Source: Eubacteriales bacterium (GTDB lineage: Bacteria; Bacillota; Clostridia; Oscillospirales; CAG-272). From it: a stretch of DNA of 64,000 nucleotides. A program made the position numbers and the translations under genes. Below the pieces are notes generated by a model, which saw nothing but the letters and a program-made list of their open reading frames with translations, was not told the origin of the DNA and ran no database searches. The DNA lies in assembly GCA_045603205.1 (NCBI GenBank), contig JAZULS010000046.1, positions 3,249 to 67,248 on the forward strand, read 5' to 3'. Below are positions 1 to 64,000 of the stretch, in pieces (the stretch's first letter is position 1; every line of letters begins with the position of its first letter).

Positions 1-363
1 GCGTCTGTCCAGAAAGAGGCGGTCCTTTCTAAGATCGAAGGTCTTGATACCCTTGAGGATGCGATCACCTGGAAGGGCAGAGAGCTTTACGCCGACAGAG
101 CGGATTTTAACCTTGAAGACGGCGGCTTCTTCGTGGCTGACATTATCGGACTTGACGTTCTTGATTTCGAGACCGGAGAGAAGATCGGCTTTGTCAAGGA
201 AGTCCTCACAGGCAGGATTCAGGATATTTTCGTAATTCAGGACGTCAGAGGAGGCTCATTTATGCTCCCGAGAGTAGACGAATTCGTAAAAAGCGTAACC
301 GTAGAGGGAGACGCTCCCTGTGTAAAGGTGACCCTCATTGAAGGAATCAGAGGAGACGCGTAA
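1..363 (+). CDS. rimM: 16S rRNA processing protein RimM, C-terminal part (5' end lies outside the window)
   Basis: Frame 1 is open from nt 1. The translation ...ELYADRADFNLEDGGFFVADIIGLDVLDFETGEKIGFVKEVL...IFVIQD looks like the PRC-barrel C-terminal half of RimM. It sits directly upstream of trmD, as in the conserved operon. Confidence 0.8.
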   Translation, partial: ASVQKEAVLSKIEGLDTLEDAITWKGRELYADRADFNLEDGGFFVADIIGLDVLDFETGEKIGFVKEVLTGRIQDIFVIQDVRGGSFMLPRVDEFVKSVTVEGDAPCVKVTLIEGIRGDA

Positions 364-367
364 GTAT

Positions 368-1060
368 ATGAATATTGATATAATGACCCTCTTTCCCGAG
401 TTTGTTGACGGAATTTTATCCGAAAGCATCATCGGCAGGGCGAGACGGGCGGAAAAACTTGACATCAAGACTCACAATATAAGAGATTATTCCGAGGACA
501 AGCACCGCAGAGTGGACGACACTCCCTATGGCGGCGGCAAGGGTATGCTTATGGCGGCACCGCCCATTTACCGTTGCTACAGCGCAATTCGTGATCTGCG
601 TGGATACGCTGACGGCGACAATTTCAAATGCGTCTATATGTCCCCCCGCGGAAAAATTTTAAATCAAGGTGTCGCGGAAGAGTATTCAAAGCTCGACGGG
701 CTCATAATCCTTTGCGGTCACTACGAGGGCGTAGACGAGCGTATAATTGAAGAGATCGTTGATGCTGAAGTTTCAATTGGCGACTTTGTTCTCACGGGCG
801 GAGAACTTCCTGCTTGTATTTTAGCCGATGCTGTGGGCAGACTCGTTGACGGTGTGCTGGCTGACCCCGAGTGCCACGAAAAAGAGTCGTTTTCATCGGG
901 ACTTCTTGAGTACCCTCAGTACACCAGACCCTTTGAGTTCCACGGAAAAACGGTGCCCGAAGTTCTCATCTCCGGACACCATGAAAATATTGAAAAGTGG
1001 AGACATGAACGCTCCCTTGAGATAACGAGAGAACGTCGCCCCGACCTGCTTGTGAAGTGA
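368..1060 (+). CDS. trmD: tRNA (guanine37-N1)-methyltransferase TrmD
   Basis: The ORF track gives 338..1060. The ATG at 368 gives the typical N-terminus MNIDIMTLFPEF. TrmD-like motifs are present: DDTPYGGGKGM, ILCGHYEGVDERI and LLEYPQYTRP. Confidence 0.93.
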   Translation: MNIDIMTLFPEFVDGILSESIIGRARRAEKLDIKTHNIRDYSEDKHRRVDDTPYGGGKGMLMAAPPIYRCYSAIRDLRGYADGDNFKCVYMSPRGKILNQGVAEEYSKLDGLIILCGHYEGVDERIIEEIVDAEVSIGDFVLTGGELPACILADAVGRLVDGVLADPECHEKESFSSGLLEYPQYTRPFEFHGKTVPEVLISGHHENIEKWRHERSLEITRERRPDLLVK

Positions 1061-1061
1061 G

Positions 1062-1625
1062 TTAAGCTCCACCCGTAAAATCTATTATCCCGTTTGCGAT
1101 TCCAGTCGCAAAGAGTCCCGGCTGTGCGGTCATCAACGCTGCATCTCCGGGATTTGTTATGAAGCCGATCTCAACAAGCACGGCAGGCATCTGAGTTTTT
1201 CTCAGAACGTAGAGTGAGGGACGGGCAAAGACACCTCTGTTTCGAAGTCCCGTGGCATCCGTGAGGCTTGACAGTATATCCGAAGCGAGAGACGCCGCAC
1301 GGGACCCTTTTCTGTAGACGTAAGCCTCTGAGCCCGATGCTGAACTGCTTGCTGCGGCGTTTGTATGTATGCTTATAAAATAATCCGCTCCCCAGGAGTT
1401 GGCGTCGTTTGTTCTTGCGGCAAGGGAAGTGGCGTTTGACGTGCCGAGCTGAGTAGTGGGCGTCGGTCGGGATAACCTCACCTCGTATCCCGCGTTTCGA
1501 AGAATTGTGGCAAGGCGTGTGCCTACTTCGTATGTGATGTCTTGCTCCCTGACTCCGTTTCCTTCGGCTCCTGCGTTTGGGTTTCTCGGATTGTGCCCTT
1601 GATCTATGTAAATCTTAGTTGCCAT
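1062..1625 (-). CDS. N-acetylmuramoyl-L-alanine amidase (Amidase_3 / CwlD-like catalytic domain only)
   Basis: 187 aa. IYIDQGHN...AGAEG..E, FISIHTNA and AVLVEIGFITNPGDA are typical Amidase_3 zinc-ligand and fold motifs. I see no signal peptide or wall-binding repeats. Confidence 0.8.
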   Translation of the reverse strand: MATKIYIDQGHNPRNPNAGAEGNGVREQDITYEVGTRLATILRNAGYEVRLSRPTPTTQLGTSNATSLAARTNDANSWGADYFISIHTNAAASSSASGSEAYVYRKGSRAASLASDILSSLTDATGLRNRGVFARPSLYVLRKTQMPAVLVEIGFITNPGDAALMTAQPGLFATGIANGIIDFTGGA

Positions 1626-1710
1626 ACAGACTTTTCTCCTTGTAAAATATCATTCACACTATTATATTCTGCAGAATTTACTTTGTTACCCGTAAAAGTG
1701 AGGATCAAAA

Positions 1711-2439
1711 ATGAACGAACTTCAAAAAATACTCAGTCCCATGCGACGGGCCGTTGAAAAATACGGAATGATCGAAAAGGGCGACAAAATTGCCGTCGGT
1801 GTTTCCGGCGGAAAGGATTCTCTCGTGCTCCTTTCAGCTCTTGCTGTAATGCGCCGTTTTGCTGAGTTTTCCTACGACATAGTTGCGGTGACGGTGGATA
1901 ACGGTTTCGAAAACGCTTCCCCCGACTATTTTGATGAAGTAACAAAATTTTGTTCTTCCCTCGGCGTAGAACACAGGATAATAAAAACGGATATAGCGAA
2001 GATAGTCTTCGAGCATCACGCAGACGAAAAGCCCTGTAGCCTCTGTGCAAGCCTCAGACGGGGTGCCCTTTACCGTGAAGCAGAAAGCCTTGGATGTACC
2101 GCTATCGCCCTTGGACACCATCTGGACGACGTCTGCGAGACATATATAATGAATATTATGATGACGGGTAGAGCAGGGTGCTTTTCTCCCAAAACTACTT
2201 ACGACAACAGCCCGGTGAAGGTTATACGTCCCCTTGTTTATACGAGGGAAGGACTCATTGACAGATGTGCGAAAAACCTCAACGTTCCGGTGACACCTAA
2301 AATATGTCCCGTAGACGGTGAGACCGAGAGGGAACATTTCAAAGAACTTCTGAGAAGTGAGGACAGACGTCACAGAGGACTTTACAATCGTATCCTTGTG
2401 GCGCTTGAACGTTCTGAGGCCGACGGCTGGCGAAGCTGA
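1711..2439 (+). CDS. PP-loop ATPase, TtcA-like tRNA 2-thiocytidine synthetase family
   Basis: 242 aa. It has the PP-loop SGGKDS, then CSLCASLRRG and a GHHLDD motif typical of the TtcA/TilS-type ATP pyrophosphatase family. Confidence 0.7.
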   Translation: MNELQKILSPMRRAVEKYGMIEKGDKIAVGVSGGKDSLVLLSALAVMRRFAEFSYDIVAVTVDNGFENASPDYFDEVTKFCSSLGVEHRIIKTDIAKIVFEHHADEKPCSLCASLRRGALYREAESLGCTAIALGHHLDDVCETYIMNIMMTGRAGCFSPKTTYDNSPVKVIRPLVYTREGLIDRCAKNLNVPVTPKICPVDGETEREHFKELLRSEDRRHRGLYNRILVALERSEADGWRS

Positions 2440-2503
2440 TACGAATATCCACGGATACCGAAGCATAACCTGTAGTGTAAAACTAAAGCTTATGCGAGGC
2501 AAT

Positions 2504-2980
2504 ATGAAAAGACTGATCCGTGAGGTGACAATTATTACGCAAAACGCGAAAAAGCTCCTTATTATAACTCTGAGCTTTGCCTTGTTCGGCGTTCTTGTCT
2601 GGTGTACCACCGATGGCATAGCGTATTTATGGAGAACCAGCGTAAAGCCGCCTTTTTGCGTGCCTCTGCCCCTGCTTTTTGTGTTTTGGGTGGCGGCATA
2701 CTTACTATACGGAGTAATGCTTTCCGCGAATTTATACGTAAACGTGGACGAATCCGCCTTAAAACTCACGCTATCGTATCTCATAAGCCTTTTTTGGTGT
2801 CCTTTGGCGCTGTCTGCCGCTTCAAAGGTTGCCGCCGTGGCTTCTCTTGTGATCTCACTTGTGTACCTTCTGATTTTTATAAAAAATCGCCGAAGTTTTT
2901 CGCTGATCACGTGTATATCCGCCGCATATATCTTTCTCGTTCAGCTTTACAGTGCCTATATAACTGTGGGCATATGTTGA
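2504..2980 (+). CDS. Multi-pass membrane protein, possibly divergent TspO/MBR family
   Basis: This is the downstream part of ORF 2357..2980. The start is placed at ATG 2504 (or 2492), after the ttcA-like stop at 2439. There are about 5 hydrophobic segments. The segment VKPPFCVPLPLLFVFWVAAYLLYGVML resembles the TspO K-P-x-x-x-P-P...F..W..LY..M pattern. Confidence 0.4.
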   Translation: MKRLIREVTIITQNAKKLLIITLSFALFGVLVWCTTDGIAYLWRTSVKPPFCVPLPLLFVFWVAAYLLYGVMLSANLYVNVDESALKLTLSYLISLFWCPLALSAASKVAAVASLVISLVYLLIFIKNRRSFSLITCISAAYIFLVQLYSAYITVGIC

Positions 2981-3025
2981 AAAACGGATTTGCCAATGCT
3001 TTTTTTGTTTATTCTATATAAACTA

Positions 3026-3054
3026 TTGACAAAAATCGAATATTGACTTATAAT
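3026..3054 (+). promoter_or_regulatory. Sigma-A type promoter (TTGACA-17-TATAAT) for the DUF4430-like gene
   Basis: TTGACA at 3026-3031, a 17-nt spacer, and TATAAT at 3049-3054, about 37 nt upstream of ATG 3091. Confidence 0.7.
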
Positions 3055-3090
3055 AAACACAGTAATTATTTTACTTGTTCGGAGGAAAAT

Positions 3091-3558
3091 ATGAAAATCC
3101 TGAAAATCGTGTCTTGCGTATTAGTTCTCGTACTTATGTCCGTTGTGCTTCCTTCCTGTGCGGAGGTAGTTACCGTTAACGATGTATCCTTTGCTGCTAT
3201 CGTTCTCGATACCGAAGGAAATAAGGAACTTCTCGTTCCCGTGCTTCAGAGCAACATCAACGGTACTGCGGAAGATATGCCCACAGTTCTCGACGCTGTA
3301 ATCCAGCTTCTTGAGGAAAACGGTGTGCCTTACAAGTCTGACGGAGAGGCTATTACCAAGATCAAGAATAAAGAAGAGAGAAGTATCGACGGCTACTTCT
3401 ATGTATGGGAATACAAGATCAACGGCGAGGCTCCCGTAGGCGAGCGTGCATTCGAGATCGAAGTTAAGGAAGGCGACCATATCGTATACTACTTCACACC
3501 TGCTGAGGACACAACAGCAAGTGAGGGCGGCGAAGAGACGACCGCTGCAGTTGAATAA
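3091..3558 (+). CDS. Secreted protein or lipoprotein, DUF4430-like
   Basis: The ORF track gives 3043..3558. ATG 3091 follows the RBS GGAGGA and gives the signal peptide MKILKIVSCVLVLVLMSVVLPSC. The C-terminal part GYFYVWEYKINGE...VKEGDHIVYYF resembles DUF4430. Confidence 0.5.
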   Translation: MKILKIVSCVLVLVLMSVVLPSCAEVVTVNDVSFAAIVLDTEGNKELLVPVLQSNINGTAEDMPTVLDAVIQLLEENGVPYKSDGEAITKIKNKEERSIDGYFYVWEYKINGEAPVGERAFEIEVKEGDHIVYYFTPAEDTTASEGGEETTAAVE

Positions 3559-3569
3559 GACTAAAATTA

Positions 3570-3597
3570 AAAGCACCGATCTTCGGTGCTTTTTTAC
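3570..3597. terminator. Bidirectional rho-independent terminator between convergent genes
   Basis: Hairpin AGCACCG-atctt-CGGTGCT, flanked by an A-run on the left and a T-run on the right. A second hairpin AATTAAGACCA/TGGTCTTAATT lies at 3604-3638. Confidence 0.8.
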
Positions 3598-3701
3598 TGA
3601 AATAATTAAGACCACCGGTCGAGCCGATGGTCTTAATTATTTAGAAGAATCTAAAACTTTACTTATTCATTAAACCACAGAGATTCAATTACTCTCCCTC
3701 A

Positions 3702-4643
3702 TCAATCACAACAAGGGTCTTCCTTTATTTCAGGAGCCTCTGCGGGAGCTTCCTTTGTTACGTCGCCGATGCCCGCGGTCTCAGAGAAGAGTACGTTTGC
3801 TTTAACGGCCTGAACTGCATCTGTGGGAATGATGATCTTCGCTGCTTTTCCGTCCGCAAGTTTGATAAGAGCCTCATATTTCTTGAGTTCCAGTACGGAA
3901 GCATCAGCTCCTGCCTCGCGGAGAAGGGCAAGACCTTTTGCCTCAGCCTCTTTTGCAAGGTAGATAGCCTGTGCTTCACCTTCTGCTCTTGCGATTCTCG
4001 CGTCGCGTTCACCTTCCGCTGCAAGGATCATTGCCTGCTTTTCACCCTCTGCTCTCGTGATGGAAGCCGCCTTGTGACCTTCAGCCTGAAGAAGAGTTTC
4101 ACGTCTGTCACGCTCTGCCTTCATCTGCTTTTCCATAGCGTTCTGGATCTCTGTCGGGGGAATGATGTTCTTAAGCTCAACTCGGTTGACCTTGATGCCC
4201 CACTGGTCAGTAGCGTCGTCCAGAATGGCTGTCATCTTACCGTTGATGGTGTCGCGGGATGTGAGAGTACCGTCAAGCTCAAGCTCACCTACAAGGTTAC
4301 GAAGTGTGGTAGCAGTGAGGTTCTCAAGAGCGTTGATGGGATTTACCGCACCGTAGGTAAAGAGCTTCGCGTCAAAAATACGGAAGAACACCACCGTGTC
4401 GATCTGCATTGTTACGTTATCCTTTGTGATAACGGGCTGCGGGGGAGAGTCAATTACCTGCTCCTTCAGTGTGATGCGGTTAGCCACTCTTTCGAGAAGC
4501 GGTATCTTCATATGAATACCTGCGCTCCACGTAGTCCTGTACTTGCCCAGAAACTCTATAACGAATTCCGTTGCCTGGGGGACGATTCTGATACATGAGA
4601 GCAGAATCAGAATCACAATTCCTGCAATAATGCCGTATAACAT
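3702..4643 (-). CDS. SPFH/band-7 (stomatin/prohibitin-like) membrane protein
   Basis: 313 aa with an N-terminal TM helix, then the SPFH core (VPQATEFVIEFLGKY...ITKDNV...IDTVVFFRI) and a C-terminal Ala/Glu-rich coiled region. Confidence 0.85.
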   Translation of the reverse strand: MLYGIIAGIVILILLSCIRIVPQATEFVIEFLGKYRTTWSAGIHMKIPLLERVANRITLKEQVIDSPPQPVITKDNVTMQIDTVVFFRIFDAKLFTYGAVNPINALENLTATTLRNLVGELELDGTLTSRDTINGKMTAILDDATDQWGIKVNRVELKNIIPPTEIQNAMEKQMKAERDRRETLLQAEGHKAASITRAEGEKQAMILAAEGERDARIARAEGEAQAIYLAKEAEAKGLALLREAGADASVLELKKYEALIKLADGKAAKIIIPTDAVQAVKANVLFSETAGIGDVTKEAPAEAPEIKEDPCCD

Positions 4644-4696
4644 AAAATTTACCTGCCTTTCGCTTTATTATATTAATTTGTATTGCTTATTATTTC

Positions 4697-5935
4697 TCAA
4701 GACTCAACTATCATTCGCGCCTCGAGGTAATATCTTTTGCTTCTTGCATCACCCATCGAAAAAGTCTTCCTGGGCATGGGACCGTTTTTAATAAATTCAA
4801 ACAGCTTTGACTTGTCAAATCCGTCGAACATAAAGGCGACGGATTTTTCGTCAGATGCCAGAATACGAAGCTCTTCCTCACCGTGGATATAGTCGCATAA
4901 GACACCTTCGTGGGACGCTATGTACTCGTCAATAAAATTCTGCAGAGTACCCACGGTCATGTCGTGACTTATATCTGTGAAGTGACGTACACCCTCAAAA
5001 CTTGACGTGATAACACGAATGTCTTGTCCACCGTCACCTTCAGCCGTAACAGCGTTAAGCTCTGAGAGAAAGTTTTTCACGTCAACGTTTTTGACTATTC
5101 TGTGGATCGGCTCGAACACTACAGCCGCGTCGGAAATGGAGATAATTTCGCACAGCGCGTATCTTGCAGGGTGATTGAGCGCCGCTTCTCCAAGTCTTGC
5201 CTTAACGGAATCGTAAAGTGACTTCGCTGCCGCAAGAGAGTGGTTTCCGTCACCTACCGCATAAGGAAGGGGAACCGCTTTTTCGTTTGCACGGATAATC
5301 TCACTCAGTTTTTCTGCCACGTCTCCGCTAAAGTATATCCCCTTGATGTGACCGCCGCCCTCCATCAGATCAAAGTCGTAGACTACTTTGCCGCGTGGGA
5401 TAAGCTCCATCGCCTTTCCGAAGACGCCAATCCTGTCATCAACGAATACCATAGCGTGAGGCAGTTCAATAGCGGCTTTGGCACGGAGCGCGCTTCTCGG
5501 AGGAATTCGCTCGGGCACGGTCTGCTCGGTTGCGCGGATGGGAGAGGTGGAGTCGGGACTGTAGTCGTATGATTCAAGGTCGACTTTTCCGAGAATACCT
5601 CGTCTTACGGCGCCGTCTGAGAGCGTACGTTCAATGAATATGAATCCATTCAGCGCGGAACTCGTGAACAGGGGAGAAGTTTTAACGTTCTTCATCTTGT
5701 CTTCGAAGGCACATACCTTTGCCGCTTCTCTCGGGGTCTCGAGGTATGCTTCGGGTAAAATATAGTCGTATGTAGAGGGAGCGGAGCCAACAAAAGCTTC
5801 AACGCGCTCCCAATAAGAGACGTCGGAAGTGAACTGGTCACAGGCGATAACTGCCCATTTTTTGAAGTCTTCGCTTGAAGAATCAAAGCTCGGCAACAGT
5901 ATATCCGAGGGGGAAAAAATCTGCTTGTCTGTCAT
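4697..5935 (-). CDS. DUF1015 family protein
   Basis: The ORF track gives 4697..5986. The internal ATG at 5935 (MTDKQIF...) is a more plausible start than the basic 17-aa extension. Length of about 412 aa and overall pattern match my recollection of DUF1015 proteins. Confidence 0.55.
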   Translation of the reverse strand: MTDKQIFSPSDILLPSFDSSSEDFKKWAVIACDQFTSDVSYWERVEAFVGSAPSTYDYILPEAYLETPREAAKVCAFEDKMKNVKTSPLFTSSALNGFIFIERTLSDGAVRRGILGKVDLESYDYSPDSTSPIRATEQTVPERIPPRSALRAKAAIELPHAMVFVDDRIGVFGKAMELIPRGKVVYDFDLMEGGGHIKGIYFSGDVAEKLSEIIRANEKAVPLPYAVGDGNHSLAAAKSLYDSVKARLGEAALNHPARYALCEIISISDAAVVFEPIHRIVKNVDVKNFLSELNAVTAEGDGGQDIRVITSSFEGVRHFTDISHDMTVGTLQNFIDEYIASHEGVLCDYIHGEEELRILASDEKSVAFMFDGFDKSKLFEFIKNGPMPRKTFSMGDARSKRYYLEARMIVES

Positions 5936-6068
5936 TTTGGTAACCTTTCGGGGATCCCGCCGGGTCAAGGGGGATTTTCTACTCATATTATAACTTAGAG
6001 AAGGAAATTTGTCAATTAGATACGGGAAACACTTCTGTAAAAAGCGACATTATTTGTAAAAAAAGATA

Positions 6069-6097
6069 TTGACATTTCACTTCGTGTCAAATATAAT
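6069..6097 (+). promoter_or_regulatory. Sigma-A type promoter (TTGACA-17-TATAAT) for aspartate kinase
   Basis: TTGACA at 6069-6074, a 17-nt spacer, and TATAAT at 6092-6097. No riboswitch-like structure fits in the short leader. Confidence 0.75.
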
Positions 6098-6132
6098 ATA
6101 CCTTGTATTTTTGTCTTTAGGAGTAAAATAAA

Positions 6133-7485
6133 GTGAATACTGAAAATATAAATAATTGTGAAAAGTTAAACGAACTGAAGGTAGTAAAATTCGGCGGAAG
6201 CTCCCTTGCAGACGCTGAACAGTTCAAGAAGGTAAAGGCTATCATCACTGCCGAACCCTCAAGAAGATACGTGGTACCTTCCGCTCCAGGCAAGCGCTTC
6301 AAGGAGGACGACAAGGTTACCGACCTTCTCTACGAATGCTATAACCTTTCCGCAAGGGGAGAGTCCATCGACGAGGTGTTTGGTAAGATCATCGACCGCT
6401 ACGATTCTATTGTGAACAGCCTTAATCTTGATCTCGACCTTTCCGACGAGTATCTCCACATCAAGTGGTCCATCAAGCATCATGCAGGTCGTGACTACGC
6501 AGCAAGCCGCGGAGAATACCTTAACGGTAAGATCCTTGCTGAATATATCGGCTACGACTTTGTTGATCCTACCATGTATATCAAGTTTGCCGATAACGGC
6601 GTTTTCGATTCCGAGATCACCAACAATCTTCTCGGAACCGAGCTAAAAAAGCACAAGCGTGCTGTTATCCCCGGCTTCTACGGCTCCATGCCCAACGGAA
6701 CAATCAAGACCTTCTCAAGAGGCGGTTCCGATATCACAGGCTCCATCGTTGCAAGAGCGGCAGTGGCTGATATTTACGAAAACTGGACCGACGTTGACGG
6801 CTTCCTTATGGCTGACCCGAGAATCGTTGAGTCTCCGAAGCCTATTGATACTATCACCTACAAAGAGCTTCGCGAGCTTTCCTATATGGGTGCAGGCGTT
6901 CTTCATGAGGATTCCATCTTCCCCGTAAGAGTTGCAGGTATTCCGATCAACATCAGAAACACCAACAACCCCGCAAGTCCCGGAACCTATATAGTTGCCG
7001 AGACTGACAAGTTCGATACCGATAACATTATCACCGGTATTGCAGGTAAGAAGGGCTTCTCCGTGCTCTCCATCGAAAAGGCGATGATGAACTCCGAAAT
7101 GGGATTCGGCAGAAAGGTCCTTGAAGCTGTTGAGAAAGAAGGAGTTTCCTTCGAGCACCTTCCTTCAAGCATCGACAGCATGTGCGTTGTTCTTAACACA
7201 AGCGAGGTAGAGGACGTAAAGGACAGGATCCTCAACAGAATCTGTACAACTACAAACCCCGACACCATATCCATCGAGGGTGGTCTTGCGCTTGTTGCGG
7301 TAGTTGGACGTGCCATGGTAAAGGCGAAGGGTACGGCTTACCGAGTATTCAAGGCTTGTGCCGAGAGCGACATCAACATCCGTATGATCGATCAGGGCTC
7401 ATCTGAGCTTAACATCATCATCGGTATTGACGAAAGCGACTTCGACAGAGCGATGAACGCCATCTACGCAGAGTTCTGTAAGTAA
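6133..7485 (+). CDS. lysC: Aspartate kinase
   Basis: 450 aa with a GTG start. VVKFGGSSLAD is the amino-acid kinase N-terminal motif, and C-terminal ACT-like repeats are present (ISIEGGLALVAVVG, NIRMIDQGSSELNI). Confidence 0.85.
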   Translation: MNTENINNCEKLNELKVVKFGGSSLADAEQFKKVKAIITAEPSRRYVVPSAPGKRFKEDDKVTDLLYECYNLSARGESIDEVFGKIIDRYDSIVNSLNLDLDLSDEYLHIKWSIKHHAGRDYAASRGEYLNGKILAEYIGYDFVDPTMYIKFADNGVFDSEITNNLLGTELKKHKRAVIPGFYGSMPNGTIKTFSRGGSDITGSIVARAAVADIYENWTDVDGFLMADPRIVESPKPIDTITYKELRELSYMGAGVLHEDSIFPVRVAGIPINIRNTNNPASPGTYIVAETDKFDTDNIITGIAGKKGFSVLSIEKAMMNSEMGFGRKVLEAVEKEGVSFEHLPSSIDSMCVVLNTSEVEDVKDRILNRICTTTNPDTISIEGGLALVAVVGRAMVKAKGTAYRVFKACAESDINIRMIDQGSSELNIIIGIDESDFDRAMNAIYAEFCK

Positions 7486-7504
7486 TCCCATAAAACAAAA
7501 TAAT

Positions 7505-7540
7505 AAGCTGCGGCGCACAAGGTGCAGTCGCAGCTTTTAA
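7505..7540. terminator. Bidirectional terminator between lysC and the HIT gene
   Basis: Hairpin AAGCTGCG...CGCAGCTT followed by TTTT on the plus strand and by ATTATTTTGTTTT on the minus strand. Confidence 0.8.
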
Positions 7541-7556
7541 TCTTATCAAGTTGTCC

Positions 7557-7895
7557 TTATCCAAGCTTCGGAGGCATCTTTTTGCCGCCGAGAATGTGGA
7601 AATGAGCATGGTGAACGCTCTGGCACCCGTCTGTACCAACGTTTGTAATGATGCGATAACCGTTTGTAAGACCTGCATCAGCGGCGATCTTGGGAATGCA
7701 CTCGAAAATACGCGCAATATATGCCGAATTATCTTCGCTTACCTTGTCAACGGACTCAATGTGAACCTTGGGAATAACGAGAATGTGAACGGGTGCTTCG
7801 GGATTGATGTCATTAAAAGCGAGGATCATATCGTCCTCATAAACCTTGCTTGAGGGTATAACACCTTCAACAATTTTGCAGAAAATGCAGTCCAT
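7557..7895 (-). CDS. HIT family (Hint-like) protein
   Basis: 112 aa starting MDCIFCKI, with the histidine triad HHAHFHILGG. Confidence 0.88.
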   Translation of the reverse strand: MDCIFCKIVEGVIPSSKVYEDDMILAFNDINPEAPVHILVIPKVHIESVDKVSEDNSAYIARIFECIPKIAADAGLTNGYRIITNVGTDGCQSVHHAHFHILGGKKMPPKLG

Positions 7896-8006
7896 ATAAG
7901 TCTCCTGTCTGCCGATTTGACGGCAAAAAATATTAATTTTCTATATATATCATAGCACAAACCCGAGTCTGAATCAAGACCCGAAGGGAAGTTTGGAGGG
8001 AAGGTT

Positions 8007-8816
8007 ATGAGAAAAAATTTTGATATTCACACCCATATATATCCTGAGAAAATCTCACAAAAGGCTACGGTGAACTTAGGCAAGTTTTACGATTTCAACG
8101 TGGACGGTCTCGGTACATACGCTGACCTTGAAAATGTAGGGGCGGCATCGGGAACGGAAGGGTTTCTTATCCTCGGCGTTGCCACAAATAAAAATCAGAT
8201 AACCAGCGTCAACGATTTTATCGCCGATACCGTAAATCTGTCCCGTTCAAGAGGATTCAAAACAGTTGGATTTATGGGTATTCATCAGGATTGTGAGGAT
8301 ATGGCTGCCGCTCTTGACCACGCCGTTTCCGTAGGACTTAAAGGAATAAAGATTCACCCGGATATTCAGGGCGTGGATATAGACGACCGCCGACTTTTGG
8401 AACTTTACTCACTTGTCGAAGGTAAAATGCCCATATACTTCCACATGGGAGATAACAGACCTCAGTATCAGTTTTCTACCCCTGCAAAGCTTGTAAAAAT
8501 TCTCGAAATGTTTCCTCGCCTTGAGGTAGTAGCGGCACATCTCGGAGGTTATCAGGTATGGGAAGACGCTTACCCTTTACTTGCAGGACGAGAAAACGTT
8601 TGGTACGACACCTCCAGCGCTCTTTGGGCGATGACTGCCGAATATGCGGACAAGCTCATCTCAAAGCTTGGCACTGAAAGACTCATGTTTGGTACAGATT
8701 ACCCTGTCAAGACTACCGCTGAGGAGCTTGCCAGAGTAGAAGCACTGACCCTTACCGAAAAACAGCTTGACGACGTGCTTTGGAACAACGCGGCACGTTT
8801 TCTTGGGATAGAGTAA
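8007..8816 (+). CDS. Amidohydrolase-2 family metal-dependent hydrolase (TIM barrel)
   Basis: 269 aa. FDIHTHIYPE at the N-terminus and GTDYP near the C-terminus are typical of the PF04909-type amidohydrolases. Confidence 0.65.
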   Translation: MRKNFDIHTHIYPEKISQKATVNLGKFYDFNVDGLGTYADLENVGAASGTEGFLILGVATNKNQITSVNDFIADTVNLSRSRGFKTVGFMGIHQDCEDMAAALDHAVSVGLKGIKIHPDIQGVDIDDRRLLELYSLVEGKMPIYFHMGDNRPQYQFSTPAKLVKILEMFPRLEVVAAHLGGYQVWEDAYPLLAGRENVWYDTSSALWAMTAEYADKLISKLGTERLMFGTDYPVKTTAEELARVEALTLTEKQLDDVLWNNAARFLGIE

Positions 8817-8817
8817 G

Positions 8818-9894
8818 ATGAAAACGCTGACTTATTGGGAAAAACTCAGCTCCGAAACACGACCGATCCTCCTTTACGGAACGGGCAACGGAGCTGACAA
8901 GATAATCGACGCCTGCGAGAAATATAACATAAAAATATCCGGCGTTTTTGCTTCCGACGGCTTTGTCAGAAACAGAGTTTTCAGAGAAATGCCCGTTATC
9001 TCCTACAGTCAGGTTAGGGAAGAGTATGGAGACGACATTGTGATCCTTCCTGCCTTCGGTTCAACGAGAGAGGAAGTCATCTCCTTCTTCCACGAGCTTG
9101 ACTCAAAACATACCGTTATAATTCCCGAAGTACCGCTTTATGGTAAGGGTATCTTCGACTCTGCATACCTGGAGTCTCACAGAAGCGATCTTGAGAGAGT
9201 ATATTCATACCTTTCCGATGACGAGTCAAGAGAAATATTCAAAGACGCTGTTATGTTCAGAATAACGGGGAACATAAAATATCTTGGAAGATGCGAAAGC
9301 ATGAGAGATACCATGGCAACTCTTGAGGGTTTTGAGAGAGTTGAAAGGGCTCTTGACGGCGGTGCATTCAAGGGAGACAGTACGGCTGATATGATCGCCT
9401 CTCTTCCGTCTCTTAGCTCCGTTATCGCTCTTGAGCCGGACCCGTCCACCTGCAAAAAACTCCGCGCCTTTGCAGAATCTAGCGAGGCGGAAGGCAAAGT
9501 CACCCCCGTTGAATGTGCACTTAGCGACAGAGTAGGTTTAGCTGCAAGTGTCGCTTCCGGAAGCCGCGGATCTGGCTTAGAAGGACGTAATCGCCGCGCT
9601 AAGAGTGTTGAAATAAGGCTCGATACCGTTGACAACATCCTTGACGGTGAAAGAATTGACTACATCAAGCTTGATGTGGAGGGTGAAGAAGCTGCCGCTA
9701 TCAGGGGAGCTGTCAATACTCTCGAAAAGTGGCGTCCTGCGGTGTCCGTGTCTCTTTACCACAGAACGGGGGATATTATATCCTTGCCGACGTGGCTAAA
9801 AAACACTTTCGGTGAATGTAGGATGTACCTCAGACGTCCGAGATGTCTTCCTATGTGGGACCTTAACCTTTACGTCTTTCCCGAAATCAAATAA
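8818..9894 (+). CDS. FkbM family methyltransferase
   Basis: 358 aa. The start is 1 nt after the preceding stop, so it is probably an operon. The C-terminal part IDYIKLDVEGEE..A..G is the FkbM signature as I remember it. Confidence 0.6.
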   Translation: MKTLTYWEKLSSETRPILLYGTGNGADKIIDACEKYNIKISGVFASDGFVRNRVFREMPVISYSQVREEYGDDIVILPAFGSTREEVISFFHELDSKHTVIIPEVPLYGKGIFDSAYLESHRSDLERVYSYLSDDESREIFKDAVMFRITGNIKYLGRCESMRDTMATLEGFERVERALDGGAFKGDSTADMIASLPSLSSVIALEPDPSTCKKLRAFAESSEAEGKVTPVECALSDRVGLAASVASGSRGSGLEGRNRRAKSVEIRLDTVDNILDGERIDYIKLDVEGEEAAAIRGAVNTLEKWRPAVSVSLYHRTGDIISLPTWLKNTFGECRMYLRRPRCLPMWDLNLYVFPEIK

Positions 9895-9907
9895 ATACGC
9901 GACAAAT

Positions 9908-9941
9908 GCCGACGGAACAAGCTCTTCCGTCGGCGTTTTGT
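9908..9941 (+). terminator. Rho-independent terminator
   Basis: Hairpin GCCGACGGAA-caagctc-TTCCGTCGGC followed by GTTTTG. Confidence 0.85.
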
Positions 9942-10021
9942 ATTTAGACGAACGCCTTCGTTTGACGCTTGGTTTTTCCCGTGATCTGCAGTATTTTTTT
10001 GCGTATAAATCAAAGCTTTGT

Positions 10022-10050
10022 TTGACATTACGAAGCAGATGTGATATAAT
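10022..10050 (+). promoter_or_regulatory. Sigma-A type promoter (TTGACA-17-TATAAT, extended TG) for cdaA
   Basis: TTGACA at 10022-10027 and TATAAT at 10045-10050, preceded by TGTGA. Confidence 0.75.
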
Positions 10051-10142
10051 TAATATGTATTATTGTTTATCATAGGCGTTTTGTTGCCAAAAAAATAAAT
10101 TTATTACTGTAAGACCGCTTTTGCGGCGTAACGGAGGACAGT

Positions 10143-11024
10143 ATGCATGATTTTTTAACCGATATTTTGCAAACCGTAAGGACAATATCTTTCCCTGATA
10201 TTATTGATATTGCGTGTGTTTCGGTACTGTTTTATTTTATCTATAAATTCATGCGTGACAGACGTTCGGGCAAGCTCGCAGCGGGTGTTCTTCTTCTTAT
10301 CATTCTTCAGTTTGTCAGTGAGCTGTTTGACATGTACGTTATTCAGTTCCTCCTTGACAACATCTTCCAGGTAGGACTTATTGCTCTTGTTGTGGTGTTT
10401 CAGCCCGAGCTTCGTTCCGCTCTTGAAAAGGTAGGCGGTCAGCCGCTGAAGAGTCTTCGCAGTATCGGTGACTCCAAAAATGAGCCTATCCGTAAGGTTA
10501 TCGAAAACGTTGCTACCGCGGCTCAGAGATTCAGCGATAACAAGACCGGTGCACTTATCGTTTTCGAGCGTCTTACCAAGCTTGGTGATCTTATCGCTAC
10601 CGGTACCGTCATCGACGCACAGCCCAGTGCTTTTCTCATCCGCAACATTTTCTACGATAAGTCTCCTCTCCACGACGGAGCGCTTATCATCCGTGACGGC
10701 AGACTTCACGCCGCAGGTTGCCTTCTTCCCCTGTCTCAGACTACAGACATCGTGCGAGACCTGGGTACCCGTCACCGCGCAGCAATCGGCACCAGTGAGA
10801 ATAGTGACGCTGTGGTGGTTATCGTGTCCGAAGAAACCGGAGTGATCTCCGTTGCCGTTGAAGGTGTTCTTTACAGAGGATTTAACAAGGCTTCTCTCAT
10901 CGAAGAGCTTGAAAGACTTCTTATTCCCGAGGTACAGATCACCCAAAGAGGAAAAATATTCAAAAAACGCATCGTTAATAAAGGTTCGACAGGAAAGGAG
11001 GCTGGACTTGATGCAGACAAATAA
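10143..11024 (+). CDS. cdaA: Diadenylate cyclase CdaA (DacA)
   Basis: 293 aa with three N-terminal TM helices and a DisA_N/DAC domain (GALIVFE, PLHDGALIIRDGRL, TRHRAAIG.SE.SDA..IVVSEETG.IS). Confidence 0.93.
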   Translation: MHDFLTDILQTVRTISFPDIIDIACVSVLFYFIYKFMRDRRSGKLAAGVLLLIILQFVSELFDMYVIQFLLDNIFQVGLIALVVVFQPELRSALEKVGGQPLKSLRSIGDSKNEPIRKVIENVATAAQRFSDNKTGALIVFERLTKLGDLIATGTVIDAQPSAFLIRNIFYDKSPLHDGALIIRDGRLHAAGCLLPLSQTTDIVRDLGTRHRAAIGTSENSDAVVVIVSEETGVISVAVEGVLYRGFNKASLIEELERLLIPEVQITQRGKIFKKRIVNKGSTGKEAGLDADK

Positions 11025-12303
11025 TCAGAATCCCACCGTCCGCAATTCCGTTGGCGTCAGAGGCGGCAGAAAGTACTCCTTCTTCAGCCTTCGCAGATTT
11101 TTGCCCAAGGTACTTTGCGTAGTTGCCGCTTTCGTGATCTGGCTCTACGTTATGCAGACTGAGACCCCCGAATACGAAAGCGTTGTTACATCCGTTACCG
11201 TTGAGATGCAGAATGCTTCTCAGCTCAGACTGGACTCGGGACTTGCCGTTTACAGTAAGACTACGAATATCGTTGACGTAAAGGTTACCGGTAAAAAGAG
11301 TTCTATTGACAAACTGAAGTCTGAGGATATCACCGCATTTATTGACCTCAGCAAGATCAAAGAGCCCGGACAGCACGCCCTAGACGTTTTTGTTGAGCTT
11401 CCCGACGGTATAGATAAAGTAGTGCCCGAGCCGGCTACCATTTCAGTTTACGTTGACGAGAACGACGTTATTTCTCTGCAGGTTAGCGAGAAGCTTACAA
11501 ATATGTCCCTCCTTGACTCATATGAGCTGGGCGAGATCGGATTTGAGTATGATTCTATTACCGTAACTGGCCCTAAGAATAAACTTGCAGAGCTTACAGA
11601 GGCACAGGTTCTTATCAACATGCAGGGAAAAACCTCGTCCTTTGTTGCGGATTGTCCCGTTTCTCTCATTGGCCGTAGCGGAGACGTTGCCGATATGTCA
11701 TATCTCAGCACTTCCGTTGACGAAATGAGCGTTAACGTACCGATCTACGTAAATCGCGAGATCAAGCTTGAGACCTCCTTTAAGCACGGATTCCTGAATT
11801 CCGGCTTGGCTGAGGTAACCATATCTCCTGAAAGCATTGCAGTAAAGGCTGATGAAAGCGTTTGGAGCAAGAACGAAGCGGTTTTTGAGCCTTTGGTAAT
11901 AGACGAGAAACAGATCCTTGACAACACCTATACCATGACCGTAGTGCCGATTGCCACCGCGGACGTAATTTATGACAAGGATATCCAGATAAACGTAACG
12001 GTTAAGCTTTCGTCCTCCCTCAAAACGAAGAAATTCTCTGTAGCCGATATTCAGGTCACCGGTGCACCGGAAAATCTTGCATGGGAAGTCCTTGATATGA
12101 GTGAAATAGTAACTCTTCGCGGTACCTCTGACGTGCTTTCCGAGATCAAGGCATCCGATATTTCCCTTATCGTTGATCTCAGCGGTTACGAGATAGGTAC
12201 TTCGGGTGTGGTTTCCAAAGCTGCTACCGTTGTGATAGATAATGAGAGCGCCACGGACGTTTGCGAGGTTGGCTCTTACTCCGTTCAGCTTAAACTTAAC
12301 TGA
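11011..12303 (+). CDS. cdaR: CdaA regulator CdaR (YbbR-domain protein)
   Basis: The ORF track gives 10852..12303. ATG 11011 follows the RBS AGGAAAGGAGG and overlaps the cdaA stop by 14 nt. It has an N-terminal TM helix and then repeated beta-rich YbbR-like modules. The position after cdaA is conserved. Confidence 0.8.
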   Translation: MQTNNQNPTVRNSVGVRGGRKYSFFSLRRFLPKVLCVVAAFVIWLYVMQTETPEYESVVTSVTVEMQNASQLRLDSGLAVYSKTTNIVDVKVTGKKSSIDKLKSEDITAFIDLSKIKEPGQHALDVFVELPDGIDKVVPEPATISVYVDENDVISLQVSEKLTNMSLLDSYELGEIGFEYDSITVTGPKNKLAELTEAQVLINMQGKTSSFVADCPVSLIGRSGDVADMSYLSTSVDEMSVNVPIYVNREIKLETSFKHGFLNSGLAEVTISPESIAVKADESVWSKNEAVFEPLVIDEKQILDNTYTMTVVPIATADVIYDKDIQINVTVKLSSSLKTKKFSVADIQVTGAPENLAWEVLDMSEIVTLRGTSDVLSEIKASDISLIVDLSGYEIGTSGVVSKAATVVIDNESATDVCEVGSYSVQLKLN

Positions 12304-13910
12304 TGATGACAAACAAAACTAAGGTACTCATTGAGAATATAATCGTACCTCACCGACAAGGTGTCAGTGGTCCTGATGCAGACCGTTTTGCCTGCGACTC
12401 TGCCGCTAAGCGTGTCAAAAAGCTTCTGGGAATTTCTCCCGAAAAGCTTTTCGTTCACAGAAAGTCTATCGATGCTCGCCGCAAGAAGGACATAAAGCTT
12501 GTTTATTCCATCTGCGCCGAAGTACCACTTTCCGCCCATAAGGTCAGTCATAAGGCGGCAGGCGAAGTAAAGCTTTATTCGGAGGCTAACTTCTCCGTTG
12601 AACAGGGAACGGAAGCTTTAAAGGCCCGTCCCGTTATCGTGGGATTTGGACCTGCGGGAATGTTCTGCGCTCTTGCTCTTGCTGAGAGAGGATACCGTCC
12701 GGTGGTTTATGAAAGAGGCGCATCCGTTGAAGACAGAGTTGCCGCCGTTGAAGGTTTTGTCTCCTCAGGCGTGCTTGACGTGAACTCAAACATTCAGTTT
12801 GGCGCGGGAGGCGCAGGCACCTTTTCTGACGGAAAGCTCACCACCCGTATAAACGATCCTCTTTGCTCCTACGTTCTGTCTAAGCTTGTGGAACTTGGCG
12901 CTCCCGAGGATATTCTCACCAAGGCAAAACCCCATATCGGCACCGACGTGCTCAGAGAGGTGGTTGCGAGAGCTGACGCGAGGATCAGAAAGCTTGGCGG
13001 CGAGATATACTACAACAGCAAAGTAAGTATTGATGGTACTACAGCGACCATCAGAGGTGAAAATCTGCCTTACGGTGCTCTTGTACTTGCCCTTGGACAT
13101 AGCGCGAGAGACACTTACGAAGAACTTCTTTCCTCAGGTTATCTTATCGAAGCAAAGCCTTACTCGGTGGGTGTCAGAATCGAGCATCTCCAGAGGGATC
13201 TTGACTTTGCCATGCACGGAGACTTTGCAGGTGACGTAACTCTCGGTCCCGCGGAATATAACGTCTCCTATCGTGAGGGTGACCGTGGGGTCTATTCCTT
13301 CTGTATGTGTCCCGGAGGCGAAGTTGTCGGTGCTGCCAGCGAAGAAGGCGGCGTTGTTACCAACGGTATGAGCCGCCGCTTGAGAGACGGAGACAACGCC
13401 AACGCGGCACTTGCCGTATCCGTTAAGACCTCCGATTACGGTAACACTCCGCGTCTTGCAATAGACTTTCAGCGAAGCCTTGAGAGACGTGCCTTTGCCG
13501 CAGGTGGAAACAACTACGCCGCGCCTCTTCAGACGGTGGGTGATTTTCTTGCAGGGAAGAGAGGTACTTCTCCCGATAAAATCAAGCCGACCTATATGAA
13601 CGGCAAATATACCCTTTGCGACCTTAATACGGTTCTCCCGAGCTTCGTTTGTGAAATGCTTAAGGCGGGACTTATCAAATTCGGTCAGAAAATAAACGGG
13701 TTTGACCGTGCTGACGTACCAATGACGGGTGTTGAGACACGTACCTCTGCTCCGGTACGTATAATGAGGGGAGAGACTTTTACGGCAGTCTCCAAAGATC
13801 TTGTTTATCCTTGCGGAGAGGGTGCGGGGTATGCCGGCGGAATCATGAGTGCCGCTATCGACGGACTGAGAGTTGCCCGAGCTATCATTGAAAGATTCAA
13901 AGCAAATTAA
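12303..13910 (+). CDS. FAD-dependent oxidoreductase (COG2509-like)
   Basis: 535 aa with the dinucleotide-binding motif VIVGFGPAGMFCALALAERG. The start ATG overlaps the cdaR stop (TGATG). Confidence 0.7.
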   Translation: MMTNKTKVLIENIIVPHRQGVSGPDADRFACDSAAKRVKKLLGISPEKLFVHRKSIDARRKKDIKLVYSICAEVPLSAHKVSHKAAGEVKLYSEANFSVEQGTEALKARPVIVGFGPAGMFCALALAERGYRPVVYERGASVEDRVAAVEGFVSSGVLDVNSNIQFGAGGAGTFSDGKLTTRINDPLCSYVLSKLVELGAPEDILTKAKPHIGTDVLREVVARADARIRKLGGEIYYNSKVSIDGTTATIRGENLPYGALVLALGHSARDTYEELLSSGYLIEAKPYSVGVRIEHLQRDLDFAMHGDFAGDVTLGPAEYNVSYREGDRGVYSFCMCPGGEVVGAASEEGGVVTNGMSRRLRDGDNANAALAVSVKTSDYGNTPRLAIDFQRSLERRAFAAGGNNYAAPLQTVGDFLAGKRGTSPDKIKPTYMNGKYTLCDLNTVLPSFVCEMLKAGLIKFGQKINGFDRADVPMTGVETRTSAPVRIMRGETFTAVSKDLVYPCGEGAGYAGGIMSAAIDGLRVARAIIERFKAN

Positions 13911-14002
13911 CTTAAATATTTCCTTTGATTTCTGCAAATAATTTTTTAATGAATATCGTTTTATCCATTTTTGTACAGCTTTAGGCTGAGTGGAGATATG
14001 TT

Positions 14003-14455
14003 ATGAAGAAAACGGCAGAAGTGCTGAGTGTTGACGGGAATCTTGCCCGTATAAAAGTCAAAAGATCGGATATGTGTGAGGGATGCAGTGCCCGTGAAGG
14101 AGACTGTTCCTGCTCCCACGCATCTCTTTTGGGGGCTGACAAAACTTTAGTCACCACCGCACGAAACGATGCCTTGGCTTCTGTCGGAGATAAAGTTGAG
14201 GTTGAGACTTCCGACAGCCGCGTTCTTGGATACGCTGTGCTTGTTTTCATCCTTCCTCTTATTGTTTGTGCCCTGACTTACGGGGTGATTTTGAAGTGTT
14301 TTAACAACGGTGCCGTGTCTTTAATATCGGCAGTTATCGCTTTTATTCTGACTTTTGTCGTTATCGGCGTATATGAACGTCACCACAGAAAAAGCGTTGA
14401 CGTGGTCATAACCCGAATCATAGTGCAGGGAGACGGCACCGACTTGAATTCGTAA
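14003..14455 (+). CDS. RseC/MucC (SoxR-reducing system) family protein
   Basis: 150 aa. The N-terminal part (AEVLSVDGNLARIKVKRSDMCEGCSA) is followed by two TM helices, the typical RseC architecture. Confidence 0.7.
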   Translation: MKKTAEVLSVDGNLARIKVKRSDMCEGCSAREGDCSCSHASLLGADKTLVTTARNDALASVGDKVEVETSDSRVLGYAVLVFILPLIVCALTYGVILKCFNNGAVSLISAVIAFILTFVVIGVYERHHRKSVDVVITRIIVQGDGTDLNS

Positions 14456-14481
14456 AATTTAAAAGACTGGATATAGATTTA

Positions 14482-16668
14482 ATGTATTATCGTAAACTTC
14501 CAAGGTGGGTAGTGAGCGACAAGTCCACGGCAAGAGAAGCAGAAGTTGCGGCTATTGCTGAGGAACTGTCGATATCATTACCCACGGCAAAACTCCTCTT
14601 TAACAGGGGATGCAAAAGTCCCGATGAGGCAAGAAAGTTCATCGGTAAGGAAGAAGAACACCTTTACGATCCTTTCCTGATGAAGGATATGGAACCTGCG
14701 GCTCATCGCGTGTGTGATGCTGTAACGGCAGGGGAAAAGATCGTTATTTACGGCGACTATGACGTAGACGGTGTCACTTCTGTTTCCTCACTCTATCTTT
14801 ACCTGCGTTCTTTGGGCGCTGATGTCAGCTATCACATTCCCTGCAGAATGACTGAAGGCTATGGTATGTCCTCTGCCGTGATCGACAAGCTTGCCGCCGA
14901 CGGTTGTACACTCATCATAACCGTTGACACAGGAATAACTGCCATTGACGAGATAGATCACGCAGCTGAGATCGGAATCGACGTGGTTATTACCGACCAT
15001 CACGAGTGCCATGAGGTACTTCCGAGAGCTCTTGCTATCGTAAATCCCTGCCGTCACGACTGTACATATCCTTTTAAGGAACTTGCAGGAGTCGGGGTGG
15101 TTTTCAAGCTTATCTGTGCTATCGAACAAACGCTTAATCCGGAGGATCCTCTGGCAGTGTGCGTCAGAAGAATTGCAAGAGAGTATTGCGACCTTGTTGC
15201 CCTCGGTACCATCGCCGACGTTATGCCCGTTGTAGATGAGAACAGACTTATCGTCAGCTACGGTCTTTCTCTCATAGAGCAGGGAACAAGACCTGCCATC
15301 ACCGAGCTTATCAACGCGTCGGGATCTGAATCGAAGTATAACACCAAGAAAAAGATAACCGCCGCATTCGTTGGGTTCACTCTTGCTCCCCGTATCAACG
15401 CCGCAGGAAGAATCAAAGATGCGGCGACAGCGGTTGAACTGCTTATCTCCGACGACACCGACAGAGCCCAAAAGTTTGCAAAAGAGCTCTGTGCCATAAA
15501 TAAACAGCGTCAGCAGATAGAAAACAGTATTACCGAAGAGGCTTATGCAAAGATTTCTGCCGAGCACGACTTTGAAAATGACAGAGTCATCGTTCTTGAC
15601 GACGAGAACTGGCACCACGGCATAATCGGTATCGTTTCTTCGCGAATTACCGAAAAATATTCGCTTCCGTCCATTCTTGTCTCCTTCGACGGCAAGAATT
15701 CCGCAGAGTTCAGCCCTGAGGACTCCGGAAAGGGTTCGGGAAGAAGCGTAAAGGGCATAAATCTCGTAGAAGCGCTTTCCCACTGCTCCGATCTTCTTGA
15801 AAAGTACGGCGGTCACGAGCTTGCGGCTGGTCTTACCGTTAAGCGCGGGAACCTTTCCGCCTTCAAACGCAAAATTAACGAGTTCGCAAGGGAATACGCC
15901 GACAGCGAATACGGTGACGTAGTGGTTGAGGCTGAATGTCTGCTGGATGAAAGTGACATCACTATGCGCCTTGCAAGCGAGCTTTATTACCTTGAGCCTT
16001 TCGGTACAGCTAACCCTGTTCCCGTTTTCCGTACTGACGAGCTTTATGTCAGCGAGGTCATTCCCATTGCCGGAGGCAAGCACATCAAGCTGATCCTCCG
16101 TCGCGAAAATATGATAATCACGGCGATGTGCTTCAGACGTACCCTTGAGGAACTTGATATTTACCCAGGAGACGTGGTTGACGTGCTTTATAACCTTGAC
16201 ATTAACGAGTTCCAGGGAACAAGGACACTCCAGATGATAGTCAAGGATATAAGACTTACAAAAAGAGTACTTGACACGGAGATCGCAGAGCACGAGCTTT
16301 TTGACACTCTCTTTTCGGGAGTCAGACCCGAAAGCCTCAATGATCCCCATGAGATTAACGCTATCATCCCCACCAGGGAGGATTTTGGCGCCGTGTATAA
16401 CGTGCTGAAAAGGGAACTGAGGGTTGAGCACGAGGTGTTCAGTATGCGTGCCCTTGCTCATCTTATGAAGTCCTGCGGATATATTATCCCTTACGTTAAG
16501 CTCAAGTTTATAATTATGATATTCCGCGAGCTTAATCTTTTGGGTGTTGAAGAACTTGACGCCGAGAGGGAAATATACGCTTTCAAGTACATATACGTTA
16601 AGAACAAAACGAGCCTTGACCGCTCGAATATCTTAAAGAAGCTTAAAAGTGAGCTTCGCCTTCTCTGA
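14482..16668 (+). CDS. recJ: Single-stranded-DNA-specific exonuclease RecJ
   Basis: 728 aa with DHH motifs (IYGDYDVDGVTS, ITVDTGI, VITDHHE) and a DHHA1 region (GGHELAAG). Confidence 0.93.
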   Translation: MYYRKLPRWVVSDKSTAREAEVAAIAEELSISLPTAKLLFNRGCKSPDEARKFIGKEEEHLYDPFLMKDMEPAAHRVCDAVTAGEKIVIYGDYDVDGVTSVSSLYLYLRSLGADVSYHIPCRMTEGYGMSSAVIDKLAADGCTLIITVDTGITAIDEIDHAAEIGIDVVITDHHECHEVLPRALAIVNPCRHDCTYPFKELAGVGVVFKLICAIEQTLNPEDPLAVCVRRIAREYCDLVALGTIADVMPVVDENRLIVSYGLSLIEQGTRPAITELINASGSESKYNTKKKITAAFVGFTLAPRINAAGRIKDAATAVELLISDDTDRAQKFAKELCAINKQRQQIENSITEEAYAKISAEHDFENDRVIVLDDENWHHGIIGIVSSRITEKYSLPSILVSFDGKNSAEFSPEDSGKGSGRSVKGINLVEALSHCSDLLEKYGGHELAAGLTVKRGNLSAFKRKINEFAREYADSEYGDVVVEAECLLDESDITMRLASELYYLEPFGTANPVPVFRTDELYVSEVIPIAGGKHIKLILRRENMIITAMCFRRTLEELDIYPGDVVDVLYNLDINEFQGTRTLQMIVKDIRLTKRVLDTEIAEHELFDTLFSGVRPESLNDPHEINAIIPTREDFGAVYNVLKRELRVEHEVFSMRALAHLMKSCGYIIPYVKLKFIIMIFRELNLLGVEELDAEREIYAFKYIYVKNKTSLDRSNILKKLKSELRLL

Positions 16669-16733
16669 TAGGAGAATACGGCAAAACTTATACTTAGATG
16701 TTTCGTTTTAGATAAGACGAAACGGAGGCAGGT

Positions 16734-18974
16734 ATGAACGACACTAATGCAAGCATAGGCAATATGGCTTCTTCCGGCGTGAAGATAGACGCGCTTCTCG
16801 AAAGAATAAAGTCAAGCGGAAGAAACTATGATATTGCCAAGATAAATAAAGCTTTTGAGTATGCAGATTCCCTCCATTGCGGACAGATGCGTAAAAGCGG
16901 CGACCCTTATATTGTTCACCCCATCGCCGTAGCAGAGACCGCATTGTCTCTGGGCCTTGATACGGACTCCATCTGCGCCGCTTTCCTTCATGATACCGTA
17001 GAGGACTGCGGAGAGAAAACGAGCCTTGGAGAGATTAAGAAGATGTTCGGAGACGACGTTGCCATGCTGGTTGACGGTCTGACCAAGATCAAGGAGATCA
17101 ACATCATCGACAAGGAAGAAGCTCATATCGAAAATATCCGTAAGATGCTTCTTGCCATGTCCAAGGACATCCGCGTAATTTTCATCAAGCTTTGCGACAG
17201 ACTCCATAATATGCGTACCTTAGACGCAAAATCCGAGGGCAAGAGACGAATGACCGCTCTTGAAACGATGCACGTTTACGCGCCTCTTGCACACCGTCTC
17301 GGTATGCAGAGAATGAAGCAGGAGCTTGAAAACTTAGCTCTCAAACACCTTGACCCCATCGGCCACGAAGAGGTATCAGAGGACATCAAGAGAAAGTACG
17401 GTCAGAACGTAAACTTTATCGAGAATACTCAGAACTACGTCTCCGAAAAGCTGAATGAATATAACATCAACTACACCCTTGAAGGCAGAGTCAAGACCGT
17501 ATACTCAATCTATCGCAAAATGTTCAATCAGAACAAAACTTTCGACGAGATCTACGACTTCTACGCTATTCGAATCATCGTTGATACCGAGCTTGAGTGT
17601 TACACCGCCCTCGGAATCATACACGAGCTATTCAAGAGCGTCCCCGGAAGATTTAAGGATTATATCTCCACTCCTAAGCTTAACATGTACCAGTCTCTCC
17701 ATACCACGGTAATCGGACGTGACGGTATCCCCTTCGAGGTTCAGATCAGAACCCGCGAGATGCACCACGTTGCCGAATACGGTGTGGCGGCTCACTGGAA
17801 ATACAAGTCAGGAGAGCGCAGTAAAGAGGACATGGATAAAAAGCTTGAGTGGGTCGCAAAGCTTATCGAAGTTGAGGACGGAGTTATGGATTCAGAAGAA
17901 TTCCTCCATGCCTTCAAGATCGACATTTTCCATGATGAAACCTTTGTGTTTACCCCCAAGGGAGACGTTATCGCCCTTCCTCAGGGTTCAACCATCATCG
18001 ACTTTGCCTACGCTATTCACTCAGCGGTAGGTAACAAAATGATCGGTGCTACCATCAACGGTACTATCGCCCCCATTGACCGCGTTCCCGAAACGGGAGA
18101 CATCGTTGAGATCATCACGTCTCAGGCAGCCAAGGGACCCAGCCGCGACTGGCTGAAGATCGTTCACACGGGTGAAGCGAGAAACAAGATCAGACAGTGG
18201 TTCAAGAAAGAGAAGAGAAGCGAGAATATTCTCGTAGGTCGTGCTGAGATAGATCGCGAGTTTGCAAAGTTCAGAGGCAAGCCCACCGAGCAGCAGAAGC
18301 TTGAGGTGATCGCCAACATCGCTAAGAGGATCGGTATGCAGGAACCCGACGATATGCTGAACGCTATCGGCTACGGCGGACTTACCGTATCAAAGATATC
18401 GTCAAGACTCAAGGATGAGTACGAACGTCTCTTTAAGCCCGAGGAGGAGCCTATCACCGAGCCCGAGCAGATCAAAACTGCTAAAACCGGCAGGATCCGT
18501 TCAAACAACGGAATTGTGGTTGACGGTGAGTACGGCTGTGCCGTTAAATTCGCGAGATGCTGTAATCCTCTCCCCGGAGACGAGATCATTGGCTTCATAA
18601 CCCGCGGTTACGGTATTTCCATTCACAAGAAATCCTGTAAGAATATTACAAACGGAATGAAGAATCAGGAGTTTGCAGACAGACTTGTGGGCGCTGAGTG
18701 GGACCACGATGCGGTAAAGCAGAACGAGGGAGGTCTCTTCGAGGCTGTTATTCAGATCTTTGCAGAAAACCACATCACCCTCCTTGCAGACATCACTACT
18801 GCTCTTGCGGAGATGAAGGTAACGCTGCTTTCCATCAACACTCAGAAGAGTGCTTCGGGAGAGATCATCATCAATCTCACCGTGGGATGCAAGAACAGCG
18901 AACATTGCAACTCCATCGTTTCAAGGCTGAGAGGACTCAGCCATATCAACAGTATTTCAAGAGGAGTCGGCTGA
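16734..18974 (+). CDS. relA: Bifunctional (p)ppGpp synthetase/hydrolase (RelA/SpoT homologue)
   Basis: 746 aa with an HD hydrolase domain (HPIAVA...LHDTVED), a synthetase domain (YRSLHTTV-like QSLHTTVIG, EVQIRTREMH), then TGS and a C-terminal ACT domain. Confidence 0.95.
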   Translation: MNDTNASIGNMASSGVKIDALLERIKSSGRNYDIAKINKAFEYADSLHCGQMRKSGDPYIVHPIAVAETALSLGLDTDSICAAFLHDTVEDCGEKTSLGEIKKMFGDDVAMLVDGLTKIKEINIIDKEEAHIENIRKMLLAMSKDIRVIFIKLCDRLHNMRTLDAKSEGKRRMTALETMHVYAPLAHRLGMQRMKQELENLALKHLDPIGHEEVSEDIKRKYGQNVNFIENTQNYVSEKLNEYNINYTLEGRVKTVYSIYRKMFNQNKTFDEIYDFYAIRIIVDTELECYTALGIIHELFKSVPGRFKDYISTPKLNMYQSLHTTVIGRDGIPFEVQIRTREMHHVAEYGVAAHWKYKSGERSKEDMDKKLEWVAKLIEVEDGVMDSEEFLHAFKIDIFHDETFVFTPKGDVIALPQGSTIIDFAYAIHSAVGNKMIGATINGTIAPIDRVPETGDIVEIITSQAAKGPSRDWLKIVHTGEARNKIRQWFKKEKRSENILVGRAEIDREFAKFRGKPTEQQKLEVIANIAKRIGMQEPDDMLNAIGYGGLTVSKISSRLKDEYERLFKPEEEPITEPEQIKTAKTGRIRSNNGIVVDGEYGCAVKFARCCNPLPGDEIIGFITRGYGISIHKKSCKNITNGMKNQEFADRLVGAEWDHDAVKQNEGGLFEAVIQIFAENHITLLADITTALAEMKVTLLSINTQKSASGEIIINLTVGCKNSEHCNSIVSRLRGLSHINSISRGVG

Positions 18975-18992
18975 TACAGTCATTTTGAACTT

Positions 18993-19448
18993 ATGATCAT
19001 AGTTTTACAGCGGGTTCTTGAGTCTTCCGTAAAGATAGACGGAGAGGCCGTAGCTAACGGAAAAGCAGGACTTTTACTGCTTGCAGGAGTCGAAAAGGGC
19101 GACGACAGGACGGACGCGGAGCTTCTTGCCGAAAAGATACTGAAAATACGCGTATTCGAGGATGAAAACGGAAAGATGAACTATTCCGTTACTGACGTAG
19201 GCGGAGACGTTGTCATCGTGCCGAATTTCACTCTCCTTGCTGCTTACCGAAAGGGAAATCGTCCCGATTACACCAACAGCGAGTCTCCCGACGCCGCAAA
19301 AGAGCTTTTTGAGTATTTCTGCGGATATATGGCAGACAGGATCCATACGGAATGCGGCGTGTTCGGTGCGGATATGAAGGTTTCTCTCTGTAACGACGGC
19401 CCCGTAACTATTTGTATGGACAGCCGAGTTTTGAAAAAAGAACGCTGA
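18993..19448 (+). CDS. dtd: D-aminoacyl-tRNA deacylase
   Basis: 151 aa. MIIVLQRV...SQFTL-like NFTLLA and GVFGADMKVSLCNDGPVT are typical Dtd. It follows relA, as in many Firmicutes. Confidence 0.9.
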   Translation: MIIVLQRVLESSVKIDGEAVANGKAGLLLLAGVEKGDDRTDAELLAEKILKIRVFEDENGKMNYSVTDVGGDVVIVPNFTLLAAYRKGNRPDYTNSESPDAAKELFEYFCGYMADRIHTECGVFGADMKVSLCNDGPVTICMDSRVLKKER

Positions 19449-19474
19449 AGCCCACGTAGAGGTGAAATACTTAG

Positions 19475-20962
19475 ATGAAGCTAATCATTAACGGCAATAT
19501 CAAGCCTTACTATATACAAATGCTTGCAATGCTGTTCTATCCCGGCGAAAAGTTCCCCGATGGAGCCGAGGCAGAGTCTGAACAGCGACTGGCAAACGTC
19601 TTCGTCGAGGAGAGGGAGGACGGAGTTTTCTCCAGAGTCTCGGTAAAAGACGGCGAGGATTTGGAAGAAGGCGAAACGTTCCTTACTTACGGTTTGCTTG
19701 ACCGTGACAAAACAATAAAATTTGCCGTAGGCGGTGCTTTTCTCGATGCCTGCGAAAAACTGACGGGACATGCTCCGCCGTGGGGAATGCTGACGGGTGT
19801 CAGACCTGCAAAACTTGCTCTTGAGCTTTTAGATAAAGGTGTTCGCGGAGACGACGCGGTAAAATTCTTCACCGACGTGTATCGCACCACCCTGGGTAAA
19901 GCAAAGCTTGCGGTAAAGACAGCGGAAGCCTCAGAGCGAATCGTCACACCCGATAGATTTCGTGAGATCAGCGTATACATCGCCATCCCCTTCTGTCCCA
20001 CCCGTTGTACCTACTGCAGCTTCGTTTCATATACCTCACCAAAGCTGCTCAGCATGATCCCTGAGTACCTTGCGGTGCTTCTCAAGGACGTCAAACGCAC
20101 CTTTGAGCTAGCTCGCGAACTTGGACTGCGGGTTGCCAGCGTATACATCGGCGGGGGGACACCTACCGTCCTTGATGAGCCTCAGTTGAAGCTCCTTTTG
20201 GAGTGCGTTTCAAGCTATAACGATGGCTTTGACGAGTTCACCTTAGAAGCCGGCAGACCGGATACCATAACCGACGAAAAGCTCCGCCTTGCTAAGGAGT
20301 ACGGCGTCACAAGGATCAGCGTAAACACCCAGACCCTCAACGAAGAGGTGCTCAGAAACATCGGAAGAGCCCATTCTGCAGATGATTTCTTCACAGCTTA
20401 CGAAAAGGCACTGAAGATGGGCATCCGCGACATAAATGTAGACCTTATTGCAGGCCTTCCCGGAGACACTTACGAAAGTTTTTGTGATTCCGTCGATAGG
20501 GTAGTTGCCCTTGATCCTACAAATATCACCGTTCACTCCTTCAGCGTGAAGAAATCCGCCGAAATGAAAACGGGAGGCCATGACGTGTTCGACCGAGACG
20601 GTTTCGTGGCGGTACGAAGCGTTGACTATTCTCAGGACAAGCTGTTTGACGCAGGTTATATTCCTTATTATATGTACCGTCAGAAGAATACAGTAGGAAA
20701 CCTTGAAAACGTTGGCTACTCAAAGATCGGTCACGAGGGACTCTACAACATCTTCATGATGGACGAGATACATACCATCCTTTCCTGCGGTGCTTCCGCC
20801 GTGACTAAGATAATTTCAAATGACAACGAAGGAAAGCTTGATATAAAACGTATTTTTGAGCCAAAATATCCGTATGAATATCTAAGGCTTCGTGAAAGTG
20901 AAGAGTATGCCGTGGAAAAGAAGAATACTGAAAATCTTCTGCGAAGCGTATACTTGAAATAA
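19475..20962 (+). CDS. hemZ: Radical SAM coproporphyrinogen dehydrogenase-like protein (HemZ type)
   Basis: 495 aa with the radical SAM cluster motif CPTRCTYCSF, a HemN-like core, and a long N-terminal extension as in HemZ. Confidence 0.7.
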   Translation: MKLIINGNIKPYYIQMLAMLFYPGEKFPDGAEAESEQRLANVFVEEREDGVFSRVSVKDGEDLEEGETFLTYGLLDRDKTIKFAVGGAFLDACEKLTGHAPPWGMLTGVRPAKLALELLDKGVRGDDAVKFFTDVYRTTLGKAKLAVKTAEASERIVTPDRFREISVYIAIPFCPTRCTYCSFVSYTSPKLLSMIPEYLAVLLKDVKRTFELARELGLRVASVYIGGGTPTVLDEPQLKLLLECVSSYNDGFDEFTLEAGRPDTITDEKLRLAKEYGVTRISVNTQTLNEEVLRNIGRAHSADDFFTAYEKALKMGIRDINVDLIAGLPGDTYESFCDSVDRVVALDPTNITVHSFSVKKSAEMKTGGHDVFDRDGFVAVRSVDYSQDKLFDAGYIPYYMYRQKNTVGNLENVGYSKIGHEGLYNIFMMDEIHTILSCGASAVTKIISNDNEGKLDIKRIFEPKYPYEYLRLRESEEYAVEKKNTENLLRSVYLK

Positions 20963-20986
20963 ACGGCCTTTTACTATTACGGAGGC

Positions 20987-21898
20987 ATGGTAACCGATAT
21001 GAAACTAATTTGCAAAGAAATTAACTCAAAAGAAGAAGCAAAGCGCTTTATAATGCTTTGCGAAGAAGAATTTGATGCAAAACTCCGTTTAGCTTCAAGA
21101 GAAGCAATTTCGAGAGGAAATAAAATAATAACTCTGTCGGGCCCCACCTGCTCGGGTAAGACTACCACGGCGTCCCTGCTGGTAGAGGAGATCGAGTCCT
21201 CGGGACATAACGCCGTCGTTATCTCAATAGACGACTTTTACCGCGACAATCTGCGAGTGGGCATTTCGAAGGGAAGAGACGTAGACTTCGACTCCGTAAA
21301 GACCATCGATCTTGAGTATTTCAAGATTTTTGCCGAGGATCTCCTTGCAGAAAAGACAGTTAAAATTCCCATCTTTGACTTCAAAACGGGTGTCAGAGCG
21401 GGGTATCGTGAGTATACACCAAAGCCGGAGGATATTATCATCTTCGAGGGTATACAGGCGGTATATCCTGAGATAACTTCGATCCTCGGAGAAAAATACA
21501 CCAGTATATTCATCTGTGTCACAGACGAGGTGATCTTCAACGGCATCTATTTCTCCCCCCATGAAATCAGGCTTCTGAGACGTCTGGTCCGCGACGGAAA
21601 ATTCCGAAACACCCATACCGAAGATACCCTCAGATATTGGCATTCCGTGAGAGCAAACGAGGAAGCAAATATTTTCCCTAATGCGGGAAACTCTCACTTT
21701 TACATTGATTCCTTTTTGCCATACGAGCTGTGTATTATTGCAGGATTCGCTCTTCCTCAGCTTTTGGAGGTTCCCGAAGACTCTCCCGAGGCAGAGACGG
21801 CAAAAAGTCTTGCTTTGAGACTTAGTAAGATCAACTGCAGTTGTTACGACAGCGCGGATATCCCTCAAGACTCTATGTATCGAGAGTTTATCGGATAA
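20987..21898 (+). CDS. Uridine kinase family / P-loop nucleoside kinase-like protein
   Basis: 303 aa with Walker A GPTCSGKTT followed by ISIDDFY, typical of the uridine kinase/PRK family. Confidence 0.6.
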   Translation: MVTDMKLICKEINSKEEAKRFIMLCEEEFDAKLRLASREAISRGNKIITLSGPTCSGKTTTASLLVEEIESSGHNAVVISIDDFYRDNLRVGISKGRDVDFDSVKTIDLEYFKIFAEDLLAEKTVKIPIFDFKTGVRAGYREYTPKPEDIIIFEGIQAVYPEITSILGEKYTSIFICVTDEVIFNGIYFSPHEIRLLRRLVRDGKFRNTHTEDTLRYWHSVRANEEANIFPNAGNSHFYIDSFLPYELCIIAGFALPQLLEVPEDSPEAETAKSLALRLSKINCSCYDSADIPQDSMYREFIG

Positions 21899-21929
21899 AA
21901 AACCAAACAGATTTTGATTGGAGACTGTA

Positions 21930-24089
21930 ATGAATAATCAAAAGACTAAAAACAGTACAAAACTGTTCTTTGCGGGCGTTTTGGTGCTGACGATTTCAAA
22001 CCTTATAATTAAGGCGATAGGTATGCTTTTCAAGATCCCCATGAACCACATCGTGGGCGACCAGGGTATGGGCTACTACAGCTCTGCTTACACTATCTAT
22101 ACCTTCTTTTATATGATCTCTACCGCAGGTCTTCCCGTGGCTATCTCTCTTCTCGTTTCAGAGAACAGAGCGATAGGAAGACTGAAGCAGGTCAAAAAGG
22201 TGTTCAAGCTTTCGATAATACTGTTCTTTATCGTGGGTCTTGTGGGAACCTCTGTCATGTTTTTCGGTGCAAAGGGATTTGCCTCTCTTTTGAAGGCTGA
22301 TCCTACATACTATTGTATTATCGCAATAGCGCCCACTCTTTTCTTCATCTGCCTTTCCAGCGCCATCCGCGGATATTTCCAAGGATACCAGTCAATGGTT
22401 CCCGTGGCGATCTCACAGCTTATTGAGGCTGTCTGCAAGCTCTTCCTCGGAATTGCTTTCGCTACCTACGCGCTGAATAAGTACGGTTCAGGCAAGGAGA
22501 CTATTCATTACGTTGCTGCATACGCTGTTCTCGGTCTCACCATCGGTGCAGGACTTGGTATGCTGTACCTTATGTTCTCAAAAATGCTCTTCAAGAGCCA
22601 GAGATACGACGCAGAGTACACCGATGTTAAGGGATTTGACGACAGCGTTGAGACCTCAGGCAAGATTCTCCGCAGAATCGTCATGATCGCGCTCCCCGTA
22701 ACCGTCAGCGCATCTGTAATGAGCCTTACCAACCTTATTGATATGGCTCTCATTCAGAGACTTCTCCAGTCCTACAGAGGACTCACCGAAGCTCAGGCTA
22801 CAGCGGTATACGGTAACTATACTTCTCTCTGTGTTCCGCTGTTCAATATGCCCCCATACCTTATCTATCCCATCTCCTACTCCATCGTTCCCATGATCAA
22901 GACGGCAGTAGCTTCGGGGGACAAAAAGAGAGCCGCTCTCGTTATGGAAAGCTCCCTCAGAGTGGCAGTAATCATCGGAATCCCCTGTGCCCTCGGTATG
23001 GCGGCGATCGCTGAACCTATCCTACACCTCTTTGGATACCGCTACTGGTCCGTAGTGTCCGCAGCTCCTCTTCTTGCGCTTCTCGCTCCCTCCACATTCT
23101 TCATTTGCGTTCTTTCCGTAACCAACGCTATCCTTCAGGCAAACGGACACGAGAGGAAGCCTGTTGTTTCCATGCTTGCAGGTGCAGCTGTGAAGATAGT
23201 TTCCAATACTATCCTCATTCGCTTCATCGGTATGCCCGGTACACCTATCAGTACCTTCCTTTGCTACCTTACCGCAACAGGACTTAACATTTACTTCATC
23301 GTAAAGCACGTTGGCCTCAAGCTGAAGTTCAGCAGAGTCTTCTTCAGACCTCTTGTAGCAGGACTTCTCTGTGCCGCAGTTGCAATCGGAGTTTCAGGGG
23401 GTTCCTCAAACGTTCTTGCCGACGACGTGGCTTACGAATATTCGGTTAATACTACTGATAACGGTGATGTTATCAATATTAACAATGAGTATAACAGCGC
23501 TTATCTCCACGACGCAGTTCTTACAACTGACGGAACAGGTACGGATACCAGAGACGATCTCAAGGTTACCGTAGGTGAAGACGGAAGCCTTACTGTTTAT
23601 GATTTGGGTGAAGATACCCTTACGGTTTCTAAAAACGAAAATGGTGATATACTCGTAGACGGTGTTGTTTGTGAAGATCATATTGCTCTCGGAATTGACT
23701 TCTCTCATGACGATATTCTCGCAGGCACCGGCACACAATACGTTGTACGCGACGGATATTATACCCTCAAAATTTTCGAATACGGAGGTGAGATGTTTGC
23801 TGAGATCATAGAAAAGTTTAACTATGAAATGACCGACAACAAGCTCACACTCTCCTTCGTTGGCAGAAGTGACGCCGACGTTACACTCAAGTACAGGGTT
23901 GACGGCGACACTATCTACCTCAACGACGGTATCTCCCGTACATCCACACTTCTGTCAATTATGGCGGCTGCTGTAGTTTACTTCATTATGATACTCGTAA
24001 TCCGCGCTATTACAGTTGATGACGTAAGACTTCTCCCCAAGGGACAGAAGATCGAGAAAGTTCTCAGAAAGGCAAAGCTTCTCAGATAA
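21930..24089 (+). CDS. MOP-superfamily lipid-linked oligosaccharide flippase (YabM/SpoVB/MurJ-like) with a ~180-aa insertion in the last external loop
   Basis: The ORF track gives 21918 (TTG). ATG 21930 lies 6 nt after GGAG. It is a multi-TM MurJ/SpoVB-like protein. Its position upstream of mazG(yabN)-yabO-yabP-yabQ-divIC matches B. subtilis yabM. It is about 720 aa long, whereas I remember typical family members as about 520-550 aa. Confidence 0.8.
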   Translation: MNNQKTKNSTKLFFAGVLVLTISNLIIKAIGMLFKIPMNHIVGDQGMGYYSSAYTIYTFFYMISTAGLPVAISLLVSENRAIGRLKQVKKVFKLSIILFFIVGLVGTSVMFFGAKGFASLLKADPTYYCIIAIAPTLFFICLSSAIRGYFQGYQSMVPVAISQLIEAVCKLFLGIAFATYALNKYGSGKETIHYVAAYAVLGLTIGAGLGMLYLMFSKMLFKSQRYDAEYTDVKGFDDSVETSGKILRRIVMIALPVTVSASVMSLTNLIDMALIQRLLQSYRGLTEAQATAVYGNYTSLCVPLFNMPPYLIYPISYSIVPMIKTAVASGDKKRAALVMESSLRVAVIIGIPCALGMAAIAEPILHLFGYRYWSVVSAAPLLALLAPSTFFICVLSVTNAILQANGHERKPVVSMLAGAAVKIVSNTILIRFIGMPGTPISTFLCYLTATGLNIYFIVKHVGLKLKFSRVFFRPLVAGLLCAAVAIGVSGGSSNVLADDVAYEYSVNTTDNGDVININNEYNSAYLHDAVLTTDGTGTDTRDDLKVTVGEDGSLTVYDLGEDTLTVSKNENGDILVDGVVCEDHIALGIDFSHDDILAGTGTQYVVRDGYYTLKIFEYGGEMFAEIIEKFNYEMTDNKLTLSFVGRSDADVTLKYRVDGDTIYLNDGISRTSTLLSIMAAAVVYFIMILVIRAITVDDVRLLPKGQKIEKVLRKAKLLR

Positions 24090-24091
24090 CT

Positions 24092-24814
24092 ATGAATCAG
24101 GACGTAAAAACTCTAATTTCAAAAAATAGATTCGATCTTGCCGATCTCCGCGTGGTCTTCAAAGAACTCAGAGGTGAAAACGGTTGCCCTTGGGACAGAG
24201 TGCAGACTCACGAGAGCATCCGAGGTGATCTCATTGAAGAGACCTACGAGGTAGTCGAAGCAATAGACACCGCTGATATGAAGCTCATGCGTGAAGAGCT
24301 TGGCGACCTTCTTCTTCAGGTGGTGTTCCACGCAGGAATTGAGGAAGAGAAGGGAACTTTTACCCTTGACGATGTCATTTCCGACATTACAGAAAAGCTT
24401 ATTCGTCGTCATCCCCACGTTTTCGCCGACGTGGAGGCTGATGATCCGGAAAGTGCTCTTGATGCTTGGGAAGCGGCAAAAGGAGTGGAAAAAACGGAGA
24501 GAAAGACTGTGGTTGACTCAATGAACGCCGTGCCTCCGTCCCTTCCTGCTCTGATGCGTGCTCAAAAGATCATCAAAAAAGCGGCAAAGGACGGCTATGA
24601 CGTAGACTCTGCTATCGTTTCCGGCGCAGATGACCTTAAATTTGTAGCCGAAAATATGGCTTCCGTATCCTCTTCCCGTGAAGAACTTCTCTCTTCAAAG
24701 ATTGGTGATGCCGCCTTCGCACTTTCTCTTGTCGCACAGAAAAACGGGATAGATCTTGAAGAGCTTCTTAACAAAAAAACAGGTAATTTTATTGAAAATT
24801 ATCCTAAAAAGTAA
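24092..24814 (+). CDS. mazG: MazG nucleoside triphosphate pyrophosphohydrolase
   Basis: 240 aa. CPWDR.QTHESI...L.EE.YEV..AI and EELGDLL are classic MazG motifs. Confidence 0.9.
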   Translation: MNQDVKTLISKNRFDLADLRVVFKELRGENGCPWDRVQTHESIRGDLIEETYEVVEAIDTADMKLMREELGDLLLQVVFHAGIEEEKGTFTLDDVISDITEKLIRRHPHVFADVEADDPESALDAWEAAKGVEKTERKTVVDSMNAVPPSLPALMRAQKIIKKAAKDGYDVDSAIVSGADDLKFVAENMASVSSSREELLSSKIGDAAFALSLVAQKNGIDLEELLNKKTGNFIENYPKK

Positions 24815-24843
24815 AAATATATTAAAAATACACGGCTGAAGTA

Positions 24844-24872
24844 TTGCATATTTAATAAAATAATGATATACT
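24844..24872 (+). promoter_or_regulatory. Sigma-A type promoter for hup (TTGCAT-17-TATACT)
   Basis: TTGCAT at 24844-24849, a 17-nt spacer, and TATACT at 24867-24872. Confidence 0.55.
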
Positions 24873-24914
24873 ACTCACAGTACAAATATTTTTTCTCGAA
24901 AGGAAGAAAGCAAA

Positions 24915-25190
24915 ATGAATAAGTCACAGTTAATCAGCGCAGTAGCAGAAAAGACCGGACTCAAGAAGAAGGAGGCAGAAGCAGCAGTTGTAGCTGCACT
25001 TGAGGCTGTTGAAGCTTCTCTCGTTAACGGAGAAAAGGATCAGCTTTTCGGTTTCGGTACATTCAGCGTTGACAACAGAGCTGAGCGTCAGGGAAGAAAC
25101 CCCGCAACAGGCGAGAGCATTACTATCCCCGCTACAAAGCTCGTTAAGTTTGCTCCTGCATCTGCTCTTAAGGACAAGGTCAACGGTTAA
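24915..25190 (+). CDS. hup: DNA-binding protein HU
   Basis: 91 aa: MNKSQLISAVAEKTGLKKKEAEAAV...GFGTF...R.GRNP.TGE.I.IPA, the canonical HU sequence. Confidence 0.95.
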   Translation: MNKSQLISAVAEKTGLKKKEAEAAVVAALEAVEASLVNGEKDQLFGFGTFSVDNRAERQGRNPATGESITIPATKLVKFAPASALKDKVNG

Positions 25191-25214
25191 GTTCCTTATC
25201 TGCAAAAGGTAACA

Positions 25215-25460
25215 ATGAGACTTGACAAATATTTAAAGGTTGCGCGTATTATCAAGAGACGCACCGTTGCCAATGACGCCTGTGATACTGAGCACGTAGA
25301 GGTAAACGGCAGACGTGCAAAAGCATCGTATGACGTAAAAGAAAACGATGTTATTAAGATCACCTTCGGAGAAAAGACGTTGACGCTGAGAGTTTTGAGC
25401 GTCAAGGAGCATGTTACCAAGGGAGATGCATCGTCACTCTATGAGATAATCAATGACTAA
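25215..25460 (+). CDS. yabO: S4-domain RNA-binding protein (YabO-like)
   Basis: 81 aa. MRLDKYLKVARIIKRRT is the S4 motif. Its position between mazG and yabP matches B. subtilis yabO. Confidence 0.8.
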   Translation: MRLDKYLKVARIIKRRTVANDACDTEHVEVNGRRAKASYDVKENDVIKITFGEKTLTLRVLSVKEHVTKGDASSLYEIIND

Positions 25461-25522
25461 AACGAATATTATTTATATGCCGCTCATAAGATTATGTAAA
25501 AACTGTAATCCGGGAGCGGCAT

Positions 25523-25801
25523 ATGAATAATGGGGCAACTATATCGCATAACATTTTCCTTTATGACCGTAGCAAAATGGAGCTAACGGGAATTTTGGAC
25601 GTGGAAAGCTTTACTGACAATAACATAATAGCACTTTCATCTATGGGAAATATCTCAATAGACGGAACGGAGCTAAAGATCGAGTGCTTCAGTACGGAAA
25701 GCGGAAAGCTTGTGGTAAACGGAAAAATTGACGGAGCTTACTATTTCGGTAAAACCTCAAAGAAGCGTTCACTTTTTTCGTCGAAAAGCGATCGAAGGTG
25801 A
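25523..25801 (+). CDS. yabP: Sporulation protein YabP
   Basis: 92 aa. LTGILDVESFTDNNIIALSSMGNISIDGTELKI is YabP-like, and synteny with yabQ/divIC supports the call. Confidence 0.85.
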   Translation: MNNGATISHNIFLYDRSKMELTGILDVESFTDNNIIALSSMGNISIDGTELKIECFSTESGKLVVNGKIDGAYYFGKTSKKRSLFSSKSDRR

Positions 25802-25804
25802 CAA

Positions 25805-26341
25805 GTGGAGGTTTTTCTTTCCTACAGACTTGAAGCCTGTCTTGCGGCAGTCATTTTCGGCGCTGCCTCAGGAGTCCTTTATGACGTTTTGCGAATATGC
25901 TACATGGCATTCGGCATTAATTACAACGGAAAAAAACGAGGTAAAGTGTCCTTTGCGGTGTGCATTATATTCGATCTTCTTTATTCACTCATTGTCAGTT
26001 TGGGCTTTGCTGTTTTAACTTACGCATTTTCCTCGGGAAAGCTGAGACTTGAGGTTTACTTTTTCTCAATCCTCGGCTTTGCCGCATATAACCTGTCCGT
26101 GGGTAAACTCGTAATGCTTTGCGCACGGCAGATCATTTCAATATTAAAGAGAGTCTTTCGTTTTATCATTAAAGTCATACTCGCACCGATATTCCTCTTG
26201 GTTAGAGGACTTAAATTCCTGTGTAGGTGGCTTTATCGTAATACCTTCGGGCTCTGCATAAAGAAGATAACCCATAGTGCCTCAAGAGCACGTTTGAATA
26301 AATTAATAAATGAAAAATTACCCGACAGCGTCAGGTTTTAA
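25805..26341 (+). CDS. yabQ: Spore cortex biosynthesis protein YabQ
   Basis: 178 aa with a GTG start and several TM helices. It lies immediately after yabP, as in Bacillus and Clostridium. Confidence 0.7.
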   Translation: MEVFLSYRLEACLAAVIFGAASGVLYDVLRICYMAFGINYNGKKRGKVSFAVCIIFDLLYSLIVSLGFAVLTYAFSSGKLRLEVYFFSILGFAAYNLSVGKLVMLCARQIISILKRVFRFIIKVILAPIFLLVRGLKFLCRWLYRNTFGLCIKKITHSASRARLNKLINEKLPDSVRF

Positions 26342-26374
26342 ATGTACGGTTTCGGGACGGGGAAGGAGCAGGTC

Positions 26375-26650
26375 ATGAAAAAGTTTTCCAGAAGCATACT
26401 TGTCAGGATTGCTGTCCTGCTGTTTTCGCTTTTCTGCATAGTCACAATTATTAACCTGCAATTTGAGAAAAACAGTATAGAAGATCAGATCAATAGCCTT
26501 AATGCCGAACTGCAGGAGGCTATCGAAGAGCGTGACGAGCTTGAACGTATGCTTAATGAGTCCTTCGACGAAGAATACGTTATCAAAGTCGCTAAAGAGA
26601 AACTCGGACTCAGATTACCGCAAGAGATCATCTTTTATAACGGAGACTGA
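26375..26650 (+). CDS. divIC: Septum formation initiator (DivIC/FtsB family)
   Basis: The ORF track gives 26342. ATG 26375 follows GGGGAAGGAG. It has one TM helix and then a coiled coil (QINSLNAELQEAIEERDELERML) with a VAKEKLGL tail. Confidence 0.8.
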   Translation: MKKFSRSILVRIAVLLFSLFCIVTIINLQFEKNSIEDQINSLNAELQEAIEERDELERMLNESFDEEYVIKVAKEKLGLRLPQEIIFYNGD

Positions 26651-26654
26651 ATTT

Positions 26655-26690
26655 AAAACGTGATCTCGTTTAGGCGGAGTCACGTTTTTT
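26655..26690 (+). terminator. Rho-independent terminator after divIC
   Basis: Hairpin AAAACGTGA...TCACGTTTT followed by a T-run. Confidence 0.75.
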
Positions 26691-26790
26691 GAATTTATAG
26701 AGCGCACGATATATGCCGAATTTAGCATTATTCAAAATCATCAACGGTTTATTCCGTTAATAATAAAGCAATTTAAGGACGGTTAAAGTA

Positions 26791-27426
26791 ATGGAACTTA
26801 AAGGAAAAAAAGTTAATTTTCTCGGTGACAGTATAACTGATGGTGCAGGCTCATCCTGTGCCGCGGCAAGATACCCCGATATTCTCGCAGGTCTTGCTGA
26901 ACTTGGTGAGATCCGCAACTACGGAATCGGCGGTACACGTATCGCACTTTACCACGGTCAGCCTGAGGAAGAAAGACTGGACTACTGTAAGAGATTCCCC
27001 ACAATGGACGATGACGCCGATCTCATTATTGTTTTCGGCGGTACCAACGACTATGGTCACGGTAATGCACCTATGGGAACAAACGAGGACAGAACTCCCG
27101 AGACCTTCTACGGCGGACTTCACTACCTTATGAGCGGTCTTATCAATAAGTATCCCACCGCTGATATAGTTATTCTCACTCCTATTCAGAGAGAGGGCGG
27201 AGATAAGCCCAATGCTTACGGTTATACCCTAGATATGTTTGTTGACGCTATCAAGGACGTTGCCGCACAGTATTCACTCCCGCTTCTTGACCTATACAAT
27301 CACGGTGGCTTCTGCCCGAACATTCAGGTTCAGAAGGACGCCATCTGCCCCGACGGTCTCCATCCCAACGATGCAGGCTACGTTAAACTTGCAAACAGAA
27401 TTTATTCTTACCTTAAAACTATCTGA
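26791..27426 (+). CDS. SGNH/GDSL hydrolase family protein
   Basis: 211 aa with block I FLGDSITDG, block III GTND, and block V DGLHPN. Confidence 0.85.
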   Translation: MELKGKKVNFLGDSITDGAGSSCAAARYPDILAGLAELGEIRNYGIGGTRIALYHGQPEEERLDYCKRFPTMDDDADLIIVFGGTNDYGHGNAPMGTNEDRTPETFYGGLHYLMSGLINKYPTADIVILTPIQREGGDKPNAYGYTLDMFVDAIKDVAAQYSLPLLDLYNHGGFCPNIQVQKDAICPDGLHPNDAGYVKLANRIYSYLKTI

Positions 27427-27436
27427 GACAGTATGG

Positions 27437-27477
27437 TCCGCAACGCTTGTAAAACGGCGTTGCGGATTCTTTTTTTA
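27437..27477 (+). terminator. Rho-independent terminator
   Basis: Hairpin TCCGCAACGC...GCGTTGCGGA followed by TTCTTTTTTT. Confidence 0.88.
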
Positions 27478-27577
27478 TCCTGATCATATCCCAAAACAAA
27501 ACTTTTCTCCCTGCCAGTAAGCGACATAAAATTAAGAAGTGACGATATATAATCTTAGTAACGGATAGAGAGAGGCG

Positions 27578-28411
27578 GTGAGGTGTTTGCAGGTGCTGTA
27601 CGCTGATGTCCTGTTTATAATAGATTTCAGTATGGACGTTATTTCGTTGTGGCTCACTGCGAAGCTTACATATGCCAAAACAGGGACTTTCAGACTTTCC
27701 GTAGCGGCAGCTCTTGGAGCTCTTGTGTCAACCCTTTGTACCGCTATGAACTGTCCTGCGGTAGTTTCTGTGCCGGTAAGTGGAGTTACTTCTCTTGCCA
27801 TGTGTTGGGCAGCCTACGGTAAAATGAAACTCTTGCCTATGATAAAAAGGGTAGTTTCTCTTTGGATAACAGGCATACTCATAGGCGGCGTCATGACGTT
27901 TTTGATGGGATTGGGCGGAGAGGATACATATAGTCCCGAACATAACTTGTCAGGCGGAGGGGTAGCACTGATCTTACCGTTTGGTGCGGTTATCTCTTCC
28001 GTGTTCGTGTCGGTTTTATCAAGATTTACGTCAAAACGTAACGTTACTGTAACTGTATCGTTGTTTGACAAAAAGTATGAGTTTTGCGGGATCGTAGACA
28101 GCGGAAACCTATTAAAAGAACCAATTAGCGGTGAACCTGTAATGGTCCTTTCGAAAAATAATACTCCGGAATCCGAAGATTTCAGCCGTTATTTTTCAGA
28201 AACAGAAACATTTGAAAACATAGAACTTGCAAAGCGGTTCAGAATGATTCCTGCCACATCAGTTTTCGGCGAAGGGGTGCTTCCGGCAATCGTACCTCAT
28301 GAGGTTTTGGTGGACGGAACAAAAGTCAAGGCTCTTATTGCGCTGAGCCGAAATTCAAGTCGAGCCAAGGAAGACACGGAGATCATAGTCCCTGCCTGCC
28401 TTGTGAAATAG
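27578..28411 (+). CDS. spoIIGA: Sigma-E processing peptidase SpoIIGA
   Basis: 277 aa. YADVLFIIDFSMD is at the N-terminus, followed by 5 TM helices and the aspartic protease motif IVDSGN. It lies directly upstream of sigE. The true start could be GTG 27593. Confidence 0.88.
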   Translation: MRCLQVLYADVLFIIDFSMDVISLWLTAKLTYAKTGTFRLSVAAALGALVSTLCTAMNCPAVVSVPVSGVTSLAMCWAAYGKMKLLPMIKRVVSLWITGILIGGVMTFLMGLGGEDTYSPEHNLSGGGVALILPFGAVISSVFVSVLSRFTSKRNVTVTVSLFDKKYEFCGIVDSGNLLKEPISGEPVMVLSKNNTPESEDFSRYFSETETFENIELAKRFRMIPATSVFGEGVLPAIVPHEVLVDGTKVKALIALSRNSSRAKEDTEIIVPACLVK

Positions 28412-28431
28412 ATTATTATTCGGAGGTTGTA

Positions 28432-29157
28432 ATGATAAAACTGAAAAAAATCTTGAGTGTACTGAAAAGCAGTAAAGTATTCAGAACCATTTTTATAAAT
28501 AGTCGTGTAAACGGCATATTTTACATAAACGGTGCGGACAGCCTGCCACCGCCGTTAGATCCCGAAGAGGAAGCTGAGGCAATAGCAAAAATGAAAGATT
28601 TTCCCGAGTACAGCGACAAGCTGATACGGCATAATCTAAGGCTCGTGGTGTACATTTCCAAAAAATTCGATAATACGGGTGCCGGGATCGAAGACCTTAT
28701 ATCAATTGGCACCATCGGACTGATAAAAGCTATAAAAACCTTTAAAATGGAAAAGAACATCAAACTTGCGACCTATTCTTCGCGTTGTATAGAGAACGAA
28801 ATACTAATGTACCTTCGGAAAAACGCATCTCACAGAGGGGATCTTTCCATTGACGAGCCTCTGAACACCGACTGGGACGGCAATGAGCTCCTGCTTTCCG
28901 ACGTTCTCGGCACGGATGCAGGTTCAGTCAGTGAGAACCTTGAAAGAAGCGAGGAAGAAAGGACCGTGAGGGAGGCTGTTATGACCTTGGAAGACAGGGA
29001 AAGGGAGATCATCTGTCTGAGATACGGAATTGGAGGCGTTAGAGAATTGACACAAAAAGAGGTTGCCGACAGACTGGGAATCTCTCAGTCCTATATATCA
29101 CGCCTTGAGAAGAAGATAATTCTTCGCTTGAAAAAACAGATTTCTGCTAAGGTTTAG
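28432..29157 (+). CDS. sigE: Sporulation sigma factor SigE (pro-sigma-E)
   Basis: 241 aa with an N-terminal pro-sequence, then YINGADSLPPPL, region 2 (NLRLVVYISKKF...EDLISIGTIGLIKA) and region 4 (TQKEVADRLGISQSYISRLEK). Confidence 0.92.
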   Translation: MIKLKKILSVLKSSKVFRTIFINSRVNGIFYINGADSLPPPLDPEEEAEAIAKMKDFPEYSDKLIRHNLRLVVYISKKFDNTGAGIEDLISIGTIGLIKAIKTFKMEKNIKLATYSSRCIENEILMYLRKNASHRGDLSIDEPLNTDWDGNELLLSDVLGTDAGSVSENLERSEEERTVREAVMTLEDREREIICLRYGIGGVRELTQKEVADRLGISQSYISRLEKKIILRLKKQISAKV

Positions 29158-29219
29158 CCTATATAGTAAAGAAAAACGAGTATTACACAAAATTTAGTAC
29201 AATTTTTTTGAAAAAACTA

Positions 29220-29248
29220 TTGCAAAACCGAGTCACATATGATATAAT
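29220..29248 (+). promoter_or_regulatory. Sigma-A type promoter (TTGCAA-17-TATAAT) for rpmE
   Basis: TTGCAA at 29220-29225, a 17-nt spacer, and TATAAT at 29243-29248. This leaves a leader of about 135 nt before the rpmE ATG. Confidence 0.7.
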
Positions 29249-29390
29249 TTTCGTCGTGTGAATAAAGTTTGAAATATAAATGCGAACGCTTTCTTGTTCG
29301 ACAGCTTATTTCAAGCGGCTTTTATGCTGTAACCGCACAAAGATGTGGTATACACAAGGCATGATTTTAAGTTTGAATGAGGTGAAAAAA

Positions 29391-29609
29391 ATGAAATCCG
29401 GAATCCATCCTAATTACGAAGAAGTAACCATTCGCTGCGCTTGCGGTGAAACTGTTAAGACTCGTTCCACAAAGGGAGATGCAAACGGCGAAATTCGTGT
29501 TGACATTTGCTCCAAGTGCCATCCTTTCTTCACAGGAAAGCAGAAGTTCGTTGACGTCGGCGGTCGTGTTGACAAGTTCAAGAAGCGTCTTCAGATGAGC
29601 GGAAAATAA
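29391..29609 (+). CDS. rpmE: 50S ribosomal protein L31 (type A, Cys-containing)
   Basis: The ORF track gives 29280..29609. ATG 29391 follows GAGGTGA and gives [20 protein letters not shown]...[13 protein letters not shown], the canonical L31. Confidence 0.93.
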
Positions 29610-29638
29610 TTTTTTCGTATTGTTTTGTCCGTAGATTT

Positions 29639-29689
29639 GTCGGACAGGTTAAGCGGGTCTAGTAATCTGCCATCCTGTCCGACTTTTTC
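29639..29689 (+). terminator. Terminator after rpmE (long-loop hairpin plus T-run)
   Basis: GTCGGACAGG (29639-29648) pairs with CCTGTCCGAC (29674-29683) and is followed by TTTTT. An alternative upstream hairpin TGTCCG/CGGACA lies at 29626-29646. Confidence 0.6.
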
Positions 29690-29724
29690 TCTTTATTGGC
29701 TAAAAATGAAAGGAAACGTGCCTA

Positions 29725-31020
29725 ATGAATGAAAGATTTAACGACGGAAATAAGAAGACGATTCTTTGTTCCGTATATACTTCCTCCGAGGAAAATGAAG
29801 CCAAAGTTAGCCTTGAGGAGCTTGAAAGACTTCTCGAAACAGCAGGCGGTGAAGTCGCGGCTATTCTGACTCAAGTACGAGAGGCGCCCGACAGACGCAC
29901 GGTTATCGGAAGCGGTAAGTGTCAGGAACTCTCTGACCTTTGCCGTGATCTTGAAGTGTCCCTCGTTGTCTTTGACTGCGAGCTGTCTCCGTCACAGATA
30001 AAATCTCTCGAAGATGAAATTGATTCAGACGTACAGGTCATCGACCGCAGTATGCTGATCCTTGATATATTTGCTGCTCACGCACGTTCTGCCGAGGGCA
30101 CACTTCAGGTAGAATTGGCTCAGCTTAAATATACAGCACCTCGACTTGTGGGTCACGGTCGGGAAATGTCCCGTCTCGGTGGTGCGGCGGCAGGTTATAT
30201 CGGTTCCCGAGGACCCGGTGAAACAAAGCTTGAGATCGACACACGCCGCGTCAGAGCCCGTATCGCCGCTCTTGAGCGTGAACTTGAGGACGTAGCAAGA
30301 GCAAGAGAGGTCATCCGCCACTCCAGAGAGAGAAGCGGTATGAAACGTTGTGCTATCGTGGGTTACACCAACGCAGGAAAATCGACTCTCCTTAACAGAC
30401 TCACCGAAGCCGGAATCCTTGCCGAGGACAAGCTGTTCGCTACACTCGATACAACTACCCGTAAATATACACTTCCCGGCGGAAGTGAGGTCCTTCTTAC
30501 CGACACGGTAGGATTTATCCGCAATCTGCCTCACCACCTTATCAACGCATTCCGTTCGACTCTCGAAGAAGTGGTATACTCCGATCTTCTTATGATCATA
30601 ATCGACGCTTCCGACCCGGAGTTTGCCGCTCACTTAAAGGTCACCGAGGAGCTTCTTGATGATCTGGGAGCCGCAGAAAAGCCGAAGCTCTACGTTATGA
30701 ATAAGTGCGATTCTATGGTTGACAGAGATGCCCTTAATAGAATTGTTACGGGAAATAACGGCGAATTTGCGGCAATCTCCGCTCTTACGGGCGAAGGCAT
30801 TGACGACATGATCGAAAAGCTTGAAACGATGCTTGGAGCAGGTCTCCGACGTGTAAAATTCCGCCTGCCTATGTCAGCGGGTGCAATAGTCAGTGAGATA
30901 TACTCCTCTGCCGAAAATGTTGAAGCAGAGTATCTTTCAGACAGTGTCGAAGTTACCGCTACAGTTGACGAAAAACTTTACGGCAAGTATTCGTCATATA
31001 TCTGCGAGGAGCATGCCTGA
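29725..31020 (+). CDS. hflX: GTPase HflX
   Basis: 431 aa with an HflX N-terminal domain (LDIFA.HA.S.EG.LQVELAQL.Y) and G motifs GYTNAGKST, DTVGF and NKCD. Confidence 0.92.
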   Translation: MNERFNDGNKKTILCSVYTSSEENEAKVSLEELERLLETAGGEVAAILTQVREAPDRRTVIGSGKCQELSDLCRDLEVSLVVFDCELSPSQIKSLEDEIDSDVQVIDRSMLILDIFAAHARSAEGTLQVELAQLKYTAPRLVGHGREMSRLGGAAAGYIGSRGPGETKLEIDTRRVRARIAALERELEDVARAREVIRHSRERSGMKRCAIVGYTNAGKSTLLNRLTEAGILAEDKLFATLDTTTRKYTLPGGSEVLLTDTVGFIRNLPHHLINAFRSTLEEVVYSDLLMIIIDASDPEFAAHLKVTEELLDDLGAAEKPKLYVMNKCDSMVDRDALNRIVTGNNGEFAAISALTGEGIDDMIEKLETMLGAGLRRVKFRLPMSAGAIVSEIYSSAENVEAEYLSDSVEVTATVDEKLYGKYSSYICEEHA

Positions 31021-31021
31021 A

Positions 31022-31666
31022 ATGGAATCGGGAAAGATAAAAAACAAGGTTACCCTTTATAAGTCAGCCGAAGCGGAGATAATCGAGAAGAAATCCCGTT
31101 TCATCGGTCACGCTACTCCCGTGAAAAGCGAGGCCGAGGCACAGGAATTCGTCTCTGAGATGAAGCGTAAATACGCAGATGCCACCCATAACGTCTATGC
31201 CTACTATCTTAACGGCGGAGCCATAGCAAGATGCAGTGACGACGGCGAGCCTCAGGGAAGCTCGGGCTATCCTACATTGAACGCACTCAAGACCTGCGGA
31301 GCTGATGATCTTTGTGTCGTCGTCACCCGTTACTTTGGCGGAACTCTCCTTGGTACTGCAGGACTTGCAAGAGCCTACGCCGCGGCGGCAAGAGCGGCTA
31401 TCGAGGCGTCGGGGTTTGCCGTTTACGAGAATTTCACAATCGTTATGATCGAAGTGGGTTACTCCGAATATCAGCGACTGACAGTAGCTCTGAAGAACGA
31501 GGGAATCACCGAAGAGGATACCGATTTTGCAGAAGCTGTCACCGTAACTGCGGCAGTTCCCGAAGGAAAGCTTGACAGGCTTAATACACTCGTCAGGGAC
31601 CTTTCCCAAGGAAAATCAACGCTGGAAATTATAGAAATCCAGGAAAGACTCAGACCCCTCCTGTAA
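31022..31666 (+). CDS. YigZ/IMPACT family protein (UPF0029)
   Basis: The ORF track gives 30893. ATG 31022 (or 31013) lies just at the hflX stop. EIIEKKSRFIGHA.PV, HNVYAY and DDGEP.G..G.P are YigZ motifs. Confidence 0.8.
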   Translation: MESGKIKNKVTLYKSAEAEIIEKKSRFIGHATPVKSEAEAQEFVSEMKRKYADATHNVYAYYLNGGAIARCSDDGEPQGSSGYPTLNALKTCGADDLCVVVTRYFGGTLLGTAGLARAYAAAARAAIEASGFAVYENFTIVMIEVGYSEYQRLTVALKNEGITEEDTDFAEAVTVTAAVPEGKLDRLNTLVRDLSQGKSTLEIIEIQERLRPLL

Positions 31667-31798
31667 AAAGTAAAAAAAGTATTACTTGCGTATATTAGGT
31701 GTAATTATTAAGCATAATAATGAGTTTTTTGAATTATTATTGAAATTTCGGGCGCTTTTTGAGCCAATTTCTTAACTGCGTCAAACAGGAGGGATTCT

Positions 31799-32827
31799 AT
31801 GTTTGGAACTTCTAAGACCCTGCGCGACATATTCAACGAAAGGGAACAGCTTACCTTGTCTCCCCGTGCATTTCGCACATCGGAAACGAGAGGACGTGAG
31901 ATCCCTTGCAAGCCCTGCGTCAACCGCACTGAATTTCAGCGTGACCGTGATAGGATAATTCATTCAAAATCCTTCAGACGTCTTATGCACAAGACTCAGG
32001 TGTTCCTTTGCCCCGCAGGAGAACACTATCGCACCAGACTTACCCATACTCTTGAGGTTGCACAGATAGCACGAATCATCGCACGGGCACTGCTTCTGAA
32101 TGAAGACCTTTGTGAAGCCGGTGCTCTCGGACACGATCTTGGTCATACCCCCTTCGGACATGCAGGCGAGCGAGTGATGCAGAAATGCTTCTCAGCAGAC
32201 TTCACTCACTACAAGCAGAGTCTCCGAGTTGTGGAAAAACTTGAGAATAACGGAGAGGGGCTAAACCTTACGTGGGAAGTCCGTGATGCTATCGTGAATC
32301 ATACGGGAGACAACACTGCGGCGACTTTAGAAGGCGCTATAATGCGTTTTGCCGACAGAATTGCCTATATAAATCACGATATCGACGACGCCTGCCGTGC
32401 TGGTATACTTTCCATCGACGATATACCTAAGCACTTGAGTGACGTGCTCGGCAGATCCCACGGAACCAGAATAAATACTATGGTAACCTCCGTTATCGAA
32501 GCCAGTACCGATTCTGACCAAATAAAGATGACTCCCGAGGTAGCAGAAGCCACGGACGAGCTTCGGGACTTCCTTTTTCAAAACGTATATTTTGATTCTC
32601 AGGCGAAGAAGGAAGAGAAAAAGGCTATGGAGCTTCTTGAGGCTCTCTACGCACACTATAAGGAGTATCCCGAAAAACTTCCCGGAATCTATGGAGAAAA
32701 CCTCAAAACCGAGTCTGTGGACAGATGCGTGTGTGACTTTTTGTCAAGCATGACAGACAGATATGCAATAAACCTTTACAAAGAAATATTTATACCCAGC
32801 ATCTGGCATCCGCCGGGTGAGATTTGA
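31799..32827 (+). CDS. dgt: dGTP triphosphohydrolase-like HD-domain protein
   Basis: 342 aa. FQRDRDRIIHSKSFRRL..KTQVF and RLTHTLEVAQI..., HDLGHTPFGH are the dGTPase family signature. It lies upstream of dnaG. Confidence 0.88.
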   Translation: MFGTSKTLRDIFNEREQLTLSPRAFRTSETRGREIPCKPCVNRTEFQRDRDRIIHSKSFRRLMHKTQVFLCPAGEHYRTRLTHTLEVAQIARIIARALLLNEDLCEAGALGHDLGHTPFGHAGERVMQKCFSADFTHYKQSLRVVEKLENNGEGLNLTWEVRDAIVNHTGDNTAATLEGAIMRFADRIAYINHDIDDACRAGILSIDDIPKHLSDVLGRSHGTRINTMVTSVIEASTDSDQIKMTPEVAEATDELRDFLFQNVYFDSQAKKEEKKAMELLEALYAHYKEYPEKLPGIYGENLKTESVDRCVCDFLSSMTDRYAINLYKEIFIPSIWHPPGEI

Positions 32828-32877
32828 TTAAGATTACATATTATTTTTAAAAGTGTGGAAACCATTAACCTGAATTT

Positions 32878-34626
32878 ATGAGAATACCAAATAGTGTTAT
32901 AGAAGAAATCAGATACCGATGCGACATTGAAGACGTGATCTCGTCTTATGTGTCCATCAAACGAGCAGGGTCTAATTTGAAGGGACTTTGCCCGTTCCAT
33001 AGCGAGAAAACACCGTCTTTTGTTGTCTATAAAGACACCCAAAGTTATTACTGCTTCGGTTGCGGTGCCGGCGGAGACGTTATTAACTTCATAATGCGTC
33101 AGGAAAACTTAGACTACGTGTCCGCTGTTGAGTTTCTTGCAAAAAGAGCGGGTATAACCCTTCCTGATTTCGATGCAAAAAACGGCGAAGGACTAAGAGA
33201 AGGTCCGAGCCGTACCCGTATTCTGCAGATGAACGTAGAAGCGGCAAAATATTTCAGAAATATGCTTTTCGACGAGCGTATCGGTGCCGATGCAAGGGGA
33301 TACCTTATATCCTCAAGAGCACTTCACAGCACCGTCGTCAAGCATTTCGGTCTTGGATATGCTCCAAATAGCTGGAACTCTCTCAGAGACCATCTGAGAA
33401 GCCTTGGCTACACTTACGAGGAGATGGCGGCGGCTAACCTTTGTAATAAGGGTGAGAAGAGTTACTATGACTCATTCCGCGGCAGAGTAATGTTTCCCAT
33501 AATTGACGTGTCGGGAAATATCGTAGCCTTCGGAGGCAGAGTTTTAGACGACTCCAAGCCCAAATATCTTAACTCAGCCGATACTCCTGCCTTTAAGAAA
33601 AGCAAGAACCTCTTCGCTCTCAATTATGCGAAGAAGACCGAAGAAAGCTTCTTTATAATCTGCGAAGGCTATATGGATGTTATCGCCCTCCATGCCGCGG
33701 GATTTACAAATGCGGTGGCGACTCTCGGTACCGCTATCACGCCGGAGCATGCAAGAATAATCAAGAGATACGTTTCAAAGGTAGTCCTTGCTTACGACGG
33801 TGACGAGGCAGGTCAAAAAGCTTCCGACAGAGCAGTGAAACTTCTTGCCGATGCGGGAGTTGACTCAAAGATCCTCGTTATGCGAGACGCCAAGGACCCC
33901 GATGAATTCATCAAAAAGTTCGGTAGAGAAGCGTTCAGACGACTTCTTGACGAAAGCAGGTCCCGTTTCGATTATATTATCGAGAAAACCTGTAAAAAAT
34001 ACAATATGGCAAACGCCGACGACAAGATAAAAGCAGGAGCAGAATTGTGCCGTGAGATCGCAAATACCTATTCCAAGATCGAACGGGATATATACATCGC
34101 AAAAACTGCCGAAGCCCTGGGATTTGACCCGAAAAGTGTTGCGCTTGACGTGGATGCTGCAATAAAACGAGCGGCAAAGGCAGACAAAAAGAAACAAACG
34201 GAAGACCTTATCAGAGTAACCTCGGGACTTTCCGACAGAATTAATCCCGATTTTGCAAAACGGCCTAAGATCGCTAAGATCGAAGAGGATCTGCTCGGAA
34301 TGCTTATGATCCATCCCGAGTTTCTCTCCGTCAAAGACGAAGATGCTTCCCTTGAGGCAACGGATTTCTTCACGGAATTCGGTAAAAAACTGTTTTCCTT
34401 CATCAAGGAATCCGAGGAAGCGGACGGATTCAGCGTCAGCAGTCTTTCGGAGAGCTTTACCCACGACGAAGTTTCAAGAGCAATGAAGATGCACCTTGCC
34501 CGTCGTGAACTTACAAATAACGAAGAATCGTACAAGGTCAACGTAAAATATCTCAAACGTGAGATGAGTAAAGACTCGGGTAATTCACTTGAAGACATTA
34601 TTGCCCGTAAAAGAGACAAGCATTAA
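32878..34626 (+). CDS. dnaG: DNA primase DnaG
   Basis: 582 aa with the zinc finger CPFHSEKTPSF....YYCFGCGAGGD and a TOPRIM domain (EGYMDVI, AYDGDEAG). Confidence 0.95.
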   Translation: MRIPNSVIEEIRYRCDIEDVISSYVSIKRAGSNLKGLCPFHSEKTPSFVVYKDTQSYYCFGCGAGGDVINFIMRQENLDYVSAVEFLAKRAGITLPDFDAKNGEGLREGPSRTRILQMNVEAAKYFRNMLFDERIGADARGYLISSRALHSTVVKHFGLGYAPNSWNSLRDHLRSLGYTYEEMAAANLCNKGEKSYYDSFRGRVMFPIIDVSGNIVAFGGRVLDDSKPKYLNSADTPAFKKSKNLFALNYAKKTEESFFIICEGYMDVIALHAAGFTNAVATLGTAITPEHARIIKRYVSKVVLAYDGDEAGQKASDRAVKLLADAGVDSKILVMRDAKDPDEFIKKFGREAFRRLLDESRSRFDYIIEKTCKKYNMANADDKIKAGAELCREIANTYSKIERDIYIAKTAEALGFDPKSVALDVDAAIKRAAKADKKKQTEDLIRVTSGLSDRINPDFAKRPKIAKIEEDLLGMLMIHPEFLSVKDEDASLEATDFFTEFGKKLFSFIKESEEADGFSVSSLSESFTHDEVSRAMKMHLARRELTNNEESYKVNVKYLKREMSKDSGNSLEDIIARKRDKH

Positions 34627-34678
34627 GTAGGACAGTACAGCAGAGCCCCAACTTACGGGGAATGACATACGGAGTGAC

Positions 34679-35758
34679 ATGGAATATTCAGAAAAAAATA
34701 ACTTAGAACAGTTTATCGAGAAGGCAAAGGAACAGGGAAGCGTCAGCGAATCAGACGTAATTCAGCTGGCGGAGAAAAACGGCTTTACACCGGACCGTTT
34801 TGAGGACCTTTGTGAGCTTATAGAAGGAAGCGGTATTGAGATCAAGAACGGTGAAGGACTTGATGAGGAATTAGGCGAGGAGTCCGACAGAGGAATCGAC
34901 AAGGTTCTCTCCGAGGAAGGAGTTGCCTTTGATGACCCTGTCAGAATGTATCTGAAAGATATCGGACGTATTCCTCTTCTTACTATCGAGAGGGAGCAGC
35001 TGCTTTCCGAGCGAATTGCCGCAGGAGACGAAAAAGCTAAAAAGGAGCTTGTCGAGGCTAACCTGAGACTTGTAGTAAGTATTGCAAAGCGTTACGTCGG
35101 TAAAGGTATTTACTTCCTTGATCTGATCCAAGAGGGTAACCTTGGTCTTATGAAGGCGGGTGAAAAATTCGATTATACCAAAGGTTATAAATTCTCTACC
35201 TACGCGACTTGGTGGATCAGACAGTCCATCACCAGAGCTATCGCCGATCAGGCAAGAACCATTCGAATCCCCGTTCATATGGTGGAGACCATCCATAAGG
35301 TGTCCAGAACGTCCCGAGAGCTTCTCCAAAAGCTTGGAAGAGAACCTTCCATTGAAGAGATCTCCGAAGTGCTTGGAATGAACCCCGACAGAGTCAGAGA
35401 GATCATCAAAACCGCGCAAGAGCCCGTTTCCCTTGAAACTCCCGTGGGTGAAGAGGAAGACACACATCTTGCGGATTTCATACAGGATGATTCTACTCCC
35501 ACTCCCTCGGAGGCTGTGTCCTTCCAACTTCTGAAGGAACAGCTTGATAAGGTTCTTCACACACTCTCTCCCAGAGAGGAAATGGTTATAAAACTCAGAT
35601 TCGGATTTGATGACGGCCGTCCTCGCACTCTTGAAGAGGTCGGGGCCGAATTCAATATCACCAGAGAGAGAATACGCCAGATCGAAGCCAAAGCTCTTCG
35701 TAAACTGAGACATCAGAGCCGTTCAAAACTTTTGAAAGGCTTTTTGAGTGACAACTGA
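34679..35758 (+). CDS. sigA: Primary RNA polymerase sigma factor (SigA/RpoD)
   Basis: 359 aa with a region 1.1-like N-terminus, then [11 protein letters not shown], region 2 ([32 protein letters not shown]), and regions 3 and 4 ([28 protein letters not shown]). It follows dnaG, as in the conserved operon. Confidence 0.93.
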
Positions 35759-35836
35759 GTGTCTGACTTGAGCGATTTGACGATTGAACATTAAAATTGT
35801 CTCAAATTTCCCAAAGGAAAGGTATTTGATTTTAAT

Positions 35837-36934
35837 ATGATGCACGATAACAATATGGAAAACCGCGACAACATTAACGCAGAAATGTTTGAAAATATCT
35901 GTAACTCAACAAATTCCATCAATTCTGACGATAGAGAGTTCGACAGAGACTCTGACGTTGTATTTGCCAAGGGTTTCGATCCTGACAATATGTCTATGGA
36001 TGCCGATGAGTTCATGATGTCTGAAGAACTTGCCGAAATTGAGCAGGATACCATCAACGGTACGTCTCCCGAGGAGATTGAGTCTTTCCTCAAGCAGGAA
36101 GACCTTCCCGTTGACGACCCGGTCAGAATGTATCTCAAGGATATCGGTAAAGTGCCGCTTCTTTCCGCCGAAAGAGAGGTGGAGCTTGCCCAGAAGCTGC
36201 TTGAAGGCGATGAAGCCGCAAAAAATCAGCTTGTTGAGGCTAACCTCAGACTCGTTGTCAGCATTGCTAAGAGATATGTCGGGAAGGGAATGTACTTCCT
36301 TGATCTTATCCAGGAAGGAAACCTCGGACTTATCAAGGCTGTGGAAAAATTCGACTATACTAAGGGATATAAATTCTCTACCTACGCGACTTGGTGGATC
36401 AGACAGGCTATTACCCGCTCAATCGCTGATCAGGCAAGAACCATTCGTATCCCCGTACATATGGTAGAGACTATCCATAAGGTGTCAAGAGCGTCAAGAC
36501 AGCTCATTCAGGATCTGGGACGTGATCCTACAGCGAGCGAGATCGGTGCGCAGATCGGAATGGATGCCGATAAGGTTAGAGAGATCATGAAGATCGCACA
36601 GGATCCCATCTCTCTTGAAACACCTATTGGCGAAGAAGACGACAGCCACCTCGGTGACTTTATCATGGACAGCGAGACTATGGCTCCCTCCGACGCTGCT
36701 TCCTATCAGCTCATGAGAGAACAGCTTAACAGCGTACTTGCTACTCTCACACCCAGAGAAGAGCTCGTCTTAAAGCTCAGATTCGGTCTTACTGACGGTC
36801 GCGCGAGAACACTTGAAGAGGTCGGACAGGAATTTAACATTACAAGAGAGCGTATTCGTCAGATCGAAGCTAAGGCGCTTCGTAAGCTCAGACATCCCAG
36901 CCGTTCCAAGCGACTTAAGGATTACCTGAACTAA
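35837..36934 (+). CDS. Second primary-like (group 1/2) sigma-70 factor, tandem paralogue of SigA
   Basis: 365 aa. Regions 1.2-4.2 are closely similar to the upstream SigA (for example [38 protein letters not shown] and [21 protein letters not shown]). The first ~95 aa are an unrelated acidic, Asn/Asp/Met-rich segment. Confidence 0.88.
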
Positions 36935-37067
36935 GGTAAAATGTAGGGTTGTTATAACCGACAAATAGGGCTTTGGGTTTTTGTTTAATATCAACAATTG
37001 TCAAAAAACTTTAATAAATTATTTAATAAATATGTCTGCGTAAACCGCGGCAAAACGCTAAAACGCC

Positions 37068-37096
37068 TTGACAAATTTTGATGTAAGGTGTATAAT
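37068..37096 (+). promoter_or_regulatory. Sigma-A type promoter (TTGACA-17-TATAAT, extended TG)
   Basis: TTGACA at 37068-37073 and TATAAT at 37091-37096, preceded by GTG. Confidence 0.75.
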
Positions 37097-37153
37097 ATTT
37101 TATGATTAATCGGTATATTAATGATCATATCGAGACTGAGGAGGACCCCGAAA

Positions 37154-38863
37154 ATGAGTAAGAAGCTTTTATGTATGTTCTTGTGTCTGATTATGATGCT
37201 TGTTCCCGTACTTACTGCTTGTAACAACACTGACGAAGCAGAAAAAGAGGGTACAGCAGCTGAGGAAAAGACCACTCGCGAACCGCTGACTTTGTCCTTG
37301 TGGATTCCCACAAACGAAAATACTACAGAAGAAGCACTTGAACTGGTTGAAGCTGAGATCAACAGACTCACTACCGCAAAGTATAACACAGCTATTGAGC
37401 TTAACGCTATTGCTGAAGACGAATACGAGGCTATGATCGAGAACAAGCTTACCAGCATCGACGATGTTAAACGTGCTGCTGAGGAAGCCGCTGAATCTGA
37501 AAGACTCCAGCAGATCGCAGACGCTGAAGCCGGTATCATTCGCGACGGTAACGAGGCACTTCTCGAGTCTCAGTCCGGAAACGAAACTGAAGAAGCTCCC
37601 GAGAAGGAAGAGGCTTCTGAGGACGATGACGTTGTTGTATATCCCGAGGTTGAGGACGATCAGCTTGACATCTTCCTTGTTAAGGGATACGATTCCTATA
37701 TGGATTACGTAGAAAATGAGCTCGTTGAACCTCTCGATATGGCTATCGCAGAAGTAGGAAGTAAGCTCAGATCCTACATTTATCCCACCTTCCTCGAACT
37801 TGCTAAGGTTAATAGTTCTACATACGGAATTCCCAATAACCACGTAATTGGTGAATATGAGTACCTCCTTGTAAATAAGGAACTTGTTGAAAAGTATGAC
37901 TACAGCCCTGAGGAGCTTACCACTCTTACAGAATGTGAAGCATTCATCAAGGATATCGGAAGTCAGAACATCAAGGGTGTAACACCTCTTCTCGGCCAGT
38001 GTGAGCCCGCTAATATGGTGTATTTCTCATCTAACGGCGGTTGGTCACTTATCGGAGCACAGATCAAGTCCGGTACATCCTACAAGAATCCTACCGCATT
38101 CCCTGTAAATGTTATCACCGAAACAGACTATCCTGTTGTATACGGTATGATGAAGCGTCTTAACAAGCTCGGTTACGTTGGTGACGGTAACCTTGAGAAC
38201 AACAAGAAGTTTGCTGTCGGCGTTGTTTCAGGTGACTATACTGTTGCAGAGCAGTATGCTGATGATTACTATATCAACATCCATGCAGCACCTATGGCTA
38301 CAGTAGATGATGTTTTCGAGTCCGTATTCTGCGTAAGTTCTTATACCAAGAACGTAACCCGTGCTGTGGAGATCCTTACATATCTCAATACTGACGAGAC
38401 ATTCAGAACTGTTCTTCAGTACGGTGTTGAGGGTACACATTGGCGTTCCAAGCTTGAGTCCGGCGAAACCGTTATCGATATTATCAGCGAAGACTATGCT
38501 ATGAATATCGTTGATACAGGTAACGTATACCTCACATATCCTGCAGAAGGCGTTTCCATGAATGCTTGGAAGGATGCAATGCAGCAGAACCTTGATTCCG
38601 TTGCTAACCCCTACATCGGATTTGATGCAAAGTTTAAGGAGCAGATCGGCTTCGCAAAGATCAATGAGCTTACAACTCTGTCCAATCAGTACATGAACAA
38701 GCTTAATGATCTTGATGCAGAAGGTTATGATGCAGGAATCTCCGGAATTGTTGTAGAACTTCAGCTCAACGCTCTTCTTAAGGGACTTCTCTCTGAAGAG
38801 ATAGTAGAAGGCTTTGACAGTTCATTCCCCGTTGCTTACACACTCTTCGACGCAATGAAGTAA
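37154..38863 (+). CDS. Extracellular solute-binding lipoprotein (ABC transporter family-1 SBP-like), orphan
   Basis: The ORF track gives 37121. ATG 37154 follows GAGGAGGA and gives the lipoprotein signal MSKKLLCMFLCLIMMLVPVLTAC. The large alpha/beta body resembles LipO/YtcQ-type sugar-binding proteins. No permease or ATPase genes are adjacent. Confidence 0.65.
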   Translation: MSKKLLCMFLCLIMMLVPVLTACNNTDEAEKEGTAAEEKTTREPLTLSLWIPTNENTTEEALELVEAEINRLTTAKYNTAIELNAIAEDEYEAMIENKLTSIDDVKRAAEEAAESERLQQIADAEAGIIRDGNEALLESQSGNETEEAPEKEEASEDDDVVVYPEVEDDQLDIFLVKGYDSYMDYVENELVEPLDMAIAEVGSKLRSYIYPTFLELAKVNSSTYGIPNNHVIGEYEYLLVNKELVEKYDYSPEELTTLTECEAFIKDIGSQNIKGVTPLLGQCEPANMVYFSSNGGWSLIGAQIKSGTSYKNPTAFPVNVITETDYPVVYGMMKRLNKLGYVGDGNLENNKKFAVGVVSGDYTVAEQYADDYYINIHAAPMATVDDVFESVFCVSSYTKNVTRAVEILTYLNTDETFRTVLQYGVEGTHWRSKLESGETVIDIISEDYAMNIVDTGNVYLTYPAEGVSMNAWKDAMQQNLDSVANPYIGFDAKFKEQIGFAKINELTTLSNQYMNKLNDLDAEGYDAGISGIVVELQLNALLKGLLSEEIVEGFDSSFPVAYTLFDAMK

Positions 38864-38877
38864 TTTTTCCAAAAATA

Positions 38878-38911
38878 AAAGCTTGTACGGTTTTCCGTGC
38901 AAGCTTTTTTG
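38878..38911 (+). terminator. Rho-independent terminator
   Basis: Hairpin AAAGCTTGTACGG-tttt-CCGTGCAAGCTTT followed by TTTT. Confidence 0.88.
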
Positions 38912-39039
38912 TATGCAATATAGACGTACTCCTTGTTTTTTGCTGCTTAATATAAAATTCCAACGATCTTTTTGGCAAACGTTATCTCTTTATCATATTA
39001 TGGTAAAGACAGCAAAACTATCGGAGGATTTACTTTAAT

Positions 39040-40125
39040 ATGGAATACGTTACCGAATATAAAAAGCTTTCGTCAGACGTTTTGGGAGAATACTTCGTTG
39101 GATACAACTCTTTCGAAGGATTTGTAGGAAAATATATAGATCAGGTTGATGAAAAGAAACTGAGACGGTTATACGTAATTAAAGGAGCAGCAGGAACGGG
39201 GAAAAGCACCATAATGAAAACCGTTACGGCAGAAGCCCAAAAGGCGGGATATAATGTGGAGCGTTACGCTTGCGGTTCTGATCCGGATTCCCTTGATTTA
39301 ATAATTGTTAACTCAAAAGTGGCACTTATAGACGGTACATCACCCCACAGTCACGATCTTGCTTTTCCGGGAGCTTCTTCAGAATTTATAGATCTATCTA
39401 AATTCTGGGACAGTTCTAAGCTTGTGGAGAAACGTGGCGAAATCATAAATTTAACTGAGCAAAAGAAGCAAAGTTATGAGAATACATACAGACAACTCAG
39501 AGCTGTCAGGACATTAAGACTTGAGAACTCTGATTATATAAAAAAAGTTTTAGATTTACCTAAACTAAATAAGAGTCTTGACCGATTGGTGAAAGGACTG
39601 GGTAAATCTGACGGGGAGGGTAAGGCGATACCAAGGATCTTGAGATCTGTGGGAATGAAAGGATTTTATCGTCTTGACACATTCGAAACCTCTGCGCAAA
39701 CGCTGATTTCGGTTTCCGACGTATATTCGTCGGCTTACGAATACATGCGTTGTTTTGCGGAAAAATTAAAATTCGCCAAACTGAGCTTTGAATATAGCTT
39801 CGATCCTATTTGTCCAGAGCATATTTGCGAGATTTTTGTGCCTTCCGCCTCTGTGCTTGTCACAGTAGAGCAAATTGATAATGCCGACAGACATATCAAT
39901 ATGCATAGATTCGTAAAAAGTGAAGAATTGTCCTCACGCCGAGGATGGTTAAGGCTGTCAGCAAAGTGTTGTAGTTCAATATTAGATGAGGTAAAGGTCT
40001 CACTTGAGGCGGCAGGAAAGGCGCATTTTGCCCTTGAGGGAATATACTCGTCCAGTGTAGATTTTAAAGCTTTGTCGAATTATACGGAAGCACTTGCAGA
40101 GAAGATAATAGCCATGTGCCGTTAA
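39040..40125 (+). CDS. Uncharacterised P-loop ATPase (resembles the PRK06851-type conserved hypothetical family)
   Basis: 361 aa with Walker A IKGAAGTGKST, preceded by GYNSFEGFVGKY and followed by a Walker-B-like VALIDGTSPH. The family assignment is from memory only. Confidence 0.5.
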   Translation: MEYVTEYKKLSSDVLGEYFVGYNSFEGFVGKYIDQVDEKKLRRLYVIKGAAGTGKSTIMKTVTAEAQKAGYNVERYACGSDPDSLDLIIVNSKVALIDGTSPHSHDLAFPGASSEFIDLSKFWDSSKLVEKRGEIINLTEQKKQSYENTYRQLRAVRTLRLENSDYIKKVLDLPKLNKSLDRLVKGLGKSDGEGKAIPRILRSVGMKGFYRLDTFETSAQTLISVSDVYSSAYEYMRCFAEKLKFAKLSFEYSFDPICPEHICEIFVPSASVLVTVEQIDNADRHINMHRFVKSEELSSRRGWLRLSAKCCSSILDEVKVSLEAAGKAHFALEGIYSSSVDFKALSNYTEALAEKIIAMCR

Positions 40126-40240
40126 ATGTATTTAAACTGTTAACATATTGTACTAAAAAAGTTCAGTTTATGGTTTTATTTGTTTAATAAAAAAAGGTTA
40201 TAATATGATAAACAAATAAATCCATAAGGGGTACGAATAG

Positions 40241-40648
40241 TTGAACGGATTCAGAGCAAAACTTCAGCGTTTTTTTTCGGGCAGATACGGCCTTGACAGC
40301 TTCGGATATTTCCTGCTTATTTTTTACGCTGTCCTTTGTGTAATAAACGCTATTTTCAGATCGTACGTTATTCAGCTTATAACCATAGTTGTAGCAATTT
40401 ATGCTATGTTCCGTCTCATGTCCCGAAATTTCTATAAAAGAAGTGCTGAAAACAGAAAGTTTTTGAAGGTCTGGGGTCCTGTAAAAACCGAACTGAAGCT
40501 GTTTGTTGACAGATTCAAGTATATAAAGACCTCGAGATTCCGTAAATGTAAGCACTGCAAGGCGATAATCAAGCTCCCCTATAAAAAGGGAAAGCACACC
40601 GTCAGATGCCCCAAGTGTTCCCAGAGATTCGACGTAAATATTCTTTAA
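40241..40648 (+). CDS. Zinc-ribbon membrane protein (two TM helices plus a C-terminal CxxC...CxxC)
   Basis: 135 aa with a TTG start 9-10 nt after AAGGGG. It has two hydrophobic helices and then CKHCKAIIKLPYKKGKHTVRCPKCSQRF. Confidence 0.6.
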   Translation: MNGFRAKLQRFFSGRYGLDSFGYFLLIFYAVLCVINAIFRSYVIQLITIVVAIYAMFRLMSRNFYKRSAENRKFLKVWGPVKTELKLFVDRFKYIKTSRFRKCKHCKAIIKLPYKKGKHTVRCPKCSQRFDVNIL

Positions 40649-40655
40649 AATAAAG

Positions 40656-40682
40656 CAGCGGAGGGAAGCCTTCGCTGTTTTT
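40656..40682 (+). terminator. Rho-independent terminator
   Basis: Hairpin CAGCGGAGG-gaag-CCTTCGCTG followed by TTTTT. Confidence 0.85.
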
Positions 40683-40792
40683 GCGTTAGTAGAAATGTTT
40701 GAACTGTTTAGGTAGCCTAACATTAGTTGAATTATTCATTTGCTTGTGGTATAATTGAAGAAAATTAGTTCGATAAACTGGAATTCGGCGAG

Positions 40793-41218
40793 GTGGTGGG
40801 TCTTGTGATATATGAAAAATCATGTGGGGCGGTAGTCTTTAGCCGAAGTAATAACAAAATTAAATATTTGTTAATAAGAAATTTAACAGGCATATACGGA
40901 TTCCCTAAAGGTCATGTCGAACAAGGCGAAACCGAAGAACAAACAGCACTCAGAGAAGTCTTTGAAGAAGTGGGAGTTGTTGTGAAATTTCTTCCTGGCT
41001 TTAGAAGTGAAGATGAACACCCTATTCCACAAAAAGAAAATACCATTAAGCAAATCGTGTACTTCCTTGGTGAGTATTGCGACCAGGAGTTTACTTATCA
41101 AAAAGAAGAATTGACGGATGCTTTATTGCTGGATTACGAAACTGCTATGACTTTGTTTCAATTTGAGAGTAGTAAAAGAATATTAACAGAGGCCAACAAC
41201 TTCTTATTAGGCAGATAA
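40793..41218 (+). CDS. NUDIX hydrolase
   Basis: 141 aa with a GTG start (alternative GTGs at 40796 and 40805). The Nudix box is GFPKGHVEQGETEEQTALREVFEEVGV. Confidence 0.88.
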   Translation: MVGLVIYEKSCGAVVFSRSNNKIKYLLIRNLTGIYGFPKGHVEQGETEEQTALREVFEEVGVVVKFLPGFRSEDEHPIPQKENTIKQIVYFLGEYCDQEFTYQKEELTDALLLDYETAMTLFQFESSKRILTEANNFLLGR

Positions 41219-41243
41219 ATTTCAATTTTAAAGTAAGGTGAGT

Positions 41244-41639
41244 ATGATGGAGTGCGTTTTTTGCCATAAGGAAAAATTAGTCACAGATATTATTTATGAA
41301 GATGAAGTGGTAATGGCTTTTATGGATATGGACCCTATAAATGAAGGGCATATTCTTCTTGTTCCAAAAGCACATTATCTTGATGTAGATGAAATACCAG
41401 ATGAAACACTTTCACATTTGATGATTGTATCAAAGAAAATTGTATCTTCTTTGAAGGAAATATATAAACCTAATGGATATAGTATTATGCAGAATGGTGG
41501 AGAGTTTAATGATGTAGGACATTATCATCTACATATTTTTCCAAGATATATAGGAGATGGCTTTGGGTGGACTTATAAAGAAGATATAAAAGATGTAAAC
41601 TCCGAAATAGCAAAAAGAATTAGAGACAGAATTAAGTAA
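41244..41639 (+). CDS. HIT family protein (second copy in the window)
   Basis: The ORF track gives 41238 (GTG). ATG 41244 lies after AAGGTGA. It has CVFC at the N-terminus and the histidine triad HYHLHIFPR. Confidence 0.88.
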   Translation: MMECVFCHKEKLVTDIIYEDEVVMAFMDMDPINEGHILLVPKAHYLDVDEIPDETLSHLMIVSKKIVSSLKEIYKPNGYSIMQNGGEFNDVGHYHLHIFPRYIGDGFGWTYKEDIKDVNSEIAKRIRDRIK

Positions 41640-41668
41640 ATTCCAATATATGTGGGAGAAATAAGTTT

Positions 41669-42202
41669 ATGATTATTTGGATAAATGGCTGTTTTGGAGT
41701 AGGTAAAACAGAAACTGCAAACAGATTGCAAGGTTTGATAGAAAACTCACATATTTATGACCCAGAGCAGGTCGGAGCCTTTCTATGGGATAATTTTCCC
41801 GTCCCTTTGAAACGCAAAGGTGATTTTCAGGATATTGAACTGTGGAGAGAATTTAATTACAAATATATAAAATATATCTATCATAATTTTGACGGACACA
41901 TTATTATTCCTATGACACTTGTGAATCCCGATTATTATCATGAAATCATTGGCAAATTACAAGCAGATGGAATAGAATTGCTTCACTTTATCTTGAAAGC
42001 ACCGAAAGATGTTATAGTAGAGCGTCTGATACATCGAGGAGAGGAAAAAGGCTCTTGGGCAGAACAGCAGATTGACAGATGTATTAAAGCTTTTGATGGC
42101 AGCATTCATGGCGAAGTAGTTGATACAGAAAAAATGTCTGTCAATGAAGTTACAGAATACATACTAAAAAAATGCTTTTCTTCGACAAATGCTAATTTTT
42201 AG
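41669..42202 (+). CDS. TmrB-like P-loop ATP-binding protein (tunicamycin-resistance protein family)
   Basis: 177 aa. MIIWINGCFGVGKTETA...YDPEQVG...LWREFNY...IIPMTLVNPDYYHEIIG...SWAEQQIDRCI aligns closely along its length with B. subtilis TmrB as I remember it (MIIWINGAFGSGKTQTA...). It lacks the C-terminal amphipathic tail. Confidence 0.75.
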   Translation: MIIWINGCFGVGKTETANRLQGLIENSHIYDPEQVGAFLWDNFPVPLKRKGDFQDIELWREFNYKYIKYIYHNFDGHIIIPMTLVNPDYYHEIIGKLQADGIELLHFILKAPKDVIVERLIHRGEEKGSWAEQQIDRCIKAFDGSIHGEVVDTEKMSVNEVTEYILKKCFSSTNANF

Positions 42203-42214
42203 GAGGTCATTAAG

Positions 42215-42871
42215 ATGATTGATATTACTGCTTGGATGAATGATTTTTTGCAAAAGTTAAATGACACATTCCGCGACCGTGTGTGGTTTGTTGGTTTGCA
42301 AGGCAGTTATGGCCGTGGCGAAGCAACAGAAACCAGCGATATTGATGCTGTTGTAATACTTGATGAATTATCTGTTTTAGATATTCAATCATATAATGCA
42401 ATGCTGAATACCTTGCCGAGAAGAGAACTGGTTTGCGGATTTATTTCAGGCAAAGAAGAGATTTTGAACTGGGAGCCATCCGACCTTTTTCAATTTTATA
42501 ATGACACAACACCTATAAAAGGAAGTCTTGATGAACTGCTTTCGGTAATTGACGAGGGAGCAGTTGACAGAGCGATAAAAATCTGCGCCTGCAACATTTA
42601 CCACGGCTGCGTACACAATATGCTTCACGAAAAGAGCGAAGAGGTTTTACGAGGTCTGTATAAATCGGCTTCTTTTGTTGTACAGGCAATCGTTTTTAAA
42701 CAGAAGGGTGAATATATCCGTCATCAAAAGGAACTGCTTGATGTGGTGTCGTCCGAGGAACACGCCATTGCGGAAATCTTTTTGCACTTGAAAAACGGTG
42801 GCGAGATGGACTTTGCATCAATGTCCGAGACCCTGTTTGCGTGGTCAAAAAGGTGGATCGGAGCTAAGTAA
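42215..42871 (+). CDS. Pol-beta superfamily nucleotidyltransferase with a C-terminal helical domain (KNTase-like architecture)
   Basis: 218 aa with the NTase motif GLQGSYGRGEATETSDIDAVVILD (GS...DxD), followed by a ~110-aa helical region. The substrate is unknown. Confidence 0.7.
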   Translation: MIDITAWMNDFLQKLNDTFRDRVWFVGLQGSYGRGEATETSDIDAVVILDELSVLDIQSYNAMLNTLPRRELVCGFISGKEEILNWEPSDLFQFYNDTTPIKGSLDELLSVIDEGAVDRAIKICACNIYHGCVHNMLHEKSEEVLRGLYKSASFVVQAIVFKQKGEYIRHQKELLDVVSSEEHAIAEIFLHLKNGGEMDFASMSETLFAWSKRWIGAK

Positions 42872-42872
42872 A

Positions 42873-42898
42873 ACAAAAAACTCCCCAAAAGGGGAGTT
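42873..42898 (-). terminator. Terminator of tRNA-Thr (minus strand)
   Basis: Hairpin AACTCCCC-tttt-GGGGAGTT followed on the minus strand by TTTTTTGTTTT. It lies 1 nt after the tRNA 3' end. Confidence 0.8.
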
Positions 42899-42899
42899 A

Positions 42900-42972
42900 A
42901 GCTGGTGACCGGACTTGAACCGGTGACCTGTTGATTACGAATCAACTGCTCTACCGACTGAGCCACACCAGC
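42900..42972 (-). tRNA. tRNA-Thr (anticodon CGU)
   Basis: The minus-strand read gives acceptor GCTGGTG/CACCAGC, T-arm ACCGG-TTCAAGT-CCGGT, and anticodon stem GTTGA/TCAAC with loop TTCGTAA (anticodon CGT). No CCA is encoded. Confidence 0.85.
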
Positions 42973-42981
42973 AACGATGTT

Positions 42982-43010
42982 ATTTTACTACAAAAGGCGT
43001 AAAAAGTCAA
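42982..43010 (-). promoter_or_regulatory. Sigma-A type promoter for tRNA-Thr (TTGACT-17-TAAAAT on the minus strand)
   Basis: On the plus strand, AGTCAA lies at 43005-43010 and ATTTTA at 42982-42987. The spacer is 17 nt and the -10 box is about 9 nt from the tRNA 5' end. Confidence 0.65.
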
Positions 43011-43039
43011 TACGAAAATCCAACTAAATAAATATTTAA

Positions 43040-43078
43040 TCTAAATAAATAGGGAACGGAATTTTTACCGTTCCCTAT
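43040..43078 (-). terminator. Terminator of the ABC-DUF1854-ABC operon
   Basis: Hairpin ATAGGGAACGG-(8 nt)-CCGTTCCCTAT at 43049-43078, followed on the minus strand by TTATTTAG. Confidence 0.75.
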
Positions 43079-43081
43079 AAT

Positions 43082-45283
43082 TTATTTCTTTGAAAACTTG
43101 GACATCTGTCGCTGAGCCATAACAAGCTCGTAATAGATGCCGCGTGCCTTCATCAGCTCTTCGTGAGGACCGAATTCAGCAAGCTTCCCGCGGTCCAGTA
43201 CAAGTATCTTGTCAGCGTTTCTGAGGGTTGAAAGCCTGTGAGCGATAGCAAGAGTGGTTCTGTCCCTCGTCAGCTTGTATAGCACATCCTGAACTTCCTT
43301 TTCTGTCTCAGTGTCGAGAGCGGAGGTGGCTTCATCAAGAATAAGGATCTTCGGGTCTCTCAGCAGAGCACGTGCAATGGAAACTCTCTGTCTCTCACCA
43401 CCCGAAAGAGTGTATCCTTTCTCTCCTACATAAGTGTTGTATCCATCCGGAAGCTTTACGATAAATTTATGAGCTCCCGCCAGCTTTGCCGCCGCTATAA
43501 CCTCTTCTCTCGTCGCTCCGGGTTTGGCGTAACTGATGTTGTCGTAGACACTTCCTGAGAAAAGGTATGTCTCCTGCAGTACAACACCCATCTGAGAGCG
43601 CAGGGAAGCCTGTGAGATGTCTTTAAGGTCCACTCCGTCCACTCTTATGGTGCCGAATTGAGGGTCGTACAGACGCATTACGAGGTTTATAAGTGTGGAT
43701 TTTCCAACGCCCGAACGACCAACGATACCGATCATCTCACCTTTGTTTATGCTGAAATTCAGCTCTTTCAGTACGGGTGTGCCTTCGTCGTAAGAGAAGC
43801 TGACGTTTTCAAAATCAATGCGACCTTCGATGTCAAGCTCTACAGGCTCCACTGCATCAACTATCTCATTCTCCTCGTCGATGATCTCGAATATTTTAGC
43901 TACCGAGGTGGATGTACGTGAGATAATATCGGGAAGACGTGAGATCCATCTAAGAGGACCGTATACTATAGCTACGTAAGAGGAAAACTGTGCCATCTCA
44001 CCTATAGTCATCCTGCCTCCCAGAATTTCATTACCGACGAAATAAAGGATAAAGAATTCACCAATACCGAGGATAAAACCAAGCAGAGGCATAATGCTGC
44101 CCGTAAAGGTTGAGGTTCTGATCGAAACATCACGTTCGTCACCGGAAGCCTTGGCAAATCGCGAGATCTCCTTTTGCTCCTGACCAAAAGCCTTGACCAC
44201 TCGGATTCCCGAAAATGTGTCGTGAAGCACGGATGAAGCTTTTGAAGAGGTAATCCAAGAAAGCTTGAAATACTTATGTAGCCTCGACATCACGAATCTG
44301 TTTAAAAATATGATGACAGGCAAGGGGCAGAGAACAAGCAGAGCTATATTTGCGTTGTAAAAGAACAGGAACGAGCCAACGGCAACAAGGGTTACCAACA
44401 TTTGAACGATCTCGCCAAGCTGATGCACGAGAAAGTCTTTAATAACCTGCGTATCATGAGATACCCTGTGGATGAGGTTGCCTGCAGTACGTGCGTGGAT
44501 CTTCGCAATGGACAACGCTTGAATCTTGTCAAATGTTATCTGTCTCAGCCGTGCGATCAGCCCCGTTCCTGCGTTCAACATAAGAAGAGAGCGTGCGGAA
44601 GACAAAATAAGACTCAGTATATTCACAGCAAAGATCGAAACGATAACCGTTACGAAGCCGGCAAGCAGAGGGTTCACGCCGTTTATATACTTATCCACCA
44701 AAATCTTGTTAAGATATGGCGGGATCAGATTAACCGCGGCGGCGACAAAATACAACACAATTGATGCGATTATCGTCCATTTCCAAGGAGAAGCGATCAC
44801 AAGAAGTCTCTTGATATAGGACGTTTTATCTGCGCAGTGGAGACACATCTTGCTGCCTCGTCTGAAGGGACGACCGCATTTAGGGCACACCGATCCCGTT
44901 TTGTATTCTCGGGGAGCACCTGATAAAGTGCCGTTTTTCAGCTTTAGAAGGTCACCGCAGGCGGATATGAACATATCAACGGAAACGTTGTCGCCACGGC
45001 AAAGCGTGATTGTGTCTCCGTTTGTGAGTTCTGCCTCGACAGATACACAACCGATGCCTTTGTTTATGGAGTAATCTGAGATTTCGCCTAAATTCAGACG
45101 CTTTACAACGTTGCCGCCCTCCGAAGAAAATATCTCCTTGTTCGTCACAAGAACGAAACCGTCTTTGATCTTTTGTGAAGTCTCAAGACTGAGGCTGTAG
45201 GGGAAAATTATCCTCGCGTCCTCTTCATTTTCACATAAACCGAGAGTGACGGCAGAGAAGAGCAGTTTTTCAATACTGTACAT
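43082..45283 (-). CDS. ABC exporter half-transporter (TMD+NBD) with a ~155-aa N-terminal cytoplasmic module ending in a zinc ribbon
   Basis: 733 aa. Residues 1-132 have no TM segment. A Cys4 ribbon CPKC-x10-CLHC occupies residues 133-150. A type-I exporter TMD follows. The NBD has GRSGVGKST, LSGGERQR, ILILDEATSALD and IAHRLST. Confidence 0.85.
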   Translation of the reverse strand: MYSIEKLLFSAVTLGLCENEEDARIIFPYSLSLETSQKIKDGFVLVTNKEIFSSEGGNVVKRLNLGEISDYSINKGIGCVSVEAELTNGDTITLCRGDNVSVDMFISACGDLLKLKNGTLSGAPREYKTGSVCPKCGRPFRRGSKMCLHCADKTSYIKRLLVIASPWKWTIIASIVLYFVAAAVNLIPPYLNKILVDKYINGVNPLLAGFVTVIVSIFAVNILSLILSSARSLLMLNAGTGLIARLRQITFDKIQALSIAKIHARTAGNLIHRVSHDTQVIKDFLVHQLGEIVQMLVTLVAVGSFLFFYNANIALLVLCPLPVIIFLNRFVMSRLHKYFKLSWITSSKASSVLHDTFSGIRVVKAFGQEQKEISRFAKASGDERDVSIRTSTFTGSIMPLLGFILGIGEFFILYFVGNEILGGRMTIGEMAQFSSYVAIVYGPLRWISRLPDIISRTSTSVAKIFEIIDEENEIVDAVEPVELDIEGRIDFENVSFSYDEGTPVLKELNFSINKGEMIGIVGRSGVGKSTLINLVMRLYDPQFGTIRVDGVDLKDISQASLRSQMGVVLQETYLFSGSVYDNISYAKPGATREEVIAAAKLAGAHKFIVKLPDGYNTYVGEKGYTLSGGERQRVSIARALLRDPKILILDEATSALDTETEKEVQDVLYKLTRDRTTLAIAHRLSTLRNADKILVLDRGKLAEFGPHEELMKARGIYYELVMAQRQMSKFSKK

Positions 45284-45303
45284 TATTTTAAATTACCTCT
45301 TAA

Positions 45304-45834
45304 TTACAAATACAGCTCAACGATTCGTCTGCTTTTCTTGTCAAGCTGACTCAAAGGCGGGAGCTTAAAACGGTTGCCGTCAATATCCGTTATCATGATA
45401 TCACCGAACTTGTTTACGATAACGTTTGAACCGGACGTGCGGGTTGAAAAAGAAATCTCTCCCTCGTCACCGATGCATTTCCAAAAAGAAGAACCGAACC
45501 TTTCCTTAACGGAAATTACACTTTTAAGACAGCAAACGTAGTATTTGTTCAGAAGTTCCTTTTTTAAAAGCTCTGCTTCAGTCTCACCAAAAACGTCCAA
45601 GTTGTCGATTATGCCTATCTCTACAGAATCGCTGTCGAGTACGGAGATGAACTTCCACGGCATATCAAAAGGGAAGTTTCGGTGCAGATTTACCCTCGAA
45701 TATTTGCTTTCTTCTCCGCTTGTGGAAACTATCGTACCTAAAAAATCGCCTCTTTTTTCGAAAGTGCAGTTTTCGGGGGTGAGATACAGTATTCCAGCGG
45801 CTTCAAGCAGCTGTTTTTCCGAATTTTTATCCAT
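45304..45834 (-). CDS. DUF1854-like soluble protein
   Basis: 176 aa with no TM segment. It lies between two ABC exporter genes. The sequence (YLTPENCTFEKRGDF...NLHRNFPFD.PWKFISV...) fits my recollection of PF08909, an uncharacterised domain linked to Gram-positive ABC ATPases. Confidence 0.55.
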   Translation of the reverse strand: MDKNSEKQLLEAAGILYLTPENCTFEKRGDFLGTIVSTSGEESKYSRVNLHRNFPFDMPWKFISVLDSDSVEIGIIDNLDVFGETEAELLKKELLNKYYVCCLKSVISVKERFGSSFWKCIGDEGEISFSTRTSGSNVIVNKFGDIMITDIDGNRFKLPPLSQLDKKSRRIVELYL

Positions 45835-45871
45835 TGAACATTACCTCAAATTTAAATTTATACGGGCAAAC

Positions 45872-48277
45872 TTATTCTTCTACGCCTACGTTCTTTAATG
45901 CCGCAAGCTGGAGAGAATATAGCTTAAAATATTCGCCTTTGGCTCGGATGAGTTCTTCGTGAGTGCCTCTTTCACAGATTTCTCCGTCCTTCAGCACTAT
46001 TAACCTGTCTGCTATTCGCAAGGTAGAGAGTCGGTGGGCGATCATGATGGTAGTCTTGCCCTTGATCAGAATTTCAAGTGCATTTTGAATTTTTCGCTCG
46101 GTCTGAGTATCCATTGCAGCCGTTGCCTCATCAAGGATAAGGATGGACGGATCCTGCAGAATAGCCCGTGCAATAGATAGTCGCTGTCTTTCTCCGCCGG
46201 AAAGCTCTCTCATACCGAATCCAATACGGGTCTGATATCCGTCGGGAAGCTTTACGATGAAATCATGTGCGCCTGAAATTTTGGAAGCCTTGATAACCTC
46301 CTCAGCGGTAGCATCGGGCCTTGCATATCGGATGTTGTCAAGAATCGTTCCTACGAACAGATAAGTTTCCTGAGAAACGATAGCTATGTTTCGTCTGAGG
46401 GATGGGATCTCGATCTCACGTATGGAATGACCGTCTATTCTGATGTCTCCGGAATCTACGTCGTACATTCTGAGAAGCAGATTGGCAAGGGTAGATTTTC
46501 CGGCTCCGGTATGGCCGACAACACCGAGGATCGTGCCGCCTGCTATGTCAAAATCAATATCCCGTAACACAAGTCTGGATTTGTCATAACCGAAATTAAC
46601 GTCTTTGAAGGAGATGTCTCCATCGAAACGTTCCTTATGAATCGGATTTTCCGATTCAAAAATCTCCTGTTCGGCGTCCATGACCTCAACAAGGCGGTTC
46701 ATGGCATTAAGTCCCTTGGTTGCATCGTATGACATAGACACGAACTGCTGCATGGGGCTGTAGATCATTCCCGTATAGGCAGTGAAGGTTAGGAGCAAAC
46801 CGTAGTCAAGTTTGTTTTGAATTACCATCCATCCGCCGAACCCGAGTACCAAGGAGTTGCCTAATAACATCAGTATGTTGGCAAGCGGTGAGGTGAAAAT
46901 ATTGAATCTTGACGCTGCCATATCCCCTTCGGCAGCCTTTTTGTTTACTGAAGTAAATCTGACAGAGCCTTCTTCTTCTTTTGCGAAAGCTTTGACGACT
47001 CTCATTCCCGAAAAAGTGTCGCTGACGAAGGCGTTCATTCTTCTGCGTCCCGCATAACTCTTTTCGTGGTACTTGTTCATTTTAGTGAACAGGAACCTTC
47101 CTACGAAGAAGATAAAAGGGATGGTGACCAGATACATCAGAGTTAGGACTGGCTGTATGAGGAACATAATTATAACGATACAAATTATCTGTACTATGTT
47201 AATCAGGAAGTAGGGAATACCGTTTGAGAAAAACCAATGTATGGTTCCGGCATCCTGATTAACCTGCGTCATTAAAGCTCCCGTCTGTTTGTCGGTGAAA
47301 TATCTCAGCGACAGACGCTCGATAGAAGCAAAAATAACGTTTTTCAAATCATACTGCAACTTAGATGCTATTCTTGAGCTGACGATATGATTGACTATTG
47401 AAACGAGGGTGGAAAGAAGGCGGGTGCCGATGATAAGTGATAAAACGAGTATTAGCTGTCCGTAGAATTTGCCGGCTTCATTCAGAACCTCGTCATAGAA
47501 GAATCCTGAGCTTATGTATGGGGTCAGAATTCCGAGAGCTGATGTGGACAGTAGTATAAGAATAGATAGGATGACTTCTTTTTTATACTTAACAACAAAA
47601 CTGAGGATGCGTTTTATTATTTTTCCCTTGTCCATGCAGTTTGTGCAAATCCGTCTTGCAGGATCCGAATATTTTTTGTTGCACTTAGGGCAGTAAAGGG
47701 GACCCTTAGGGCTCATTTTACCGTCTTCTCCGACTTTTCCGTGAAGGTGAGGCGGCATGCTACCGTGGAAACCGTGAGGCGGATGCGTCATGGCAGATTC
47801 TTTTGTTGCCTCATCTTTTGCTTCGAGATTCATTTCGTGGGACAGCCGTGAAAGCTCGGATTTCGTAGAGTTTGTAGCCATAACGAGAAGCTTGTCTTCA
47901 CCTGTGGAAGTGGAACCTACGATAGCCGCGCTGTAGTTGAATTCTTCATAAGAAAATTTGCTGAAATCAGACAAAGAATATTCCTGAAAATCACTTTCTT
48001 TAAAGGTTTCAACTGCTTTTTGACGCCTGAAAAGCGTTTTCTTTTCTGAAGTAATGCCCAATGCACCCGTTATAACGTAAAGGGTAGATTTCGTGAGTAC
48101 ACAAACCGTGTCGCATCGCATATTCTCAACGCTTAGATCAGTCAGTCCGTGAGCTATGACCTCGTCGGCATTGATTTCGTGAGAATTGAGAATATCACGA
48201 AGGTAAGGCGGCATAGGTGTCGCCTCTTTTATTGGAGGATGAGGAAAACTTTCCTCGTGTTTGATGCCTTTTTCCAT
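45872..48277 (-). CDS. ABC exporter half-transporter (TMD+NBD) with a ~225-aa N-terminal cytoplasmic module, His/Met/Pro motifs and a zinc ribbon
   Basis: The ORF track gives 45872..48322. ATG 48277 lies downstream of AAGGAGG and of the predicted -10 box, so I prefer it (801 aa). The ribbon is CPKC-x11-CTNC at residues 196-214. The NBD has GHTGAGKST, LSGGERQR, ILILDEATAAMD and IAHRLST. Confidence 0.85.
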   Translation of the reverse strand: MEKGIKHEESFPHPPIKEATPMPPYLRDILNSHEINADEVIAHGLTDLSVENMRCDTVCVLTKSTLYVITGALGITSEKKTLFRRQKAVETFKESDFQEYSLSDFSKFSYEEFNYSAAIVGSTSTGEDKLLVMATNSTKSELSRLSHEMNLEAKDEATKESAMTHPPHGFHGSMPPHLHGKVGEDGKMSPKGPLYCPKCNKKYSDPARRICTNCMDKGKIIKRILSFVVKYKKEVILSILILLSTSALGILTPYISSGFFYDEVLNEAGKFYGQLILVLSLIIGTRLLSTLVSIVNHIVSSRIASKLQYDLKNVIFASIERLSLRYFTDKQTGALMTQVNQDAGTIHWFFSNGIPYFLINIVQIICIVIIMFLIQPVLTLMYLVTIPFIFFVGRFLFTKMNKYHEKSYAGRRRMNAFVSDTFSGMRVVKAFAKEEEGSVRFTSVNKKAAEGDMAASRFNIFTSPLANILMLLGNSLVLGFGGWMVIQNKLDYGLLLTFTAYTGMIYSPMQQFVSMSYDATKGLNAMNRLVEVMDAEQEIFESENPIHKERFDGDISFKDVNFGYDKSRLVLRDIDFDIAGGTILGVVGHTGAGKSTLANLLLRMYDVDSGDIRIDGHSIREIEIPSLRRNIAIVSQETYLFVGTILDNIRYARPDATAEEVIKASKISGAHDFIVKLPDGYQTRIGFGMRELSGGERQRLSIARAILQDPSILILDEATAAMDTQTERKIQNALEILIKGKTTIMIAHRLSTLRIADRLIVLKDGEICERGTHEELIRAKGEYFKLYSLQLAALKNVGVEE

Positions 48278-48326
48278 TATTAAGTCTTTCCTCCTTGAAA
48301 AATTTATCGCAAAAATATACATTATA

Positions 48327-48355
48327 ATTTTAACATTATCTATATCTTAAATCAA
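48327..48355 (-). promoter_or_regulatory. Sigma-A type promoter of the ABC operon (TTGATT-17-TAAAAT on the minus strand)
   Basis: On the plus strand, AATCAA lies at 48350-48355 and ATTTTA at 48327-48332, with a 17-nt spacer. The 8-bp inverted repeat at 48341-48361 overlaps the -35 box. Confidence 0.55.
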
Positions 48356-48497
48356 GATATAAACTTGAATTTTTAATAATTGGAGTGTATGGAGCGGACT
48401 TGTTCATCTTCCCTTGAATAAGTTGATTCAAGAGACAATATAATTACCATAGAGCCACCGTGAAATCGAAATAAATACATAACGGAGATTTGATAAA

Positions 48498-49682
48498 ATG
48501 AAGAAAGCTTTAATATTTCTGTTGATTACGACCATCTTGACTTTATATTTGACCGTGTCTGTCAGTGCAGATATGGCAACTTCGGTTCAGACAAGCGGGG
48601 AAGTGTCAGAACCTGTAAACGCTGAGCTTAGCATAACGGCAAAAAGCGCTATACTTATGGACTACAACACGGGAACAGTACTTTTTGAGAAAAACTCCAC
48701 GGAATCTCTGCCCCCTGCGTCAGTCACAAAGGTTATGACTCTTCTTCTTGTAATGGAAGCAATAGAGAAGGGGCAAATACACCTTGAAGATGATATTACC
48801 GTCAGCGAGTATGCCGCAGGAATGGGAGGCTCTCAGATATTTCTTGAAGCGGGAGAACAAATGAAAGCTGAGGATATGATAAAAAGTATCGTTATCGCCT
48901 CGGCAAACGACGCGGCTGTCGCTATGGCTGAGGCAGTAGCGGGGAGTGAAGCATCTTTTGTTGCCTTGATGAATGAGAGAGCAAAAAGCCTTGGTATGGA
49001 TAGCACCAATTTTGAAAACGTAACCGGGCTTGACGACGATACAGTAAACCACGTGACCAGTGCCCTGGATATTGCGCTTATGTCGAGAGAGCTGATGAGG
49101 CATGAGAAAATATTCGAGTTCTCCACCAAGTGGATGGAGTCCGTCAGAAACGGGGAATTCGGACTTACTAACACAAACCGTCTTATAAGATTCTATAACG
49201 GTGCCACGGGGCTGAAAACAGGCTCCACGGCCAAGGCGAAATTCTGTATCAGCGCAACGGCAGAGCGAGAGGGACTTCACCTTATAGCGGTCATCATGGG
49301 AGCAGAGAACAGAGATATAAGGAACGCCGAAGCCGCCGCACTTCTCGACTATGGTTTTGCTAAATATTCTGTTTATTCTGCCGAAGGAGGGACTTGCGGT
49401 ACCACCTATGTCAAATCCGGAACTGTTAATTCAGTCGAAGGATATACGGATCCATTTCAGATTTTACTTGGTCGGGGAGAAGCTCCAAAGGTCACAACCG
49501 AGGTGACATTTGACCCCGAGATCAAGGCGCCGATTGCCGAAGGACAGCGCATCGGGATCTGCCGTTATCTGCTTGACGGGGAGTGCATTGGCGAGAGTGA
49601 GATCAAGGCATGCTTGGAAGTTCCGAAAATCGGTTTTTTTGAACTGTTTTCCCGAATTTTAGCATCTTATTTATTAAAATAA
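48498..49682 (+). CDS. D-alanyl-D-alanine carboxypeptidase (PBP5/DacB/DacF type)
   Basis: 394 aa with a signal peptide, SVTKVMT (SxxK), SANDAA (SxN), KTGST (KTG), and a C-terminal PBP5 domain. Confidence 0.9.
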   Translation: MKKALIFLLITTILTLYLTVSVSADMATSVQTSGEVSEPVNAELSITAKSAILMDYNTGTVLFEKNSTESLPPASVTKVMTLLLVMEAIEKGQIHLEDDITVSEYAAGMGGSQIFLEAGEQMKAEDMIKSIVIASANDAAVAMAEAVAGSEASFVALMNERAKSLGMDSTNFENVTGLDDDTVNHVTSALDIALMSRELMRHEKIFEFSTKWMESVRNGEFGLTNTNRLIRFYNGATGLKTGSTAKAKFCISATAEREGLHLIAVIMGAENRDIRNAEAAALLDYGFAKYSVYSAEGGTCGTTYVKSGTVNSVEGYTDPFQILLGRGEAPKVTTEVTFDPEIKAPIAEGQRIGICRYLLDGECIGESEIKACLEVPKIGFFELFSRILASYLLK

Positions 49683-49839
49683 GATAAAAATAATCAAATT
49701 CCTATTGAAAATTAATACGAAATGTTGTATTATATAATATATAACATATAGGAAGACCGGAGTTGTGGCGCACCGCAAATTTTAGCTCCGGAGACTATCG
49801 GGCGGCAGCAACCTTTAGTCATGGAAAGCAAAGGAAACA

Positions 49840-51189
49840 ATGGCATTAAGACTCAACACTAACTATCTTAAAGACTTTATCTCTCTTGAAGAGGGTAGCA
49901 GTGAGCTTGAAAAGATCTCTCACATCGCTTCTTCTTCTCTGGAACTCGTACGTACAAAGAGTGGCGCAGGCAACGCGTTCCTCGGATGGCACGATCTCCC
50001 CGTAGACTACGACAAGGAAGAGTTTGCAAGAATTCTTGACGCATCCGAGCGTATCAAGAAGTCCTGCGATGTTTTCGTAGTTATCGGTATCGGCGGCTCC
50101 TACCTCGGTGCAAGAGCAGCGATCGAGTTCGTAAAGTCTCCTTACTATAATAATCTCAAAAAGGATACTCCCGACGTATACTTTGCAGGTAACAGCATCA
50201 GTTCCTCAGCTCTTGCTGACCTTATGAGTATCTGTGAGGGACGTGACGTTTGTGTAAACGTTATCTCTAAGTCCGGCACAACAACGGAGCCTGCAGTAAC
50301 CTTCAGAATCTTCAGAAAAATGCTCGAGGATAAGTACGGTGTTGAGGGCGCAAGAGAAAGAATCTTCGTTACAACTGACCGACAGCGCGGTAAGCTCAAG
50401 GAATTCTCCACCGATAGAGGATATGAAACATTCGTAGTTCCGGATGATATCGGCGGACGTTTCTCCGTTCTTACAGCAGTAGGTCTTCTCCCCATCGCAG
50501 TTGCGGGAATCGATGTTTGCGAAATGATGAAGGGCGCTGCTGACGCAAGAGAAGAGTACCTCTCTGATGACGTCAACGCTAACAACGCAGTAGTTTACGC
50601 AGCACTTCGTAACGTAATGTACAATAAGGGAAAGTCCATGGAGATCCTCGTTTCCTACGAGCCCGCTCTTCAGATGTTCTGTGAGTGGTGGAAGCAGCTC
50701 TACGGTGAGTCTGAGGGTAAGGATAACAAGGGTCTGTTCCCCGCAAGCGTTATCTGCTCTACCGATCTTCACTCTCTCGGTCAGTACATACAGGAAGGTC
50801 AGAGATCCATGTTTGAAACTGTCATCAGCTTTGACAATTCAAACGATACCGTTGTGATCCCCGATGACCCCAACAACATCGACGGACTCAACTTCCTCTC
50901 CGGACGCGATCTCCACTTCGTAAACTCCATGGCTATGAAGGGTACGCTTCTTGCACATAACGACGGCGGTGTTCCGAACATCGTTATCGAGCTCACTGAC
51001 AGAAGCGCGCACACATTCGGTCAGCTCGTATACTTCTTCGAGCTTGCTTGTGCAGTTTCCGGCTACATGCTCGGCGTAAATCCCTTCGACCAGCCCGGTG
51101 TTGAGGCTTACAAGAAGAATATGTACGCTCTTCTCGGCAAGCCCGGCTATGAAAAAGAAAAAGAGGCTCTTGAAGCCAGAATTAAATAA
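49840..51189 (+). CDS. pgi: Glucose-6-phosphate isomerase
   Basis: 449 aa, the Firmicute-type PGI ([44 protein letters not shown]). Confidence 0.95.
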
Positions 51190-51208
51190 AACACAGGAGG
51201 ACTCCACT

Positions 51209-51619
51209 ATGTTAAAACTCATTATCGGCGCAAAAGGTACCGGAAAGACCAAGACCTTGATCGAACTCGTTAACGGTGCTCTCAATGATACAAACGGTGC
51301 TGTTGTTTGTATTGAAAAGGGTGACAAGCTTAAGTTCGACATTAGCTACCGTTGCCGTCTTATAGATACAGATGAGTACAAGGTAACTAATAATGCAGAG
51401 GCTCTTTACGGCTTCGTAGCAGGTATCCTTGCAAGTAACCATGACGTTTCCGATCTCTTTATCGACTCTGCTCTTAAGATCTGCGGAAACGACCAGGCTA
51501 CATTCGATGCATTCCTCGCAAAGGTAGACGCTCTCGTTACTAAGGAAAATGTTAAGTGCGTAATGACCTCTTCTCTCCCTGTTGAAGAAGCAACAGAAGC
51601 TGAGAAGAAGTACCTCTGA
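51209..51619 (+). CDS. Small uncharacterised P-loop protein
   Basis: The ORF track gives 51098. ATG 51209 follows AGGAGGA, 19 nt after the pgi stop. 136 aa, with Walker A GAKGTGKT and a possible Walker B LFIDSA. Confidence 0.5.
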   Translation: MLKLIIGAKGTGKTKTLIELVNGALNDTNGAVVCIEKGDKLKFDISYRCRLIDTDEYKVTNNAEALYGFVAGILASNHDVSDLFIDSALKICGNDQATFDAFLAKVDALVTKENVKCVMTSSLPVEEATEAEKKYL

Positions 51620-51641
51620 TTTCTAAGGAACACAGACAAAG

Positions 51642-51686
51642 AGAAAGCTGTATTGACTCCGAACGTCGATACAGCTTTCTTATTTC
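51642..51686 (+). terminator. Rho-independent terminator
   Basis: Hairpin AGAAAGCTGTAT...ATACAGCTTTCT followed by TATTT. Confidence 0.7.
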
Positions 51687-51699
51687 GCAAAAATTTAGT

Positions 51700-51740
51700 T
51701 GTGACAAAAAATCCCGTGAGAAGAAAAACTCACGGGATTT
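51700..51740 (-). terminator. Terminator of ileS
   Basis: Hairpin AAATCCCGTGAG-(8 nt)-CTCACGGGATTT followed on the minus strand by TTTTTTG. Confidence 0.85.
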
Positions 51741-51756
51741 TGTACGTTTTAATACT

Positions 51757-54700
51757 TTACGCTCTTTCGAGGTAGATTTTGATGGACTCGCCGTTGATGT
51801 CCCAATCCTTGGCACCTTCGGGAAGTTCACTTGTTACAGTGTACTCAACACCGAGAACCGCAGGAAGGATCTTGTCAGCGTGAAGCTCGAAGATCTCACG
51901 TACTCTGTTGCTGGGATCAACAAAGATCTTGATCTTGTCGGTCACAACGAAGTCAGAGTCCTTACGCATGGTCTGGATCTTGGATATAATCTCACGAACA
52001 AAGCCTTCGTCGATAAGCTCAGGAGTGAGAGTGATGTCGAGAGCAACTGTGGTATCGCCTTCAGCAACGCAGTAGTAGCCTTCCTTCTGAGTTACGTCAA
52101 TGAGGAGATCCTCGGGAGTAAGCTCTACGATGTTTCCGTCAAAGTCGAAGGTGATCTTTCCGTTAGCATCAAGCTCGCGCTTAGCAGCGTTTCCGTCAAG
52201 ATTTTCGGGAGCGAGAGCTGCTCTGATTTTACCGAGGAACTTGCCGTACTTGGGACCTACAGTTCTGAGCTGAGGCTTGAAATTGTAGGTAGAGAACTCA
52301 GAAGCGTCGGTTACAAACGCAACAGACTTAAGGTTAAGCTCGTCTCTGATGATGTCGGTGAAGAACTCATCAAGAGAATCACTGCTTCTAACGTACATAG
52401 CCGCAAGAGGCTGACGGTTCTTGACGTTTGCACCGTTTCTTGCACTTCTGCCCATTACAACAACGTCAACGACAGTCTTCATGTTGCGCTCGAGGTCAAC
52501 GTCGATCTTAGCTTCATCGCACTCGGGGAAGGAGCAAAGGTGGATGGACTCGGGAGCATTTTCGTCAACTGTGCAAACGAGGTTCTGATAAATATCCTCT
52601 GTCATGAAGGGAATCATGGGAGCGGACGCCTTTGCGATGGTTACAAGACAGGTGTAGAGAGTCATGTAAGCTGCAGCCTTGTCCTCAGGCATACCCTGTA
52701 CCCAGAAACGCTCACGGCAACGGCGAACGTACCAGTTGGAAAGCTCGTCAACGAACTCGTAAAGAGCCTTTGCAGTCTCGGGGATCTTGTATTCAGCGAG
52801 ATACTTGTCAGCCATCTTAACGGTGGTGTTAAGACGGGAGATAATGTACTTGTCCATTACAGACAGAGGCAGAGAGTCAAGGTCGTACTTGGTAGGATCG
52901 AAGGAGTCGATCTCAGCGTAGAGTACCCAGAACGCATAGGTGTTCCAAAGAGTGCCCATGAACTTTCTCTGACCCTCGGTTACAGTCTTGCCGCTGAACT
53001 TGGAGGGAAGCCACGGAGCAGAGTTGGTGTAGAAGTACCATCTGATAGCGTCAGCACCGTAGGTCTGGAGCGCATCGAAGGGGTCAACAGCGTTGCCCTT
53101 GGACTTGGACATCTTCTGACCGTGCTCGTCCTGAACGTGACCGAGAACGATTACGTTCTTGTAGGGGGCCTTGTTGAACAGAAGTGTGGAGATCGCCATA
53201 AGTGAGTAGAACCAACCTCTTGTCTGGTCAACAGCCTCGGAAATGAAGTCAGCAGGGAACTGAGCCTCAAAGAGATCCTTGTTCTCGAAGGGATAGTGGT
53301 GCTGAGCAAAGGGCATGGAGCCGGAGTCGAACCAACAGTCGATAACCTCGGGAACGCGGTGCATTTCGCCGCCACACTCGGGACACTTAATGGTGACCTC
53401 ATCAATGTAAGGACGGTGAAGCTCAATATTCTCAGGGCAGTTGTCGCTCATACTCTTCAGCTCTTCGATACTGCCGATGCTGTGTCTGTGACCGCAGGAG
53501 CATTCCCAGATGTTAAGAGGAGTACCCCAGTATCTGTTACGGGAGATAGCCCAGTCCTGAACGTTTTCAAGCCAGTCGCCGAATCTGCCCTTACCGATGG
53601 ATTCGGGGATCCAGTTTACAGTGTTGTTGTTGCGTACAAGATCGTCCTTAACGTCGGTCATCTTGATGTACCAGGACTCACGAGCGTAGTAGATCAGAGG
53701 AGTGTCACATCTCCAACAGTGAGGATATGAGTGTTCAAATGCAGGAGCGGAGAAGAGAAGTCCTCTTTCTCTAAGATTTTTGAGAACTTCAGGGTCAGCG
53801 TCCTTGCAGAAGGTACCAGCCCAAAGAGTTTCCTTAGTCATCTCACCTTTGGAGTCAACCAGCTGAACGAAGGGAAGACCGTAAGCTCTGCCTACCTTAG
53901 AGTCATCATCACCGAAGGCGGGAGCGATGTGAACTACGCCTGTACCGTCGGTAAGAGTAACGTAGTTGTCACAAGTAACGAACCAACACTTTTCCTTGGG
54001 GGAAACAAAGTCGAAGAGAGGCTCGTATTCCATGTACTCGAGATCGCGACCAACGTAGGTCTCGAGAACGGTGTAGTCCTCACCAAGGTGCTTAGGAGCA
54101 AGAGCCTCAGCAAGAATGTAAGTTTCCTCACCTGCCTTGACCTTAACGTAGGTTTCGGAGGGGTTTACGCAAAGTGCAACGTTGGAGGGAAGAGTCCAGG
54201 GGGTGGTGGTCCATGCGAGAATGTACGCATCCTGACCCTTTACCTTAAACTTAGCGATAGCGGAGCGTTCCTTAACGTCCTTATATCCCTGAGCAACCTC
54301 TTGGGCGGAAAGGGGAGTTCCACATCTGGGGCAGTAGGGAACGATCTTGAAGCCCTTGTAAAGAAGACCCTTATCGTAGATCTGCTTGAGAGCCCACCAT
54401 TCACTTTCGATGAAGTTGTTGTCGTAGGTTACGTATGGGTTTTCCATATCAGCCCAGAAGCCGACAGTTTCAGAGAAGTCCTCCCACATACCCTTGTACT
54501 TCCAAACGGATTCCTTACACTTGTCGATAAAAGGCGCAAGTCCGTATTCCTCGATCTGCTCCTTGCCGTCAAGGCCGAGAAGCTTTTCAACCTCGATCTC
54601 TACGGGAAGACCGTGAGTGTCCCAGCCTGCTTTTCTCGGCACGTTAGCACCCTTCATCGTGTGATAACGGGGGATCATATCCTTGATAACGCGGGTCAGA

Positions 54701-54876
54701 ACGTGACCGATGTGAGGCTTGCCGTTCGCGGTCGGAGGACCGTCGTAGAAGGTGTATGCAGGGCGGGTCTCGCCCATATTCATACTCTTTTCGAAGATCT
54801 TGTTCTCATTCCAGAACTTGAGCACTTCGCGTTCTCTGTCCACGAAGTTGAGATTAGTAGAAACCTTTCTGTACAT
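51757..54876 (-). CDS. ileS: Isoleucine--tRNA ligase (type 2)
   Basis: 1039 aa with HIGH motif PTANGKPHIGH, KMSKS motif KMSKSKGN, a CP1 editing domain, and a zinc-binding CxxC pair. It is preceded by a T-box leader. Confidence 0.97.
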   Translation of the reverse strand: MYRKVSTNLNFVDREREVLKFWNENKIFEKSMNMGETRPAYTFYDGPPTANGKPHIGHVLTRVIKDMIPRYHTMKGANVPRKAGWDTHGLPVEIEVEKLLGLDGKEQIEEYGLAPFIDKCKESVWKYKGMWEDFSETVGFWADMENPYVTYDNNFIESEWWALKQIYDKGLLYKGFKIVPYCPRCGTPLSAQEVAQGYKDVKERSAIAKFKVKGQDAYILAWTTTPWTLPSNVALCVNPSETYVKVKAGEETYILAEALAPKHLGEDYTVLETYVGRDLEYMEYEPLFDFVSPKEKCWFVTCDNYVTLTDGTGVVHIAPAFGDDDSKVGRAYGLPFVQLVDSKGEMTKETLWAGTFCKDADPEVLKNLRERGLLFSAPAFEHSYPHCWRCDTPLIYYARESWYIKMTDVKDDLVRNNNTVNWIPESIGKGRFGDWLENVQDWAISRNRYWGTPLNIWECSCGHRHSIGSIEELKSMSDNCPENIELHRPYIDEVTIKCPECGGEMHRVPEVIDCWFDSGSMPFAQHHYPFENKDLFEAQFPADFISEAVDQTRGWFYSLMAISTLLFNKAPYKNVIVLGHVQDEHGQKMSKSKGNAVDPFDALQTYGADAIRWYFYTNSAPWLPSKFSGKTVTEGQRKFMGTLWNTYAFWVLYAEIDSFDPTKYDLDSLPLSVMDKYIISRLNTTVKMADKYLAEYKIPETAKALYEFVDELSNWYVRRCRERFWVQGMPEDKAAAYMTLYTCLVTIAKASAPMIPFMTEDIYQNLVCTVDENAPESIHLCSFPECDEAKIDVDLERNMKTVVDVVVMGRSARNGANVKNRQPLAAMYVRSSDSLDEFFTDIIRDELNLKSVAFVTDASEFSTYNFKPQLRTVGPKYGKFLGKIRAALAPENLDGNAAKRELDANGKITFDFDGNIVELTPEDLLIDVTQKEGYYCVAEGDTTVALDITLTPELIDEGFVREIISKIQTMRKDSDFVVTDKIKIFVDPSNRVREIFELHADKILPAVLGVEYTVTSELPEGAKDWDINGESIKIYLERA

Positions 54877-54924
54877 TTTCTCACCGTTCCTTTTGTATTT
54901 TTAACTTAATTTTTTGTGTGAAAA

Positions 54925-55175
54925 AAGAAAAAACTCCTGTCCGCACGGGACGAAGAGCCTTCGTTTATTACCACCCGAGCACGTGCCGTTTAAGGCATTA
55001 TGCACTTCCGCTGTAACGGTCGGAATCCGTTCGGACTTTATTCATCCGAAACTCAGGAGTGATACTGCTGTCAGGGCTAACGTCGGACTTTCACCGTCTT
55101 CCGACTCGCTTTGGTGTAGCATTTTAACAGAGCGTGTCTCCATCACCGCTGTTTGGTATAAAAAGCATTCATACA
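54925..55175 (-). promoter_or_regulatory. T-box riboswitch leader (Ile specifier) of ileS
   Basis: The minus-strand read shows stem I elements (GTGATGGAGA; AGCGAGTCGGAAGACGGTGAAAGTCCGACG), a candidate specifier ATC followed by A (GTATCAC), and T-box sequence TCGGGTGGTAATAA (plus-strand 54969-54976 = TACCACCC). A terminator hairpin with TTTTTT follows (plus-strand 54927-54956). Confidence 0.8.
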
Positions 55176-55181
55176 ATGATG

Positions 55182-55211
55182 ATTATACTACAAATAAATA
55201 TAAAATGTCAA
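55182..55211 (-). promoter_or_regulatory. Sigma-A type promoter of the ileS leader (TTGACA-18-TATAAT on the minus strand)
   Basis: On the plus strand, TGTCAA lies at 55206-55211 and ATTATA at 55182-55187. Confidence 0.7.
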
Positions 55212-55258
55212 TATCAATTTAATATATTTTACGCTTAAGGTCAACTTTTCAAAGCCTA

Positions 55259-55288
55259 TTGACGATTTATCGCCTGAGGTGGTATAAT
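55259..55288 (+). promoter_or_regulatory. Sigma-A type promoter (TTGACG-18-TATAAT) of the heterodimeric ABC exporter
   Basis: TTGACG at 55259-55264 and TATAAT at 55283-55288, preceded by TGG. Confidence 0.65.
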
Positions 55289-55340
55289 AATCTAAGTTAA
55301 CATAGATTTTCCTGCCTTTTCGGGCGAAAGAGAGACATAA

Positions 55341-57077
55341 ATGATAAAACTTCTCGGATATATTCGTGCTTATCTAAAAGAAACGATTTTAGCCCCCGCT
55401 TTCAAGCTTCTGGAGGCTCTTTTTGAGCTTTTCGTCCCTCTTGTTGTTGCCGCGATAATTGACGTTGGTATAATAGGCGGAAATACGGGATACATCTGGA
55501 AAATGGCGCTTATCATGCTTCTTCTCAGCTTTGTTGGATTTGCTGCTTCCGTCACAGCACAGTATTTTGCCGCAAAAGCATCTGTAGGCTTTGCCACAAA
55601 TATCAGAAGCGCCCTTTTTTCAAAGATTCAGTCCATGTCCTTCACCGAGCTTGACTCTGCTGGTACGTCAACTCTTATTACCCGTATGACCTCCGACATA
55701 AATCAGGTCCAGTCGGGTATGAACCTCACTCTAAGACTCTTTTTGCGCTCTCCCTTTATAGTTTTCGGCTCTGCCATAATGGCTCTTACCATCAACCCCT
55801 CAGTGTCGCTGATATTTGCCGTAATGATCGCAGTTTTGTCCGTTGTGGTGTTCTATATTATCCTCGGCACAGTACCTCTTCATAAAAATGTGCAGGGTAA
55901 CCTTGACGAGATAACCCGAATTACAAGAGAAAACCTGACAGGTGTCCGTATTCTCCGCGGCTTCTGTATGGAGGATTCCGAATTACAGAGATTTTCTAAG
56001 GCTAACTCCCGTCTTGAAGCTTCACAGAGAGTCGTCGGCAGAATTACGTCTCTCATGAATCCTCTCACCTACCTTCTCGTGAACCTGTCCATAATGGCGC
56101 TTCTGTACAGCGGTGCGGTGAAGATCGACTCCGGTGTTCTCTCTCAGGGTGAGCTTGTAGCACTGTATAACTACATGACTCAGATCCTCGTTGAACTTGT
56201 AAAGCTTGCAAATCTTATTATCACCATCACAAAATCTGTTGCCTGCGGACAGCGTGTTCAGGCTGTTATGGACTCTGGCAGCGGCGAGGCTGTCGGTGGC
56301 GTGGTTCCCACCTCAAAGATCGGTACTCCCGTAATTGAGTTTAGGAACGTGTCATTCAGATATTCAGGTGCCCTTGAAGAATCCCTCAAAAACGTTTCCT
56401 TTGCCGTAAACGAAGGCGAAACTCTCGGCGTCATCGGTGCAACGGGCAGTGGTAAGACCACCCTTGTAAACCTTATCCCCGGATTTTATCCCGCAAGTGA
56501 AGGCGAAGTTTTGGTGGATGGCGTTTCCGTTTGTGATGCCGATATAGACGCTCTCCGGGAAAAGATTGGTGTCGTTATGCAAAATACTACACTTTTCAAG
56601 GGAACAATTAAAGAAAATCTTGACCTTCGCGGAACAGGCGCAACCGACGAAGAGCTTGAATCTGCAATTTTGACTGCCCAGGCAGGTAATATAATCGAAA
56701 GTAAGAGCGGCGGACTTTTGGCTTCCGTTAAACAGTACGGCAGAAACTTCTCCGGTGGTCAAAAACAGCGTCTCACCATAGCCAGAGCCCTTGTGGGAGA
56801 ACCGGAGATACTCATTCTTGATGACTCTTCTTCCGCTCTTGACTATGCAACCGACGCTTCTCTCAGACGTGCGCTCAGCGAGCGGACAAGTACTCGTGCT
56901 ACGGTCATTGTTTCACAGCGAACTTCGTCTATTATGAACGCAGATAAAATAATCGTTCTCGACGACGGCGCTACCGTCGGAATCGGGACTCACGCTGAGC
57001 TTCTCGAAAGCTGTGAGACCTACCGCGAGATACATGAGCTTCAGTTCGGCACAAACGGAGGTGGAAATAATGCGTAA
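55341..57077 (+). CDS. ABC exporter half-transporter, degenerate-site subunit of a heterodimer
   Basis: 578 aa (TMD+NBD) with Walker A GATGSGKTT and signature FSGGQKQR. Walker B is ILILDD (Asp in place of the catalytic Glu) and the switch is VSQRTS (Gln in place of His). Confidence 0.88.
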   Translation: MIKLLGYIRAYLKETILAPAFKLLEALFELFVPLVVAAIIDVGIIGGNTGYIWKMALIMLLLSFVGFAASVTAQYFAAKASVGFATNIRSALFSKIQSMSFTELDSAGTSTLITRMTSDINQVQSGMNLTLRLFLRSPFIVFGSAIMALTINPSVSLIFAVMIAVLSVVVFYIILGTVPLHKNVQGNLDEITRITRENLTGVRILRGFCMEDSELQRFSKANSRLEASQRVVGRITSLMNPLTYLLVNLSIMALLYSGAVKIDSGVLSQGELVALYNYMTQILVELVKLANLIITITKSVACGQRVQAVMDSGSGEAVGGVVPTSKIGTPVIEFRNVSFRYSGALEESLKNVSFAVNEGETLGVIGATGSGKTTLVNLIPGFYPASEGEVLVDGVSVCDADIDALREKIGVVMQNTTLFKGTIKENLDLRGTGATDEELESAILTAQAGNIIESKSGGLLASVKQYGRNFSGGQKQRLTIARALVGEPEILILDDSSSALDYATDASLRRALSERTSTRATVIVSQRTSSIMNADKIIVLDDGATVGIGTHAELLESCETYREIHELQFGTNGGGNNA

Positions 57078-58824
57078 GAATAAAAATTCCGCCACCCTTG
57101 GCAGAGTACTTCAGTATATCAAGCCTCAGCTTCCCATGGTCGTTATCTCTCTTGTGCTTTCCTTCGTTTCCGTAGGACTTATGCTCTACGTTCCAATAAT
57201 TGTCGGCGACGCCGTTGACCTTGCCGTAGGCGCGGGGAATGTAAACTTCGAAAAAATTATTAATCTCCTTATCAACATGGCTGTCGTTATCTGCGTTGTG
57301 GGTATCGTTCAGTGGCTCATCGGTGTTCTTAATAACCGTATGACCTACGCAATTGTAAAAGGGCTTCGCGGCGAGGCTTTTGCAAAGGTGCAGACTCTCA
57401 GTGTATCCTATCTTGACTCACGCGGTCACGGAAAGACTCTCAGCAGAATAATTTCCGACGTTGATACTTTCTCCGACGGTCTGCTTTTAGGCTTTACACA
57501 GCTTTTCACGGGACTTCTTACGATTGTAGCAACTCTCGTGTTCATGCTGATGATCGACTGGAAGATCACTATCATTGTCGTAGTCCTCACACCGGGATCT
57601 TTCCTTATTTCCAAGTTCATCGCAGGTAAGACTTTCAGCCTCTTCAGAGAGCAGGCTCAGGCAAAGGAAGAAGAAACCTCTATCGTTGAGGAAGTTCTTT
57701 CCTCCGAGAAGACCGTCAAGGCTTTCGGTGCGGAAGAAAAAATGATAGAGAAGTTTGAAGTAGCCAACGAAAACCTGAGAAAATCTTCTCTCGGCGCAAT
57801 CTTCTACTCATCCCTCGTAAACCCCTCCACACGATTTCTCAACAGCGGAATCTACGCCGTAGTAGCCCTTGTGGGAGCGCTGTTCTCTGTGAAATACGGG
57901 GTTATCACCGTCGGTGCCTTGACTTGTTTCCTCGGATACGTAAATCAGTACACCAAGCCCTTTAACGAGATCTCCGGTGTCATTACAGAGTTCCAGAACG
58001 CCCTTGCTTGTGCTGACAGAATTTTCGAACTTCTTGATGAACCAAGTGAGGTGGACGTGGAGGAGGGAAATGCATCCGAGTCTGCCTCCGGCGAAGTTGT
58101 TTTCTCTGATGTTTCGTTCTCATACGACAGCGAAAAGCCCTTTATCGAAAACTTAAACTTCACCGCCCCTGCAGGAAAGATGGTGGCTATCGTCGGTCCC
58201 ACCGGATGCGGCAAAACCACTCTCATTAATCTCTTGATGCGTTTTTATGACGTTGACGCAGGAAGAATAACCATCGACGGCGTTGATATCAGAGATATAT
58301 CCCGTCACGAACTGCGAAGCAACTACGGTATGGTGCTTCAGGATACTTGGCTCAGACGAGGCACCGTAGCTGAAAACATCGCAATCGGCAAGCCTGACGC
58401 TACAAGAGATGAGATCATCGCCGCGGCTAAGGCTGTCAGAGCACATTCCTTTATTAAGAGACTTCCTAAGGGATACGACACCGTGATAGGAGATACTTCC
58501 ATCGTCCTCTCCGCAGGTCAGAAACAGCTTATCTCCATCGCCAGAGTTATGCTTGCTATGCCCCCCGTGCTTATCCTTGACGAGGCTACCTCTTCTATCG
58601 ACACACGGACCGAAGCAAGGATTCAGTCTGCCTTCGATAAACTTACGAAGGGAAGGACGAGCTTTGTTGTTGCCCACCGACTTGCTACTATCAAAAATGC
58701 CGATATTATCCTCGTTATGAAGGACGGTAAGATCGTCGAGACGGGTAACCACGATACGCTTATCACCAAAGACGGACTCTACAGCGAGATATATCACAGT
58801 CAGTTCATATCTCAGGAAAACTGA
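57070..58824 (+). CDS. ABC exporter half-transporter, consensus-site subunit of a heterodimer
   Basis: The ORF track gives 57013. ATG 57070 overlaps the upstream stop (ATGCGTAA). It has Walker A GPTGCGKTT, Walker B LILDEATSSID and H-loop VAHRLAT, but an altered signature LSAGQKQL. Confidence 0.88.
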   Translation: MRKNKNSATLGRVLQYIKPQLPMVVISLVLSFVSVGLMLYVPIIVGDAVDLAVGAGNVNFEKIINLLINMAVVICVVGIVQWLIGVLNNRMTYAIVKGLRGEAFAKVQTLSVSYLDSRGHGKTLSRIISDVDTFSDGLLLGFTQLFTGLLTIVATLVFMLMIDWKITIIVVVLTPGSFLISKFIAGKTFSLFREQAQAKEEETSIVEEVLSSEKTVKAFGAEEKMIEKFEVANENLRKSSLGAIFYSSLVNPSTRFLNSGIYAVVALVGALFSVKYGVITVGALTCFLGYVNQYTKPFNEISGVITEFQNALACADRIFELLDEPSEVDVEEGNASESASGEVVFSDVSFSYDSEKPFIENLNFTAPAGKMVAIVGPTGCGKTTLINLLMRFYDVDAGRITIDGVDIRDISRHELRSNYGMVLQDTWLRRGTVAENIAIGKPDATRDEIIAAAKAVRAHSFIKRLPKGYDTVIGDTSIVLSAGQKQLISIARVMLAMPPVLILDEATSSIDTRTEARIQSAFDKLTKGRTSFVVAHRLATIKNADIILVMKDGKIVETGNHDTLITKDGLYSEIYHSQFISQEN

Positions 58825-58941
58825 TGCACTCAAGGCAAAAATATTTATACACATTTATCGAAATATGTATTGAGAAATTTTCGTTTTCGTGTTAAAATTA
58901 TTAGGCAGCTTACTAACGAACAAGATGTAACGGAGAAATAA

Positions 58942-59979
58942 ATGAGTGAGATTTTTGGTGGTCTGATAGGTAACCGTCAGGTTAAAGAGCATATCGGCCG
59001 TGATATAAAAAGCGGAGACTGGTCTCACGCATATATTATCGAGGGTGCCGCGGGAAGCGGAAAGCGGACTGCCGCAGAGCTTATTTCCGCCGCTCTTTCC
59101 TGTGAAAACCGAACAGACGGCGACAAACCACTTCCTTGCGGAGAATGTGACAACTGCAAACGTATCTCGAAGGGAATCTCCGGAGACGTTGTGTGGATAA
59201 CAAACGGTGACTCCGCCTCTATCGGTGTAGGTGCGATCCGAGATCTTAAAAACGGACTCTTGACCTTGCCAAACGACTCCGACGTACGCACATATATCAT
59301 TTATCCTGCAGAAAAGATGACTGAGCAGGCTCAAAACGCACTCCTCCTGTCCCTTGAGGAACCCCCGTCGTTCGTCGTGTTCCTTCTTCTTACAGAGGAT
59401 TCTACAAAGCTTCTTGATACCGTTAGAAGTCGCGCAAAGCTTGTTCGCATGGAGACCTTTGATTCTGAAACCGTTGAAGAATATCTTTCCAAGACGGTGG
59501 AAGGAGCAAGAATAAAGAAGTCTAATCCCGAAAAATTCAAGGTTGCAGTAAAACTTGCGGGAGGATCCCTCGGCAGAGCGGTGGATTTTCTCGGCGAAAG
59601 AAGTGATAGCCTTGAGCTGATCTCCTGCCGAAATTTAGCTGCAGAGCTTGTGGGATACATCGCACGTGGAAGGACCTCCGAGCTTTTGAAGCTTGCTTTT
59701 GGCAAATCAATCAAAAACAGTGCCGAAGCTAAGACCGTTCTCGCTTTTGCCGATTCAGCCGTTCGCGATATGTTGGCTATCAAGAAAAACGAGGAATCTG
59801 AGCTGACTTTCTACACTTCAGTCGAAGCTGCAATGGAGGACGCAGGTTCCGTTCCCGTGAAGAAGCTTTTCTATCTTCATGAAGAGATCTGCCGTGCTAT
59901 TACAAAGCTTGAGACCAACGTTTCGGTAAAGATCGCACTTACAGATCTTGCCTTTAAAATTTCTACCTATAAAAGGTAA
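58942..59979 (+). CDS. holB: DNA polymerase III subunit delta'
   Basis: 345 aa. HAYIIEGAAGSGKRT, the zinc module CGECDNCKRI, and NALL.SLEEPP are typical delta-prime features. Confidence 0.85.
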   Translation: MSEIFGGLIGNRQVKEHIGRDIKSGDWSHAYIIEGAAGSGKRTAAELISAALSCENRTDGDKPLPCGECDNCKRISKGISGDVVWITNGDSASIGVGAIRDLKNGLLTLPNDSDVRTYIIYPAEKMTEQAQNALLLSLEEPPSFVVFLLLTEDSTKLLDTVRSRAKLVRMETFDSETVEEYLSKTVEGARIKKSNPEKFKVAVKLAGGSLGRAVDFLGERSDSLELISCRNLAAELVGYIARGRTSELLKLAFGKSIKNSAEAKTVLAFADSAVRDMLAIKKNEESELTFYTSVEAAMEDAGSVPVKKLFYLHEEICRAITKLETNVSVKIALTDLAFKISTYKR

Positions 59980-60000
59980 ATCCTATTAACGGAGAATACT

Positions 60001-60870
60001 ATGAGTGAAAATAAAAACACCCCCACACCTGAAACTCAGATTGCCGAATCTTATGAGATAGTCGGCGTCAGATTCAAAGAGGCGGGGAAGATATACTATT
60101 TTGATCCCGGAAAGCTGACAGTTGGGGCAGGTCAGTGCGTTATCGTAGAGACCGCCCGCGGACTTGAGTACGGCTTTGTTTCCGAGGGTAATCATACTCT
60201 TCCTTCAAAGGACATCGTCCAGCCCCTCAGACGTGTCGTAAGGATCGCTGACAAAAAGGATACCGAACAGTACGAGCGAAACCTTGAGCTTGGTGCATCA
60301 GCTATGGATATCTGCCGTCAGAAGATAGCTGAGCACAACCTTGAGATGAAGCTTATAGAGGCTGAATACACATTTGATAACACTAAGCTTATGTTCTACT
60401 TTACCGCGGAGTCAAGAGTTGACTTCCGAGAACTTGTAAAGGACCTGGCTTCCGTGTTTAAGACGAGAATTGAGCTTAGACAGGTGGGTATACGTGACGA
60501 AGCGAAGATGTTAGGCGGTATAGGTATCTGTGGCAGACCCTTCTGCTGCTCATCCTTCCTTTCCGACTTCGTTCAGGTATCTATCAAGATGGCAAAGGAA
60601 CAGAACCTTTCTCTCAACTCTACAAAGATCTCCGGTGCTTGCGGCAGACTCATGTGCTGTCTCAGATACGAGCATGAGACCTATGAGAGGGAAATTGCAC
60701 GCACTCCGAAGGTTGGTGCGAAAGTGCAGACGAAGGACGGCGTAGGTGTTGTTTGCGAGACACACGTGCTTACGGGTCTTGTAAAGGTGAAATTCAACGA
60801 AGAAAAGGGAGAGACTATAAAGGTTTACGATAGAGAAAACGTAAAAACTCTTCCCAAAAAAGATAATTAA
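60001..60870 (+). CDS. ricT: PSP1-domain protein (YaaT/RicT, stage 0 sporulation protein)
   Basis: 289 aa with a PSP1 C-terminal domain (MKLIEAEYTFD..KL.FYFTAE.RVDFRELVKDLA..F..RIELRQVG.RD) and a Cys cluster GICGRPFCC...CGRLMCCLRYE. It follows holB, as in Bacillus. Confidence 0.88.
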   Translation: MSENKNTPTPETQIAESYEIVGVRFKEAGKIYYFDPGKLTVGAGQCVIVETARGLEYGFVSEGNHTLPSKDIVQPLRRVVRIADKKDTEQYERNLELGASAMDICRQKIAEHNLEMKLIEAEYTFDNTKLMFYFTAESRVDFRELVKDLASVFKTRIELRQVGIRDEAKMLGGIGICGRPFCCSSFLSDFVQVSIKMAKEQNLSLNSTKISGACGRLMCCLRYEHETYEREIARTPKVGAKVQTKDGVGVVCETHVLTGLVKVKFNEEKGETIKVYDRENVKTLPKKDN

Positions 60871-60952
60871 AGTTATTTTTAAAAAAAGTCTTTATTTTTT
60901 CACATATATGTGTTAAAATAGATGAGAAAATTATAATACGGAGGGAAACAAA

Positions 60953-61123
60953 ATGGCTTACAAGATTTCTGATGCTTGCATCGCTTGCGGTGCTTGTGCT
61001 TCTGAGTGCCCTGTAGAGTGCATCACTGAGCAGGACGGAAAGTACGTTATCAACGCAGACGAGTGCCTCGAGTGCGGCGCTTGCGCAGGCGTATGCCCTG
61101 TTGATGCTCCTGAGGCTGAGTAA
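60953..61123 (+). CDS. fdx: Clostridial-type 2x[4Fe-4S] ferredoxin (56 aa, not in the ORF track)
   Basis: My manual translation is MAYKISDACIACGACASECPVECITEQDGKYVINADECLECGACAGVCPVDAPEAE. It has two CxxCxxCxxxCP motifs, the RBS GGAGGGA 7 nt upstream, and a terminator downstream. Confidence 0.9.
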   Translation: MAYKISDACIACGACASECPVECITEQDGKYVINADECLECGACAGVCPVDAPEAE

Positions 61124-61146
61124 TCATACTATATTTACATAAAGGT

Positions 61147-61176
61147 AAAAGGCGGAGGCAACTTCGCCTTTATCTT
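61147..61176 (+). terminator. Rho-independent terminator after the ferredoxin gene
   Basis: Hairpin AAAGGCG-(10 nt)-CGCCTTT followed by ATCTTT. Confidence 0.65.
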
Positions 61177-61250
61177 TACCTGACGGGACGATAGCTTCGC
61201 CCTGCCAGGTAAGGATAAACTGAAAATCACTACACGAAAGGAGACCTTTT

Positions 61251-62024
61251 ATGAAAAACGAAGCTTTGTTTGATGAAACTTGCGAGAGAATTGATGAGAT
61301 AAACGAAGATCTTTCCTTGATACAACGTAAAAACGGTCTCACTTTCGGTACGGACGCATATTTACTTTCGGCTTTTGCAAAACCTTGCCCCAAAGGAATT
61401 ATGGCGGACCTCGGTTGCGGCACGGGGGTAATCTCTCTCCTTTGTGCGTCCAAAGGGAAGTTTGCCAAGGTGTACGGCGTAGAGCTACAGGATAAGTTTG
61501 TCAGCCTTTCAAGACGAAACGTCGCCCTCAACGGACTATGCGATAAGGTCGAGATAATAGGGAAGAATGTTAGTGAACTGAAAAGCCATGACCTTGGCTG
61601 TGAAGTCGATGCTGTACTTATGAATCCGCCTTACATGAAGTCGGACAGCGGTAAAAATAACGAATATGACGAAAAAAATATCGCAAGGCGTGAGGTCTGC
61701 GGCACGATCTACGATTTTTGCGCCGCGGCAGGACGGATCCTTAAATTCGGTGGCGGACTTTACGTTGTACATAGACCGGAAAGGCTTGTTGATCTCACCG
61801 ATGCCATGAGAAAGTCAGGGGTTGAGCCTAAGAAGATCGTCTTCGTTTACGCGGATATTACGAAGGAGCCCTCCCTCGTCCTCGTAGAAGGAAAAAAAGG
61901 TGCCGCCTCCGGGGTGATCATCACAAGACCTCTTATTATCTATAAAAACGGTTCTCGTGAATACACCGACGATATGGAGAAGATATATTCCGATTTTACG
62001 CTCACTCATATCACAGAGCGATAA
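61251..62024 (+). CDS. tRNA1(Val) (adenine37-N6)-methyltransferase (YabB/TrmN6 family)
   Basis: 257 aa with SAM motif DLGCGTGVISL and catalytic NPPY. It lies next to rsmI, as in the B. subtilis yabB-yabC arrangement. Confidence 0.8.
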   Translation: MKNEALFDETCERIDEINEDLSLIQRKNGLTFGTDAYLLSAFAKPCPKGIMADLGCGTGVISLLCASKGKFAKVYGVELQDKFVSLSRRNVALNGLCDKVEIIGKNVSELKSHDLGCEVDAVLMNPPYMKSDSGKNNEYDEKNIARREVCGTIYDFCAAAGRILKFGGGLYVVHRPERLVDLTDAMRKSGVEPKKIVFVYADITKEPSLVLVEGKKGAASGVIITRPLIIYKNGSREYTDDMEKIYSDFTLTHITER

Positions 62025-62908
62025 TGGAGAAAATTATGAGTCTATCTAAAAATCATACGGAATTCCGTGAAAAGAACGAAATTTTGGGCGGAACCCTTTA
62101 TCTTGTCGCTACTCCCATCGGAAACCTTGCTGATATTTCAGAGAGAGCGCTGAAAGTTCTCTCCGAAGTTGATTTTGTAGCTGCTGAGGATACTCGCAAC
62201 ACTGGACTTCTACTTTCCCGCTTTGGAATTTCCAAGAGCATGGTCAGCTATTTCGAACACAACAAAAGAGAGAGGGGAGAGATGATCGTCGCCCGTATCG
62301 AAGCAGGCGAGTCTTGCGCTCTGGTGACCGATGCAGGCACTCCCGCCATCAGCGACCCCGGCGAAGACATCGTAAAGCTTTGCGCAGAACGAGGCGTACC
62401 CGTAGTTTCTGTCCCCGGTCCCTGCGCGGCGATAGTTGCTCTCACTCTGTCGGCTCTGTCCACGGGAAGATTCGTTTTCGAGGGATTTATCACTACCTCA
62501 AAGTCCGAGCGCCGCGAGAGACTTGCTGAACTTTCCAAAGAAAAACGTACTGTGATTATCTACGAAGCCCCCCATAAGCTAAAGAGTACGCTTGATGATC
62601 TGCTTGAACACTTCGGCGACCGCAAAATTACCCTTTGCAGAGAGCTTACCAAGCTTAATGAGGAGGCAATTAGAACGACAATTCCCGCGGCTGTTGAGTA
62701 TTACACGGAAAACGCACCGAGAGGCGAGTACGTTCTCGTTATCGAAGGTGCTCCCGAATCAAAGTCGGACTCATATCCCGAAGACGTAACCGTACACGTA
62801 AATATGTTGATAGATGGCGGACTTGACAGAATGAGCGCGATGAAAGCCGCCGCAAAACAGAGAGGCGTTTCCAAGAGCGACATCTATAAGCTTTACGTTT
62901 CCGAATAA
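62024..62908 (+). CDS. rsmI: 16S rRNA (cytidine1402-2'-O)-methyltransferase RsmI
   Basis: 294 aa. GTLYLVATPIGNL.DIS.RAL..L..VD.VAAEDTR and LVTDAGTPAISDPG are RsmI signatures. Confidence 0.92.
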   Translation: MEKIMSLSKNHTEFREKNEILGGTLYLVATPIGNLADISERALKVLSEVDFVAAEDTRNTGLLLSRFGISKSMVSYFEHNKRERGEMIVARIEAGESCALVTDAGTPAISDPGEDIVKLCAERGVPVVSVPGPCAAIVALTLSALSTGRFVFEGFITTSKSERRERLAELSKEKRTVIIYEAPHKLKSTLDDLLEHFGDRKITLCRELTKLNEEAIRTTIPAAVEYYTENAPRGEYVLVIEGAPESKSDSYPEDVTVHVNMLIDGGLDRMSAMKAAAKQRGVSKSDIYKLYVSE

Positions 62909-63015
62909 AAATTCCCCCGCAAAATATAGCTAAACAGCAGATTTTATATTGTAAATACAGTTAAATTCTGTTATAATTTAATGAGGATCAATTACTAAAT
63001 AAGGAGGCGGTTAAA

Positions 63016-64000
63016 ATTAGAAAGCTTTTTCACGGAGGCCAGGTCTATAATACCGAATCCGGGTCATTCAAAAGCGCTGATATTCTCGTGAACGATACAT
63101 ATATTGAGGAGATAGGCGAAAACATCACCGCCGAAGCCGACGAAACGGTGGACTGCACGGGAAAATACCTTATCCCCGGCCTTGTGGACGTTCATACCCA
63201 CGGACGGGCAGGCTTTGACTTCAACACTGCCACCTCAGAAGATATAAAAAAGATGCGTGATTCTTACGCAAAGGTGGGAACTACGTCCGTCATGGCGACT
63301 CTTGCATCTGCCCCCATCGAAAGCCTTTACGACTCATGCGACGCTATCTGCAGTAATGCGGAGACAACTCCCGGAACGTCAAATATCATCGGCGTACACC
63401 TTGAGGGAAGATACTTAAACGTCACACGGAGAGGCGCTCACGCGACAGAGCTTCTTGCTGCCCCTGACGCTGACGAAGTCTCTTCTATTATTGATAGGGT
63501 ACACCCCAATAAAACTCACGTTTCCGCGGCTCTTGAACTTGCAGACGATGGTTTCTATAATACCGTACTTTCCCGCGGTGCTACTCTCGGAATCGCCCAT
63601 AGTGACGCGACCTACGACGAGGCAACCGCTGCTCTTGAAAAAGGGGCAATATCCTTTACCCACACCTTTAACGCTATGCGCCCCCTTCACCACAGAGAAC
63701 CCGGCAACATTGCTGCTTCTCTACTTAGTGACGCTTATAGTGAAATAATCTGCGATGGAGAACACGTTCATCCCGCAATGATCAGTATGCTCGCAAGACT
63801 CAAACCATCCGATAAACTCGTGCTTATCACTGACTCAATGGAAGGTGCCGGTTGTCCCGACGGTGAGTATGCAATCGCAGGTCAAAAAGTCTTCGTCAAG
63901 GACGGCAAAGCGATAAACGTCGACGGAGCACTTGCCGGTAGCACTCTTGATATGTTTACCGCGCTAAAAAACTATATGAGATTCACGGGGACACCCCTTG
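63016..64000 (+). CDS. nagA: N-acetylglucosamine-6-phosphate deacetylase NagA (3' end outside the window; apparent ATT start)
   Basis: This frame-1 ORF is not in the track because it runs off the window. The translation is IRKLFHGGQVYNTESG...ADILVNDTYIEEIG...CTGKYLIPGLVDVHTHG...ELA...GIAHSDATY...FTHTFNAM. The in-frame stop is at 62974. The only start-like codon placed after the SD AAGGAGG (63001-63007) is ATT at 63016. Confidence 0.8.
   Translation, partial: MRKLFHGGQVYNTESGSFKSADILVNDTYIEEIGENITAEADETVDCTGKYLIPGLVDVHTHGRAGFDFNTATSEDIKKMRDSYAKVGTTSVMATLASAPIESLYDSCDAICSNAETTPGTSNIIGVHLEGRYLNVTRRGAHATELLAAPDADEVSSIIDRVHPNKTHVSAALELADDGFYNTVLSRGATLGIAHSDATYDEATAALEKGAISFTHTFNAMRPLHHREPGNIAASLLSDAYSEIICDGEHVHPAMISMLARLKPSDKLVLITDSMEGAGCPDGEYAIAGQKVFVKDGKAINVDGALAGSTLDMFTALKNYMRFTGTPL

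What the first reader, a model, noticed from the sequence alone, without database searches (positions are those of the whole stretch)
40793..42972. A+T-richer four-gene nucleotide-enzyme cassette (Nudix, HIT, TmrB-like, nucleotidyltransferase) sits against the 3' end of tRNA-Thr
Seen in sequence: four plus-strand genes are packed with gaps of about 25, 29 and 12 nt. They begin right after a terminator (40656-40682) and end 29 nt from the 3' end of a convergent tRNA-Thr(CGU). By eye the cassette uses AAA, ATT, TTA/TTG and GAA far more than the AAG, ATC, CTT and GAG that dominate the core genes. Spot counts of single 60-nt lines gave about 32-47 % G+C here against about 38-55 % in core genes, which is not a rigorous estimate. 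Motifs are clear: the Nudix box GFPKGHVEQGETEEQTALREVFEEVGV, the HIT triad HYHLHIFPR, a TmrB-like N-terminus MIIWINGCFGVGKT, and the pol-beta NTase motif GSYGRGEATETSDIDAV. A host-composition HIT gene already exists at 7557-7895, so this HIT gene is a second copy. Established knowledge: tRNA 3' ends are classical insertion points for acquired DNA. TmrB and KNTase-type NTases are antibiotic-resistance families. Inference: all four products act on nucleotides or nucleotidylated molecules. The NTase adds NMP, HIT removes NMP, Nudix cleaves NDP-X, and TmrB binds ATP. The set may therefore act together as a resistance/detoxification module or as a nucleotide-modification (possibly anti-phage) module rather than as four unrelated genes.
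Basis: partly seen in the sequence, partly recalled or inferred. Interest (0 to 1): 0.6.

Follow-up and report, generated by a model that had tools for sequence, protein, structure and literature searches.

The report
Patchwork islet of four nucleotide enzymes
Four small nucleotide-handling enzyme genes sit in one A+T-rich operon against a tRNA gene, but they look like a patchwork of separately acquired accessory genes, not a conserved resistance or anti-phage system, so the finding is real but fairly ordinary.

Summary
Four tightly packed plus-strand genes run from a promoter-like site to a hairpin shared with a convergent tRNA-Thr(CGU). They are Nudix, HIT, a TmrB/TmrD-like P-loop protein and an ANT-like pol-beta nucleotidyltransferase (NTase). 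This stretch is the most A+T-rich part of the 64-kb window.

The anomaly sits in three genes. GC3 z-scores are -2.2 (Nudix), -3.7 (HIT) and -2.8 (TmrB-like). The NTase is only mildly atypical at -1.0.

Acquisition is supported by:
- composition;
- unsaturated dS of 0.6-0.8 to copies in unrelated, G+C-richer genomes;
- an identical TmrB-like gene carried as cargo on an integrative mobilizable element.

There is no integrase, no flanking repeat and no duplicated tRNA end. The available relatives are too distant for a presence/absence test.

The "one functional module" idea is not supported. In about 18 independent contexts, the closest homologues of each gene stand alone or sit with other small enzymes such as GNAT, APH, HD and Macro. 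Only the HIT-TmrB pair recurs, once, and with discordant divergence. Homology breakpoints show a mosaic: the TmrB-like ORF ends by reading into the NTase's own conserved leader.

No defence or resistance family test is met. The best reading is a co-transcribed patchwork of independently acting, purifying-selected housecleaning or xenobiotic-modifying enzymes. Interest is low to moderate.

The parts
40661..40682 (+). Terminator-like hairpin plus T-run that ends the upstream Zn-ribbon gene (40241-40648) and marks the left edge of the operon
   Evidence: stem 40661-40673, then GCTGTTTTTG; sequence
40727..40755 (+). Promoter-like site TTGAAT-17-TATAAT with a TG extended -10. It is the only strong candidate promoter upstream of the four genes
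   Evidence: 10/12 match, TG present. The region shows weak similarity to the promoter/leader of NTase homologues in L001/L004 (p about 0.01-0.02, tentative)
40805..41218 (+).
   Evidence: Pfam NUDIX 1.3e-13. Best PDB matches are Ap4A hydrolases, 7e-13 to 4e-11. Its 90%-identity cluster has 108 members, mostly 137 aa. Homology to L006-8 spans 40806-41228. GC3 is 0.32, z -2.2. dN/dS is 0.08
41244..41639 (+). HIT (Hint-branch) hydrolase, 131 aa, with HYHLHIF triad and N-terminal CxxC; a second HIT copy in this window
   Evidence: Pfam HIT 2.9e-21. PDB 3imi/1y23 at 6e-23 and 4e-22. 713 homologues, the best 84-89% identical. GC3 is 0.22, z -3.7, the lowest in the window. dN/dS is 0.05-0.10
41669..42202 (+). 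TmrB/TmrD-like small P-loop protein, 177 aa, Walker A GCFGVGKT. The last 7 codons (SSTNANF*) are read from the NTase leader
   Evidence: PDB 2vli TmrD at 1.4e-16. 35% identity to plasmid tmrB in 2,314 plasmid records. Homologues mostly end at ...KCF plus a few variable residues. DNA homology to L005 ends at 42179 and to L097 at 42172. GC3 is 0.29, z -2.8
42173..42181 (.). Mosaic junction. Homology to TmrB-like loci stops here and homology to NTase loci begins
   Evidence: blastn end-points; alignments
42182..42214 (+). Conserved 33-nt NTase leader with ribosome-binding site (TCGACAAAT...GGAGGTCATTAAG). NTase homologues in L001, L003 and L004 share it, and there it follows their own promoter
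   Evidence: alignment A3; homology to L001-3 starts at 42182
42215..42871 (+). Pol-beta-fold nucleotidyltransferase, 218 aa, with an N-terminal GS-x10-DID catalytic motif and a C-terminal helical domain (ANT/KNTase-like architecture). Probably the older resident gene
   Evidence: Pfam NTP_transf_2 2.4e-7. More than 8,000 homologues, the best non-self 76-81% identical. AF2 pLDDT is 66.7. Top Foldseek hits are ANT(4'), AAD(9), AadA and LinB, at E about 2e-3 and TM 0.35-0.41. GC3 z is -1.0. dS to nearest copies is 1.7-2.1. A 58% homologue lies 6.8 kb from the ABC orthologue in relative L015
42879..42898 (.). G+C-rich hairpin AACTCCCCTTTTGGGGAGTT between the NTase stop and the tRNA 3' end. On the minus strand it is followed by a T-run (tRNA terminator). 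On the plus strand it is preceded by an A-tract, so it is possibly bidirectional
   Evidence: sequence
42900..42972 (-). Intact tRNA-Thr(CGU), convergent with the operon. The ABC-tRNA-Thr(CGT) linkage is kept in relatives L009, L014 and L029
   Evidence: 93% identity over 102 nt to L029
7557..7895 (-). Host-composition HIT gene (112 aa), the resident paralogue
   Evidence: Pfam HIT 1e-24; 32% identity to the cassette HIT; GC3 z +0.02

Best explanation
This is a small mosaic accessory-gene islet, not a dedicated multi-component system.

Origin (inferred). An older resident NTase gene sits convergent to tRNA-Thr. It has had three younger, much more A+T-rich, horizontally circulating genes placed directly in front of its leader: Nudix, HIT and TmrB-like. 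All four are now probably transcribed from one promoter-like site (40727-40755) and end at the hairpin shared with the tRNA.

Function (inferred). Each product is a stand-alone enzyme with its own ribosome-binding site and acts independently.
- Nudix: pyrophosphohydrolase of the Ap4A-hydrolase type.
- HIT: Hint-type hydrolase of AMP-N or AMP-acyl conjugates.
- TmrB/TmrD-like: ATP-binding small kinase-fold protein.
- NTase: two-domain ANT-like enzyme that would nucleotidylate a small-molecule hydroxyl.

Their likely roles are nucleotide housecleaning and/or modification of xenobiotics such as nucleoside, aminoacyl-adenylate or aminoglycoside-like antibiotics.

What is shown: domain identities, operon layout, composition, purifying selection, mosaic junctions, and the lack of conserved co-occurrence.

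What is inferred: the order of arrival, co-transcription, and all substrates.
For: 1. Layout: one promoter-like site, four ORFs with 12-29 nt gaps, each preceded by a Shine-Dalgarno sequence, and terminal hairpins.

2. Composition: Nudix, HIT and TmrB-like have the three lowest GC3 values of 58 ORFs. The NTase is at z -1.0.

3. Foreign signature: each homologue in another genome is 4-20 G+C points below its own flanks.

4. Spread: the Nudix 90%-identity cluster has 108 members and the TmrB-like cluster has 7. Core neighbours and the NTase are singletons.

5. Divergence: dS is 0.75 (Nudix), 0.6 (HIT) and 0.78 (TmrB-like), against 1.7-2.1 for the NTase and saturation for core ABC733. dN/dS is 0.05-0.15 for all four.

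6. Mobility: an identical TmrB-like protein occurs on an element with serine recombinase, Mob_Pre relaxase and primase. It also occurs in a chromosomal trx/trxB context, with 99.2% identical DNA over 751 nt.

7. No conserved module:
- The NTase stands alone in L001-4.
- Nudix stands alone beside yebC.
- TmrB-like stands alone in L005, L089-95, L105-114 and L115.
- HIT sits with GNAT, APH and HD in L098-103, and with GNAT, Macro and ADP-ribosylglycohydrolase in L104.

8. Mosaic junctions lie at 41229-41236 and 42173-42181. The TmrB-like tail is read from the conserved NTase leader.

9. The neighbourhood is core (hflX, dnaG, rpoD, ABC exporters, dacA, pgi, ileS) and has no mobility genes.
Against: - The HIT-TmrB pair recurs in the same order in L097. 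There it lies inside another A+T-rich islet near convergent tRNAs. Some functional or mechanistic linkage of that pair cannot be excluded.
- Tight packing under one promoter means the genes are co-regulated, which is compatible with a joint role.
- All four act on nucleotides or nucleotidylated molecules, a coherent theme.
- Context sampling is limited to about 18 independent loci, so rarer recurrences of the full set could have been missed.
- The closest available relatives are only 57-64% identical in ABC733. Insertion was therefore not shown by presence/absence.
- The window comes from a metagenome-assembled contig, so read-level support for the junctions could not be checked.
- Co-transcription and every substrate are untested.
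Confidence: 0.65

Rival explanations
1. A collected mini-resistome. The four genes are independent antibiotic-modifying or detoxifying determinants that selection has gathered into one operon. TmrB-like would act on tunicamycin-type or aminoglycoside-type drugs. HIT would act on microcin-C-like aminoacyl-adenylates. The ANT-like NTase would act on aminoglycosides or lincosamides. Nudix would clean up by-products.
For: - TmrB family membership by sequence.
- A TmrB/TmrD-like P-loop protein (GAR) is a mobile aminoglycoside-resistance gene (PMC7085159).
- HIT hydrolases confer microcin C resistance (PMC7157772).
- The NTase's best structural matches are all ANT resistance enzymes.
- HIT homologues sit among GNAT and APH genes.
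- The TmrB-like gene is cargo on a mobilizable element.
Against: - No gene reaches any curated resistance-family threshold: ANT(4')-II scores 18 against 350 bits, and the P-loop protein has no NCBIfam hit.
- The NTase fold match is weak (E about 2e-3, TM below 0.42) on a model with pLDDT 66.7.
- Nudix and HIT are most similar to generic Ap4A-hydrolase and Hint housekeeping enzymes.
- Apart from the TmrB-like protein's 35%-identical tmrB matches, the genes have almost no plasmid homologues.
- No phenotype data exist.
Confidence: 0.2
2. A coherent nucleotide-modification pathway or signalling module. The NTase adds an NMP to a target or makes a nucleotide signal. HIT and Nudix remove or degrade it. 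The P-loop protein supplies or senses ATP. The module might act as an anti-phage system.
For: - Single-operon layout.
- The enzymatic themes could in principle be complementary.
- PADLOC gives hits to ThsC (HIT, 1e-10), PDC-S09 (NTase, 2.7e-10) and PDC-S07 (Nudix, 9e-8).
- A weak fold match to the Hailong HalB NTase.
- The HIT-TmrB pair recurs once.
Against: - The PADLOC hits are generic superfamily matches.
- None of the required partners is present: no TIR ThsB or ThsA, no CBASS effector, no HalA-like membrane effector.
- The NTase never co-occurs with HIT, Nudix or TmrB-like in the other contexts examined.
- The genes have different ages and the junctions are mosaic.
- There is essentially no association with viral contigs or phage genomes.
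- The HalB match has probability 0.2 and TM 0.23.
Confidence: 0.07
3. Native, vertically inherited genes. Their low G+C would reflect weak expression or local mutational bias rather than horizontal acquisition.
For: - No integrase, repeats or duplicated att site.
- The low-GC trend already starts upstream at 39-40.7 kb: ATPase361 has GC3 z -1.6.
- An NTase homologue lies near the ABC orthologue in relative L015.
Against: - Nudix, HIT and TmrB-like are 84-87% identical in DNA to copies in genomes whose flanks share nothing with this window.
- Their dS of 0.6-0.8 contrasts with saturated dS for the core gene.
- Those copies are also A+T-rich relative to their own hosts.
- Relatives L009, L014 and L029 keep ABC-tRNA-Thr but carry a different gene beyond the tRNA.
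Confidence: 0.06
4. Assembly chimera. The A+T-rich genes were stitched into this metagenome-assembled contig from another organism.
For: - The window matches a 70,970-bp contig of a MAG.
- The cassette genes have many near relatives in the same kinds of samples.
Against: - The nearest foreign copies are only 77-87% identical in DNA. That is too divergent for k-mer graph mis-joins.
- ORFs, ribosome-binding sites and the fused TmrB-like/leader junction are intact and in frame.
- Similar islets exist in independent assemblies.
Confidence: 0.02

Closest known systems
TmrB (Bacillus subtilis) / TmrD (Deinococcus radiodurans, PDB 2vli) tunicamycin-resistance P-loop proteins, and the related integron-borne GAR aminoglycoside-resistance protein
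   Same: - N-terminal Walker A motif (GCFGVGKT).
- Small size, about 175-195 aa.
- Full-length sequence similarity to TmrD (E=1.4e-16, query residues 2-165) and to plasmid tmrB (35% identity).
- Mobile in some genomes, as tmrB and gar are (PMC7085159).
   Different: - Only about 35% identical to characterised members.
- Ends at residue 177, without the extra C-terminal segment described as TmrB's membrane anchor (PMC7085159 citing Noda 1992). It therefore resembles the soluble TmrD/GAR type more.
- No resistance phenotype has been tested.
- No NCBIfam model matches it.
ANT-type two-domain antibiotic nucleotidyltransferases: KNTase/ANT(4'), AAD(9), AadA, LinB
   Same: - Pol-beta catalytic motif G-S-x10-D-x-D at the N-terminus, followed by a helical C-terminal domain.
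- Size of about 220-260 aa.
- All top Foldseek PDB hits are from this group.
- The only PDB sequence hit is ANT(4')-IIb.
   Different: - Sequence similarity is limited to about 60 N-terminal residues (E 0.006-0.06).
- NCBIfam ANT(4')-II scores 18 bits against a cut-off of 350.
- The model is of low confidence (pLDDT 66.7) and TM-scores are 0.35-0.41.
- It belongs to a very large uncharacterised family in gut Clostridia, with more than 8,000 homologues.
Hint-branch HIT hydrolases (B. subtilis Hit 1y23, B. anthracis 3imi; MccH-type microcin C resistance HITs)
   Same: - HxHxHxx triad.
- About 130 aa.
- E of about 1e-22 to the Bacillus HIT structures.
- The family contains proven peptide-nucleotide antibiotic resistance enzymes (PMC7157772).
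   Different: - A second, divergent copy, 32% identical to the resident HIT.
- Below all NCBIfam equivalog cut-offs.
- Specificity is unknown.
Asymmetric Ap4A hydrolase-type Nudix enzymes (human NUDT2, Aquifex Ap4A hydrolase, Chlamydia CT771)
   Same: - Complete Nudix box.
- Size of about 135-155 aa.
- Best PDB matches at 7e-13 to 4e-11 over the full length.
   Different: - Low identity.
- No equivalog-level match.
- Substrate untested.
tRNA-associated genomic islands (integrase-mediated insertion at tRNA 3' ends)
   Same: - A compositionally atypical block abuts the 3' end of a tRNA.
- Gene order beyond the tRNA differs from relatives.
- TmrB-like genes also abut convergent tRNAs in L092 and lie near them in L097.
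   Different: - Only 2.1 kb.
- No integrase, no flanking direct repeats and no duplicated tRNA 3' segment.
- Internally mosaic, with genes of different ages.

Membership tests
Nudix hydrolase superfamily | Nudix box G-x5-E-x7-R-E-U-x-E-E-x-G-U within an alpha/beta/alpha fold domain | tested here: met
   GHVEQGETEEQTALREVFEEVGV is read directly from the translation. Pfam NUDIX is 51.5 bits against a cut-off of 21.1.
HIT superfamily (Hint branch) | Histidine triad H-phi-H-phi-H-phi-phi and the HIT domain | tested here: met
   HYHLHIF. Pfam HIT is 76.3 bits against a cut-off of 21.5. PDB 3imi at 6e-23.
TmrB/TmrD tunicamycin-resistance protein family | N-terminal Walker A and full-length sequence similarity to TmrB/TmrD | tested here: met
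   GCFGVGKT. 2vli (TmrD) at E=1.4e-16 over query residues 2-165. 35% identity over about 95% coverage to annotated plasmid tmrB.
TmrB/TmrD tunicamycin-resistance protein family | C-terminal amphipathic membrane anchor (TmrB sensu stricto) | tested here: inconclusive
   The protein ends at residue 177. Its last 7 residues come from the NTase leader. No extra C-terminal segment is present. No helix or membrane prediction was run. The anchor is described in PMC7085159.
TmrB/TmrD tunicamycin-resistance protein family | Confers tunicamycin resistance or phosphorylates the drug | not testable with these tools
   Requires MIC and enzyme assays.
ANT / KNTase-type antibiotic nucleotidyltransferases | Pol-beta NTase catalytic motif hG[GS]-x9-13-D-h-[DE]-h | tested here: met
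   GSYGRGEATETSDIDAV. Pfam NTP_transf_2 is 31.5 bits against a cut-off of 21.
ANT / KNTase-type antibiotic nucleotidyltransferases | Two-domain fold with a C-terminal helical substrate-binding domain superposable on ANT(4')/AadA | tested here: inconclusive
   Top Foldseek hits are all ANTs (probability about 1.0). However, E is about 2e-3, TM is 0.35-0.41 and rmsd is about 10-11 A, on a model with pLDDT 66.7.
ANT / KNTase-type antibiotic nucleotidyltransferases | Passes a curated resistance-family model | tested here: not met
   NCBIfam ANT(4')-II is 18.4 bits against a cut-off of 350. No other ANT or Lnu model hit.
tRNA-targeted integrative genomic island | Integrase or recombinase gene in or next to the island | tested here: not met
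   No recombinase or transposase domain in ORFs from 29.7 to 54.9 kb.
tRNA-targeted integrative genomic island | Direct repeat of the tRNA 3' end (attL/attR) flanking the island | tested here: not met
   No flanking repeats. The 17- and 29-nt tRNA 3'-end probes match only the tRNA itself, even with up to 3 mismatches allowed.
tRNA-targeted integrative genomic island | Atypical composition relative to the host | tested here: met
   37.1% against 45.8% G+C, in the lowest 3% of equal-length windows. GC3 z is -2.2 to -3.7 for three genes.
tRNA-targeted integrative genomic island | Presence/absence polymorphism at the same tRNA in close relatives | tested here: inconclusive
   The nearest genomes are only 57-64% identical in ABC733. 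They keep ABC-tRNA-Thr(CGT) but carry a 370-aa transporter beyond the tRNA. No conspecific genome was available.
Conserved multi-gene system (operon-level module) | Recurrent co-occurrence of the component families in unrelated genomes | tested here: not met
   None of about 18 independent contexts has the set. One context (L097) has HIT+TmrB.
Known anti-phage systems (Thoeris, CBASS, Hailong) via PADLOC models | Signature partners present: TIR ThsB + ThsA; CD-NTase + effector; HalB + HalA channel | tested here: not met
   Only generic HIT, NTase and Nudix hits. Neighbours are a Zn-ribbon protein, an ATPase, a tRNA and ABC exporters. The HalB fold match has probability 0.2.
Integron gene-cassette array | attC recombination sites (about 57-141 nt) between cassettes, and an integron integrase | tested here: not met
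   Intergenic gaps are 25, 29 and 12 nt. No inverted-repeat sites lie between the genes. No integrase.

The most novel reading that the evidence does not exclude
These A+T-rich, gene-sized units would form a circulating pool of unrecognised nucleoside- or nucleotide-antibiotic resistance determinants in gut and rumen Clostridia. The HIT-TmrB-like pair would be the core; Nudix and the ANT-like NTase would belong too. Integrative mobilizable elements would spread them. They would then be deposited, by an unknown integrase-independent route, preferentially at operon ends and tRNA 3' ends, where they accrete into read-through operons such as this one.
Probability: 0.12. Interest if true: 0.55.

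Novelty: new member of a known kind. Interest (0 to 1): 0.22.

Why it matters
As it stands, the result mainly corrects an attractive over-reading. A tidy operon of thematically related enzymes beside a tRNA is not, by that fact alone, a system or an island in the classical sense.

Modest value remains in three places.

1. The TmrB-like and HIT genes belong to widely shared, purifying-selected, mobile-element-associated families in animal-gut Clostridia. Their relatives include proven antibiotic-resistance enzymes, so they are reasonable candidates for functional resistome screens.

2. There is a recurring pattern of gene-sized A+T-rich inserts in G+C-richer genomes, sometimes abutting tRNA genes. 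It hints at an integration route that leaves no recombinase or repeat footprint.

3. The locus is a clean small example of operon growth by accretion, with one ORF's 3' end recruited from the next gene's leader.

Tried and rejected
- **Exact-protein look-ups** of the window's NTase and its identical database entry P0001 returned nothing. The source contig itself could not be retrieved.
- **Synteny test.** A genome-collection scan with flanking ABC733 found only distant relatives of 64% identity or less. It gave no direct presence/absence test. Genes downstream of the tRNA in those relatives are absent from the window.
- **Phage or plasmid origin.** DNA searches matched only the tRNA. Viral-contig scans for all four proteins gave nothing or edge hits. 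PHROGs gave generic hits.
- **Defence system.** PADLOC gave only superfamily-level matches.
- **att sites.** No repeat flanks the cassette, and the L097 88-nt repeat has no counterpart in the window.
- **Integron-like array.** Rejected because the gaps are 12-29 nt.
- **Riboswitch or leader RNA.** Rfam found only the tRNA.
- **NTase structure.** The AF2 model was mediocre, so fold assignment stays tentative. A profile-versus-PDB search added nothing.
- **Duplicated promoter/leader.** I looked for the NTase promoter/leader duplicated upstream of Nudix as a target-site-like duplication. Similarity to the L001/L004 upstream regions is weak (p about 0.01-0.02). The two window copies are not significantly alike (p=0.77). 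I treat this as unproven.
- **Matching contig lengths.** I compared 'longest contig' lengths between homologue lists as a proxy for co-location. Only the 42,108-bp contig (L097) is a credible shared long contig. Short-contig coincidences (1436, 1642 and 5400 bp) are within chance expectation.

Full report
**1. What is in the sequence**

The ORF list, tRNA scan and raw sequence confirm four plus-strand genes. They lie between a terminator-like hairpin (40661-40682) and a convergent tRNA-Thr(CGT) at 42900-42972 (Rfam 73 bits).

Comparison with homologues moves two start codons:
- Nudix is 40805-41218 (137 aa, as in its 90%-identity cluster).
- HIT is 41244-41639 (131 aa, as in P0145).
- The TmrB-like gene is 41669-42202.
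- The NTase is 42215-42871.

With these starts the gaps are 25, 29 and 12 nt. The NTase stop is 28 nt from the tRNA 3' end.

A promoter-like site, TTGAAT-17-TG-n-TATAAT, lies at 40727-40755. A G+C-rich hairpin at 42879-42898 lies between the NTase and the tRNA. Each ORF is preceded by a Shine-Dalgarno-like sequence. Co-transcription is therefore likely, but it is an inference.

**2. Domain identities**

- Pfam: NUDIX 1.3e-13, HIT 2.9e-21, NTP_transf_2 2.4e-7. The P-loop protein gets only sub-threshold AAA_18/AAA_33 hits.
- The P-loop protein matches the Deinococcus tunicamycin-resistance protein TmrD (2vli) at E=1.4e-16 over nearly its full length. It also matches plasmid-borne tmrB at 35% identity in 2,314 plasmid records. 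'TmrB-like' is therefore correct.
- The Nudix protein is closest to asymmetric Ap4A hydrolases.
- The HIT protein is closest to Bacillus Hint-type HIT proteins.
- The NTase has no close solved relative. ANT(4')-IIb matches the first 60 or so residues.
- An AlphaFold model of the NTase is of middling quality (pLDDT 66.7). Its best PDB matches are all two-domain ANT resistance enzymes: ANT(4'), AAD(9), AadA and LinB. The scores are weak, with E about 2e-3 and TM 0.35-0.41.
- No curated NCBIfam resistance or equivalog model is passed by any of the four.
- The second HIT at 7557-7895 is real, is 32% identical to the cassette HIT, and has host-like composition.

**3. Composition**

The cassette is 37.1% G+C against 45.8% for the window. 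That is about 3 sd below equal-length windows and in the lowest 3%.

Among 58 non-overlapping ORFs, HIT, TmrB-like and Nudix have the three lowest GC3 values (0.22, 0.29 and 0.32; z -3.7, -2.8 and -2.2). The NTase (0.42, z -1.0) is within the normal spread.

**4. Is it an island at the tRNA?**

There is no recombinase or other mobility gene from 29.7 to 54.9 kb. The neighbours are hflX, an HD phosphohydrolase, dnaG, two rpoD-like genes, ABC exporters with DUF1854, dacA, pgi and ileS. No direct repeats flank the cassette. The tRNA 3' end has no second copy in the window.

A scan of species-representative genomes with the flanking ABC exporter found only distant relatives, 57-64% identical. Three of their loci (L009, L014, L029) keep the ABC-tRNA-Thr(CGT) linkage. 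L029 shares 93% identity over 102 nt around the tRNA. Beyond the tRNA, L009 and L029 carry a 370-aa transporter instead, and that transporter is absent from the window. This fits a variable region at the tRNA but is not a presence/absence proof.

**5. Evidence for horizontal origin, and different ages**

- In the 90%-identity protein clustering, Nudix has 108 cluster mates and TmrB-like has 7. The NTase, ATPase361 and ABC733 are singletons.
- DNA identity to copies in unrelated contexts is 86% (Nudix, L006-8), 87% (HIT, L104) and 84% (TmrB-like, L005). It is limited to the coding sequence plus 10-30 nt on either side.
- In every foreign locus the homologue is itself 4-20 G+C points below its flanks.
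- Nei-Gojobori estimates give dS of 0.75 (Nudix), 0.60-0.63 (HIT) and 0.78 (TmrB-like). The NTase gives 1.7-2.1, and core ABC733 is saturated against its nearest relatives.
- dN/dS is 0.05-0.15 throughout, so all four are functional genes.
- One TmrB-like protein (P0277) is encoded identically in two settings. One is an element with serine recombinase, Mob_Pre relaxase and primase (L105-108). The other is a chromosomal trx/trxB setting (L109-110). The two share 99.2% identical DNA over 751 nt.
- A relative (L015, ABC 63% identical) has an NTase homologue (58%) 6.8 kb from the ABC gene, in the same relative orientation and with near-native composition. This hints that the NTase is the older resident.

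**6. Mosaic junctions**

- Nudix homology ends at 41228 and HIT homology starts at 41237.
- HIT and TmrB-like are collinear with L097 up to 42172.
- TmrB-like homology to L005 ends at 42179.
- Homology to NTase loci starts at 42182. It includes a 33-nt leader, TCGACAAAT...GAGGT.ATTAAG, which in L001/L003 follows those genes' own promoter.
- TmrB-like homologues mostly end at '...KCF' plus a few variable residues. The window's protein instead continues as SSTNANF*, read from that leader.

The simplest reading is that the A+T-rich genes were placed directly upstream of the NTase leader and displaced its promoter.

The region upstream of Nudix shows weak similarity to the NTase promoter/leader of L001/L004 (p about 0.01-0.02). 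That is suggestive but could reflect shared promoter and ribosome-binding-site motifs.

**7. Is it a module?**

Across about 18 independent contexts, none repeats the set.
- The NTase stands alone: after a nadR-like gene and beside a mobilizable element in L001-3, and between unrelated genes in L004.
- Nudix sits between yebC and an Rce1-like gene.
- TmrB-like stands alone in several places:
  - after ispH-S1;
  - between queT and rpsF;
  - after rluD;
  - in L089-95 and at the edge of viral contig L115.
- HIT lies in a Lachnospiraceae A+T-rich array of more than 10 kb, with GNAT, two to three APH genes, an HTH protein and an HD protein (L098-103).
- HIT also lies with GNAT, LCM, ADP-ribosylglycohydrolase and Macro in L104.

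The only recurrence is HIT-TmrB in L097. There it sits with DUF218 and HD genes in a 2.6-kb A+T-rich islet. That islet is bracketed by an 88-nt direct repeat (92% identity) and lies about 340 nt from convergent tRNA-Tyr and tRNA-Thr(UGU). Even that pair has discordant divergence: HIT dS 0.60 against TmrB-like dS 1.64. It is therefore not a simply co-inherited unit.

A TmrB-like gene also abuts a convergent tRNA-Ser in L092. Counting the window, that makes 3 of about 14 TmrB-like contexts near tRNA 3' ends. This is a mild tendency, not a rule.

**8. Defence and resistance tests**

- PADLOC returns only superfamily-level matches: ThsC HIT 1e-10, PDC-S09 NTase 2.7e-10, PDC-S07 Nudix 9e-8. None of the partner genes those systems require is present.
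- Phage and plasmid DNA collections match only the tRNA.
- Viral-contig scans are essentially empty.
- The literature shows that relatives of two of the families can be resistance genes. HIT hydrolases (MccH) resist microcin C (PMC7157772). The TmrB/TmrD-like P-loop protein GAR is an integron-borne aminoglycoside-resistance determinant (PMC7085159).

This keeps a 'collected resistance-type enzymes' reading alive for the individual genes, but nothing here demonstrates it.

**9. Verdict**

It is not supported on tRNA-integrase-type insertion or on a coordinated four-enzyme mechanism.

The best explanation (confidence about 0.65) is an operon built by accretion. Three younger, horizontally circulating A+T-rich single-enzyme genes were added in front of an older ANT-like NTase next to tRNA-Thr, and each enzyme works on its own.

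The recurring theme is small, partner-independent nucleotide- or xenobiotic-modifying enzymes. That is what one expects of genes that transfer and function as singletons (inference).

Novelty is low: these are new members of known families in an idiosyncratic arrangement. The residual interest lies in possible unrecognised resistance functions, and in the footprint-free, gene-sized insertion pattern seen across gut Clostridia.

Noticed in passing
L097:7779-7866 and L097:10390-10477: An 88-nt direct repeat (92% identical) brackets a 2.6-kb A+T-rich islet (HIT, TmrB-like, DUF218, HD). The islet has no recombinase and lies about 340 nt from convergent tRNA-Tyr/tRNA-Thr(UGU). The repeat looks like an att-type footprint or a duplicated intergenic element. 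It has no counterpart in the window.
   Followed up: partly
L105-L108 (gene at 6001-6531 in L105) versus L109:1983-2815 and L110: An identical TmrB-like protein lies in two settings. One is an integrative mobilizable element with serine recombinase, Mob_Pre, DUF5906 primase and DUF6076. The other is a chromosomal trx/trxB context. The shared DNA is 99.2% identical over 751 nt, followed by an 83-nt piece. Relative to the element this implies a 1.8-kb deletion. No repeats were seen at the left junction.
   Followed up: partly
L098-L103 (e.g. L098:5500-16390): A same-strand A+T-rich array of more than 10 kb lies downstream of addAB in a Lachnospiraceae MAG. Its G+C is 31-43%, against 42-49% in the flanks. 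It holds GNAT, HIT, APH, APH, an HTH protein, a YfbR-like HD, another APH and many tiny ORFs. It resembles an accretion zone for small accessory enzymes.
   Followed up: no
L092:8001-8540 and tRNA-Ser at L092:8604-8695: A TmrB-like gene (54% identical) ends 64 nt from the 3' end of a convergent tRNA-Ser(GGA) and starts 4 nt after the upstream gene. This is the same geometry as the window's operon end.
   Followed up: partly
L001/L002:6963-12660: The NTase homologue (77% identical) directly abuts an inserted mobilizable element carrying serine recombinase, a relaxase with ParB_N, and a NikA/MobC-like protein. Upstream lie NAD-biosynthesis genes (nadA, nadB, nadC) and a 3H-domain regulator.
   Followed up: no
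window:34679-35758 and window:35837-36934: Two tandem, full-length sigma-70 (RpoD-like) genes follow dnaG. Both have regions 1.2 to 4. This is an apparent duplication of the primary sigma factor.
   Followed up: no
window:40168-40227: A 19-nt inverted repeat (95% complementary, 22-nt loop) lies in the A+T-rich spacer between the PRK06851-like ATPase gene (39040-40125) and the membrane/Zn-ribbon gene (40241-40648). Both of these genes are also somewhat low in G+C, at about 40% (ATPase361 GC3 z -1.6).
   Followed up: no
window:43082-45283 (minus strand), with 45304-45834 and 45872-48322: The ABC exporter next to the tRNA has an N-terminal extension of about 160 aa with a CxxC...CxxC zinc ribbon. 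It is paired with a DUF1854 protein and a second ABC exporter. The trio is conserved in all relatives found (L009-L019).
   Followed up: partly
P0002 (NTase homologue, 315 aa, on a 1,488-bp ENA contig): This homologue carries an internal duplication of about 95 residues of the NTase core. It is probably an assembly artefact or a recent tandem duplication.
   Followed up: no
L015:18957-20188: In a distant relative, the NTase homologue (58% identical) overlaps the 3' end of a PNP_UDP_1 nucleoside phosphorylase/nucleosidase gene by 25 nt. This operon-like arrangement is a possible functional lead for the NTase family.
   Followed up: no
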